From positions 1 through 33,998 of the forward strand of contig MHOB01000023.1 of assembly GCA_001821795.1 (NCBI GenBank): a DNA stretch of 33,998 nucleotides, read 5' to 3'. This document shows, one piece after another, positions 1 through 33,998 of the stretch (position 1 is the stretch's first letter; each line of letters starts with the position of its first letter). Below the pieces are notes generated by a model. The model was not told where the DNA came from and did no database searches. It saw only the letters and a list, made by a program, of their open reading frames with translations. The DNA is from Candidatus Ryanbacteria bacterium RIFCSPLOWO2_12_FULL_47_9c (GTDB lineage Bacteria > Patescibacteriota > Minisyncoccia > Ryanbacterales > GWA2-47-10b). A program made the position numbers and the translations under genes.

Positions 1-1
1 T

Positions 2-736
2 GTAACTAAAATCCGCGGTGCGTTGTTGTACCCCGCAGTTGTCCTTGTTGCCGCATTCTTGCTTGCGCTTGGACTTTCGTTTTTTGTGCTTCCCAAAATA
101 GTTCCTCTTTTTCAAGGTTTGCGCACGGAGTTGCCGCTGACGACTAGAGCCCTCATACGGTTTTCTAATTTTATCAGTGCGCACGGCGTATCAACGGCCG
201 TGGGGATTATTCTGGGCGCGTGTATTCTTGTATGGCTTGCAAAGCGCCCCGCAACAAGACCTTTTACCCATCTGATTATTCTCCGGGCGCCGATCACGGG
301 AACTATGGCACGGAATGCAAACATGACCCGTTTTAGCCGCACGCTTGGGATGCTTCTTCGAAGCGGAGTGAGTATTGATGAGGCGCTTACTATTACACAG
401 AAATCGCTCGGAAATTATTATTACCAGCAAGCGCTTGTTGCCGCTTCGATGCGAATTGTAAAAGGTGCAAGATTGTCTGAAAGTCTTGCGGACTATCCGC
501 ATCTTTTTCCCATGATTGCAACAAAGATGATTCGCGTGGGGGAAGAAGCGGGAAGGTTCGAGGAAACACTGCTGTACCTCGCGAGTTTTTACGAGGCAGA
601 AGTTGATGCATCGACAAGGACACTGTCAGTGGTACTCGAGCCCTTATTGCTTCTTCTGATTGGTCTCGTTGTAGGTGGGCTTGCGCTTGCGATTATCACT
701 CCGATTTATGAAATCACGGGAAACATCCGGTACTAG
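2..736 (+). CDS. pilC: Type IV pilus/T2SS inner-membrane platform protein (PilC/GspF family), C-terminal portion; the 5' end lies upstream of the window
   Basis: The frame is open from nt 2 (gta act aaa atc cgc ggt gcg), so the TTG at 23 in the ORF track is not the true start. The translation has T2SSF-domain hallmarks (KIRGALLYPAVVLVAAF, FVLPKIVPLF, MIRVGEEAGRFEETL) and hydrophobic TM stretches. It is directly followed by pilin genes. Confidence 0.9.
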   Translation, partial: VTKIRGALLYPAVVLVAAFLLALGLSFFVLPKIVPLFQGLRTELPLTTRALIRFSNFISAHGVSTAVGIILGACILVWLAKRPATRPFTHLIILRAPITGTMARNANMTRFSRTLGMLLRSGVSIDEALTITQKSLGNYYYQQALVAASMRIVKGARLSESLADYPHLFPMIATKMIRVGEEAGRFEETLLYLASFYEAEVDASTRTLSVVLEPLLLLLIGLVVGGLALAIITPIYEITGNIRY

Positions 737-1196
737 TGGCTTCACTCTCGTAGAATTGCTCATGACGATGGCGCTTCTCCTGATTTTGGGAGCAAGCGCT
801 GTTCCTCTTTATGGGAATTTATATACAGAAAGCCAGGTCGACGAGGTCGCAGATTTGATGGTACAAATGTTGCGTACGACGCGTGTCCGATCTCAAGCCG
901 GCCTTGATGATGCAACACACGGTTTCTATGTCGATGCGCGTAGCTATGTGCTTTATGAAGTCTCCGCGGGGGTGACTCCTGTTGAATATTCAAATCGTAA
1001 TGCGTCGTTTGACTTTGTTGTTTCCATGCCAAGCGCAATTACTCTTTCGACATCGATCCCGGCCGGTGATCTTATCTTTACGCGCCCTCGGGGCATTCCT
1101 TCCATTGCGGCTACCGAAACGATTACCATAACGCATGAATCGGGGGCTCGTCGCGATATTGAAATTAACAGTTTTGGCATAATATCTCTGCGATGA
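708..1196 (+). CDS. Prepilin-type minor pilin (FimT/GspH-like pseudopilin)
   Basis: N-terminus MKSRETSGTSG|FTLVELLMTMALLLIL is a class III (prepilin peptidase) signal with G-1, F+1 and E+5. I chose ATG 708 rather than the track start at 675. It overlaps the pilC stop by 29 nt. Confidence 0.8.
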   Translation: MKSRETSGTSGFTLVELLMTMALLLILGASAVPLYGNLYTESQVDEVADLMVQMLRTTRVRSQAGLDDATHGFYVDARSYVLYEVSAGVTPVEYSNRNASFDFVVSMPSAITLSTSIPAGDLIFTRPRGIPSIAATETITITHESGARRDIEINSFGIISLR

Positions 1197-3379
1197 AAAG
1201 AGGTCAGACGCTTTTTGAAGTCATCCTTGCGCTTGCGATTTTTTCCCTTATTGCGACGACCCTTGTGAGCATGGCGGCTGGTGGTGCGCGCGGGCTTGTT
1301 GGTGGAGGAGAAATCACCCAAGCGGACTCTCTTGCCGATGAAGGCATCGAAGCGGTGCGCGGGGTGCGCGATCGCGCATGGAATGGACTTCCTTCAGGCG
1401 CGAGCCAGGTTGTCTTCAATGCGGGAAGGTGGGAACTCAATGGAATTGGCGTTCCAGAAGTTATGGGAAAATTTTCGCGGCTTATTTCACTTGATGAGGT
1501 ATGCCGTACGAGTGCTGGCGCACTGACTTCTTGCCCCGGAGATTACGAGGATATTTACGTAAAAAAAATTGCATCGCGCGTTGAGTGGCAAAATCAATTC
1601 GGGCTTCCTAATGTTGCCGAGCGCACAACGTATCTTGCAAACTGGGATTCCCGAGATTGGGTTGAAGATTCTGTGGCGGATTTTACGGATGGCGATTTCG
1701 CCGATACTGCCCTACACCCATCGTTTGGGGATGGAGACGGATCGGTTACTCTTGCCCCCATACCGGTGCCGCCAAAATCAATGATTGTATATGCAAAGAG
1801 TTCAGGTGATCCAAAACCATATTTTCGCTTATGGGATGGTACTTCGTGGGGAGACGAACAGGAAGCTCCTCCGGTTGGTGCGCCCGGAGTTGGAATACGG
1901 TATATGGTTTTGAAGTTTGCGCGCACGCGCGACGAGGCGATATTGGGAACGATGGATTCGTCTGGGCGTATTCGTGTACAGACCTGGGATGGCTCGGTAT
2001 GGAGTTCGCCAATTTTTCTTGCAAGCGCGAGTGGTGAACGTGGATTTGATATAGAATACGAAACGACCAGCGACCGCGCGGTTGTCGTGTACAACAATCC
2101 TAGCATGCTAACCCCAGTAAGTTACCGTATTTGGGATGGATCGGCGTGGGTTTCTCAAGAGTCTATTTCTACAGTACTCGGTGGTGGGATATCATGGGTT
2201 GAACTTACCGCAAATCCTCTTTCCGGAAGCAATGAGATTGCTATGATGCTCATCGATTCAAGAGTGGATGTATACGGGATGGTATGGACGGGAAGCGTGT
2301 GGAGTAATATGGGTTCTTCGGCTGTGTGGGACGCGAATGCTTCAAATGCAACTACAAAAATATTTGATATTGCATACGAGCAAACAACGGGACGCGCGAT
2401 GTTTATGTGGGGGCGCGCCGCGACTGGCCAGCTTTATTACCGTGTATGGGATGGGGGCGCGCTTACCGTTCCTACACTTCTTTCTATCTCTGCGATGAAT
2501 GGCAGGTCGCGATGGCTTCGCCTTGCATCAGACTTTGCTGCTGGTTCAAACAAAATTATGATGGGGGTTCAGGGCGGTACCGGTGATTTGAATACGCGAC
2601 TATGGTCCGGCACTGCGTGGGACACTGTTGCCCAGCATCCGGAACACGACAATTCTGTTGAAGAAAATCAGTCGCGGAGTTTTGATATTGTTTTTGAAAC
2701 GCACCCGAGCAAGGTTGGACAGGCGATACTTGCGTGGGGCAATGGATCTACTGTTTCGCGAAAGTACTGGGATGATCTGACCTCGACATGGAGTGTGCCT
2801 ACGACGAGTGGCGATGATACATCGTTTGTTACGCTTGCAGCAAATTCAATAAATGGCGATGTTTTTCTCGGCATATACCAAGATTCAACATCGGCGACAG
2901 ACGACATTTTGGAAGAACATCTTACCGGTGGAAGTTCTCTGTGGAGCTTTGATGCAACTTTGTGGGGTGGGCCCACTCTTTCTGGAGCGGCTTTGGAACG
3001 TATTGTCATTGCGTCCGGAAAATTCAGTACATCACAAACATACCAATTTTCCGGCACTTATATTTCAAATGCATTCGACGCAGAAGCAACCCGCGCATTT
3101 AATGGTATTCAATGGAAAGAGAGCAAAACGAATCCTGCTTGCGGCGCATGTACAGTCCGTCTCCAGATTCAGACATCCGCCGACGGATTAAGTTGGCCGC
3201 CCACGTGGTCGGGTCCTCTTGGAAACAATGGAGATGAAATTGATTTTTTTATTATACCGACGGGCACACTTATTCATACCGACCACAACGGCGATCGGTG
3301 GGTACGATATCGCGCGACGCTTGAAGGCGATGGGTCAGAGACGCCCATTCTTGAGGAGATCAGAATTAATTACCGATAA
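1193..3379 (+). CDS. Giant pilin-like protein (728 aa): prepilin N-terminus, pseudopilin-like head, about 400 aa of W-D-G-x-x-W repeats, and a C-terminal beta-rich domain; putative pilus tip adhesin
   Basis: MKRG|QTLFEVILALAIF is a class III signal with E+5. The start overlaps the previous stop as ATGA at 1193-1196. Eight spaced tryptophan motifs occur: RLWDGTSW, QTWDGSVW, RIWDGSAW, MVWTGSVW, RVWDGGAL, RLWSGTAW, KYWDDLTSTW, SSLWSFDATLW. Confidence 0.8.
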   Translation: MKRGQTLFEVILALAIFSLIATTLVSMAAGGARGLVGGGEITQADSLADEGIEAVRGVRDRAWNGLPSGASQVVFNAGRWELNGIGVPEVMGKFSRLISLDEVCRTSAGALTSCPGDYEDIYVKKIASRVEWQNQFGLPNVAERTTYLANWDSRDWVEDSVADFTDGDFADTALHPSFGDGDGSVTLAPIPVPPKSMIVYAKSSGDPKPYFRLWDGTSWGDEQEAPPVGAPGVGIRYMVLKFARTRDEAILGTMDSSGRIRVQTWDGSVWSSPIFLASASGERGFDIEYETTSDRAVVVYNNPSMLTPVSYRIWDGSAWVSQESISTVLGGGISWVELTANPLSGSNEIAMMLIDSRVDVYGMVWTGSVWSNMGSSAVWDANASNATTKIFDIAYEQTTGRAMFMWGRAATGQLYYRVWDGGALTVPTLLSISAMNGRSRWLRLASDFAAGSNKIMMGVQGGTGDLNTRLWSGTAWDTVAQHPEHDNSVEENQSRSFDIVFETHPSKVGQAILAWGNGSTVSRKYWDDLTSTWSVPTTSGDDTSFVTLAANSINGDVFLGIYQDSTSATDDILEEHLTGGSSLWSFDATLWGGPTLSGAALERIVIASGKFSTSQTYQFSGTYISNAFDAEATRAFNGIQWKESKTNPACGACTVRLQIQTSADGLSWPPTWSGPLGNNGDEIDFFIIPTGTLIHTDHNGDRWVRYRATLEGDGSETPILEEIRINYR

Positions 3380-3380
3380 T

Positions 3381-3869
3381 ATGCGCGCCGGCTTCACCCT
3401 TATCGAAATAATCATCTATATTGCAATCCTTGGGCTTATCGCGACGAGTCTGGTCACCTATAGCGTAAGCGTATCTTTATCGCGCAGGGGTTTTTCTGTA
3501 GTGCGGGAGGTCCAAGAGAATGCCCGAGTAGTTATGGGCGGCATCACGCGCGCCATTCGTTTTGCGGAATCTGTTAACAGCGGCGCTTCCGTGTTTGATT
3601 CAGATAACGGTATTCTTGAGCTTACACTCACGGATGTTGCGGAAAGCCCCACTCGATTTTTCCGTGATCCGGAAGGGCGGGTTTTTATACAGCGGGGTGC
3701 CCTGGCGCCCGAGCAGATGACAAGCGCCCAGGTGGAGGTTACTCGATTGCGTTTCAGTGATTATGATGGTGTTGTGCGTATAGAAATCACCGTGCGTCAC
3801 AAGGGCGGGGGGAGCGGGGGATATAGTTACGAGTATGTTCTTACCGGTTCTGCGGATTTACGCTTATGA
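3381..3869 (+). CDS. Prepilin-type minor pilin (PilW/GspJ-like)
   Basis: MRAG|FTLIEIIIYIAILGLIATSLV is a class III signal with E+5. ATG 3381 lies 2 nt after the preceding stop. The track ORF (3219) has an upstream extension that overlaps the preceding gene, so I trimmed it. Confidence 0.8.
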   Translation: MRAGFTLIEIIIYIAILGLIATSLVTYSVSVSLSRRGFSVVREVQENARVVMGGITRAIRFAESVNSGASVFDSDNGILELTLTDVAESPTRFFRDPEGRVFIQRGALAPEQMTSAQVEVTRLRFSDYDGVVRIEITVRHKGGGSGGYSYEYVLTGSADLRL

Positions 3870-4246
3870 ATACGCGTAAAAGTGGCGTTGCGGCGTTGCT
3901 TGTGGTTGTAGTATTAGGTGCTACAGCGCTTCTCATGACATTGGGAGCGACATTTCTTGGTTTAGGTGAGATTGATCAGGCGTTTACTCTCTCTCTGGGC
4001 GCGCGCGCTCGTTCGGTTGCTGAAGGTTGCGCAGAATACGCGCTTGAACAACTTCGTGAGAACCCTGCTTATACTGGCGGCGATCTGCCCACTTTTACTG
4101 ATGGGTCATGTACGGTTTCGGTAAATCTCGACGGGCCGTTTCATGTTATTATTTCAAGAGGGCGGCACGGTATGTATTATAATACTTTGAATGTGCGGGT
4201 TGATCTTTCAGGAGAAACCGTGCAGCTTGTTGAGTTGAGTGAGTAA
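3866..4246 (+). CDS. PilX/GspK-like minor pilus component (hydrophobic N-terminal anchor, no E+5)
   Basis: MNTRKSG|VAALLVVVVLGATALLMTLG resembles the PilX N-terminal segment. It has an ATGA stop/start overlap with the upstream pilin gene and sits within the pilin operon. Confidence 0.6.
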   Translation: MNTRKSGVAALLVVVVLGATALLMTLGATFLGLGEIDQAFTLSLGARARSVAEGCAEYALEQLRENPAYTGGDLPTFTDGSCTVSVNLDGPFHVIISRGRHGMYYNTLNVRVDLSGETVQLVELSE

Positions 4247-4251
4247 AATGT

Positions 4252-5229
4252 ATGGTTCATTTTTTTCAGAAAAAAACTGTTGGCGTGAGCATCTCCGATA
4301 ACGCGATAGAAGTTGTAGAACTTGTCCATGATGGCGCGTTCAAGATTTCATCGCGCGGGCGTGTTGAGCTCGAAACCGGTGTGATTGTAAAGGGAAGAAT
4401 CTCAGATTCTTTAAAACTCACGGCTTCGTTTCGCGAGCTTTTTCGGAACGTAGAATTCCCTCATGAGATCATCTGCGGCTTGCCGGAGGCGCAGACGTTC
4501 CTCTCTATATATGAGTCGGAAGATATGAGCAAGGAAAGCATCACGCGCGCCGTGTATCAGAATATTCCTCTTGAGAAGGAAAATATTATTTTTTCATATG
4601 CAGTTGGACGCGATGAGAAAGAAAAAAAGAGAGTGCTTGTGATTGCCGCAAGCCGCGTGGTACTTTCCGAATGGAATAACTTTTTTATTTCTCTTGGTAT
4701 TGAAGTTAAATTTTTTGATTCTGAAGCGCTTGCGATCGTACGGAACGTTTTTTCATCTCGTCCTAAAGATCCCGCGTGTATCGTGAGAAGCGATGCTTTT
4801 CTCACGATGATTTTGGTGTGTGATGAATATGGCCTCGCATACGCTTATTCGCTTCGTACCACAGGCGATACGACAATGATTGTTCGCGAAATTCGAGGCG
4901 CTTTTGATTATTATCGGCATCGCGAACAGAAAGACATTCATGCCCTTGTGCTCGTTGGCAGTTTATCTCGGACCTCGGGCTTTAAAGATTATATGGAAAA
5001 AAATATGGGGATTCCGGCAAAGAGCGACCTTCCCGAAACTGTCGATCTCGCGGCGCTTGGTATTGCAATGCGGGGTTTTGAGGAAGGGGATCCTGTATTA
5101 ACGATAGAGGGAGCCGCACGGCACCATTCGCAGAAGATGCCGCTTGCGGGGTTAGTTGCTATTGCCACGTTGTCGGTGGCAATTGTGCTGGTGACTGTTC
5201 TGATTATATGGGCGTTGGTTCTTTGGTGA
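4252..5229 (+). CDS. pilM: PilM-like (actin/HSP70-fold) pilus assembly protein with a C-terminal transmembrane anchor
   Basis: N-terminus KKTVGVSISDNAIEVVEL matches the PilM-type phosphate-1 strand pattern. It is 325 aa long and ends in a TM helix (LAGLVAIATLSVAIVLVTVLIIWALVLW). It sits between the minor and major pilin genes. Confidence 0.65.
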   Translation: MVHFFQKKTVGVSISDNAIEVVELVHDGAFKISSRGRVELETGVIVKGRISDSLKLTASFRELFRNVEFPHEIICGLPEAQTFLSIYESEDMSKESITRAVYQNIPLEKENIIFSYAVGRDEKEKKRVLVIAASRVVLSEWNNFFISLGIEVKFFDSEALAIVRNVFSSRPKDPACIVRSDAFLTMILVCDEYGLAYAYSLRTTGDTTMIVREIRGAFDYYRHREQKDIHALVLVGSLSRTSGFKDYMEKNMGIPAKSDLPETVDLAALGIAMRGFEEGDPVLTIEGAARHHSQKMPLAGLVAIATLSVAIVLVTVLIIWALVLW

Positions 5230-5312
5230 GTTGTGGATAACCGCATGCACGTCTTGGTGTTTTCCAATATAATGGAATAAGCAAGTGGAGTTTTAATGAT
5301 AATAATATCACC

Positions 5313-5837
5313 ATGAAAAGAGAAAAAAATACGATGCGCGGCTTTACTCTCATTGAGCTTCTCATTGTCATCGGTCTTATCGCGATCCTTGCGGGGGTTG
5401 TTTTTGTGGCGCTTGATCCCCTCACGCGATTTGCCGCCGCGCGAAACTCACGCCGCGCCGCGGATGTTTCTTCGATTCTAAGCGCGATCCGCGTGCATCA
5501 GGTTGATAACGGCGGAAATTATCATGCCAATATCGCTGGCCTCACTGACGATACGTTTTACATGATCGGCACCGCGTCGGGAAATCCCGGTTGCCAGAAC
5601 GAGCCGGCCGGCAATATGCCCGTGTGCGCAACACAGGCAATTTTAGACAGCAATTGTGTTGATATTGTTCCGCTTTCAACTCTTGGTTATCTCGGTGTTG
5701 TTCCGCAGAGTCCCAATGGTTCCAAGTCATGGAGTCAAGCCAACACGGGTTACTATATGAGTAGGAACGCGAATAATTCTGTAACGGTTGGAGCATGTGA
5801 AGACGAGGGTCTTGGTGCGATTAAAATAACGCGATGA
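5313..5837 (+). CDS. Type IV pilin, probable major subunit
   Basis: MKREKNTMRG|FTLIELLIVIGLIAILAGVVFVAL is a canonical prepilin N-methylation motif with E+5. The globular part contains Cys pairs. It is the last gene of the cluster and is followed by a strong terminator. An alternative start is ATG 5334. Confidence 0.85.
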   Translation: MKREKNTMRGFTLIELLIVIGLIAILAGVVFVALDPLTRFAAARNSRRAADVSSILSAIRVHQVDNGGNYHANIAGLTDDTFYMIGTASGNPGCQNEPAGNMPVCATQAILDSNCVDIVPLSTLGYLGVVPQSPNGSKSWSQANTGYYMSRNANNSVTVGACEDEGLGAIKITR

Positions 5838-5842
5838 AGTAT

Positions 5843-5875
5843 AAAAAAAACTCCGCCGCTGGCGGAGTTTTTTTT
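5843..5875 (+). terminator. Rho-independent terminator after the pilin gene (bidirectional-looking)
   Basis: A8 run, then stem CTCCGCC (5851-5857), loop GCT, stem GGCGGAG (5861-5867), then T8 run. Confidence 0.85.
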
Positions 5876-5880
5876 GTGGG

Positions 5881-5908
5881 TTGAAAAAATATTATAAATA
5901 TCTATACT
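5881..5908 (+). promoter_or_regulatory. Putative sigma70-type promoter for pyrH
   Basis: TTGAAA (5881-5886), 16 nt spacer, TATACT (5903-5908). A strong SD (GGGGAGG) lies upstream of ATG 5946. Confidence 0.45.
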
Positions 5909-5945
5909 TTCTAGGAATGTGTACGCAGACAAAGGGGAGGATTAG

Positions 5946-6668
5946 ATGACTCACCGTAGTGTTATACTCAAGCTTTCTGGTCGGGCGTTCGGCGGCGGGG
6001 AGAAAAGCCCGTTCGACGCTCCGATGATCCGCGGTGTTGCATCGCAGATTGCGGAGGTGCGGAAGACCATGCCGACCCTGCGCATCAGCGTCGTGGTAGG
6101 CGGCGGGAACATCGTGCGCGGGCGCGATCTTGTGCCCGGCGGCATTTCTAACAGCGCCGCTGACTTTGCTGGCATGCTCGCCTCGGCGGCAAATGCCGTC
6201 TGCCTACAGAACGTGTTAGCGAACAGCTTCCATGTATCTGCAAAGCTGGCAATGCCGTTTGGACTTGGCGAGGCCGGCGGACAATTTGTCCAACCGGAAG
6301 CACAGAATGAGCTTGACAGCGGCGTGATCTTTGTCTTCGGCGGCGGGATTGGCCATCCCGGTTTTACCACCGACACGGCGGCGATCTACCGCGCGCGAGA
6401 CGTAGGCGCGGCGCTTGTTCTGAAAGGAACGGACGTCGATGGCATCTACGACCGCGATCCCAAGGAGCAGGAGGGAGAGCTTCTTCCTCGGGTGTCCTAC
6501 AAGGATTACTTGGCTCTTGACCTTGGCATCATGGATAAGACCGCGGTGACTTTGGCCGAGCAGCACGGCATCACGATCCGCGTGTTCAACGCATTTGAGC
6601 CCGACAACATCGCCCGCGCCCTGAAGGGTGAGAAAATCGGGTCCATCATCTCAAACAACCCTGCCTAA
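5946..6668 (+). CDS. pyrH: UMP kinase
   Basis: Amino-acid-kinase fold motifs are present: ILKLSGRAFGG, VVVGGGNIVRG, GGGIGHPGFTTDTAAIYRA, LKGTDVDGIYDRDP. It is 240 aa long and has a strong SD. Confidence 0.9.
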   Translation: MTHRSVILKLSGRAFGGGEKSPFDAPMIRGVASQIAEVRKTMPTLRISVVVGGGNIVRGRDLVPGGISNSAADFAGMLASAANAVCLQNVLANSFHVSAKLAMPFGLGEAGGQFVQPEAQNELDSGVIFVFGGGIGHPGFTTDTAAIYRARDVGAALVLKGTDVDGIYDRDPKEQEGELLPRVSYKDYLALDLGIMDKTAVTLAEQHGITIRVFNAFEPDNIARALKGEKIGSIISNNPA

Positions 6669-6690
6669 CGGTGGGGGGTTTTATTTTTTG
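6659..6690 (+). terminator. Putative intrinsic terminator of pyrH
   Basis: Stem CCCTGCC (6659-6665) pairs with GGTGGGG (6670-6676) with two G-U pairs. The loop TAAC contains the stop codon. It is followed by GGTTTTATTTTTTG. Confidence 0.5.
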
Positions 6691-6708
6691 TGGTGTATAT
6701 TTGAATAT

Positions 6709-6747
6709 AAAAAAGAAAGGAGGCGCCGGAACGAAGTCCAACGCCTC
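6709..6747 (-). terminator. Putative intrinsic terminator of the minus-strand 2H phosphoesterase gene
   Basis: The minus-strand RNA reads GAGGCG-uu-GGA-cuucgu-UCC-gg-CGCCUC, followed by CUUUCUUUUUU. It lies 12 nt downstream of the stop. Confidence 0.45.
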
Positions 6748-6758
6748 AATAGGAAGCT

Positions 6759-7292
6759 TCAGGATATACGGAAAGGAAAGGTTTCAACTCGATACCATTC
6801 TTCGATCGCTCCCTCGGTGTACCACAACTCGGTACGTTGTGCGACGAAGTGCGTTCCTGCAATTGCGCATCCTTGTGCAACGACCCGCTGCAGGGTGACG
6901 ACTTGTTCGTTCGAGAGGTCACCGTACGCGAGACTGAGGTGGGGGAAGTAATCTCCTTTGTCCACCCCGAACACTTTTTGCGCAAGAGCATTCGCATTCA
7001 GTACCGAATGGGTCTGGTCGATCTTAGAGAACAGGATCTGGAAGTAGGTCCCGTTAGAACCGACCTCACCGAGTTTGATCTCGTAAGGTGAAAGTTCTCC
7101 AGCCAACACTCGAGTTTTTTCACATACATCCTGCTCTCCACCCTCGACGCCACCAAGAAGGGTCACGTGCGGACCGAATACTGACGTTCGATACTGTGCC
7201 GCCGTGTTGCGGATGAGTTGATCTAGAAACACATACGTCTCGGTATCTCGTTCGGGAACGAGCCACAGAGAGTACCCTGTTGCTTTCGACAT
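6759..7292 (-). CDS. 2H-superfamily cyclic phosphodiesterase (plant CPDase-like)
   Basis: Two H-x-T/S-x motifs are present (GPHVTLLGG and FPHLSLAYGD). The N-terminal YSLWLVPE and the central TYFQILF closely mirror the Arabidopsis-type CPDase pattern (YSVWALP, PHVTV, PHLSLLY). SD GGAGG lies 5 nt upstream of the ATG. Confidence 0.8.
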   Translation of the reverse strand: MSKATGYSLWLVPERDTETYVFLDQLIRNTAAQYRTSVFGPHVTLLGGVEGGEQDVCEKTRVLAGELSPYEIKLGEVGSNGTYFQILFSKIDQTHSVLNANALAQKVFGVDKGDYFPHLSLAYGDLSNEQVVTLQRVVAQGCAIAGTHFVAQRTELWYTEGAIEEWYRVETFPFRIS

Positions 7293-7420
7293 TTTCGCCT
7301 CCGTTTTTTTTGGTAGTTATAGTTAAGGTCCCAAGTTCAGTCCTAATATTATATGTCTATTTATCAAAAATCAATAGCGGCGTTTTGCTGCTTATTGAAA
7401 AAATTTCTTTTGTTTAATCT

Positions 7421-7497
7421 TGGCGGGGTGGACGGGACTCGAACCCGCGACCTTCCGCGTGACAGGCGGACGCTCTAACCAGCTGAGCTACCACCCC
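7421..7497 (-). tRNA. tRNA-Asp (anticodon GTC), CCA encoded
   Basis: Reverse complement: GGGGTGG TA GCTC AGCTGGTTA GAGC G TCCGC CTGTCAC GCGGA AGGTC GCGGG TTCGAGT CCCGT CCACCCC G CCA. This folds as a full cloverleaf of 77 nt. Confidence 0.95.
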
Positions 7498-7527
7498 AAA
7501 ATTGGGGGCGTACAATATTCAGTTGTG

Positions 7528-7600
7528 TGCCGGCAGCAGGGATCGAACCTGCGGCCTAACGCTTATGAAGCGCTCGCTCTAACCACTGAGCTATGCCGGC
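7528..7600 (-). tRNA. tRNA with CAT anticodon (elongator Met, or an Ile2 lysidine-type); CCA not encoded
   Basis: Reverse complement: GCCGGCA TA GCTC AGTGGTTA GAGC G AGCGC TTCATAA GCGTT AGGCC GCAGG TTCGATC CCTGC TGCCGGC A. It is not an initiator, because 1:72 is a G:C pair and the anticodon stem lacks the GGG/CCC run. Confidence 0.9.
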
Positions 7601-7622
7601 ACCGCGGTGACTTTACTAGAAT

Positions 7623-7651
7623 AGAATACAAGAAATCCTTGTTCTCTGCAA
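7623..7651 (-). promoter_or_regulatory. Putative promoter for the tRNA-Met/tRNA-Asp transcript
   Basis: On the minus strand: TTGCAG (7651-7646), 17 nt spacer, TATTCT (7628-7623). This is about 20 nt upstream of the tRNA-Met 5' end. Confidence 0.35.
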
Positions 7652-7683
7652 TATTTTTATTATATGATTCCGTCTAAAATTCC

Positions 7684-7712
7684 TTGTTTTGGAACGCTAT
7701 CCGCGCTATAAT
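7684..7712 (+). promoter_or_regulatory. Putative pheS promoter giving a leaderless or near-leaderless mRNA
   Basis: TTGTTT (7684-7689), 17 nt spacer, TATAAT (7707-7712), then only 8 nt to ATG 7721. No SD is present. Confidence 0.4.
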
Positions 7713-7720
7713 AGCTCTAC

Positions 7721-8755
7721 ATGGAATTGCTTGAAACCCTCAAAAAACGCGCCCTTGAGACACTTGAAAAAGTAGCGGACGCGTCCGGTCTTGCGCAGTG
7801 GGAAATCGAAATTTTTGGCCGCAAACAGGGGGAATTGACTCGTCTTTTGCGCTCGCTTCGGGACCTTCCCGAGGCGGAACGGAGAAAGATCGGCGCGGGT
7901 GCAAATAAACTCCGAGAGAAACTTGAGGAGGAATTAAACAAAAAACGGGCATTTATCAAAAAACAAACTACCAAGCGCGAGCTCCTTAAAGAAAAAGTAG
8001 ACATTACGTTTCCCGGCACTCGCCACAAACGCGGGCATTTGCATCCGCTTACTCAAATCCGGCTTACATCCGAACATATTTTTACCTCATTGGGATTTGC
8101 GATTGTGGAAGGTCCTGAAATCGAGACCGAATTTTACAATTTCGATGCCCTCAATATGGCGGGGCATTCAGCGCGCGATATGCAGGAGACGTTTTGGCTT
8201 GATAAATCTATACCCGGGAAGAATAGATATGTGCCGCGCACGCAGGTAACGGGAATCCAGGTGCGCTTTATGGAGCGGCATAATCCGCCTTTCCGTATTG
8301 TCTACAGCGGCACGTGTTTTCGGCGAGAAGCGACTGACGCATCCCACGAATTTCAGTTTGATCAGCTCGAATGTCTTATGGTAGATAAAGATATTACGGT
8401 CGCAAATCTTAAATATATCCTCCACGCGTTTTTTGAGAAACTTTTCGGCAAGGGAGTTGAGATTCGTCTTCGCCCAAGTTATTTTCCTTTTACCGAGCCG
8501 AGTTTTGAGGTTGATATTACCTGTATCGGGTGCAGTGGCCGCGGATGTTCTATTTGCAAACAATCTGGTTGGGTGGAGCTTTTGGGAGCGGGCATGGTAA
8601 ATCAAAAGGTGTTTAAAGCGGCGGGATATGTGCCGCGCCAGTGGCAGGGCTTTGCTTTCGGCATGGGGCTCGACCGTATCGCGATGATGAAATACAAAAT
8701 TCCCGACATCCGCCTCTTCCGCCAAAACGATATCCGCTTCCTACAGCAGTTTTAG
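7721..8755 (+). CDS. pheS: Phenylalanine--tRNA ligase alpha subunit
   Basis: Class II aaRS motifs are present: FRREATDASHEFQFDQLE, GAGMVNQKV, GFAFGMGLDRIAMMKY. The N-terminus is a coiled coil. It is 344 aa long. Confidence 0.95.
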   Translation: MELLETLKKRALETLEKVADASGLAQWEIEIFGRKQGELTRLLRSLRDLPEAERRKIGAGANKLREKLEEELNKKRAFIKKQTTKRELLKEKVDITFPGTRHKRGHLHPLTQIRLTSEHIFTSLGFAIVEGPEIETEFYNFDALNMAGHSARDMQETFWLDKSIPGKNRYVPRTQVTGIQVRFMERHNPPFRIVYSGTCFRREATDASHEFQFDQLECLMVDKDITVANLKYILHAFFEKLFGKGVEIRLRPSYFPFTEPSFEVDITCIGCSGRGCSICKQSGWVELLGAGMVNQKVFKAAGYVPRQWQGFAFGMGLDRIAMMKYKIPDIRLFRQNDIRFLQQF

Positions 8756-8760
8756 TATTT

Positions 8761-12832
<4,072 letters not shown>

Positions 12833-12836
12833 AAAT

Positions 12837-13676
12837 ATGGCCGACTTAGCTAATCTTTTCCGCTTATCAAAGCTTCTTTTAATTTTCGGTCTTGCCCTTG
12901 TCCTAACTTTTTATTTCGGTTCGTATTTTCTTGGTGCATCTCTTGAAATGTTATACGGTAGCTCTTTTCTTAAATATGCAACGTTCAGTATTTTTCTTTT
13001 TTCAATAATCTGTGGCATCTCGTGGCTTATTTTTACTAATAATATAGCGACTACCATACAAAGAGCTCGCTTTGCAATGATCGGCCTTGTCTTTCTCGGG
13101 GTTATGGGTGTTACTCTGATCTTATTTATCCAACCCCTATGTTATGATTCGAATTTGATTTGTGGCAGTGTTTCTATTTACTTTCGGGAAGACCTATCTT
13201 CACGCGAAATTTTTAGCTTCATTCGGGAGAGGGGTTTATCTGTCACGGGTCAAGCAAAAAATCAGTTTTTCGAATTATCAAAGCCGGAAGCATACTTTGA
13301 TGTACAGATTCCAGTTGAGCTAGAAAGAGAAGAGCAACACTCTTTTTTAAATAGTATTTTTGCTAATCTTACGAAAGAACAATCTCTAGATTATTGTTCT
13401 AGTATTGACGATGATCCCTTTGGATATCGTATTAAACCTTCCCAAGTGAGAATCGAGTGCATTTTTAAAAATGACACGCCATTGTCTGAAATTAATGCGT
13501 TTCAGTCAAGATATCCTGAACTCAAGTTTGGTGGCGATGATCATATCTATATTTTTAATTATATTCGCATCCGGGTGCCAGTTGGGACCGAAAACGCGTG
13601 GGTAAAAAAACTGGAACGCCACCCCGAAGTTATTGATGCAACGGCGCCGTATACTCCATCATTACCTTCAATATGA
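12837..13676 (+). CDS. Hypothetical membrane protein (about 4 TM helices plus a C-terminal soluble region), low-GC
   Basis: ATG 12837 lies 4 nt after the gyrB stop, and the track extension (12717) overlaps gyrB. The N-terminal half is hydrophobic (LLLIFGLALVLTFYF, FSIFLFSIICGISWLIF, MIGLVFLGVMGVTLILFI). I recognise no family. Confidence 0.6.
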   Translation: MADLANLFRLSKLLLIFGLALVLTFYFGSYFLGASLEMLYGSSFLKYATFSIFLFSIICGISWLIFTNNIATTIQRARFAMIGLVFLGVMGVTLILFIQPLCYDSNLICGSVSIYFREDLSSREIFSFIRERGLSVTGQAKNQFFELSKPEAYFDVQIPVELEREEQHSFLNSIFANLTKEQSLDYCSSIDDDPFGYRIKPSQVRIECIFKNDTPLSEINAFQSRYPELKFGGDDHIYIFNYIRIRVPVGTENAWVKKLERHPEVIDATAPYTPSLPSI

Positions 13677-13699
13677 ATACGGTAGTGACACTACCGTAT
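13677..13699. repeat. Perfect hairpin ATACGGTAGTG-A-CACTACCGTAT (left copy of a REP-like palindrome)
   Basis: The 11-nt arms are exact reverse complements. It starts 1 nt after the upstream stop codon. The same core recurs at 14396-14414. Confidence 0.9.
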
Positions 13700-13713
13700 A
13701 ATCTCTCTATACT
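13685..13713 (+). promoter_or_regulatory. Putative promoter of the Y1 transposase gene, with the -35 embedded in the left hairpin
   Basis: GTGACA (13685-13690), 17 nt spacer, TATACT (13708-13713), then 6 nt to GTG 13720. A second -10-like TATAAT lies at 13697-13702. Confidence 0.4.
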
Positions 13714-13719
13714 GGATAT

Positions 13720-14388
13720 GTGGCTTGTGTAAACGGCGAGTATTACCATATTGTTAATCGCGGCGTTGAAGGACGAACCATATTTACATCCACAAGGGAT
13801 TTTAATCGTTTTAAACGCGGGCTTCTTTTGTTTAACACAACGGGTTTTACCGAGCTCCGCACGGTTTCAGAGCGGGTTTTTCTTCAAAAGCTAGCATCGG
13901 GAAAGGTCAGTCGTCTTGTGGATGTTATAGCGTACTGTCTGCTCGGTAATCACTTTCATCTTTTTGTCAGACAAAATGTCGATAAGGGCGTGGAAACCTT
14001 TTTACGAAAGCTCCTTGGTGGTTATACAAGGTTTTTTAATATTGTAAAAAAGAGAAGAGGTGTTCTCTTTCAGTCACATTCGCGGATTATCCATGTGAAT
14101 CACGAAACATATTTTGATCATGTTCCGCGATATATTATTTTGAATTCCCTCGATTCAGTTGATATACGATGGAGGGTACACGGCGTGACTAACACTCAAA
14201 AAATCAAAAAAATTCTTATTGAATATCCTTACTCGAGTTTTAACGGCATGATCCAGCGGGGACTTGATCCAATACTCTCTGACGACCTTATAGGTGAAGT
14301 ACTCGATCGAAAAAATTTTCTTAACGATTTACTTGCATGGAGTTCAGAAAATTATATTGACGCAAAACCCGTTCTTATTGAACCGTAA
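13720..14388 (+). CDS. IS200/IS605-superfamily Y1 (HUH) transposase, RAYT-like (REP-associated tyrosine transposase type)
   Basis: N-terminal YHIVNRGVEGRTIF. HUH motif in LLGNHFHLFV. The catalytic-Tyr helix motif is PRYIILNS (compare RYIHxNP). At 222 aa it is longer than classical IS200 TnpA and fits the RAYT class. It has a GTG start. Confidence 0.8.
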   Translation: MACVNGEYYHIVNRGVEGRTIFTSTRDFNRFKRGLLLFNTTGFTELRTVSERVFLQKLASGKVSRLVDVIAYCLLGNHFHLFVRQNVDKGVETFLRKLLGGYTRFFNIVKKRRGVLFQSHSRIIHVNHETYFDHVPRYIILNSLDSVDIRWRVHGVTNTQKIKKILIEYPYSSFNGMIQRGLDPILSDDLIGEVLDRKNFLNDLLAWSSENYIDAKPVLIEP

Positions 14389-14393
14389 CACGC

Positions 14394-14437
14394 ATACGGT
14401 AGTGTCACTACCGTGTTTTTACACTACCGTGTTTTTA
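14394..14437. repeat. Right copy of the hairpin (ACGGTAGTG-T-CACTACCGT) plus a tandem 16-nt duplication of its 3' arm
   Basis: The core at 14396-14414 matches the left copy except for the loop base. CACTACCGTGTTTTTA occurs twice in tandem (14406-14421 and 14422-14437). The T-runs would also allow it to act as a terminator. Confidence 0.85.
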
Positions 14438-14525
14438 ATAAAAAAGAGGCCAGCTTGTTCAGAAATTAACTTCGACTTGTTTCTGGCGAGCAAAAACAAG
14501 GGGGATTCCGCTACCGGAGGAAGAC

Positions 14526-14553
14526 TTGCATAGCAATTACTCTGTGGTATAAT
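14526..14553 (+). promoter_or_regulatory. Putative extended -10 promoter for secE-nusG-rplK
   Basis: TTGCAT (14526-14531), 16 nt spacer, TGG-TATAAT (-10 at 14548-14553). This is 42 nt upstream of the secE ATG. Confidence 0.5.
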
Positions 14554-14595
14554 GGTATTCAATAGGCCCGCGAGGGCTTTTAAGATTACTTACAA

Positions 14596-14790
14596 ATGAC
14601 AAATATGTTTTCACGGATTGTTAATTATTTAAAAGAGACGCGCTCTGAAATGCACAAGGTTAACTGGCCCACCATGAAGCAAACCATTCAGTCGACGCTT
14701 GTTGTTATCGCGATTTCCATCGGCATTGCGTTTTATCTTGGCGTGTTTGATTACGTATATCGAACACTGCTTCAGACGTTTGTTTTTTAA
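14596..14790 (+). CDS. secE: Preprotein translocase subunit SecE
   Basis: 64 aa, with LKETRSEMHKVNWPTMKQ followed by a single TM helix, which is the typical short SecE. It lies immediately upstream of nusG. Confidence 0.9.
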   Translation: MTNMFSRIVNYLKETRSEMHKVNWPTMKQTIQSTLVVIAISIGIAFYLGVFDYVYRTLLQTFVF

Positions 14791-14796
14791 GGAATC

Positions 14797-15342
14797 ATGC
14801 CAAAACAAATATCAGAATACGGGCGGAACTGGTATGCCATCCATACTTATTCGGGATATGAAGACGCGGTAGCGCGCAACTTGAAGCAGCGCGTTGAATC
14901 GATGGGGATGGAAGATAAAATCTTCAATGTCATTGTGCCGACCGAGAAGCGAATTACGATCAAGAGCGGCAAGCGGAAAGTCATTGAGGAAAAAATTTAT
15001 CCTGGCTATGTGCTCATCGACATGATCGTGACGGATGATTCGTGGTATGTTGTGCGCAACACGCCTCGGGTGACTGGGTTCGTCGGCGCCGGCGTTATTC
15101 CCTCGCCGCTTGAAAAGCACGAGGTTGATGTGCTTTTGAATCGTATGGGAGAGACGGAACCCCGCCATAAAATTAACGTTATCAAGGGAGACAACGTCCG
15201 CATTACCGATGGGCCGTTTAAAGAAATGGAAGGCCGGGTTGAAGAGGTTGACGAAGAGCGCGGAAAGATTAAAGTGTTGGTATCTCTGTTTGGTCGGGAG
15301 ACTCCAGTCGAGCTCGATCCATTACAAACGAAGAAATTATAA
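14797..15342 (+). CDS. nusG: Transcription termination/antitermination factor NusG
   Basis: NGN domain (WYAIHTYSGYEDAVARNL) and KOW motif (GDNVRITDGPFKEMEGRVEEVD). SD AAGGA lies upstream. Confidence 0.95.
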   Translation: MPKQISEYGRNWYAIHTYSGYEDAVARNLKQRVESMGMEDKIFNVIVPTEKRITIKSGKRKVIEEKIYPGYVLIDMIVTDDSWYVVRNTPRVTGFVGAGVIPSPLEKHEVDVLLNRMGETEPRHKINVIKGDNVRITDGPFKEMEGRVEEVDEERGKIKVLVSLFGRETPVELDPLQTKKL

Positions 15343-15369
15343 ATCTCGTTTACAAATCCACGTAATACT

Positions 15370-15795
15370 ATGGCAAAGCAAATCAAAACAATCGTAAAAC
15401 TTCAGATCCTGGCGGGGAAGGCAACAGCTGCGCCGCCGGTAGGTACCGCCCTTGGGCCACATGGTATCAACTTGGGTGATTTTGTTTCGCGTTTCAATTC
15501 AGGAACCGCCGATCGCGGCACCGATATTGTTCCAGTTGAGGTTACGATTTATCAGGATCGCACGTTTGATCTTGTATTTAAGACTGCTCCGGCGTCCGAC
15601 TTGCTTCGGAAAGCGGCAGGCGTTGAGAAGGGATCGGGAAAACCCCTGCAATCAAAAGTTGGATCAATTACCGAGAAACAGCTTGAGGAAATCGCCACAA
15701 AAAAGATGGTTGATTTGAATGCTAATGATACGGAGGCAGCAAAAAAAATCATCGCTGGCACTGCCCGCTCTATGGGGATTGAGATCAAGAAGTAA
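15370..15795 (+). CDS. rplK: 50S ribosomal protein L11
   Basis: MAKQIKTIVKLQILAGKATAAPPVGTALGPHGINLGDF is the conserved L11 N-terminus. It is 141 aa long. Confidence 0.95.
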   Translation: MAKQIKTIVKLQILAGKATAAPPVGTALGPHGINLGDFVSRFNSGTADRGTDIVPVEVTIYQDRTFDLVFKTAPASDLLRKAAGVEKGSGKPLQSKVGSITEKQLEEIATKKMVDLNANDTEAAKKIIAGTARSMGIEIKK

Positions 15796-15848
15796 TCCTT
15801 TAAATCAGATGACTCGTATGATAACCTCAAAGGAGGTTATTTTGATGT

Positions 15849-16487
15849 ATGGACAAACACGCGACTGGAAAATTCATTGTTTTTGAAGGCGGGGAGTGTG
15901 TTGGTAAAACAAGCCAAATTAAGCTGCTCGCAGAGAGGCTTCGCGTATTTGGTCATGATGTGGTAGTGACAAAGGAGCCCGGAGGCGGAGGGGAAGAGCC
16001 GCGCAGGATTCGTGAATTGTTACTTTCTGGCACGCTTTCGCCAAAAGAAGAAATAGAGCTTTTTATAAAAAATCGCCGTCTTCATGTTGCGAATCTTATT
16101 CGGCCGTCACTTGAAAAAGGTTGTATTATCCTATGCGATCGATTTTCCGACTCTACGTTTGCTTATCAATGTTATGCGCGAAACTTGGGTATTGAGTCGG
16201 CACAACTTCTTGATGCGGATGCACGGCAGGGCGTTGCCCCCGACTTAGTAATCGTTCTTGATATGCCGGTAGAGCGCGCACTCGAGCGTCTATCTCAAAG
16301 AAAGGGAGAGGTATCCGCATTTGATCGGGAAAAACGAGAATTTCACGAACGAGTGCGAGCAGGTTTCCGGGCGGTTGCGAAAGCTTTTTCCCATAACCAT
16401 GTCGTGCTTAATGCCGATGCGAGTCAGGAATCTGTTGCTACGGCAGTATGGGGTGTTATTGTAGAAAGATTTCCTGGTATAGTATAA
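15849..16487 (+). CDS. tmk: dTMP (thymidylate) kinase
   Basis: P-loop FIVFEGGECVGKTSQ, then TKEPGG, a DRF motif (CDRFSDSTFAYQ) and a lid region. SD AGGAGG lies at 15831-15836. Confidence 0.9.
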   Translation: MDKHATGKFIVFEGGECVGKTSQIKLLAERLRVFGHDVVVTKEPGGGGEEPRRIRELLLSGTLSPKEEIELFIKNRRLHVANLIRPSLEKGCIILCDRFSDSTFAYQCYARNLGIESAQLLDADARQGVAPDLVIVLDMPVERALERLSQRKGEVSAFDREKREFHERVRAGFRAVAKAFSHNHVVLNADASQESVATAVWGVIVERFPGIV

Positions 16488-16495
16488 ATATTCTT

Positions 16496-17635
16496 ATGCA
16501 AGGCGCTTTTCCATCTCAAAAAATCAAAGAACTCATTACGGGCGGCGCAATTGTAAATGCGAACATTACTAATGTACAGCCGGCAAGTTTAGATTTGACC
16601 ATAAGTGAAGAAATATACCGAGTAGATGCGCTTTTTCTGCCTCGCGTTGGCGAAACGGTACGGCATGCGATGGAAAAAGTAAATCCTTTAAAGTTTAACC
16701 ACGATAATGTTTTTGAAGTAGGGGTTCCATATCTTGTACGCCTTAACGAGGTACTCGCGTTGCCTTCCGATGTATATGCATACATGAATCCCAAGAGCAC
16801 AACGGGAAGGAACGATGTTAAGGTTTCTGTTATTGCCGATGGAATTTCTCGTTTTGATTCAGCAGGTATTTCTGGATATCGCGGAGAGCTTTGGGCGTTT
16901 ATCGAGCCGAAATCATTCCGAATCCGCTTGGCACCGAACGAGGCATTAATACAAATTCGTTTTTTTAATAGTGATACTCGAATCCGCGAGAAAGATCTTC
17001 CTTTATTTTATGAATCAGAAAAGATTCTCTATAACAGCGAGGGAAAAGAAATTCCCTATGATAAGTTAAAAATCTCGGACCGTGATGGCGGCCTCATCCT
17101 TACCGTAGATCTTGATAGCGATATGATCGGTTGGTGCTGCCAAGGTTCACGAAACGTGCTCGATTTTTCCAAACGCAATTTTTATAATCCAAACGATTTT
17201 TTCGAGCCACTGAAGCGCCCTTCAAAGGGAATGCTTTTTTTGCGGCGCGGCAGTTTTTATATTTTTTATACGAAACAATATGTACGTGTTCCCGCGGGTT
17301 TTACATGCGAGATGGCGCCTGTAGATATACGCAATGGTGAGTATCGGTCGCATTATGCGGGTTACATCGATCCCGGATGGGGGTGGGGAGAAAACGGGGA
17401 AATTCTGGGGCGCCCCCTTGTGCTCGAGGTACGCCCGTTTGACGACAACATCCTTCTTTATGATAATCAGCCGGTTTGCAAGCTTATATTTGAGCGGATG
17501 CTTGAAAAACCTGAAATGTTGTATGGAGAGAAGGCCCAGTCGAACTATTTTAGCCAGCAGGGGCCAGTGCTTTCGAAACACTTTAAGCGAAGTAATTCCT
17601 ATGATATCTCAAGAGAATCTTTTTCAGCCGGATAA
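16496..17635 (+). CDS. dCTP deaminase-like protein, long (about 380 aa) DCD-family form
   Basis: VQPASLDLTISEEIYRV and GYIDPGWGWGENGEILGRPLVLEVRP match the dCTP deaminase/dUTPase-fold signatures (compare QPASxDLRLG and IDPGW...LE). The length is about twice that of classical Dcd. The start ATG 16496 lies 8 nt after the tmk stop. Confidence 0.7.
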   Translation: MQGAFPSQKIKELITGGAIVNANITNVQPASLDLTISEEIYRVDALFLPRVGETVRHAMEKVNPLKFNHDNVFEVGVPYLVRLNEVLALPSDVYAYMNPKSTTGRNDVKVSVIADGISRFDSAGISGYRGELWAFIEPKSFRIRLAPNEALIQIRFFNSDTRIREKDLPLFYESEKILYNSEGKEIPYDKLKISDRDGGLILTVDLDSDMIGWCCQGSRNVLDFSKRNFYNPNDFFEPLKRPSKGMLFLRRGSFYIFYTKQYVRVPAGFTCEMAPVDIRNGEYRSHYAGYIDPGWGWGENGEILGRPLVLEVRPFDDNILLYDNQPVCKLIFERMLEKPEMLYGEKAQSNYFSQQGPVLSKHFKRSNSYDISRESFSAG

Positions 17636-19109
17636 ATACAAGGTTTTCCTCGGCGAAGGAAAGTCGGTTGGGTTTTGCACTATCTGGAATGAGCCGGAAG
17701 CGACGGTAAAGCGCGACCCGAGAGTACTCGAGCGCTCGGCAATTGTGGGCACGCTCTATAGCAGACAGGGTGTTAACGCAATTTTACGCAACCTTGCCCT
17801 AAATCCGCAGATTCGAACTTTGTATCTCTGGGGGTATGGGACTCTTTCGAATACTCCTTTTGGCCTTACGGGAAAAAGTATTTTAGTAAATATCTGGACC
17901 GGCGGCATTGATGAGAATCACATGGTGCGCGGCACGAGTTTCAAAATTGACAGTGAAATCCCCGCCACGGTTATCGAAACAATTCGTGCGAATGTTGAGT
18001 TGAGAGACATCAGCACTTTAACATTTGAGGAGGCGATGGCCTCGCTCCAGCAAAGTGGCGATGCTGTCCCGTACATGAGGCCACAAGTTTTTCCCGACCC
18101 GGTACAGGAAAAGATTGATATGTTTCCTTCTGAACAAGTTGGATGGCTTGTGCGTGGCCGCACTGTTGTAGAAGCATGGACGCGCGTTGTCGACCGCATT
18201 ATGCGCTATGGCACCACTAAAGGTACGCAATACGGCATGCAGCAGCGAGAGTTGATTGGCGTGACGTGGGTTATTTCGGCGGAAGATCCAGCCGAGCCAT
18301 TTTTGAATGTTGATTGGCCGGAAGAGGTGCGAAAAACAATCGGACTTACAAAAGAAGCGATCAACGAATATCACGGTGTTTTTCTTTCAAAAGAATTGCC
18401 GGCCGGTATCACCTATACCTATGGCAATCGTCTTATGCAGTATCCGGCGCCGGGCGGCGCACCGATTGATCAGATTGAAGATGTTATCATAAAATCTTTT
18501 CGTTCTTCTCCCGATACGCGCCGCGCAGTTGCAACAACAATGGTGCCGCCCATTGATAAAGATTCAAACGAGCCGCCGTGCATCACTCAAGTCCAGGCAC
18601 TGCAATCCGGCGGAGCTCTTCATTTTTTGGTAACCGTACGGAGCCACGATATTTTTAAAGCGGCTATTCCGAATGCGTTCGGTTTGCGCATGCTGCAAAT
18701 GCGCGTGGCAAGTGAGCTCGGTTTCTCGATGGGCGTACTGCAGATTACATCACAGTCCGCACATATTTATGAAGCAGATTGGGACAATGCCAAAAAGCTT
18801 GCCGCATGCGTTGTGTGGGAAAGAGAGCCCGAAAAAATATTTCGTCCGGAACTTCACGCAGATCCGCGCGGCGTTGTAGTTGTTCTTATCAAAGAAGACG
18901 AAATTGTTGCTGAAATAAAAGCGCCAACCGGTGAGGATTTGATCGAAATTCGCGGTAAGACCGCTAAAGATGTAGCGGCAAAACTCTCACAGCTCGACCT
19001 CTTGAGCAGGTCCGACCATCTTCTCGATATAGGTATGGAGCTTGAGAAAGCTGAAATCGCAAAACAGAAAGGGATTGTGTATATCCAAGACCGACCCCTC
19101 CGATTTTAG
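17601..19109 (+). CDS. Thymidylate-synthase-fold enzyme with an N-terminal MtrA-like domain and a C-terminal DUF4346-like domain (502 aa)
   Basis: The TS core has RRAVATTMVPP, catalytic Cys in EPPCITQVQ (Cys327, nt 18579-18581), VRSHD, and IPN (Asn358). The N-terminus reads VGFCTIW...AIVGTLYSRQGVNAILRNLALNPQIRTLYLWG, which resembles MtrA ([30 protein letters not shown]). The C-terminus reads DPRGVVVV...HLLDIGMELEKAEIAKQKGIVYIQD. ATG 17601 overlaps the upstream gene by 35 nt. Confidence 0.75.
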   Translation: MISQENLFQPDKYKVFLGEGKSVGFCTIWNEPEATVKRDPRVLERSAIVGTLYSRQGVNAILRNLALNPQIRTLYLWGYGTLSNTPFGLTGKSILVNIWTGGIDENHMVRGTSFKIDSEIPATVIETIRANVELRDISTLTFEEAMASLQQSGDAVPYMRPQVFPDPVQEKIDMFPSEQVGWLVRGRTVVEAWTRVVDRIMRYGTTKGTQYGMQQRELIGVTWVISAEDPAEPFLNVDWPEEVRKTIGLTKEAINEYHGVFLSKELPAGITYTYGNRLMQYPAPGGAPIDQIEDVIIKSFRSSPDTRRAVATTMVPPIDKDSNEPPCITQVQALQSGGALHFLVTVRSHDIFKAAIPNAFGLRMLQMRVASELGFSMGVLQITSQSAHIYEADWDNAKKLAACVVWEREPEKIFRPELHADPRGVVVVLIKEDEIVAEIKAPTGEDLIEIRGKTAKDVAAKLSQLDLLSRSDHLLDIGMELEKAEIAKQKGIVYIQDRPLRF

Positions 19110-19162
19110 GCATTTCTTGTGATTTTTTTGTTGGTGGGTTACCATGGGCGCATTGTTTTATT

Positions 19163-20461
19163 ATGATACGGACACGAATTCTAGCGGTTTTTCTCTTGGT
19201 TGTTGGCGTTATTGCTGGCTATTTTGTTTACCCACGTTTCGGTATTCCCGAATTTTTTAACATTCCCTTCCGGCTTGGCCTTGATCTCCAGGGTGGGGTT
19301 CACCTTATTTATAAAGCTGATCTTTCACAAATTCCGCTTGGTCAGGGCGGCAGTGCGCTTGAAGGATTGCGCGATGTCATCGAACGGCGGGTCAATTTTT
19401 TTGGTGTTTCGGAGCCAGAAGTTCGCACTGAACGGACGCTCGGTGAAAGCCATCTTAGTGTAAAACTTGCGGGGGTATTTGATACCGCGCGGGCGATCCA
19501 GCTTATTGGGGAAACTCCATTTCTTGAGTTTCGTACCGAGCGAAAAGATACGGTTGCCTCGGATCTCGAGAATGATCCACTTGCTTTTTATGAGCCGACC
19601 GAGCTCAACGGAAGATATTTGCAAGATGCACGGATGGATTTTGACCAGAATAATTCGCCCTACGTGTACATCACCTTTAATCCCGAGGGCGCAAAAATTT
19701 TCGAAAAACTTACGGAAGAGAATATCGACAAAACGATTGCTATCTTTCTCGATGGCGTTCCGATCAGCACCCCGGTTGTTCGGCAAAAAATTTCCGGCGG
19801 AACGGCGCAAATAACAGGGCAATTTACGCCAGAGGAAGCACGCCTTTTAGCTCAACGTCTTCATTCCGGAGCGTTACCGGTGCCTATAGAACTCATTTCC
19901 CAGGAACGCGTTGAAGCAACCCATGGCGCCGAATCTCTTGCAAAAAGTTTCTTTTCAGGGCTCGTTGGGCTTTTGCTCGTTATGGTTTTTATGATTTTAT
20001 GGTATCGATTATCGGGCCTTATTGCGGTTGTCGCGCTCCTGATATATGGCGCTTTCTCGCTCACGCTTTTTAAGCTTATTCCCGTAACATTTACAACCGC
20101 TGGCATCGCAGGATTTATTCTTTCCGTTGGCATGGCGGTAGATGCCAATGTCCTTATTTTTGAGCGCATGAAGGAAGAACTGAAACGGGGGCGAACTCTT
20201 GGCGGGGCGCTTGAAGAGGGGTTTGACCGGGCATGGAATGCAATTCGAGATTCTAATATTTCAAGCATCATGACCGCTCTTATTCTTTGGTTTTTCGGAA
20301 CGGATGCCGTTAAAGGGTTTGCTCTTACGCTAGGTCTTGGCATTGTGGTTTCCATGTTTACTGCCATTGTGATTACGCGGACTTTCATGCGCGCAATCCA
20401 GAGGCGGCATGGATCAGGCGAAACGGTTCCATTTTTATACAAGAGTGGATTTGGTTGGTAA
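19163..20461 (+). CDS. secD: Protein translocase subunit SecD
   Basis: LGLDLQGGVHLIYKAD and FTPEEARLLAQRLHSGALPVPIE, plus a six-TM C-terminal block. Confidence 0.9.
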   Translation: MIRTRILAVFLLVVGVIAGYFVYPRFGIPEFFNIPFRLGLDLQGGVHLIYKADLSQIPLGQGGSALEGLRDVIERRVNFFGVSEPEVRTERTLGESHLSVKLAGVFDTARAIQLIGETPFLEFRTERKDTVASDLENDPLAFYEPTELNGRYLQDARMDFDQNNSPYVYITFNPEGAKIFEKLTEENIDKTIAIFLDGVPISTPVVRQKISGGTAQITGQFTPEEARLLAQRLHSGALPVPIELISQERVEATHGAESLAKSFFSGLVGLLLVMVFMILWYRLSGLIAVVALLIYGAFSLTLFKLIPVTFTTAGIAGFILSVGMAVDANVLIFERMKEELKRGRTLGGALEEGFDRAWNAIRDSNISSIMTALILWFFGTDAVKGFALTLGLGIVVSMFTAIVITRTFMRAIQRRHGSGETVPFLYKSGFGW

Positions 20462-20462
20462 T

Positions 20463-21338
20463 ATGAATTTCATTGGATCAAGAAAAATATTTTACGGGAT
20501 ATCGGGGACAATGCTTGCATTTTCGGTCGTGTCCTTTTTCATTTTTGGGCTTAGTCTCGGCGCGGATTTCACGGGTGACGCTATTCTCATTGGAACATTT
20601 AAAGATAGAGATGTTTCGTCCGATGAGGTCCGCGCCGCGTTTGAAAAAGAGGGGATCGGAGTTGATTCATTAGATATTCGCGACGGACGGAATCTGTATC
20701 TTCGCGCGCGTTTTCTGTCGGAGGAAAGCCACCAACATCTGTTGCGGATTCTTGGAACGTTTGATGGATTTGACGAACAAAGTTTTGTTTCCCGCGGGCC
20801 TACAATTGGAATGCAACTTCGAAGGAACGCATTGACTGCAATCTTAGTTGCGCTCGCGGCGATCATACTTTATATTGCGTGGGCGTTTCGGCATGTCTCG
20901 CGCCCTGTTTCGAGCTGGATCTACGGACTTGTTGCGATTACTGCGCTCATTCACGATATAACAATTCCTACCGGCCTTTTTTCTTTCCTTCGCATTGAGA
21001 TCGATACTCTTTTTGTGTCTGCACTTCTCACGATTCTTGGATTTTCGGTGCATGATACAATCGTTGTGTTTGATCGTGTGCGGGAAAATCTGAAGAAAGC
21101 CGAGGGTACCAAGAAATTCGCTGATATTGTCGAGGCAAGCGTGCGCGAAACATTTACACGATCTGTTAATACGTCTTTGACTACGATTCTTGCGCTTGTT
21201 GCGATTTATTTCTTCGGCGGGGCATCAACGCATAATTTGGCGCTTGCGCTTATTGTTGGGATTCTCGTTGGGACCTATTCTTCCATATTCATTGCGAGCC
21301 CCCTCCTTGTCACCATTGAACAATGGAAGCGGAAATGA
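20463..21338 (+). CDS. secF: Protein translocase subunit SecF
   Basis: It starts MNFIGSRKIFYGIS at ATG 20463, 1 nt after the secD stop. Motifs GADFTGD and VHDTIVVFDRVRENL are present. The track extension (20409) overlaps secD. Confidence 0.9.
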   Translation: MNFIGSRKIFYGISGTMLAFSVVSFFIFGLSLGADFTGDAILIGTFKDRDVSSDEVRAAFEKEGIGVDSLDIRDGRNLYLRARFLSEESHQHLLRILGTFDGFDEQSFVSRGPTIGMQLRRNALTAILVALAAIILYIAWAFRHVSRPVSSWIYGLVAITALIHDITIPTGLFSFLRIEIDTLFVSALLTILGFSVHDTIVVFDRVRENLKKAEGTKKFADIVEASVRETFTRSVNTSLTTILALVAIYFFGGASTHNLALALIVGILVGTYSSIFIASPLLVTIEQWKRK

Positions 21339-21375
21339 AGTAGACGGCGTTTTTCCACAGTGGTCTCGGGGGTCC

Positions 21376-21403
21376 TTGACATATTTTTGAGTAAAGCTAG
21401 AAT
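21376..21403 (+). promoter_or_regulatory. Putative sigma70 promoter upstream of rpoBC
   Basis: TTGACA (21376-21381), 16 nt spacer, TAGAAT (21398-21403). This predicts a leader of about 180 nt. Confidence 0.55.
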
Positions 21404-21534
21404 AAAGGGTGTCTGCTTTTGAGAACGGTTTGTTATCCGCGGGGCTGAGTTCACGAGATGGCGCGAGGTACGGCCGTCAAATTATTTATAAAAAATACAG
21501 TGGTTAACCATTAAGGTTAGAAAAAACGAGTGAG

Positions 21535-21554
21535 AAACCCGGAGGTGGGTTTTT
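21535..21554 (+). promoter_or_regulatory. Terminator-like hairpin in the rpoB leader (possible attenuator)
   Basis: AAACCC (21535-21540), loop GGAGGT, GGGTTT (21547-21552), followed by a T-rich tract (TTGACTTGTTTTTTACTTATTTTTTTT). Confidence 0.4.
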
Positions 21555-21587
21555 GACTTGTTTTTTACTTATTTTTTTTCATAACAT

Positions 21588-24500
21588 ATGCAAAAAAAAT
21601 ATTTTGCGCGGTTTAAAGAGCCGCTTGCGCGGCTTCCCTATCTTGCGGAAGTCCAACTCAATTCCTATCGGTGGTTTATGGAAAAGGGGTTCCGCGAGCT
21701 TCTTACAGAATTTTCGCCAATTGAAGATCTCGCCGGAAGGCAGATCAGTCTTGAGTTTCTCGATTATATTATTGAAGAGCCCCCATTCGATGAATATCAT
21801 GCCAAAGCGCATAATCTTACCTATGAAGCGCCGCTCCGGGTAAAGACTCGTTTGACCAATAAAAAAACCGGCGAAATCAAAACGCAAGAAATATTTTTTG
21901 CGGATTTTCCCTTGATGACAAACCATGGCACATTTGTCATCAACGGCATTGAGCGCGTGATTGTCTCCCAGCTTGTTCGCTCGTTCGGCGTTTATTTTAC
22001 TGCCAATGAGTTCCGCGGGAAAAAGCGTTTCGGCGCGAAGGCGATACCGGGGCGCGGAGTTTGGCTTGAATTTGAATCCGATGCCGATGGTGCCATTTGG
22101 GTTAAGATTGACCGGAAAAGAAAAATTGCGGTGAGCGCATTACTCCGGATCTTCGGGCTTGAAACTGATGAACAGATTTTGAGTGCATTCAAAGATATCG
22201 ATACTGGCGAGGTTTCGCATATAGAAGCAACACTTAAAAAAGATCAGACGAAGAGTAAAGGTGACGCCTATATTGAGATCTATAAACGTATTCGACCGGG
22301 TGAAATGGCGGCGCTTGACAATGCGCGGGGGCTCATTGATACGATTTTTTCTTCTGCCCGATATGACCTCCATGTTGTTGGGCGATATAAGATGAATCTT
22401 CGTTTCAAGTCGCTTGGAGGCGGTACGGAGGATTCCCGCGTTCTTACCCAGCAAGACCTTGTTTATATCATTCACGAAATTATACGGAAGAATAATACGC
22501 CCGATGAGGTTGAGGACGACATTGACCACTTGGGGCATCGCCGCGTCCGAGGAGTCGGCGAGATGTTGCAAAATCGCCTCCGCGTGGGCATAGCTCGTAT
22601 GGAGCGCAACATTCATGACCGCATCTCAACTCTCGAAACTGATACGCTTACTCCGATGCAGCTCGTAAATGCCCGTCCCTTTATGTCTGTTCTCAAAGAA
22701 TTTTTTACGACTAATAAGCTTTCCCAATTTATGGATCAGGTGAATGTTCTCTCGCAGCTTGAGCATAAACGGCGTCTCTCGGCGCTCGGTCCCGGGGGTC
22801 TTACTCGCGAGAGAGCCGGTTTTGAAGTTCGTGATGTGCACCCATCACATTACGGTCGCATTTGTCCCATTGAGACGCCGGAAGGTCCGAACATCGGCCT
22901 CGTGGGACATCTTGCAAGCTATGCGCGCGTGAATGATTTTGGACTGATTGAAACTCCTTACCGGAAAGTTGAACGCGGAAAAATCACTAGTGAGATCAAT
23001 TATTTGACCGCTTTCGAAGAAGCTGACTATAACATTGCACATGCAGGTATTGCATATGATTCAAAATCGGGTGAAATTCTTGATAAGGAGCTTGAAGCGC
23101 GCATCAAAGGCCAGCCGCGCCTTGTTCGTCGCGAGGATATACACTACATTGACGTGTCTCCCACGCAGGCATTTAGCATTGCAACCGGTCTCATTCCTTT
23201 TTTGGGTCACGATGATGCAAATCGCGCGCTCATGGGTTCAAATATGCAGCGGCAGGCGGTTCCGTGTGTTATTCCGCAGGCTCCCCTTGTCGCGACAGGT
23301 ATCGAAGGGCGTGCCGCAGAGGATTCCGGTCTTTTAATAACTGCTGGGGATGATGGAAAAGTACTGTATGTCGATGCAGGGAAGATCATTGTTCGTACGG
23401 GACGGCACGACCGCGAATACTCTTTGGTGACATTCGCGCGGTCAAACCAGGTGACTGCTCTTCACCACACGCCCCTTGTGCGTGCGGGAGAACGCGTGGT
23501 CAAGGGCCAAGTTCTTGCTGATAATTCTTCCACAAAAAATGGTGAACTTGCCCTTGGTCAAAATCTCCTGGTGGCATTTTTGTCGTGGGGTGGCGCAACA
23601 TTTGAAGACGCTATTATTCTCTCAGAGCGACTTGTGAAAGAAGATCGCTTCACTTCCATCCATATCGAGGAGTTTACGATTGATGTGCGCGATACAAAAC
23701 TTGGTGAAGAGATAACTACGCATGATATTCCAAATGTGGGAGAAGAGAAGCTCAAAGATCTTGATGAAGATGGTGTTGTTCGCATTGGCGCTGAAGTGCG
23801 GATGGGAGATATCCTTGTAGGGAAGATTTCACCGAAAGGCGAGTCTGATCTCACGCCGGAGGAGCGGCTTCTGCGGGCAATTTTTGGTGAGAAAGCAAAA
23901 GAAGTAAAAGATACTTCCCTGCGCCTTCCGCACGGAAAACAGGGTCGCGTTGTCGGCATTAAAGTATTCTCTCGCGAGAGGGGAGATCGGCTCGAGACCG
24001 GTGTTATAAAGCGAATTCATATCGAGATTGCCCAGCTGCGCAAGATTTCCGTGGGCGATAAACTCGCGGGCCGCCACGGGAATAAAGGTGTTATCTCGAA
24101 AGTATTGCAGGAAGAAGATATGCCGTATCTTGAGGACGGTACGCCGGTTGACATAATTTTGAATCCGCTTGGCGTTGCTTCACGCATGAATCTTGGACAG
24201 ATTCTTGAAGCGCACCTCGGATGGGCATGTCAAAGACTCGGATATCAGGCGATTTGCCCCCCATTCATTGATCCATCCGAGGGTGAAATTAAAGAGGAGC
24301 TAAAAAAAGCGGGGATACCGTCTTCTGGGAAGGTGCCCCTTTATGATGGCCGAACTGGAGAGCGATTTGAACAGGATGTTATGGTTGGCCAAATTTATAT
24401 GTTGAAGCTTATGCATATGGTTGAGGACAAGATTCATATGCGTTCGATCGGTCCCTATTCACTCATCACTCAACAGCCGTTAGGGGGAAAGGCGCAGGGT

Positions 24501-24818
24501 GGAGGACAACGGTTCGGCGAGATGGAAGTATGGGCGCTCGAAGGATACGGCGCTGCGCATACGCTTCAGGAAGTTATTACAATCAAGTCAGATGATGTTC
24601 TCGGCCGCGCGGCGATTTATGATGCTATTGTCCGCGGTGAGAAACTCAAAAATCCCCGCGTGCCAGCTTCGTTCTATGTTTTGGTCAATGAACTAAAAGG
24701 TCTTGCGTTAAACGTTATCATCAAAGAAGCTACGCCTACGTATGATTCAGATTCAGAGGAAGACGAAGCAGATGTTTCGCTTAATCAACGGGCTCGAAGT
24801 CGTATGGCGCGGTCATAA
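21588..24818 (+). CDS. rpoB: DNA-directed RNA polymerase subunit beta
   Basis: 1076 aa, with conserved blocks (LAEVQLNSYRWF, GTFVINGIERVIVSQL, FFTTNKLSQFMDQVN, RLSALGPGGL, GRHGNKGVISK, GGQRFGEMEVWALE). Confidence 0.98.
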   Translation: MQKKYFARFKEPLARLPYLAEVQLNSYRWFMEKGFRELLTEFSPIEDLAGRQISLEFLDYIIEEPPFDEYHAKAHNLTYEAPLRVKTRLTNKKTGEIKTQEIFFADFPLMTNHGTFVINGIERVIVSQLVRSFGVYFTANEFRGKKRFGAKAIPGRGVWLEFESDADGAIWVKIDRKRKIAVSALLRIFGLETDEQILSAFKDIDTGEVSHIEATLKKDQTKSKGDAYIEIYKRIRPGEMAALDNARGLIDTIFSSARYDLHVVGRYKMNLRFKSLGGGTEDSRVLTQQDLVYIIHEIIRKNNTPDEVEDDIDHLGHRRVRGVGEMLQNRLRVGIARMERNIHDRISTLETDTLTPMQLVNARPFMSVLKEFFTTNKLSQFMDQVNVLSQLEHKRRLSALGPGGLTRERAGFEVRDVHPSHYGRICPIETPEGPNIGLVGHLASYARVNDFGLIETPYRKVERGKITSEINYLTAFEEADYNIAHAGIAYDSKSGEILDKELEARIKGQPRLVRREDIHYIDVSPTQAFSIATGLIPFLGHDDANRALMGSNMQRQAVPCVIPQAPLVATGIEGRAAEDSGLLITAGDDGKVLYVDAGKIIVRTGRHDREYSLVTFARSNQVTALHHTPLVRAGERVVKGQVLADNSSTKNGELALGQNLLVAFLSWGGATFEDAIILSERLVKEDRFTSIHIEEFTIDVRDTKLGEEITTHDIPNVGEEKLKDLDEDGVVRIGAEVRMGDILVGKISPKGESDLTPEERLLRAIFGEKAKEVKDTSLRLPHGKQGRVVGIKVFSRERGDRLETGVIKRIHIEIAQLRKISVGDKLAGRHGNKGVISKVLQEEDMPYLEDGTPVDIILNPLGVASRMNLGQILEAHLGWACQRLGYQAICPPFIDPSEGEIKEELKKAGIPSSGKVPLYDGRTGERFEQDVMVGQIYMLKLMHMVEDKIHMRSIGPYSLITQQPLGGKAQGGGQRFGEMEVWALEGYGAAHTLQEVITIKSDDVLGRAAIYDAIVRGEKLKNPRVPASFYVLVNELKGLALNVIIKEATPTYDSDSEEDEADVSLNQRARSRMARS

Positions 24819-24830
24819 AATAGAGCGAAT

Positions 24831-27800
24831 ATGGATACACGAGTAGTAGATTTTAAATCAATTGTTCTCCGGCTTGCCTCCCCGCAAGATATTCTGTCAT
24901 GGTCTCACGGAGAAGTTACTAAACCCGAGACGATCAACTATCGCACCCAACGGCCTGAACGCGATGGCCTTTTTTGCGAGAAAATTTTTGGACCGACAAA
25001 AGATTTCGAGTGTTATTGCGGGAAATACCGGCGCGTCCGTTATAAGGGAATCGTTTGTGATAAGTGTGGCGTTGAAGTTACAAAATCACAGGTTCGCCGT
25101 GACCGGATGGGGCATATTGAACTTGCCGCTCCTGTTTCTCATATCTGGTTTGTGCGTTCGGTGCCCTCACGCTCCGGGCTTTTGCTCGACTTGTCGGTAG
25201 TTGATCTTGAACGCGTGATATATTTTGCGGGTTACATTATCACGTCCATTGACGAGAACGCGCGCGCGGAAGCGCTTCGTGATATTGAGCGTGAATTTAA
25301 GGCAAAATCAAAAACAACAAAAGATAAATCGGCCCTCAAAGAGGGCGCAGACCGCGCAAAAAGCGAGTTAAAGAATCTGAAAAAAGGAGCGGTCCTCTCC
25401 GAAGTTGATTACCATCGGTTCGCACTTAAATACGCAAACGTGTTTCATGCAGGTACGGGCGCGGAGACTCTTCGGAAAATTTGTGAAGAGATCGATCTTA
25501 CGGTTATGTGGAAAGACCTTGAACGCGAGTTGGAACACGCGACTCCGCTTGGCAAAAAAAGAATTCTCGCCCGGCTCCGGACCGTAAGAGCAATGGAGCG
25601 TTCGCATGTTCGGCCGGAATGGATGTTTTTAACTACTATCCCCGTGATTCCTCCTGATCTCCGGCCGATGGTGCCGCTTGATGGGGGCAGGCACGCGAGT
25701 TCGGATGTCAACGATCTTTACCGCCGGGTAATTAACCGAAACAATCGTCTCAAGCGCCTTTATGAATTGAAAGCGCCGGAGGTTATTACTCGAAACGAGA
25801 AGCGGATGTTGCAGGAAGCGGTTGATGCTCTTATTGACAACTCAATCAAAAGAGGCGCGGCGCCCGTTGCGTCTCAAGCGCAGCGCAGGCCACTTCGATC
25901 GCTTGCTGATATGCTCAAGGGAAAGCAAGGGCGGTTTCGGCAGAATTTGCTCGGGAAAAGAGTTGACTATTCAGGCCGGTCGGTTATCGTGGTTGGTCCT
26001 TCGCTCAAACTCCATCAGTGCGGTCTTCCAAAACATATGGCGCTTGAGCTTTTTAAGCCGTTTGTAATCCACAAGATCATTGAGCGCGAACTCGCGCACA
26101 ATATTCGCGGCGCCTCGCGCCTTATTGACGAAGCGACTCCGGAGATTTGGGCTATTCTTGAAGAAGTTATCAAAGGAAAGTATGTTCTTCTGAACCGCGC
26201 GCCAACTCTTCATCGTCTTGGCATTCAGGCGTTTCAGCCGCTTCTGATTGAGGGTAATGCCATTCAGCTCCATCCGCTCGTGTGTCTTGCATTCAATGCG
26301 GATTTTGATGGCGACCAAATGGCCGTGCATGTGCCGTTGACCGATGAAGCCCAAAAAGAAGCCGCTGAAATTATTGCGTCGACAAAAAATATTCTCAAAC
26401 CAGGGTCGGGTGAAGCGATTGTTGTGCCCACACAAGACATGGTGCTCGGGTGCTATTGGCTTACCAATATTGACAACCAGGGAAAAGGAGTAGGAAAAAT
26501 CTTCGCGTCGAAAAACGAAGCAATACTTGCATATGATGTTGGCGATGTCGGTCTTCGCGCACCCGTGAAAGTACTCTCACATATGGGAGAAGGCAAACCG
26601 CAGTATCTCGAAACAACGGTCGGGCGCATTATTTTTAATATTGCGATACCGAATGATTTTGGTTTTATCAATGAACGGTTGGGCAAAAAACAGCTCGCAA
26701 AACTCATTGGTAAACTTCTCCGAAAATATGGCCAAGCCGAGCTTCCTGATATTCTCGATAAGATCAAGGATATCGGTTTTACCTATGTGACAAAATCTGG
26801 TATCAGCTGGGGAATGGATGACCTTCAGGTCCCCGAAAAGAAGGGAGACGTCATCGAACAGGCGCGCAAAGATATTGCGGTCATCGATGATCAGTTTGAG
26901 AATGGACTTCTGACCGAGGACGAGCGATACAAAAAAGTTATTGAGGTGTGGTCGCGTGCCAAACACGAGATCGCACAGCTCATTCCCGGCTCGCTTGATC
27001 CCGATGGACCTGTTTTTACGATGGTGGATGCGTCGGCACGCGGTTCCTGGGACTCCGTTCTCCAGATGGCCGGCATGAAGGGTCTCCTGCGGAACCCGTC
27101 CGGTAGGATCATTGAGTTGCCTGTTCTTTCAAACTATAAAGAAGGGTTTACCGTACTCGAGTATTTTATTTCGACGCATGGCGCTCGAAAGGGTACTGCT
27201 GACACCGCGCTCAAGACTGCGGTTGCTGGTTATCTCACACGGCGCCTCGTTGATGTTGCGCAGGATGTTGTGGTATCGGAGTCAGATTGCGGCACTGACG
27301 AAGGTATTACGATTCGTAAATCTGATTTGCAGGAGTTTAGCGCTTCTCTGGGACAACGGGTATTTGGCCGCACACTTGTCTCTGATGTAAAACACCCCGA
27401 AACAAAGCGCGTTCTTTTTAAGAAAGGACATCTTTTAACTGTTGAAGAAGCTGATTTGATCGAGGAAATCGGTGTCGAGAACATTATTGTTCGATCACCG
27501 ATTGCTTGCAGTACTCTGCGCGGCATATGCCAGACGTGTTATGGGTATGATCTTGGTTCTAATACTCCTGTCAAGCTTGGGGAGGCGGTTGGTATTGTGG
27601 CGGCGCAAGCGATTGGGGAGCCAGGTACACAACTTACCATGAAGACGTTTCATATGGGTGGTGTTGCTGGCGCGTCGGGTGATATTACGCTTGGTCTCCC
27701 CCGCGTTGAGGAAATTTTCGAGGTCCGTACGCCAAAAAACAAAGCGGTGATCGCAACGTTGGCGGGTACCATTGTCGATATTGAAGAAGAAGATAGGGAA

Positions 27801-28400
27801 AGAAAAATTATTATTCTTGGTAAGAATAATAAGAAAGCCGAATGCATTATTCCTTTCGGACGCATGATGATCGTAAAAAAAGGCGATTTGGTGGAGTTGG
27901 GAGACAGTCTCTCTGATGGGCCCGTGGACATCAATGAACTCTACACGCAAGCCGGACATGAGCGGGTACATAACTACGTGCTCAACGAAGTGAGCAAAGT
28001 TTATACTCTCCAAGGTGCGACAATCAATAATAAGCACATTGAAGTGATGATCCGCCAGATGTTTTCTCGCGTACGCATCAGGGAAAACGGCGATACGTTA
28101 TTTGCTATTGGTGAAGTTGTTGAACACGCTGTTTTTGTTGATGAGAATGAACGCGTTGAGAAAAAGGGAGGGGAAAAAGCGCAAGCGAGTGAGCTTCTCA
28201 TGGGAATAACGCGTGTTGCGCTCACAACAGATAGTTTTCTCTCCGCTGCGTCGTTTATGGAAACAGGGCGTGTTCTTATCCGGGCATCGCTTGAGGGACG
28301 CGAAGATAAACTCCTGGGTCTTAAAGAAAATGTTATCATTGGTCATCTTATCCCCGCGGGGACTGGTTTTAACAAAGACAAAGACAGAGAAGAATTCTAA
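24831..28400 (+). CDS. rpoC: DNA-directed RNA polymerase subunit beta'
   Basis: 1189 aa. It has the zinc-binding [23 protein letters not shown], the catalytic [12 protein letters not shown], and the trigger loop and bridge helix blocks. Confidence 0.98.
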
Positions 28401-28407
28401 TTGTCCT

Positions 28408-28435
28408 TTGTCATGGGGCGAAATCACCTTATACT
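28408..28435 (+). promoter_or_regulatory. Putative ftsK promoter giving a leaderless mRNA
   Basis: TTGTCA (28408-28413), 16 nt spacer, TATACT (28430-28435), then 6 nt to GTG 28442. Confidence 0.35.
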
Positions 28436-28441
28436 GTATAC

Positions 28442-30508
28442 GTGGCAAGACGGAAATCAAACGTGAAGCAGGGCGGAGAAGAAAAAGGGCTTCGCCAGGA
28501 AACCAAAGATAGTATTGTTGCTGTAGGAGCTCTTGTTCTGGCGGCGCTGTTCGCTTTTGCCGCATATGGGAGCGCCGGGAAAATAGGTGATTTCGCATAC
28601 CGGTTTTTTTCTTTGCTTTTGGGAAAAGGATATTTCTTACTTCCGGTGTCCCTTGTGCTTATTGGCTCTGCGCTTTTATTCTCGGTTAGGCAGAGATTCT
28701 TGAGCTTGCCACTGATTGGCGCCGCTCTCTTTCTTTTATCAAATCTTGCTCTCGCTGATATCATTTTCGGAACGCGCACAGGGGGTCTCGTTGGATCTTA
28801 TGGAGCCGCGCCCGTTGTATATCTTTTTGACTCTTCCGCGAGCATAATAATTTTTTCCGCTCTCTTGTTGGTATCGCTTCTTGTGATTTTTAACGCGTCT
28901 TTGCGATGGAATTTCCCTAGGAAAGAAACCGATGGTGTTATGATTGCAAAAAAGGAAGTGCCAAGCGCCGCGGTGCTTCCCTTAGATGAGGAAGAGATCG
29001 AGGAGATTGTTGAGACGCAGGAAGATCATAAAGAACCCGAGAAACCGCAGATGAAAAACGTTTCTCCAGAAATCATGAAGGAATTGAAAAGGAAAGCGCC
29101 CGACTATATTTTGCCGCCCCTTTCCCTTCTTGACGGGGACCGCGGCAAGCCATCGGCGGGCGATATAAAAGGGAACGGAAACATCGTTCAGAGAACGCTT
29201 GCGGAATTTGGAATTCCGGTCGAGATGGGGGAAGTAAACGTTGGGCCATCAGTTACGCAATATACTCTCAAGCCCGCGCAGGGTATTAAGCTTTCCCGTA
29301 TTGTTGCGCTCCAGAATGACCTCGCGCTTGCTCTTGCTGCACATCCCCTTAGGATTGAGGCGCCGATTCCGGGGAAGTCATTTGTTGGCATTGAAGTTCC
29401 AAATAAATCCATTGCTCTTGTGGGATTGCGGAAACTTCTTGAAGAAGACGAGTATCAAAAAGGCGGTCCCTTGATATTTACGCTTGGTAAAAACGTCGCG
29501 GGCAGGGCAATGTATGCAGACCTTGCGCGCATGCCGCATCTTCTTATTGCGGGATCAACGGGTTCAGGAAAGTCTGTGTCCATTCACTCGATTCTCTTGA
29601 GTTTGTTCTATAAAAATACACCATTGTCTCTTCGGTTGCTGATGATTGATCCTAAGCGGGTGGAACTCGCGCATTATCAAGACATGCCCCATCTTTTAAC
29701 GCCCGTCATTACTGAATCACGCGAAGCAATATCAGCGCTTCGGTGGACCGTGAAAGAAATGGAAGAGCGGTATCGCATTCTACAAAAAGCCCGCGTGCGT
29801 GATGTTGTCTCGTATAATTCTTCGCATCCCAGCGAATTTATGCCCTATATTGTTGTGATTATTGATGAGCTTGCCGATCTCATGTCGGCGTATGGACGAG
29901 ATGTTGAGGCGTCCATTGTCCGCATCGCGCAGATGGCGCGCGCCGTTGGAATTCATCTCATCGTTTCAACCCAACGCCCGTCGGTTGAGGTTATTACCGG
30001 GCTTATCAAAGCAAATATCACGAGCCGGATCGCGTTTCAGGTTGCGAGTCAAATTGATTCGCGCACGATTCTCGATGGCGGGGGAGCCGAAAAGCTTCTG
30101 GGCAACGGGGATATGCTTTTTCTTGCCGGGGACGCGGGAAAGCCAAAACGCATTCAGGGTGCGTTTGTTTCCGAAGCGGAGGTAAAGAAGGTTACTGATT
30201 TTATTTTGAAGCAAGATTCAGAGCCCGTGTATAACGAAGAGATCGTCGCCGCACACGCAAACGGTGCAAATGGCGGGTTCGATGGAGATGATGACGATGA
30301 GTTGTATGATGCTGCGTACACCGTTGTGCGGGAAGCACAGAAAGCGTCAACATCGTTTTTGCAGCGTCGGCTTAAGGTCGGGTACGCGCGTGCCGCGCGC
30401 CTTATGGATATGCTCGAAGAACGGGGAATTGTCGGACCCGGCGAAGGAGCAAAACCCCGCGATGTTCTTATCGGTCGAGAAGAAAAAAATGAGCATTACA
30501 TCTCCTAA
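28442..30508 (+). CDS. ftsK: DNA translocase FtsK/SpoIIIE
   Basis: N-terminal TM helices, an acidic linker, a motor domain with Walker A (IAGSTGSGKS) and Walker B (VVIIDELADL), and a C-terminal gamma winged-helix (STSFLQRRLKVGYARAARLMDMLEERGIV). It has a GTG start. Confidence 0.9.
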   Translation: MARRKSNVKQGGEEKGLRQETKDSIVAVGALVLAALFAFAAYGSAGKIGDFAYRFFSLLLGKGYFLLPVSLVLIGSALLFSVRQRFLSLPLIGAALFLLSNLALADIIFGTRTGGLVGSYGAAPVVYLFDSSASIIIFSALLLVSLLVIFNASLRWNFPRKETDGVMIAKKEVPSAAVLPLDEEEIEEIVETQEDHKEPEKPQMKNVSPEIMKELKRKAPDYILPPLSLLDGDRGKPSAGDIKGNGNIVQRTLAEFGIPVEMGEVNVGPSVTQYTLKPAQGIKLSRIVALQNDLALALAAHPLRIEAPIPGKSFVGIEVPNKSIALVGLRKLLEEDEYQKGGPLIFTLGKNVAGRAMYADLARMPHLLIAGSTGSGKSVSIHSILLSLFYKNTPLSLRLLMIDPKRVELAHYQDMPHLLTPVITESREAISALRWTVKEMEERYRILQKARVRDVVSYNSSHPSEFMPYIVVIIDELADLMSAYGRDVEASIVRIAQMARAVGIHLIVSTQRPSVEVITGLIKANITSRIAFQVASQIDSRTILDGGGAEKLLGNGDMLFLAGDAGKPKRIQGAFVSEAEVKKVTDFILKQDSEPVYNEEIVAAHANGANGGFDGDDDDELYDAAYTVVREAQKASTSFLQRRLKVGYARAARLMDMLEERGIVGPGEGAKPRDVLIGREEKNEHYIS

Positions 30509-30509
30509 T

Positions 30510-30884
30510 ATGGATCTATTGTTGCGTTTGCCGGGTGCGTACCCCCCGCGCCATCGGAGCATATCATTCATGGTTTTTTCATTCCTTGCGATTATTATCT
30601 CGGGGTATATTTTTTTCCAATCGTCATCTATTTTTACCACGCCCGATCTCGCAATCGAGACCCCGCCCGATGGCGCTCTGATACAGGGAAATCGCGTTTT
30701 GGTTCAGGGGATGACCGTACCAAGCGCGAAAGTGACGATAAATGGTTATGAGACATTCAGCGACGAAGCAGGTTTTTTCAATATATCTCTTCCCTTTCAG
30801 AGAGGATTTCATATTATTGATATCCGCGTGGTGAATCGGGTTGGCAACGAAGCACGGGCGGTGCGCCGTATTGTTGTGGAGTAG
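30510..30884 (+). CDS. Small membrane-anchored protein with an Ig-like beta domain (hypothetical)
   Basis: One TM helix (FMVFSFLAIIISGYIFF) followed by about 85 aa of beta-rich sequence (VLVQGMTVPSAKVTINGYETFSDEAGFFNISL...HIIDIRVVNRVGNEA). An alternative start at ATG 30489 overlaps ftsK. Confidence 0.55.
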   Translation: MDLLLRLPGAYPPRHRSISFMVFSFLAIIISGYIFFQSSSIFTTPDLAIETPPDGALIQGNRVLVQGMTVPSAKVTINGYETFSDEAGFFNISLPFQRGFHIIDIRVVNRVGNEARAVRRIVVE

Positions 30885-30908
30885 TTTACGCATTCGTCTC
30901 ACGAGGAC

Positions 30909-30937
30909 TTTTCATTAAATGGGTGCGGGGGTAGAAT
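30909..30937 (+). promoter_or_regulatory. Putative recA promoter giving a leaderless mRNA
   Basis: TTTTCA (30909-30914), 17 nt spacer, TAGAAT (30932-30937), then 6 nt to ATG 30944. Confidence 0.35.
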
Positions 30938-30943
30938 AGGTCC

Positions 30944-31963
30944 ATGCCAAAGAAAGAAAAGAAAATGGATGACGCTGTTACGAGAGGAACGGAGGCGATA
31001 AATCTTGCAATGCAGGCGATTCAGTCAAAGTATGGGGAGGGATCGCTCATGCGTCTTGGCCATATGCCGCGCGTCCCCATTGAGGCGATCTCAACCGGTT
31101 CTTTTTCGCTTGATTGGGCGCTTGGAATTGGAGGCATTCCGCGGGGGCGCGTTGTTGAAATCTTTGGACCGGAGTCGTCAGGGAAAACGACACTTTCGCT
31201 CCATGTCATCCGCGAATGCCAGAAAAAAGGCGGGGTTGCCGCGTTTATTGACGCAGAGCACGCGCTTGACCCCGAATATGCAAAAAAGATTGGAGTGAAT
31301 CTCAACGAGCTCCTCATTTCACAGCCCGATACGGGCGAACAAGCGCTTGAGATCGTAGAGAGTTTGGTGCGATCAGGCGGTATGAGTGTCATTGTGATTG
31401 ATTCGGTAGCTGCGCTTACTCCCCGAGCCGAGATCGAAGGGGATATGGGACAACAGCACATAGGTTTGCAGGCGCGCCTCATGAGCCACGCTCTTCGGAA
31501 ATTAACATCTATTGTGGCGAAAACGAAGACAACGGTTATATTCATAAACCAGATTCGCATGCAGATTGGGGTAATGTTTGGCAATCCGGAGACGACGCCG
31601 GGCGGCAAGGCCTTGAAATTTTACTCATCGGTACGCATTGATGTGCGCCGCCTTGCGCAAATCAAGAAAGGAGAAGAGGTGGTGGGGAGCCGCACGAAGG
31701 CAAAAGTAGTTAAGAACAAAGTTGCGCCGCCTTTTCGAATCGCCGAATTTGATATTATGTACAACGAGGGTATCTCGTACGAGGCGGATCTTATAAATCT
31801 TGGGGCAAAATTGGGTGTAGTGAAAAAAAACGGGGCGTCATACAGTTTCCAAAATATAAAACTTGGCCACGGTTATGACGCCGCGCGAATCTTTTTGAAA
31901 GAAAACAAAAAAGAATGTAAAGAGTTAGAGAAAGCACTGCGTGAGGAATTGGAAAAGGTATAA
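30944..31963 (+). CDS. recA: Recombinase RecA
   Basis: [11 protein letters not shown], Walker [23 protein letters not shown], and the L2 region [22 protein letters not shown]. Confidence 0.97.
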
Positions 31964-31972
31964 TGAATTCAA

Positions 31973-31995
31973 ACTTAGACATCGGATGTCTAAGT
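31973..31995 (+). terminator. Perfect 11-bp-arm palindrome after recA (possible terminator hairpin, no T-tract)
   Basis: ACTTAGACATC-G-GATGTCTAAGT, 9 nt after the recA stop. It is followed by GATACTTATAC rather than a U-run. Confidence 0.3.
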
Positions 31996-32077
31996 GATAC
32001 TTATACACACCCGTAAAAGCAATTGACAGCATAAAGTATATAATAAAGGTAGCTATTATTAGCGGTTCACTTTTTAT

Positions 32078-33998
32078 ATGCAAAAAAAATATGTTTTAGA
32101 GTTTGCGGTTGTCTTCTCGCTTCTTTTTATAAGTGGGGCGCAGTTTGCTTCTGCGCACGAGCAGTATCTTGTTACGAAAGACAACGCATGGACGCAGTGT
32201 GATCCAGGACATGCAGTGGATGGGGCTATTGTATCTGCCTATACTACGCTCAATAAAAATATCTCAAGTATTCGTTGCCGCGATGCGGTCGGTCTCAATG
32301 GAGACGTGACAAAAAAAGAAGTCTCGTCGGCAGGTAAAAACGACGACGGGCTTCGTAGCCAATGGGTCACATGCGATCCAGGTCAACTTATTATTGGTGT
32401 ATATAAAAAAGTAATAAATACGCCAGATAAAGATATTTTGGCGATTGCTTGCCAAAATGCTCGCCGCGGCGGCGGAGGCGAGACAGTAATCGGACTTGGA
32501 GACGGTCAAAAAACTCCTTCAAATTCAGACTCGGCATGGAGTTATTGCCCGCAAGGCAAAGCCGCCGCAGGATATTTTCTTGTAAATTATCGAAATGGCG
32601 TAACAGATGTTTCTCCTTCACAAATTCCCAACCCTCCTTCATTGCCGCGAGTAACATTTAACAGCTCCGGGGGCGTTTCGGTCTACAATGCACTTGCGTT
32701 TCTGCCACTGCCCATTCCTCTACTCCCAGATCCAATTTCTTTTTTCTTGTTGTTTAAGATTTTTAATAGTGACAATGAAAACTATAACATGACCGAGCGG
32801 CGGCTTGTGTGCGTTGACAAACCGCCGGAGGTTGCGCGCGTCGTAGGGCTCGCGCTTTTGGACAATCGCTGGGCGGGGCTAAGGTGGACCGATGCTGAAA
32901 TAGAATTAAGTACGGGAGCAAAACAACGCGTTGATGCAACAAGTGCCAAGTTCGAGTTTCAAAATTTGAACGCCGGTTCTTACACGGTAAAAGCTTCTGG
33001 CGCACTAGAGAGCAGTGCCTGCTTTATTCCGGAAGGATATCCCGTTTCGTTCGATCCAAACTGCCACGCTTCTTCTACGTGGGTTACCGGTGACACCGCT
33101 TCATTATCAAATATTCCTCTCGGGTACTATGCGGATGTCTGGTTTAATTTTAAGAAACCGTCGCTAGCTCATCCGGTTCTTGGGCCCAGCGCGCAATCAG
33201 TTGCGCAGGGGCAAAACCTCACTTTCGCTATTACTGGCGCCGCCGCGAGAAAAGCTATTACACTTGCGTGGACTGACGCGGATGGAAATTATAAGTCCGA
33301 TCGCGTGAGCGGTTTTGGAGATACCAATGACAGTGGCGGTGGGACATTCACATTCCCTACCGATACTGGCTGGAGGCCGAGCGATCGCTATAAATTGATT
33401 GCCGGAGTAAACGGGGTTTCATCAAATGAGGTTGGGTTCACTATAACTGAAGCAGGCGGAGGCAACGTTTCTAAAACATTTTCCAGTGGAGATTCAGTCC
33501 AAATAACAGATAACGGCGTTAATGTCAGAGATAATCCAGCCGGTAATTATAAAGGTGGGGTAAATAAAAATGACAAAGGAACTATTGTTGGTACGTCAGT
33601 GAGAAAGTTGCTCAATGGTGTAACGTATGACTGGTGGAATGTAACTTTTTCAAATATAAGTGGCTGGGTTGCAGAGAATTTTCTAAAGAAAGCGACTACT
33701 CCGTCGGATAGAGATGGCAACGGAGGCGGTGGAGGTGGTGGCGGCACGGGCGGAGTTCAACAAATGCAAACCTGGCAGGGATTCTCTGTCGGAGACAGGT
33801 TCGCAGTTCCCTACGATTTAGGCGGATTTCATGGATTGGCAGTTTCGGTATATGGATGCCCAACGTATGGGCTCGGCGATGTTCCGCTAACTGATGGTCC
33901 TTGCCCCCCTATCGGTAATCAAGACTCCACTTCCTTATATATACCCCAAGGAAAGATTCTCGAAATGCAATATGACACAACCGGCCCCGTTGGCGTTG
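32078..33998 (+). CDS. Secreted multidomain protein, 3'-truncated by the window end (at least 640 aa): signal peptide, Cys-containing three-fold repeat, Ig-like domains, SH3b-like domain, Gly-rich linker
   Basis: It is not in the ORF track. I translated frame 2 by hand from ATG 32078 to 33998, checking every line, and found no stop. The N-terminus MQKKYVLEFAVVFSLLFISGAQFASA|HE is a Sec signal with an AxA site. SGDSVQITDNGVNVRDNPAGNYKGGVNKNDKGTIVGTSV...WWNVTFSNISGWVAENFL is bacterial SH3-like. No competing long ORFs exist in other frames. Confidence 0.8.
   Translation, partial: MQKKYVLEFAVVFSLLFISGAQFASAHEQYLVTKDNAWTQCDPGHAVDGAIVSAYTTLNKNISSIRCRDAVGLNGDVTKKEVSSAGKNDDGLRSQWVTCDPGQLIIGVYKKVINTPDKDILAIACQNARRGGGGETVIGLGDGQKTPSNSDSAWSYCPQGKAAAGYFLVNYRNGVTDVSPSQIPNPPSLPRVTFNSSGGVSVYNALAFLPLPIPLLPDPISFFLLFKIFNSDNENYNMTERRLVCVDKPPEVARVVGLALLDNRWAGLRWTDAEIELSTGAKQRVDATSAKFEFQNLNAGSYTVKASGALESSACFIPEGYPVSFDPNCHASSTWVTGDTASLSNIPLGYYADVWFNFKKPSLAHPVLGPSAQSVAQGQNLTFAITGAAARKAITLAWTDADGNYKSDRVSGFGDTNDSGGGTFTFPTDTGWRPSDRYKLIAGVNGVSSNEVGFTITEAGGGNVSKTFSSGDSVQITDNGVNVRDNPAGNYKGGVNKNDKGTIVGTSVRKLLNGVTYDWWNVTFSNISGWVAENFLKKATTPSDRDGNGGGGGGGGTGGVQQMQTWQGFSVGDRFAVPYDLGGFHGLAVSVYGCPTYGLGDVPLTDGPCPPIGNQDSTSLYIPQGKILEMQYDTTGPVGV

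Follow-up and report, generated by a model that had tools for sequence, protein, structure and literature searches.

ORF728, a gene of the 33,998-nucleotide stretch of DNA analysed here (the window), which comes from Candidatus Ryanbacteria, an ultrasmall bacterium of groundwater, probably encodes a modular minor pilin which, by analogy with known systems, would occupy the tip of the core type IV pilus and carry a lectin-like, ligand-binding β-propeller. The initial annotation had proposed a pilus tip adhesin, a function that is plausible and is likewise reached by analogy. Its placement of the gene agreed with the ORF call (+ strand, ATG start) in position and length (728 aa). The deduced protein is 100% identical to KKU94427.1/OGZ57505.1, which is annotated as 'hypothetical protein' of Parcubacteria/Candidatus Ryanbacteria. 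The gene lies in a pilus operon, as the window contains genes for PilC, three further pilin-like proteins, PilM and a major pilin (Table 1). ORF728 is the second gene of a translationally coupled set of four minor-pilin genes (H-I-J-K) positioned between the PilC gene and those of PilM and the major pilin. The N-terminus of the 126-aa protein at the GspK/PilX position is hydrophobic and lacks E5. A recA gene is located in the same window, 25 kb from ORF728.

Table 1. Features of ORF728 and its gene neighbourhood (coordinates in nucleotides of the window)
Feature	Coordinates	Strand	Remarks
PilC/T2SSF platform protein	23..736	+	PF00482, E 1e-25; truncated by window start
First minor pilin, GspH/FimU position, 162 aa	708..1196	+	Stop overlaps ORF728 start (ATGA)
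ORF728, modular minor pilin gene	1193..3379	+	728 aa, ATG start
Class III (prepilin) leader MKRG	1193..1204	+	Predicted PilD cleavage after G4; E at +5 of mature protein
Pilin module, aa 5-150	1205..1642	+	AF2 pLDDT 80-94; GspI/PilV-like by gene position
Acidic segment, aa 151-192	1643..1768	+	pI 4.05; low confidence in model
N-terminal propeller strand, aa 193-204, KSMIVYAKS	1769..1804	+	Resembles even-blade outer strand
Double unit 1, blades 1-2, aa 205-304	1805..2104	+	Motifs W214, W265
Double unit 2, blades 3-4, aa 305-409	2105..2419	+	Motifs W314, W365; invariant W379-D380 loop
Double unit 3, blades 5-6, aa 410-517	2420..2743	+	Motifs W419, W471
Double unit 4, blades 7-8, aa 518-612, divergent	2744..3028	+	W526/W533 in blade 7; L577...W584 in blade 8
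C-terminal all-beta module of ~115 aa, aa 613-728	3029..3376	+	Matches no family
Third minor pilin, GspJ/PilW position, 162 aa	3381..3869	+	Start 1 nt past ORF728 stop
Fourth minor-pilin-like protein, GspK/PilX position, 126 aa	3866..4246	+	ATGA overlap with preceding gene
PilM-like assembly protein	4252..5229	+	C-terminal membrane anchor
Candidate major pilin, 174 aa	5313..5837	+	Canonical G/FTLIE signal

The N-terminus of ORF728 (MKRG/QTLFEVILALAIFSLIA, the slash marking the predicted cleavage site) was originally described as a canonical prepilin signal. This holds for G at position −1 and E at +5, but residue +1 is Q rather than F or M, and scores fall slightly below the curated cut-offs of Pfam PF07963 (N_methyl; 18.8 versus 21.2 bits) and TIGR02532 (14.8 versus 16.3 bits). 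The consensus of the propeller-pilin family, derived from an alignment of 58 sequences, reads KGFSLVEV; 25 of these 58 relatives have an N_methyl match (E≤0.01), and a G/FxxxE prepilin N-terminus is present in 106 of 266 retrieved relatives. In the AF2 model a helix (aa 2-61) is joined to an antiparallel sheet (aa 69-149) in a lollipop fold. The pseudopilin-like head assigned earlier to aa 1-190 is thus present but ends at aa 150 in this model. The acidic segment which follows is missing from typical homologues of 560-590 aa and present in the relative P0002; it could be a flexible linker, or else the C-terminal module may begin here with its first strands. Assignment to the GspI/PilV type is a matter of gene position: models of this family scored below cut-off (18.3 versus 44.35 bits for TIGR01707 GspI; 17.2 versus 150 bits for XpsI), with weak matches mainly over the N-terminal helix. 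Three homologues have been labelled PilV by JGI.

These matches bear on the highly improbable alternative that ORF728 is a pseudopilin of a T2SS-like or competence (DNA-uptake) filament, with the propeller capturing cargo or DNA. Its best NCBIfam matches, though weak, are indeed T2SS GspI/XpsI and ComGE, recA lies in the same window, and Patescibacteria are thought to rely on uptake of external DNA and nucleotides. Yet the matches cover only the N-terminal helix and stay far below cut-off (18 versus 44 bits), the operon contains PilM and a type IV pilus-type major pilin, and relatives in diderms are encoded beside PilMNO and a PilQ-type secretin. Moreover, every module of ORF728 is acidic (pI 4.0-4.8), a charge ill suited to DNA binding, and such a role was rejected on this basis.

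The region between aa 190 and 610 was modelled by AF2 as a confident all-beta domain (pLDDT >90) composed of eight units of ~50 aa with three to four predicted strands each. Foldseek identified the Trp-rich, seven-bladed PLL/PHL lectins of Photorhabdus (5C9O, 5MXE, 6RGR) as its best PDB matches (E 4e-12 to 1e-9; target-normalised TM 0.64-0.69; ~390 aligned columns; 12-15% identity), the top one with E 4e-12, TM 0.68 and 12% identity, followed by fucose lectins of the AAL family. Most of the 394 top structural matches at E≤1e-3 were propellers, and the list also includes glycosidases, sialidases and WD-type scaffolds; a search of the viral library returned generic propellers only. Since single-ring propellers align across ~390 columns (TM 0.66-0.69), the domain can be regarded as one large β-propeller on a pilin, as initially suggested, whereas the alternative of four tandem domains, or of two small propellers, was rejected. 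The further proposal of an eight-bladed propeller built from four two-blade units agrees with the eight blade-like units and four double units, but double unit 4 is divergent. The predicted ring of eight is a count taken from the repeats and the strand pattern. Alignments to PLL/PHL targets of 341-354 aa span 385-396 columns, which suggests about one blade more than in these lectins.

Eight W-D-G-x-x-W repeats had been reported for this domain. The eight tryptophan positions are correct (W214, W265, W314, W365, W419, W471, W526 and W584; nucleotides 1832, 1985, 2132, 2285, 2447, 2603, 2768 and 2942), but W-[DTS]-G-x-x-W fits strictly in only five of them (214, 265, 314, 365 and 471). The motif at 419 reads WDGGAL, that at 526 contains a 2-aa insert (WDDLTSTW), and the eighth is out of register: W584 is the second tryptophan of the motif, and the blade 8 strand ends with L577, at the place of the first tryptophan in blades 1-7. 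Repeats were examined with hhalign on slices of the 58-sequence alignment. Double units 196-304, 305-409 and 410-516 matched each other with pairwise E values of 5.6e-18, 2.7e-15 and 2.9e-21, whereas the fourth matched the others weakly (E ~1e-3 to 4e-4), with blade 8 being barely detectable by sequence. Appending the N-terminal strand 193-204 to the fourth unit improved the value to 2.6e-5 over 81 columns. This is consistent with a Velcro closure in which the strand is predicted to complete blade 8. Odd-odd and even-even pairs of blades outscored odd-even pairs (1e-17 for blades 3-5 and 5e-13 for blades 2-4 versus 0.011 for blades 4-5), and we therefore consider the two alternating blade flavours to be real. 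Thus, profile comparison upheld the ~100-aa double units with alternating flavours, with unit 4 being weak, and the strands quoted for the two flavours (RYMVLKFA and FDIEYE, among others) are β-strands in the AF2 model. BLASTP self-comparison of aa 190-625 gave nothing off the diagonal, so that profile-profile comparison was needed to reveal the repeats. No repeat was found at the DNA level, which makes the duplications ancient.

The repeat had initially not been recognised as a named family, and this stood up to searches of Pfam, NCBIfam and PDB sequences, which gave nothing for aa 190-728 with either the single sequence or the profile. Membership in DUF2510 was rejected, as the weak score (19.5 versus 24 bits) reflects a common R-x-W-D-G-x-x-W hairpin motif. 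PF26696 was discarded as well: precomputed matches to it exist for three relatives with tandem propellers, whereas almost no other propeller protein has one, so that it probably marks an extra C-terminal domain of the three rather than the propeller. We found no mention of PF26696 in the literature.

Like the ORF728 propeller, PLL and PHL have a Trp-rich 'W-motif' and four-stranded blades of ~50 aa, and in PHL tryptophans line the sugar sites between blades (PMC5584973). They differ in being soluble oligomeric lectins with seven blades of identical type rather than a pilin fusion with eight units of alternating type, and neither the single sequence nor a profile of the family gave a PDB sequence match to them. 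The fucose lectins RSL/BambL and the AAL family are built on a two-blade unit. They thus resemble ORF728 in being Trp-rich and derived from duplicated two-blade units, and the known cases are lectins; however, they have six blades (reached through trimerisation or through six repeats), bear no sequence relation to ORF728 and align with a TM of 0.5-0.58. The lectin similarity is one of fold only (12% identity), and propellers are a promiscuous fold; the conserved tryptophans may form a structural core instead of stacking against sugars.

The propeller is unusually conserved, with ~50% identity across phyla and carrier pilins and 44 invariant columns, among which is the non-repeated HPEHD motif. 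Invariant acidic residues are found in the even blades (D286/E290, E396 with D392 nearly invariant, and D498/E502), while double unit 3 contains a conserved, non-repeated loop, H482-P-E-H-D486, plus E490; H482-P-E484-H485-D is near-invariant, and W379-D380 is invariant. This is not the pattern of a host-specific adhesin, and it suits a generic ligand, an assembly role or catalysis equally. It is improbable, however, that the propeller is an enzyme delivered at the pilus tip, such as a glycoside hydrolase or lyase that acts on a target envelope or polymer via conserved acidic and histidine residues. Although the conservation pattern, with the acidic residues of the even blades, the HPEHD loop, E490 and W379-D380, would suit an active site and the structural matches include propellers of glycosidases (GH145 BT3686, sialidases), the latter rank below the lectins (TM 0.34-0.56 versus 0.64-0.69), and searches of Pfam, NCBIfam and PDB sequences pointed to no catalytic family. 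The repeated D/E residues lie within predicted β-strands (FDIEYE) and are possibly structural, or ligand- or metal-binding. No pilin that bears an enzymatic propeller is known to us.

One of the closest known counterparts of ORF728 is PilX2 of the saccharibacterium Nanosynbacter lyticus TM7x, likewise a patescibacterial type IV minor pilin with a large C-terminal β-propeller whose nearest solved structures are PLL-type Photorhabdus lectins (PMC11623550). PilX2 is required for efficient host binding, a function that was proposed and partly demonstrated by deletion (PMC11623550). By its description it is nevertheless set apart: its propeller is seven-bladed with RCC1 repeats, it has no predicted PilD signal, and it is encoded in a pilin-only locus for an accessory thin pilus (PMC11623550), whereas ORF728 has eight repeat units that pair into four double ones, a G...E5 prepilin signal and a place in a PilB-PilC-...-PilM core operon. 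No RCC1 match was detected in ORF728 at E≤10 or in the 58 aligned relatives at E≤0.01. PilB and PilC of Streptococcus sanguinis also consist of a small pilin with a grafted binding module, a vWA and a ConA-like lectin domain, respectively (PMC8179133). ORF728 differs from them in that its module is an undescribed propeller and its carrier the second minor pilin, in the I/PilV position, of a priming set of four pilins. Tip exposure is expected for modular pilins, and the authors of the survey predicted many more of them with modules lacking database signatures (PMC8179133).

PilC/PilY1 is similar to ORF728 in placing a large β-propeller at the pilus tip together with GspH/I/J/K-type minor pilins. 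It is, however, a non-pilin attached in trans via a C-terminal strand, whereas the ORF728 product is itself a prepilin. No match to the PilY1 propeller (PF05567/IPR008707) was found by Pfam for aa 190-618 at E≤10, PilY1 is missing from the top 50 Foldseek matches, and no PilY1-type calcium site was identified in ORF728. The earlier idea that PilY1-like and minor-pilin roles are combined in one polypeptide is therefore one of analogy, not homology.

The final ~110 aa had been interpreted as a separate β-sandwich. They do form a recurrent separate module, predicted to be all-beta, which accompanies this propeller in unrelated proteins too; confidence in the AF2 model, computed from a 6-sequence alignment, is modest (pLDDT 70), and it gave no significant structural match in the PDB. 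Database searches returned one match with the single sequence and four with a 9-sequence profile; the word-index prefilter lacks the resolution for so divergent a module. The module is an accessory of the ORF728 sub-branch only and possibly a second binding module. A motif at aa 153-188 resembles, by eye, contiguous versions in the relatives P0170, P0172 and P0150. HMM searches for a single sandwich of aa 153-188 and the C-terminal module, with the propeller nested in it, gave no match in 153-188, and chimeras devoid of the propeller scored no higher.

The propeller domain is widespread (1371 clusters at 50% identity). In about 20 representative genomes of Patescibacteria, the slot of the propeller pilin is kept in the order PilB-PilC-pilin-[propeller pilin]-pilin-pilin-PilM-major pilin. 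The order PilB-PilC-H-[propeller pilin]-J-K-(PilM)-major pilin is found in loci L001, L007, L008, L010-L012, L014, L015, L019-L022, L024-L026, L030, L031 and L034, which stem from Moranii-, Woese-, Ames- and Daviesbacteria and from Saccharimonadales. Among diderms, for instance Nitrospirota and Proteobacteria, a propeller of ~50% identity is carried by the PilX-like fourth minor pilin, and its gene adjoins those of PilMNO and a PilQ-type secretin; the propeller is thus joined repeatedly to tip subunits. No PilY1 gene is called in L003, the only diderm locus with Pfam gene annotation. Homologues are not always located in pilin operons: next to the ~20 syntenic loci, some copies are orphans beyond pilus operons, a signal-anchored non-pilin outside pilus loci carries the domain, and distant copies reside in giant non-pilus surface proteins with fn3/TIG/MG2 modules. 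Free-living diderms have it on another minor pilin, and giant surface proteins contain it too, which characterizes the propeller as a portable extracellular module.

This distribution also bears on the possibility, which we regard as unlikely, that the propeller is mainly an intrinsic factor of pilus biogenesis and dynamics, an in-cis stand-in for PilC/PilY1 that stabilises or licenses the minor-pilin initiation complex, opposes retraction or senses load, with any ligand binding being secondary. The very high conservation irrespective of carrier pilin or phylum, the conserved residues in non-repeated loops and the fixed position in a core, apparently sole, type IV pilus operon would fit such a role, as would the PilX/PilK-type carrier in diderms, given that PilK-type pilins are the docking partners of PilY1 (PMC13533445) and that L003 is devoid of a PilY1 gene call. 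On the other hand, PF05567 did not match even at E≤10 and PilY1 ranked outside the top 50 structural matches, the copies in giant non-pilus surface proteins and in the signal-anchored non-pilin fit a general binding module better, and TM7x without PilX2 still extrudes filaments (PMC11623550), the PilX2 propeller belonging to a different family.

Rather doubtful, but tempting to speculate upon, is a broader reading in which type IV pili that lack PilY1 generally have this propeller as their tip module: a cis-fused functional equivalent of PilC/PilY1 that has changed carrier pilins in evolution, licenses assembly and binds one ligand. Its carriers might then be PilV-type pilins in Patescibacteria, PilX-type pilins in Nitrospirota, Proteobacteria and Thermodesulfobacteriota, and class-III-signal proteins in DPANN archaea, and the invariant HPEHD/W-D/FDIEYE surface might bind a conserved, ubiquitous ligand. 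If this were true, the propeller would be the primary contact organ across much of the Candidate Phyla Radiation.

Returning to the tip minor pilin with a ligand-binding propeller, we propose that the ORF728 product, after cleavage by PilD, would enter the priming complex which the minor pilins form on the PilC platform and would be driven outwards as the filament tip by PilB-dependent polymerisation of the major pilin. The distally displayed propeller could then bind a ligand, most likely a common glycan, on another cell or surface, and retraction of the pilus would pull the cell to its target.

The idea of a propeller on a pilin is already known in concept from the modular pilins (PMC8179133), from the experimentally studied PilX2 of TM7x (PMC11623550) and from PilY1; the propeller family itself is undescribed. 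It is a module without any database signature and merits definition as a family, and its boundaries, now set at aa ~193-612, are suitable for expression. Patescibacteria account for much of the diversity of bacteria, and among their organelles of contact and motility the type IV pilus has the best support. Every cultivated member known to us lives in attachment to other microbes, and what we know of recognition by their pilus tips is sketchy and limited to oral Saccharibacteria. For numerous environmental lineages of Parcubacteria, Microgenomates and Saccharimonadales, the propeller pilin family provides a concrete and widely conserved candidate for the module at the tip of the core pilus.

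ORF728 is a minor pilin of the modular type described by Raynaud et al. (PMC8179133), in which a pilin carrier bears a grafted module and a location at the filament tip is expected. The protein, whose reading frame starts with ATG, is 100% identical to entries from Parcubacteria-group or Candidatus Ryanbacteria metagenome-assembled genomes that are labelled just "hypothetical protein". Its N-terminus, MKRG followed by QTLFEVILALAIFSLIA, displays Gly at position -1 and Glu at +5 as features of a class III signal, with Q at +1, and falls narrowly below the curated cut-offs of N_methyl (18.8 vs 21.2 bits) and TIGR02532 (14.8 vs 16.3 bits). Across the family, the consensus has the canonical form KGFSLVEV, and N_methyl recognizes 25 of 58 relatives. 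In an AlphaFold2 model based on the 58-sequence family alignment (mean pLDDT 81), residues 1-150 form a helix (2-61) and a sheet (69-149) with pLDDT 80-94, and this part is the predicted pilin module.

The genes of the pilus cluster precede a series of housekeeping genes (pyrH, pheST, gyrB, secDF, rpoBC, ftsK, recA). Within the set of four minor-pilin genes, start and stop codons overlap as ATGA at 1193 and 3866, and a 1-nt spacer (3380) separates the remaining pair; translational coupling and a fixed stoichiometry would follow from this arrangement. By its position, ORF728 would occupy the GspI/PilV slot of the H-I-J-K priming set (GspH/FimU, GspI/PilV, GspJ/PilW, GspK/PilX); the assignment is positional because GspI models did not recognize the protein. 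Elsewhere in the window, a 591-aa ORF combines a partial thymidylate-synthase match with PterinBD-DUF4346, which is unusual. About 300 nt of this ORF coincide with the end of a dCTP deaminase gene, and its true start probably lies downstream of the called one.

Coordinates of pilus genes, ORF728 features and further genes in the window
Feature	Window (nt)	Residues	Strand	Remark
PilC	23-736			cut at window start
First minor pilin	708-1196
ORF728	1193-3379	1-728	+
W379-D380	2327-2332	379-380		blade 4
HPEHD	2636-2650	482-486		blade 6
C-terminal module	3029-3376	613-728		~115-aa beta module
Third minor pilin	3381-3869
PilX-like protein	3866-4246			126 aa
PilM	4252-5229
Canonical pilin	5313-5837			174 aa
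tRNA-Asp(GTC), tRNA-Met(CAT)	7421-7600		-	between pilus/pyrH block and pheS
dCTP deaminase	16448-17635
591-aa ORF	17334-19109

The initial annotation had described eight tryptophan motifs arranged in four double units of two alternating flavours. All eight tryptophans are located as described, both as residues and as nucleotides, and tryptophan accounts for 4.0% of ORF728 (29/728) and 4.8% of its repeat region; the strict motif W-[DTS]-G-x-x-W, however, occurs at only five of the eight sites. Moreover, W584 does not open the eighth motif. In blades 1-7 of the model the first strand runs up to the first W of the motif; in blade 8 it ends at L577, so that W584 there takes the place of the second W. 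Repeats were detected in ORF728 neither by BLASTP self-comparison nor at the DNA level, so any duplication must be ancient. When slices of the family alignment were compared by hhalign, the double units of ~100 aa (196-304, 305-409, 410-516) matched one another with E values of 5.6e-18, 2.7e-15 and 2.9e-21. Single blades paired best with those of the same flavour (1-3, 1e-9; 3-5, 1e-17; 2-4, 5e-13; 4-6, 8e-9) and poorly across flavours (4-5, 0.011; 5-6, 0.008). Given these unit and blade scores, the alternating architecture holds for units 1-3. The fourth unit has diverged (E ~1e-3 to 4e-4 against the others), with blade 7 being weakly odd-like (1e-5 to 9e-5) and blade 8 hardly detectable. When the N-terminal strand at residues 193-204 (KSMIVYAKS; putative Velcro strand 196-200), which is similar to the outer strands of even blades (RAVVVY, RAMFMW, QAILAW), was added to unit 4, the latter matched unit 1 at 2.6e-5 across 81 columns, compared with 1.2e-3 across 24 columns without it, a pattern that would be expected of a Velcro-closed propeller.

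Residues 190-610 are modelled as all-beta with pLDDT >90 and three to four strands per ~50-aa unit; residues 151-187 and 613-728, present in just one other sequence of the alignment, have pLDDT <50. A Foldseek comparison with the PDB gave 394 matches with E values up to 1e-3, of which the best seventeen are all PLL/PHL lectins of Photorhabdus (identity 12-15%, target-normalised TM 0.64-0.69, E 4e-12 to 1e-9), followed by AAL/AFL-type fucose lectins, LGI1 EPTP, GH145, sialidases and NirS. Alignments to seven-bladed lectins of 341-354 residues cover 385-396 columns, i.e., the target plus about one blade; together with the eight repeat units, this span supports a predicted single ring of eight blades. 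The blades of PHL are named "W-motifs", and their Trp side chains contact sugars bound between blades (PMC5584973). Among solved structures no sequence relative was found, even with the family profile.

ORF728 does not belong to the PilY1 family, as it lacks a PF05567 match and is itself a pilin. Membership of the PLL family is ruled out by the absence of a sequence relation and by the blade architecture, which is uniform and seven-bladed in PLL whereas eight alternating blades are predicted here. An RCC1-type propeller is likewise excluded (RCC1 match in 0/58 family members). Since the domain also lacks a Pfam or NCBIfam signature, in agreement with the earlier failure to recognize the repeat, it is an undescribed domain family within a known functional category. 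Nearly all relatives are devoid of precomputed Pfam labels, whose accessions are as recent as PF28597. Three relatives (P0003, P0004, P0005; about 1000-1140 aa) with two complete tandem propellers and a signal-anchor N-terminus carry the precomputed label PF26696, which is absent from the Pfam copy searched and was not found in the searchable literature.

A scan of GTDB representative genomes yielded 45 loci. Homologues do reside in pilin operons, but not always. About 20 Patescibacteria (Moranii-, Woese-, Ames- and Daviesbacteria, many Saccharimonadales) keep the order PilB-PilC-H-[propeller pilin, 561-596 aa]-J-K-(PilM)-major pilin, with each neighbour homologous to its counterpart in the window. 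By contrast, four Saccharimonadales (L013, L016, L027, L035) possess full orphan prepilin-propeller genes outside recognisable pilus operons, and giant carriers from Elusimicrobia, Acidimicrobiia and others are encoded outside pilus loci. Two copies are present in the Saccharibacteria genome CullarsAll.DT.04, one of full length within a pilus operon (L026) and one cut by a contig end (L029). In Nitrospirota and Beta-/Gammaproteobacteria the propeller follows three minor pilins, sits on a PilX-like N-terminus without E5 and adjoins PilM, secretin or further pilin genes; in Nitrospirota (L003/L017, 8001-10058) the fusion lies immediately upstream of PilM-PilN-PilO-secretin. No PilY1 gene was called in L003, the sole diderm locus with Pfam gene annotation. 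The same fusion occurs in Thermodesulfobacteriota (L023), on a contig too short for neighbours, and a Caldiserica copy adjoins PilB/PilC. Diderm PilX-like fusions with a ~50%-identical propeller comprise L003/L017, L028, L032 and L023. Median propeller identity to ORF728 is 49.6% among prepilin carriers (n = 97) and 51.7% among PilX-type carriers (n = 12); judged by sequence, it is thus about 50% irrespective of the carrier pilin.

Among 1.84 billion cluster representatives, searched exhaustively with phmmer, 1371 proteins matched at E<=1e-3 and 228 of these also at E<=1e-30; tandem duplicates are included, as are giant proteins reaching 7926 aa and 18 matched stretches. Giant proteins of 3.5-7.9 kaa with many domain copies or fragments include P0122 (6719 aa), P0126 (7926 aa), L039-L041 and L047; fn3, TIG or MG2 modules were present in four scanned large relatives (1831-2681 aa). 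More remote copies were found in Elusimicrobia, Planctomycetes, Acidimicrobiia, Chloroflexota and DPANN archaea (Aenigmatarchaeota L036, 6001-7023; Woesearchaeota L050, 6001-6843). P0178 (660 aa) joins an archaeal-style class III signal (MRGQIQLE) to the propeller and an ORF728-type C-terminal module. Based on these DPANN copies and on P0178, a tip module common to CPR bacteria and DPANN archaea is possible.

The C-terminal module (G-x-Y-x-S-x-x-F-D-A ... W-x-x-I-x-W ... R-Y-I-Q-Y-R ... P-x-L), previously taken for a separate beta-sandwich, has no Pfam match. It is indeed a separate, recurrent module, predicted to be all-beta, which again accompanies the propeller in unrelated architectures (P0002, P0266, P0265, P0178) and is split by large inserts in P0128, P0135, P0150, P0170 and P0172. 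It is also found in unrelated large surface proteins, several with inserts of hundreds of residues, including an ORF728-type propeller. Two database searches with the module added almost no members. A six-sequence AlphaFold2 model shows an all-beta fold of seven strands (pLDDT 70, pTM 0.66) and weakly resembles CBM6, CBM32, discoidin and P-domain jelly rolls (TM ~0.45); because it has no significant PDB match (best E 0.012), the predicted sandwich is plausible but unproven. An arrangement in which the module also comprises the acidic segment 153-188 and encloses the propeller was tested and found unsupported.

Strong conservation of the propeller across phyla and lifestyles argues against a host-specific adhesin. 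Conserved as well are the non-repeated loop motifs HPEHD, W379-D380 and E490, the first two of which may form one functional site (metal, ligand or catalytic) on the pseudo-symmetric ring. Besides W379, D380, H482, E484, H485 and E490, the invariant residues comprise D286/E290, E396 and D498/E502. Such conservation suggests recognition of a generic ligand; it would equally suit a PilY1-like intrinsic role, which we consider unlikely, or catalysis, which appears improbable. Most probably, ORF728 is processed by PilD, joins the initiation complex and is extruded at the filament tip, where the propeller would bind its ligand, most likely a glycan because the fold is lectin-like. The closest experimental precedent is PilX2 of TM7x, a minor pilin with a propeller that resembles PLL lectins; deletion of PilX2 halves host binding (PMC11623550).

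The underlying principle, a module on a tip pilin, is already established. The propeller described here is a clear case of a single tip module exchanged between carrier pilins, and the ORF728 family represents a testable candidate for the contacts that the core pilus makes in many uncultivated Patescibacteria.

What the first reader, a model, noticed from the sequence alone, without database searches (positions are those of the whole stretch)
13677..14437. HUH/Y1 transposase bracketed by near-identical hairpins: a REPtron-like or IS200-like minimal element
ATACGGTAGTG-A-CACTACCGTAT (13677-13699) and ATACGGTAGTG-T-CACTACCGTGT (14394-14416) flank a 222-aa gene with the HUH motif (NHFHLF) and the catalytic-Tyr motif (RYIILN). 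Subterminal hairpins recognised as ssDNA by TnpA are the defining feature of IS200/IS605 elements and of RAYT/REP systems. The arms contain GTAG/CTAC, reminiscent of the conserved GTAG tetranucleotide of enterobacterial REPs. The left hairpin overlaps the -35-like GTGACA of the gene's putative promoter, so TnpA binding or hairpin extrusion could autoregulate expression. Both hairpins also sit exactly at gene ends and may double as terminators.
Basis: partly seen in the sequence, partly recalled or inferred. Interest (0 to 1): 0.65.

Follow-up and report, generated by a model that had tools for sequence, protein, structure and literature searches.

The report
Resident hairpin-flanked tyrosine (HUH) transposase gene
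A small groundwater bacterium carries, fixed between two housekeeping genes, a transposase-like DNA-cutting gene bracketed by two copies of its own DNA hairpin; it is a long-resident relative of the "REP-associated" transposases rather than a jumping gene, and DNA rearrangements in wild populations start next to both hairpins.

Summary
Two near-identical palindromes (13677-13699, 14394-16) bracket a 222-aa ORF (13720-14388) with intact HUH (H78, H80) and Tyr (Y138, N142) motifs. An AlphaFold model (pLDDT 92.6) matches E. coli RAYT bound to a REP hairpin best.

It is not an IS200-like mobile element. Orthologues (64-68% aa identity) sit in the same gyrB-secE slot in at least three related lineages. 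They diverge in step with gyrB and nusG, are under purifying selection (dN/dS 0.13), and appear single-copy.

Their hairpins have a different sequence. Five of ten stem pairs changed on both sides, in both copies at once, so hairpin and protein co-evolve. By motifs the protein fits TnpAY1 subclass 2.1 (Group 1 RAYT, "TIRYT"), so this is a TIRtron/REPtron-like locus in a Patescibacteria (probably Ca. Ryanbacteria) genome. The GTAG resemblance is coincidental.

Two things are new here:
- In four metagenomes a second, unrelated 685-nt allele fills the slot between the gyrB stop and the 5' foot of the left hairpin.
- Duplication and deletion variants start 5 nt (7 nt from the perfect stem) past the right hairpin.

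Genome-wide dispersal of the hairpin could not be tested.

Verdict: a new member of a known kind, of moderate interest.

The parts
13677..13699 (.). Left palindrome/hairpin ATACGGTAGTG-A-CACTACCGTAT (10-bp stem, 3-nt loop as ssDNA). It starts 1 nt after the stop codon of the upstream ORF and ends 20 nt before the Y1 start codon.
   Evidence: A hairpin occupies the same position in orthologues L001, L007, L029 and L030.
13685..13713 (+). Promoter-like site GTGACA-17-TATACT. The -35 lies inside the hairpin. The -10 ends 6 nt before the GTG start, which suggests a leaderless or near-leaderless mRNA (inferred).
   Evidence: 10 of 12 matches. TATACT or TACACT is conserved 6 nt before the ATG in L001, L007 and L029. 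The -35 is not conserved.
13720..14388 (+). Y1 HUH endonuclease/transposase-like gene, 222 aa. HUH is H78-F-H80, the catalytic Tyr is Y138, the metal-ligand position is N142, and the SS tail motif is S172-S173.
14394..14416 (.). Right palindrome/hairpin ATACGGTAGTG-T-CACTACCGTGT. It starts 5 nt after the Y1 stop codon and is followed by a T5 run.
14406..14437 (+). Tandem duplication (2 x 16 nt, CACTACCGTGTTTTTA) that begins at the first base of the 3' arm. It is polymorphic. The single-unit form is in run X9 and contig L028. A scaffold gap and two contig ends fall exactly at 14421|14422, and one assembly (L031) lacks 75 nt from that point.
12833..13675 (+). Variable slot between the gyrB stop (12830-12832) and the 5' foot of the left hairpin. 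In the window it holds a 279-aa membrane-protein ORF (12837-13676). In four metagenomes a minority allele of 685 unrelated nucleotides occupies the same slot.
   Evidence: the tool reports 'skips 843, 685 letters between'. The allele depths add up to the depth of the Y1 contig.

Best explanation
The gene encodes a catalytically intact single-tyrosine HUH (Y1) single-strand-DNA endonuclease of the RAYT/TIRYT branch. By motifs it is closest to TnpAY1 subclass 2.1, which equals Group 1 RAYT. It is a long-term, vertically inherited resident of the gyrB-secE locus of a Patescibacteria (probably Ca. Ryanbacteria) genome. The two palindromes are its cognate DNA hairpins, so the locus is a REPtron/TIRtron-type arrangement and not an insertion sequence.

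Likely mechanism, inferred from IS608, ISDra2 and E. coli RAYT:
- The dimer binds the hairpin when it is extruded in single-stranded DNA.
- H78, H80 and N142 hold the metal ion, and Y138 cuts beside the hairpin foot, forming a 5'-phosphotyrosine link.
- The enzyme can then rejoin strands.

Repeated cutting and copying between sites would explain three observations. All copies at a locus carry the same lineage-specific sequence. Stems change by paired substitutions in both copies at once. Insertion, replacement, duplication and deletion variants in natural populations start at the outer side of each hairpin.

Because the left hairpin covers the -35 position of the gene's own promoter, binding probably also autoregulates expression.

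Shown here: the fold and active-site residues, synteny, purifying selection, hairpin covariation, and the polymorphic junctions. Inferred: ssDNA binding, the cleavage positions, the causal link between enzyme and rearrangements, and autoregulation.
For: Fold and active site:
- AF2 model pLDDT 92.6. Top Foldseek hit is 4ER8_A, RAYT with a REP hairpin (E 5e-6), followed by ISDra2 and IS608 TnpA.
- H78, H80, Y138 and N142 are invariant in 70 relatives.
- 69 of 70 relatives hit Pfam Y1_Tnp and 70 of 70 hit NCBIfam REP_Tyr_transpos at E<1e-3.
- The family motifs NHFH, FQ, YIHLNP and SS match subclass 2.1 in Table 1 of PMC6006769.

Residency:
- The gyrB-Y1-secE-nusG order is the same in L001-L006, L007 and L029.
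- Y1 amino-acid identity (64-66% and 78%) tracks gyrB (78% and 89%) and nusG (90% and 92%). dN/dS is 0.13, and dS is saturated between the window and the others.
- One Logan contig at flank depth runs through the whole unit.
- There is no second copy in the window, one weak hit in 72,556 plasmids, and none in phages.

Cognate hairpins:
- Nine lineages each have their own palindrome 13-33 nt upstream of the start and, in most, at the stop.
- Between the window type and the L001/L007/L029/L030 type, 5 of 10 stem pairs changed on both sides and 98.8% of cells stay paired.
- The stem is identical between L001 and L007 although dS is about 0.9-1.6.

Junctions:
- The alternative 685-nt allele is bounded by the gyrB stop and base 13676 in runs X5, X6, X7 and X8.
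- Duplication and deletion variants, and assembly breaks, fall at 14421|14422.
- An independent 11-nt duplication with the same geometry occurs in L007.
Against: - There is no biochemical evidence. DNA binding and cleavage are inferred only from homologues with about 15% sequence identity.
- The window protein itself is below the Pfam (16.1 versus 23 bits) and NCBIfam (19.8 versus 80 bits) cut-offs, and its Y motif is YIILNS rather than Y---NP.
- The hairpins are perfect, symmetric palindromes. The known substrates of Y1 enzymes are imperfect hairpins, and symmetry fits a dimeric dsDNA-binding protein equally well.
- No dispersed hairpin copies were seen in the 34-kb window or in about 10-kb flanks of relatives, other than one extra copy beside the L007 locus. 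A role in spreading repeats is therefore unsupported.
- The polymorphic junctions could arise from ordinary homologous recombination between strains, or from slippage at a repeat, without any enzyme.
- L007 keeps three perfect hairpins although its Y1 gene carries an in-frame TAG at codon 45.
- The Y1 gene is 5-10 GC points poorer than its neighbours in all seven lineages checked. This may reflect low expression but is also typical of accessory DNA.
Confidence: 0.65

Rival explanations
1. The palindromes are ordinary double-stranded regulatory sites. They would be operators bound by a dimer, possibly through the helical C-terminal third of the Y1 protein itself, together with transcript 3'-end stem-loops. 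No DNA is cut or moved, and the Y1 protein acts as an autoregulated DNA-binding factor or has another substrate.
For: - The hairpins are perfect two-fold symmetric palindromes.
- The left copy covers the -35 position of the only promoter-like site.
- Each copy sits within 0-10 nt of a stop codon.
- The right copy in the window is followed by a T5 run.
- Subclass 2.1 proteins often carry HTH-like C-terminal domains (PMC6006769).
- No dispersed copies were seen.
Against: - The T-run is absent after orthologous hairpins.
- In five paralogous lineages a further copy lies in frame inside the coding sequence about 150-190 nt from the start. That looks like an insertion or copying event, not an operator.
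- Both or all copies at a locus switch sequence together, which needs copying between sites.
- The catalytic HUH and Tyr residues are invariant across a family with at least 7,992 protein clusters at E<=1e-10.
- Structural variants start exactly at the hairpins.
- No HTH family was detected in the C-terminal part.
Confidence: 0.2
2. It is an autonomous IS200/IS605-type insertion sequence of about 745-760 bp. It would move as a single-stranded circle, with the two hairpins acting as its left and right ends.
For: - Its size resembles IS200 (my own knowledge, not checked here), and a single Y1 gene lies between subterminal hairpins.
- Population variants begin just outside both hairpins, as expected for element ends.
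- The gene is AT-richer than its neighbours.
- A paralogue in another Ryanbacteria genome has the same hairpin type next to it.
Against: - The site is occupied in relatives with saturated synonymous divergence, and the gene tree matches gyrB and nusG.
- dN/dS is 0.13.
- The element is single-copy, and no joint that skips it was found in the eight metagenome runs whose contigs were laid across it.
- The Y motif has N, not the Y---Q of subclass 1.1. The protein is 222 aa with a tail domain, against about 150 aa.
- The ends are identical perfect palindromes rather than distinct imperfect LE and RE hairpins.
- It is virtually absent from plasmids and phages.
Confidence: 0.05
3. The hairpins mark a gene-cassette exchange site. 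The Y1 enzyme would insert or swap neighbouring genes at the hairpin foot, in an integron-like platform that uses an HUH enzyme instead of a tyrosine recombinase.
For: - Two unrelated alleles fill the gyrB-hairpin slot within identical flanks, and both ORFs end in a stop codon completed by the shared base or bases at the hairpin foot.
- The slot is empty in L007 and L029, holds a 108-aa ORF in L001, and another ORF in L030.
- In L007 a NUDIX gene lies between two hairpin copies.
Against: - Only one slot was observed, and the alternative allele's sequence could not be retrieved.
- The cassette in the window is not flanked by a second hairpin, whereas the L007 NUDIX gene is, so there is no consistent cassette structure.
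- The GIY-YIG insertion in L029 is not next to a hairpin.
- Homologous recombination between strains through the conserved gyrB and Y1 flanks explains the sharp boundaries equally well.
Confidence: 0.1

Closest known systems
TIRYT / 'TIRtron' (Di Nocera et al. 2013, PMC3733652), equal to TnpAY1 subclass 2.1 (Quentin et al. 2018, PMC6006769) and to Group 1 RAYT (Bertels et al. 2017, PMC5581495)
   Same: - The family motifs NH[YF]H, FQ and Y[IV]HLNP are present, with a conserved-serine tail after the core, and the length is about 220-240 aa.
- The gene is low-copy and chromosomal.
- It is flanked by inverted repeats that can be wholly self-complementary and often have no dispersed family in the genome.
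   Different: - Quentin et al. found no REP-like hairpins next to subclass 2.1 genes. Here short perfect hairpins are found next to the gene in all nine lineages examined.
- The TIR motif GGGGWSAS is absent.
- No HTH or DnaA_C-like distal domain was detected.
- The host phylum (Patescibacteria) was not sampled in those studies.
- Assignment to the subclass rests on motifs, not on a tree or on the authors' HMMs.
E. coli RAYT/TnpA-REP with REP/BIME sequences (REPtron; PDB 4ER8; subclass 2.2)
   Same: - It is the best structural match.
- It is a single-copy, vertically inherited gene flanked by its cognate palindromes.
- Protein and palindrome co-evolve.
   Different: - There is no 5' GT[AG]G tetranucleotide at the hairpin foot.
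- The stems are perfect rather than imperfect or bulged.
- There is no evidence for tens to hundreds of dispersed copies.
- The score is far below the NCBIfam equivalog cut-off (19.8 versus 80 bits), and the protein has an extra C-terminal helical region of about 70 aa.
IS200/IS605 TnpA (IS608, ISDra2, IS200)
   Same: - It has the HUH/Y1 fold, with a Tyr and a polar metal ligand four residues apart.
- The gene is bracketed by hairpins in a unit of about 750 bp.
   Different: - It has Y---N rather than Y---Q, and is 222 aa against about 150 aa.
- Its two ends are identical perfect palindromes.
- It is syntenic and single-copy, with no sign of mobility of the unit.
Subclass 2.4 RAYTs with REP sequences inserted in frame in their own gene (PMC6006769)
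   Same: Paralogues of the window gene (L012/L026, L018, L021, L024, L025) carry an in-frame copy of their flanking palindrome inside the coding sequence.
   Different: - The insertion lies before the HUH motif (aA-b2 linker, about codon 50-63). In subclass 2.4 it lies between HuH and Y.
- The window gene and its closest orthologues have no internal copy.

Membership tests
Y1 HUH transposase superfamily (TnpAY1; Pfam PF01797) | HUH metal-binding motif on a beta-strand | tested here: met
   N77-H78-F79-H80. H78 and H80 are invariant in 70 relatives, and the motif lies on strand E78-85 of the model.
Y1 HUH transposase superfamily (TnpAY1; Pfam PF01797) | Single catalytic Tyr on a helix, with a polar ligand (Q or N) four residues downstream | tested here: met
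   Y138 and N142 are invariant and lie on helix H134-146.
Y1 HUH transposase superfamily (TnpAY1; Pfam PF01797) | TnpA/RAYT fold | tested here: met
   The Foldseek top hits are 4ER8_A (E 5e-6, TM 0.67 on the target), then ISDra2, IS608 and IS200 TnpA, all at probability 1.00.
Y1 HUH transposase superfamily (TnpAY1; Pfam PF01797) | Score above the Pfam gathering threshold | tested here: not met
   The window protein scores 16.1 bits against a cut-off of 23. 69 of 70 relatives match at E<1e-3.
RAYT / TnpA-REP with REP or REPIN sequences (REPtron) | Class 2 Y motif Y---NP | tested here: inconclusive
   The family consensus is YIHLNP. The window protein has YIILNS, with N kept and P replaced by S.
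RAYT / TnpA-REP with REP or REPIN sequences (REPtron) | Single-copy gene, vertically inherited | tested here: met
   The gene is syntenic at gyrB-secE in L001-L007 and L029. Its divergence tracks the housekeeping genes and dN/dS is 0.13. One contig at flank depth runs through it.
RAYT / TnpA-REP with REP or REPIN sequences (REPtron) | Gene flanked by its cognate palindromes | tested here: met
RAYT / TnpA-REP with REP or REPIN sequences (REPtron) | Conserved 5' GT[AG]G tetranucleotide at the foot of the palindrome | tested here: not met
   GTAG lies inside the stem of the window hairpin and is absent from the orthologous hairpins.
RAYT / TnpA-REP with REP or REPIN sequences (REPtron) | Palindromes dispersed in many copies through the genome | tested here: inconclusive
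   - There are only the two copies in 34 kb, and none in +/-10-kb flanks of relatives except one extra copy in L007.
- The source genome is not in genome contigs.
- The metagenome scan missed a known positive contig.
- Read laying cannot see matches of only 21 nt.
RAYT / TnpA-REP with REP or REPIN sequences (REPtron) | NCBIfam NF047646 equivalog cut-off | tested here: not met
   19.8 bits against a cut-off of 80.
TnpAY1 subclass 2.1 / TIRYT (TIRtron) | Motifs NH[YF]H, FQ and Y[IV]HLNP, with a conserved-serine tail and a length of about 238 aa | tested here: met
   - The family consensus is NHFHLL, LFQG, YIHLNP and SSY, with lengths of 215-234 aa, which matches Table 1 of PMC6006769.
- The window protein has NHFH, FQ, YIILNS and YSS.
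- This is a motif-level test only. No phylogeny was built and the authors' HMMs were not used.
TnpAY1 subclass 2.1 / TIRYT (TIRtron) | Gene flanked by terminal inverted repeats | tested here: met
   The arms 13676-13699 and 14394-14417 are 24 nt long and 96% complementary.
TnpAY1 subclass 2.1 / TIRYT (TIRtron) | GGGGWSAS motif in the TIRs (majority type) | tested here: not met
   The motif is absent from both hairpin types. The paper notes that other TIRs lack it too.
TnpAY1 subclass 2.1 / TIRYT (TIRtron) | Distal C-terminal HTH or DnaA_C-like domain | tested here: inconclusive
   There is no Pfam hit beyond Y1_Tnp. The model shows six short helices at residues 151-218, which were not searched separately.
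IS200/IS605 insertion sequence | Several near-identical copies per genome, patchy presence, empty sites | tested here: not met
IS200/IS605 insertion sequence | Subclass 1.1 signature: Y---Q, core-only protein of about 150 aa | tested here: not met
   The motif is Y138---N142 and the protein is 222 aa with a tail domain.
IS200/IS605 insertion sequence | Distinct imperfect subterminal hairpins at the left and right ends | tested here: not met
   Both ends carry the same perfect palindrome.

The most novel reading that the evidence does not exclude
The resident Y1 enzyme is still active on the two hairpins at its own locus. It makes their outer feet hot spots where neighbouring DNA is swapped, duplicated or deleted. 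This would be a hairpin-guided, HUH-driven local gene-exchange site, functionally analogous to an integron attachment site. It would be conserved across a very large Patescibacteria family in which protein and hairpin specificity co-evolve. The same family also plants a copy of the hairpin inside the enzyme's own coding sequence.
Probability: 0.12. Interest if true: 0.8.

Novelty: new member of a known kind. Interest (0 to 1): 0.45.

Why it matters
What RAYT-type domesticated transposases do for their hosts is still unknown. Subclass 2.1 / Group 1, the largest RAYT group in both classifications (second only to IS200-type subclass 1.1 in the whole TnpAY1 family), has been described as lacking REP-like hairpins.

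This locus shows that in Patescibacteria, with genomes I take to be roughly 1 Mb (my own knowledge), such genes are kept for very long periods. The family is large: at least 7,992 protein clusters at E<=1e-10. The genes are flanked by short perfect hairpins that co-vary with the protein.

That offers two practical handles:
- A natural set of enzyme-hairpin pairs from which a recognition code could be read. This is of interest for HUH-tag and ssDNA tools.
- Wild-population structural variants whose junctions lie at the hairpins, which make a concrete, testable prediction of where the enzyme cuts.

If the link between enzyme and rearrangements fails, the locus is simply another TIRtron.

Tried and rejected
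- **Genome-contig scan for the hairpin.** It returned only 3 hits, in Actinobacteria and a Bdellovibrionales MAG. About 9 are expected by chance for 18 fixed bases in 596 Gb.
- **Metagenome-contig scan.** It returned 7 loci but not the window's own locus, although a JGI contig carrying it exists (L038). The scan is therefore not exhaustive, and its silence about dispersed copies means little.
- **Read laying as a genome-wide hairpin counter.** The control failed.
- **Viral-contig search with the family alignment.** No relatives were found.
- **PDB sequence searches with the protein and with a 70-sequence profile.** Nothing was found. Only fold comparison links the protein to solved structures.
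- **RNA runs.** None holds the locus, so the promoter and leaderless start remain inferences.
- **Literature searches combining RAYT, IS200 or palindromes with CPR/Patescibacteria.** No paper on this was found.
- **Rfam.** No RNA family was found at the hairpins.
- **Rejected: GTAG as a REP hallmark.** It is inside the stem and absent in orthologues.
- **Rejected: hairpins as conserved intrinsic terminators.** There is no T-run in orthologues.
- **Rejected: recent horizontal arrival of the gene inferred from its low GC.** The same offset is seen in all seven lineages with conserved synteny.
- **Not recovered: the sequence of the 685-nt alternative allele.** Only its first and last 30 nt are known, and they match nothing in the window or in the fetched loci.
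Full report
**1. The observation**

ATACGGTAGTG-A-CACTACCGTAT is at 13677-13699 and ATACGGTAGTG-T-CACTACCGTGT at 14394-14416.
- The 19-nt core occurs exactly twice in the window and never in 100 shuffles.
- Perfect palindromes with stems of 10 bp or more are 20-fold over-represented in the window, 4 against 0.2 expected.
- As single-stranded DNA each copy folds into a 10-bp stem with a 3-nt loop (-8.8 kcal/mol, z = -4.8).
- The loop letter is flipped between the copies, so they match slightly better as inverted repeats (24 nt, 96%) than as direct repeats.
It begins at the first base of the right hairpin's 3' arm.
- Between the hairpins lies one ORF, 13720-14388 (+), with a GTG start and 222 aa.
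- The surroundings are pheS/pheT, gyrB (10796-12832), a 279-aa membrane-protein ORF (12837-13676), then the unit, then secE, nusG, rplK and tmk, all on the + strand.

**2. The protein**

- On its own the protein scores weakly: Pfam Y1_Tnp 16.1 bits (cut-off 23) and NCBIfam REP_Tyr_transpos 19.8 bits (cut-off 80). It has no sequence match in the PDB.
- It nevertheless belongs to a very large family.
  - 5,977 representatives at 50% identity match at E<=1e-3.
  - The few members that carry an organism name are mostly named as Patescibacteria MAGs (Ca. Ryanbacteria, Ca. Lloydbacteria, 'Patescibacteria group'); one is labelled Flavobacterium sp..
- In a 70-sequence alignment H78 and H80 (HUH), Y138, N142 and S173 are invariant.
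- 69 of 70 members hit Y1_Tnp and 70 of 70 hit REP_Tyr_transpos at E<1e-3.
- An AlphaFold2 model is confident (pLDDT 92.6, pTM 0.90). Its best PDB match is 4ER8, the E. coli REP-associated tyrosine transposase bound to a REP hairpin (E 5e-6). ISDra2, IS608 and IS200 TnpA follow.
- The family motifs NHFH, FQ, YIHLNP and a conserved SS in the tail, with a length of about 220-235 aa, coincide with subclass 2.1 of the TnpAY1 classification of Quentin et al. (PMC6006769, Table 1).
  - That subclass equals Group 1 RAYT of Bertels et al. and most TIRYTs of Di Nocera et al.
  - This is a motif-level assignment, not a phylogeny.
  - The window protein deviates in the Y motif (YIILNS).

**3. Not an insertion sequence**

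- Proteins 64-68% identical to the window protein were found on five further sets of contigs. In three of them (L001-L006, L007, L029) the gene sits in the same place, after gyrB and before secE-nusG-rplK.
- Amino-acid identities are as follows.

| Gene | Window vs L001/L007 | L001 vs L007 |
|---|---|---|
| Y1 | 64-66% | 78% |
| gyrB | 78% | 89% |
| nusG | 90% | 92% |

- Synonymous sites are saturated between the window and the others, and dN/dS for Y1 between L001 and L007 is 0.13.
- In the metagenomes that contain the organism, a single contig at the depth of the flanks runs through the whole unit. No contig skips it.
- The window has no second copy.
- tblastn finds one weak hit in 72,556 plasmids and none in 50,697 phage records.
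- Two more distant paralogues also show conserved synteny: recA-ftsK-...-Y1 in L024 and L025.
- These are the properties of a domesticated RAYT-type gene, not of IS200.
- One caveat is that the gene is 5-10 GC points poorer than its neighbours. This holds in all seven lineages checked, so it is a property of the gene family rather than a sign of recent arrival.

**4. The hairpins belong to the gene and co-evolve with it**

- In L001, L007, L029 and L030 the gene is bracketed at the same positions by a different palindrome, TCCCGCTGGT-NNN-ACCAGCGGGA.
  - The upstream copy ends 18-20 nt before the start codon.
  - The downstream copy starts 2-11 nt after the stop.
- Aligned to the window type, 5 of the 10 stem pairs are unchanged and 5 are changed on both sides. 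98.8% of cells remain paired, and no slid control comes close.
- The change is present in both copies of each locus. The stems are identical between L001 and L007 although neutral sites have diverged by about 1 substitution per site.
- The sequence is therefore under selection, and copies are homogenised within a locus.
- More distant paralogues each have yet another palindrome.

| Locus | Palindrome |
|---|---|
| L012/L026 | CCAAGGT-TCC-ACCTTGG |
| L018 | GGAGATC-C-GATCTCC |
| L021 | TTGGGAATC-C-GATTCCCAA |
| L024 | TCCAAAGGC-W-GCCTTTGGA |
| L025 | a 24-bp stem |

- In all five of these lineages an extra copy lies in frame inside the coding sequence, 149-188 nt after the start. That is the linker before the HUH strand.
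- In-gene REP copies are known only for subclass 2.4, and there they lie between HuH and Y.
- The window clade lacks the internal copy.
- The GTAG in the window stem is not conserved and is not at the foot, so the resemblance to enterobacterial REPs is coincidental.

**5. Dispersal**

- In the 34-kb window, and in roughly 120 kb of flanks of relatives, the palindromes occur only at the Y1 genes. The one exception is a third copy in L007 behind a NUDIX gene inserted between Y1 and secE.
- The window's hairpin type also occurs once in another Ryanbacteria genome. There it lies 58 nt upstream of the own-type hairpin of a 35%-identical paralogue.
- A genome-wide count for the window's organism was not possible, because every route failed.
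  - The genome is not in genome contigs.
  - The metagenome scan missed a contig known to carry the locus.
  - Laying contigs does not detect matches of only 21 nt.
- High-copy REP-like spread is not supported, but low-copy dispersal is not excluded.

**6. Rearrangement junctions at both hairpins in natural populations**

This is the most informative new result.

- *Left side.*
  - In runs X5, X7 and X8 a 745-nt contig begins with the last 30 nt of gyrB (12803-12832) and ends with 13676-13705. The bases 13676-13705 are the hairpin plus 6 nt. Between those ends lie 685 nt that match nothing in the window.
  - In X6 a 454-nt contig shows the same junction at the hairpin.
  - Its depth adds to that of the window allele to give the depth of the shared Y1 contig.

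| Run | Alternative allele | Window allele | Shared Y1 contig |
|---|---|---|---|
| X5 | 8.7 | 48.8 | 55.6 |
| X6 | 6.1 | 16.3 | 23.6 |
| X7 | 11.6 | 59 | 66.5 |
| X8 | 16.3 | 51.7 | 61.1 |

  - So 15-27% of the population carries a different gene in the slot, which starts MKILSFIVK and ends HITEAKCPQ*.
  - The slot runs from the gyrB stop codon to the base before the hairpin. In both alleles the ORF's stop codon is completed by the shared A13676, and in the alternative allele also by A13677.
  - The same slot is empty in L007 and L029, where the gyrB stop abuts the hairpin. It holds a 108-aa ORF in L001.
- *Right side.*
  - The 16-nt duplication is polymorphic. The single-unit form is in X9 and L028.
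  - One assembly (L031) lacks 75 nt starting at the same point.
  - One scaffold has its gap, and two long contigs end, exactly at 14421|14422.
  - L007 has an independent 11-nt duplication with the same geometry at its outermost hairpin.
- *Caveats.* The dup/non-dup bubble alone can explain the contig ends. L031 is an older assembly with a split gyrB. Sharp boundaries can also result from homologous recombination through conserved flanks.

**7. Mechanism**

- I commit to the following. This is a resident RAYT/TIRYT-type Y1 enzyme whose substrates are the hairpins at its own locus. It binds them in single-stranded DNA and cuts at their feet through Y138, with H78, H80 and N142 holding the metal.
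- Cutting and rejoining would account for the concerted turnover of the copies and for the junctions at 13676|13677 and 14421|14422.
- The left hairpin overlaps the -35 position of the only promoter-like site (GTGACA-17-TATACT). The -10 box 6 nt before the start codon is conserved in orthologues, so autoregulation is likely.
- The fold, the residues, residency, covariation and the junctions are shown. Binding, cleavage, causality and regulation are inferred.
- The main rival is that the perfectly symmetric palindromes are duplex operators or 3'-end stem-loops with no DNA processing.
  - It is favoured by the symmetry and by the lack of dispersed copies.
  - It is disfavoured by the in-gene copies, the concerted switches, the invariant catalytic residues and the junctions.
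- An awkward fact for my reading is that L007 keeps three perfect hairpins although its Y1 gene has an in-frame TAG at codon 45.

**8. Comparison and novelty**

- Functionally the locus is a REPtron/TIRtron. By motifs the protein is a subclass 2.1 / Group 1 RAYT / TIRYT.
- It fails the defining features of classical REP systems, namely the GT[AG]G foot and a dispersed family. It also fails those of IS200/IS605.
- Di Nocera et al. already described TIRYT genes flanked by self-complementary repeats with or without dispersed families. I therefore file it as a new member of a known kind.
- It has these unreported aspects:
  - the Patescibacteria host range and the scale of the family;
  - short perfect hairpins next to a subclass said to lack them;
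  - paired-substitution turnover of the stems;
  - in-gene copies ahead of the HUH motif in relatives;
  - population-level junctions at the hairpins.
- No paper on this in Patescibacteria was found in the library.

Noticed in passing
window 12833-13675: In four groundwater or soil metagenome runs, 15-27% of the population carries an unrelated 685-nt sequence instead of the 843 nt of the window. It lies between the gyrB stop codon and the base before the left hairpin. Its ORF starts MKILSFIVK and ends HITEAKCPQ*. Its full sequence could not be retrieved.
   Followed up: partly
window 14406-14437: The 16-nt tandem duplication of the right hairpin's 3' arm plus tail is polymorphic. It is absent in run X9 and contig L028. 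Contigs L039 and L040 end at 14421|14422, scaffold L034 has its gap there, and L031 lacks 75 nt from there.
   Followed up: yes
window 31973-31995: An orphan perfect palindrome, ACTTAGACATC-G-GATGTCTAAGT (11-bp arms), lies 9 nt after the stop of ORF 30944-31963 and upstream of a TTGACA...TATAAT promoter-like site. Its centre ATC-S-GAT resembles the hairpins that flank the Y1 paralogues in L018 and L021. No Y1 gene is nearby in the window.
   Followed up: partly
window 27808-27832: An AT-rich perfect palindrome, TTATTATTCTT-GGT-AAGAATAATAA (11-bp arms), lies inside the long ORF 24831-28400, which is probably rpoC.
   Followed up: no
window 14526-14583: Upstream of secE there is a promoter-like TTGCAT-16-TGgTATAAT followed by a small stem-loop, GGCCC-GCGA-GGGC(T), and TTTTAA. 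Both are conserved in L001, L007 and L029 (ACTTGCAT..., GGCC-TACG/TGCG-GGCC TTTTAAAAA). This may be a leader or attenuator of the secE-nusG operon.
   Followed up: partly
L007 2037-2705: The orthologous Y1 gene of a Ca. Ryanbacteria MAG (GCA_016203745.1) has an in-frame TAG at codon 45 (CAG in L001). All three hairpins at the locus are nevertheless perfect. It is either a recent pseudogene or a sequencing error.
   Followed up: partly
L007 2824-3399; L029 970-1248: The interval between Y1 and secE gains genes in relatives. In L007 a NUDIX gene is bracketed by two hairpin copies. In L029 a 92-aa GIY-YIG ORF is inserted after the small stem-loop and not beside a hairpin.
   Followed up: partly
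L012 9894-9912 (= L026/L027 9874-9892): The window's hairpin type, ACGGTAGTGTCACTACCGT, occurs once in another Ryanbacteria genome (GCA_001003085.1). It lies 58 nt upstream of the own-type hairpin of a 35%-identical Y1 paralogue.
   Followed up: partly
L012 10178-10196; L018 5150-5170; L021 3371-3399; L024 10155-10179; L025 10160-10207: Paralogous Y1 genes carry an in-frame copy of their own flanking palindrome inside the coding sequence, always 149-188 nt after the start and before the HUH motif. This copy evolves in concert with the flanking copies.
   Followed up: partly
window 13720-14388 and Y1 genes of L001, L007, L029, L026, L024, L018, L021: Y1 genes are 5-10 GC points poorer than neighbouring genes in every lineage checked. 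The window's cassette ORF (GC 0.38) and the small ORF in L001 (GC 0.37) are equally AT-rich.
   Followed up: yes
contig of P0200 (no DNA held): Two Y1_Tnp genes lie 6 kb apart on one 59-kb Patescibacteria-like contig, so genomes can carry several paralogues.
   Followed up: no
L008 3550-3568; L010 2019-2037: The same 19-nt palindrome occurs in two Streptosporangiales genomes (Nonomuraea, Sphaerimonospora) with similar flanks (...TTACGGTAGTGNCACTACCGTTTT..GGCACTCTAG). It is probably an unrelated conserved operator there.
   Followed up: no
L038 (JGI contig C687J26635_10001539): This JGI contig carries the window's locus with both hairpins but was not returned by the metagenome contigs pattern scan. 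Negative results of that scan are therefore not exhaustive.
   Followed up: yes
window 5843-5875: A 15-bp perfect stem with A8 and T8 tails (AAAAAAAACTCCGCC-GCT-GGCGGAGTTTTTTTT) looks like a bidirectional intrinsic terminator.
   Followed up: no
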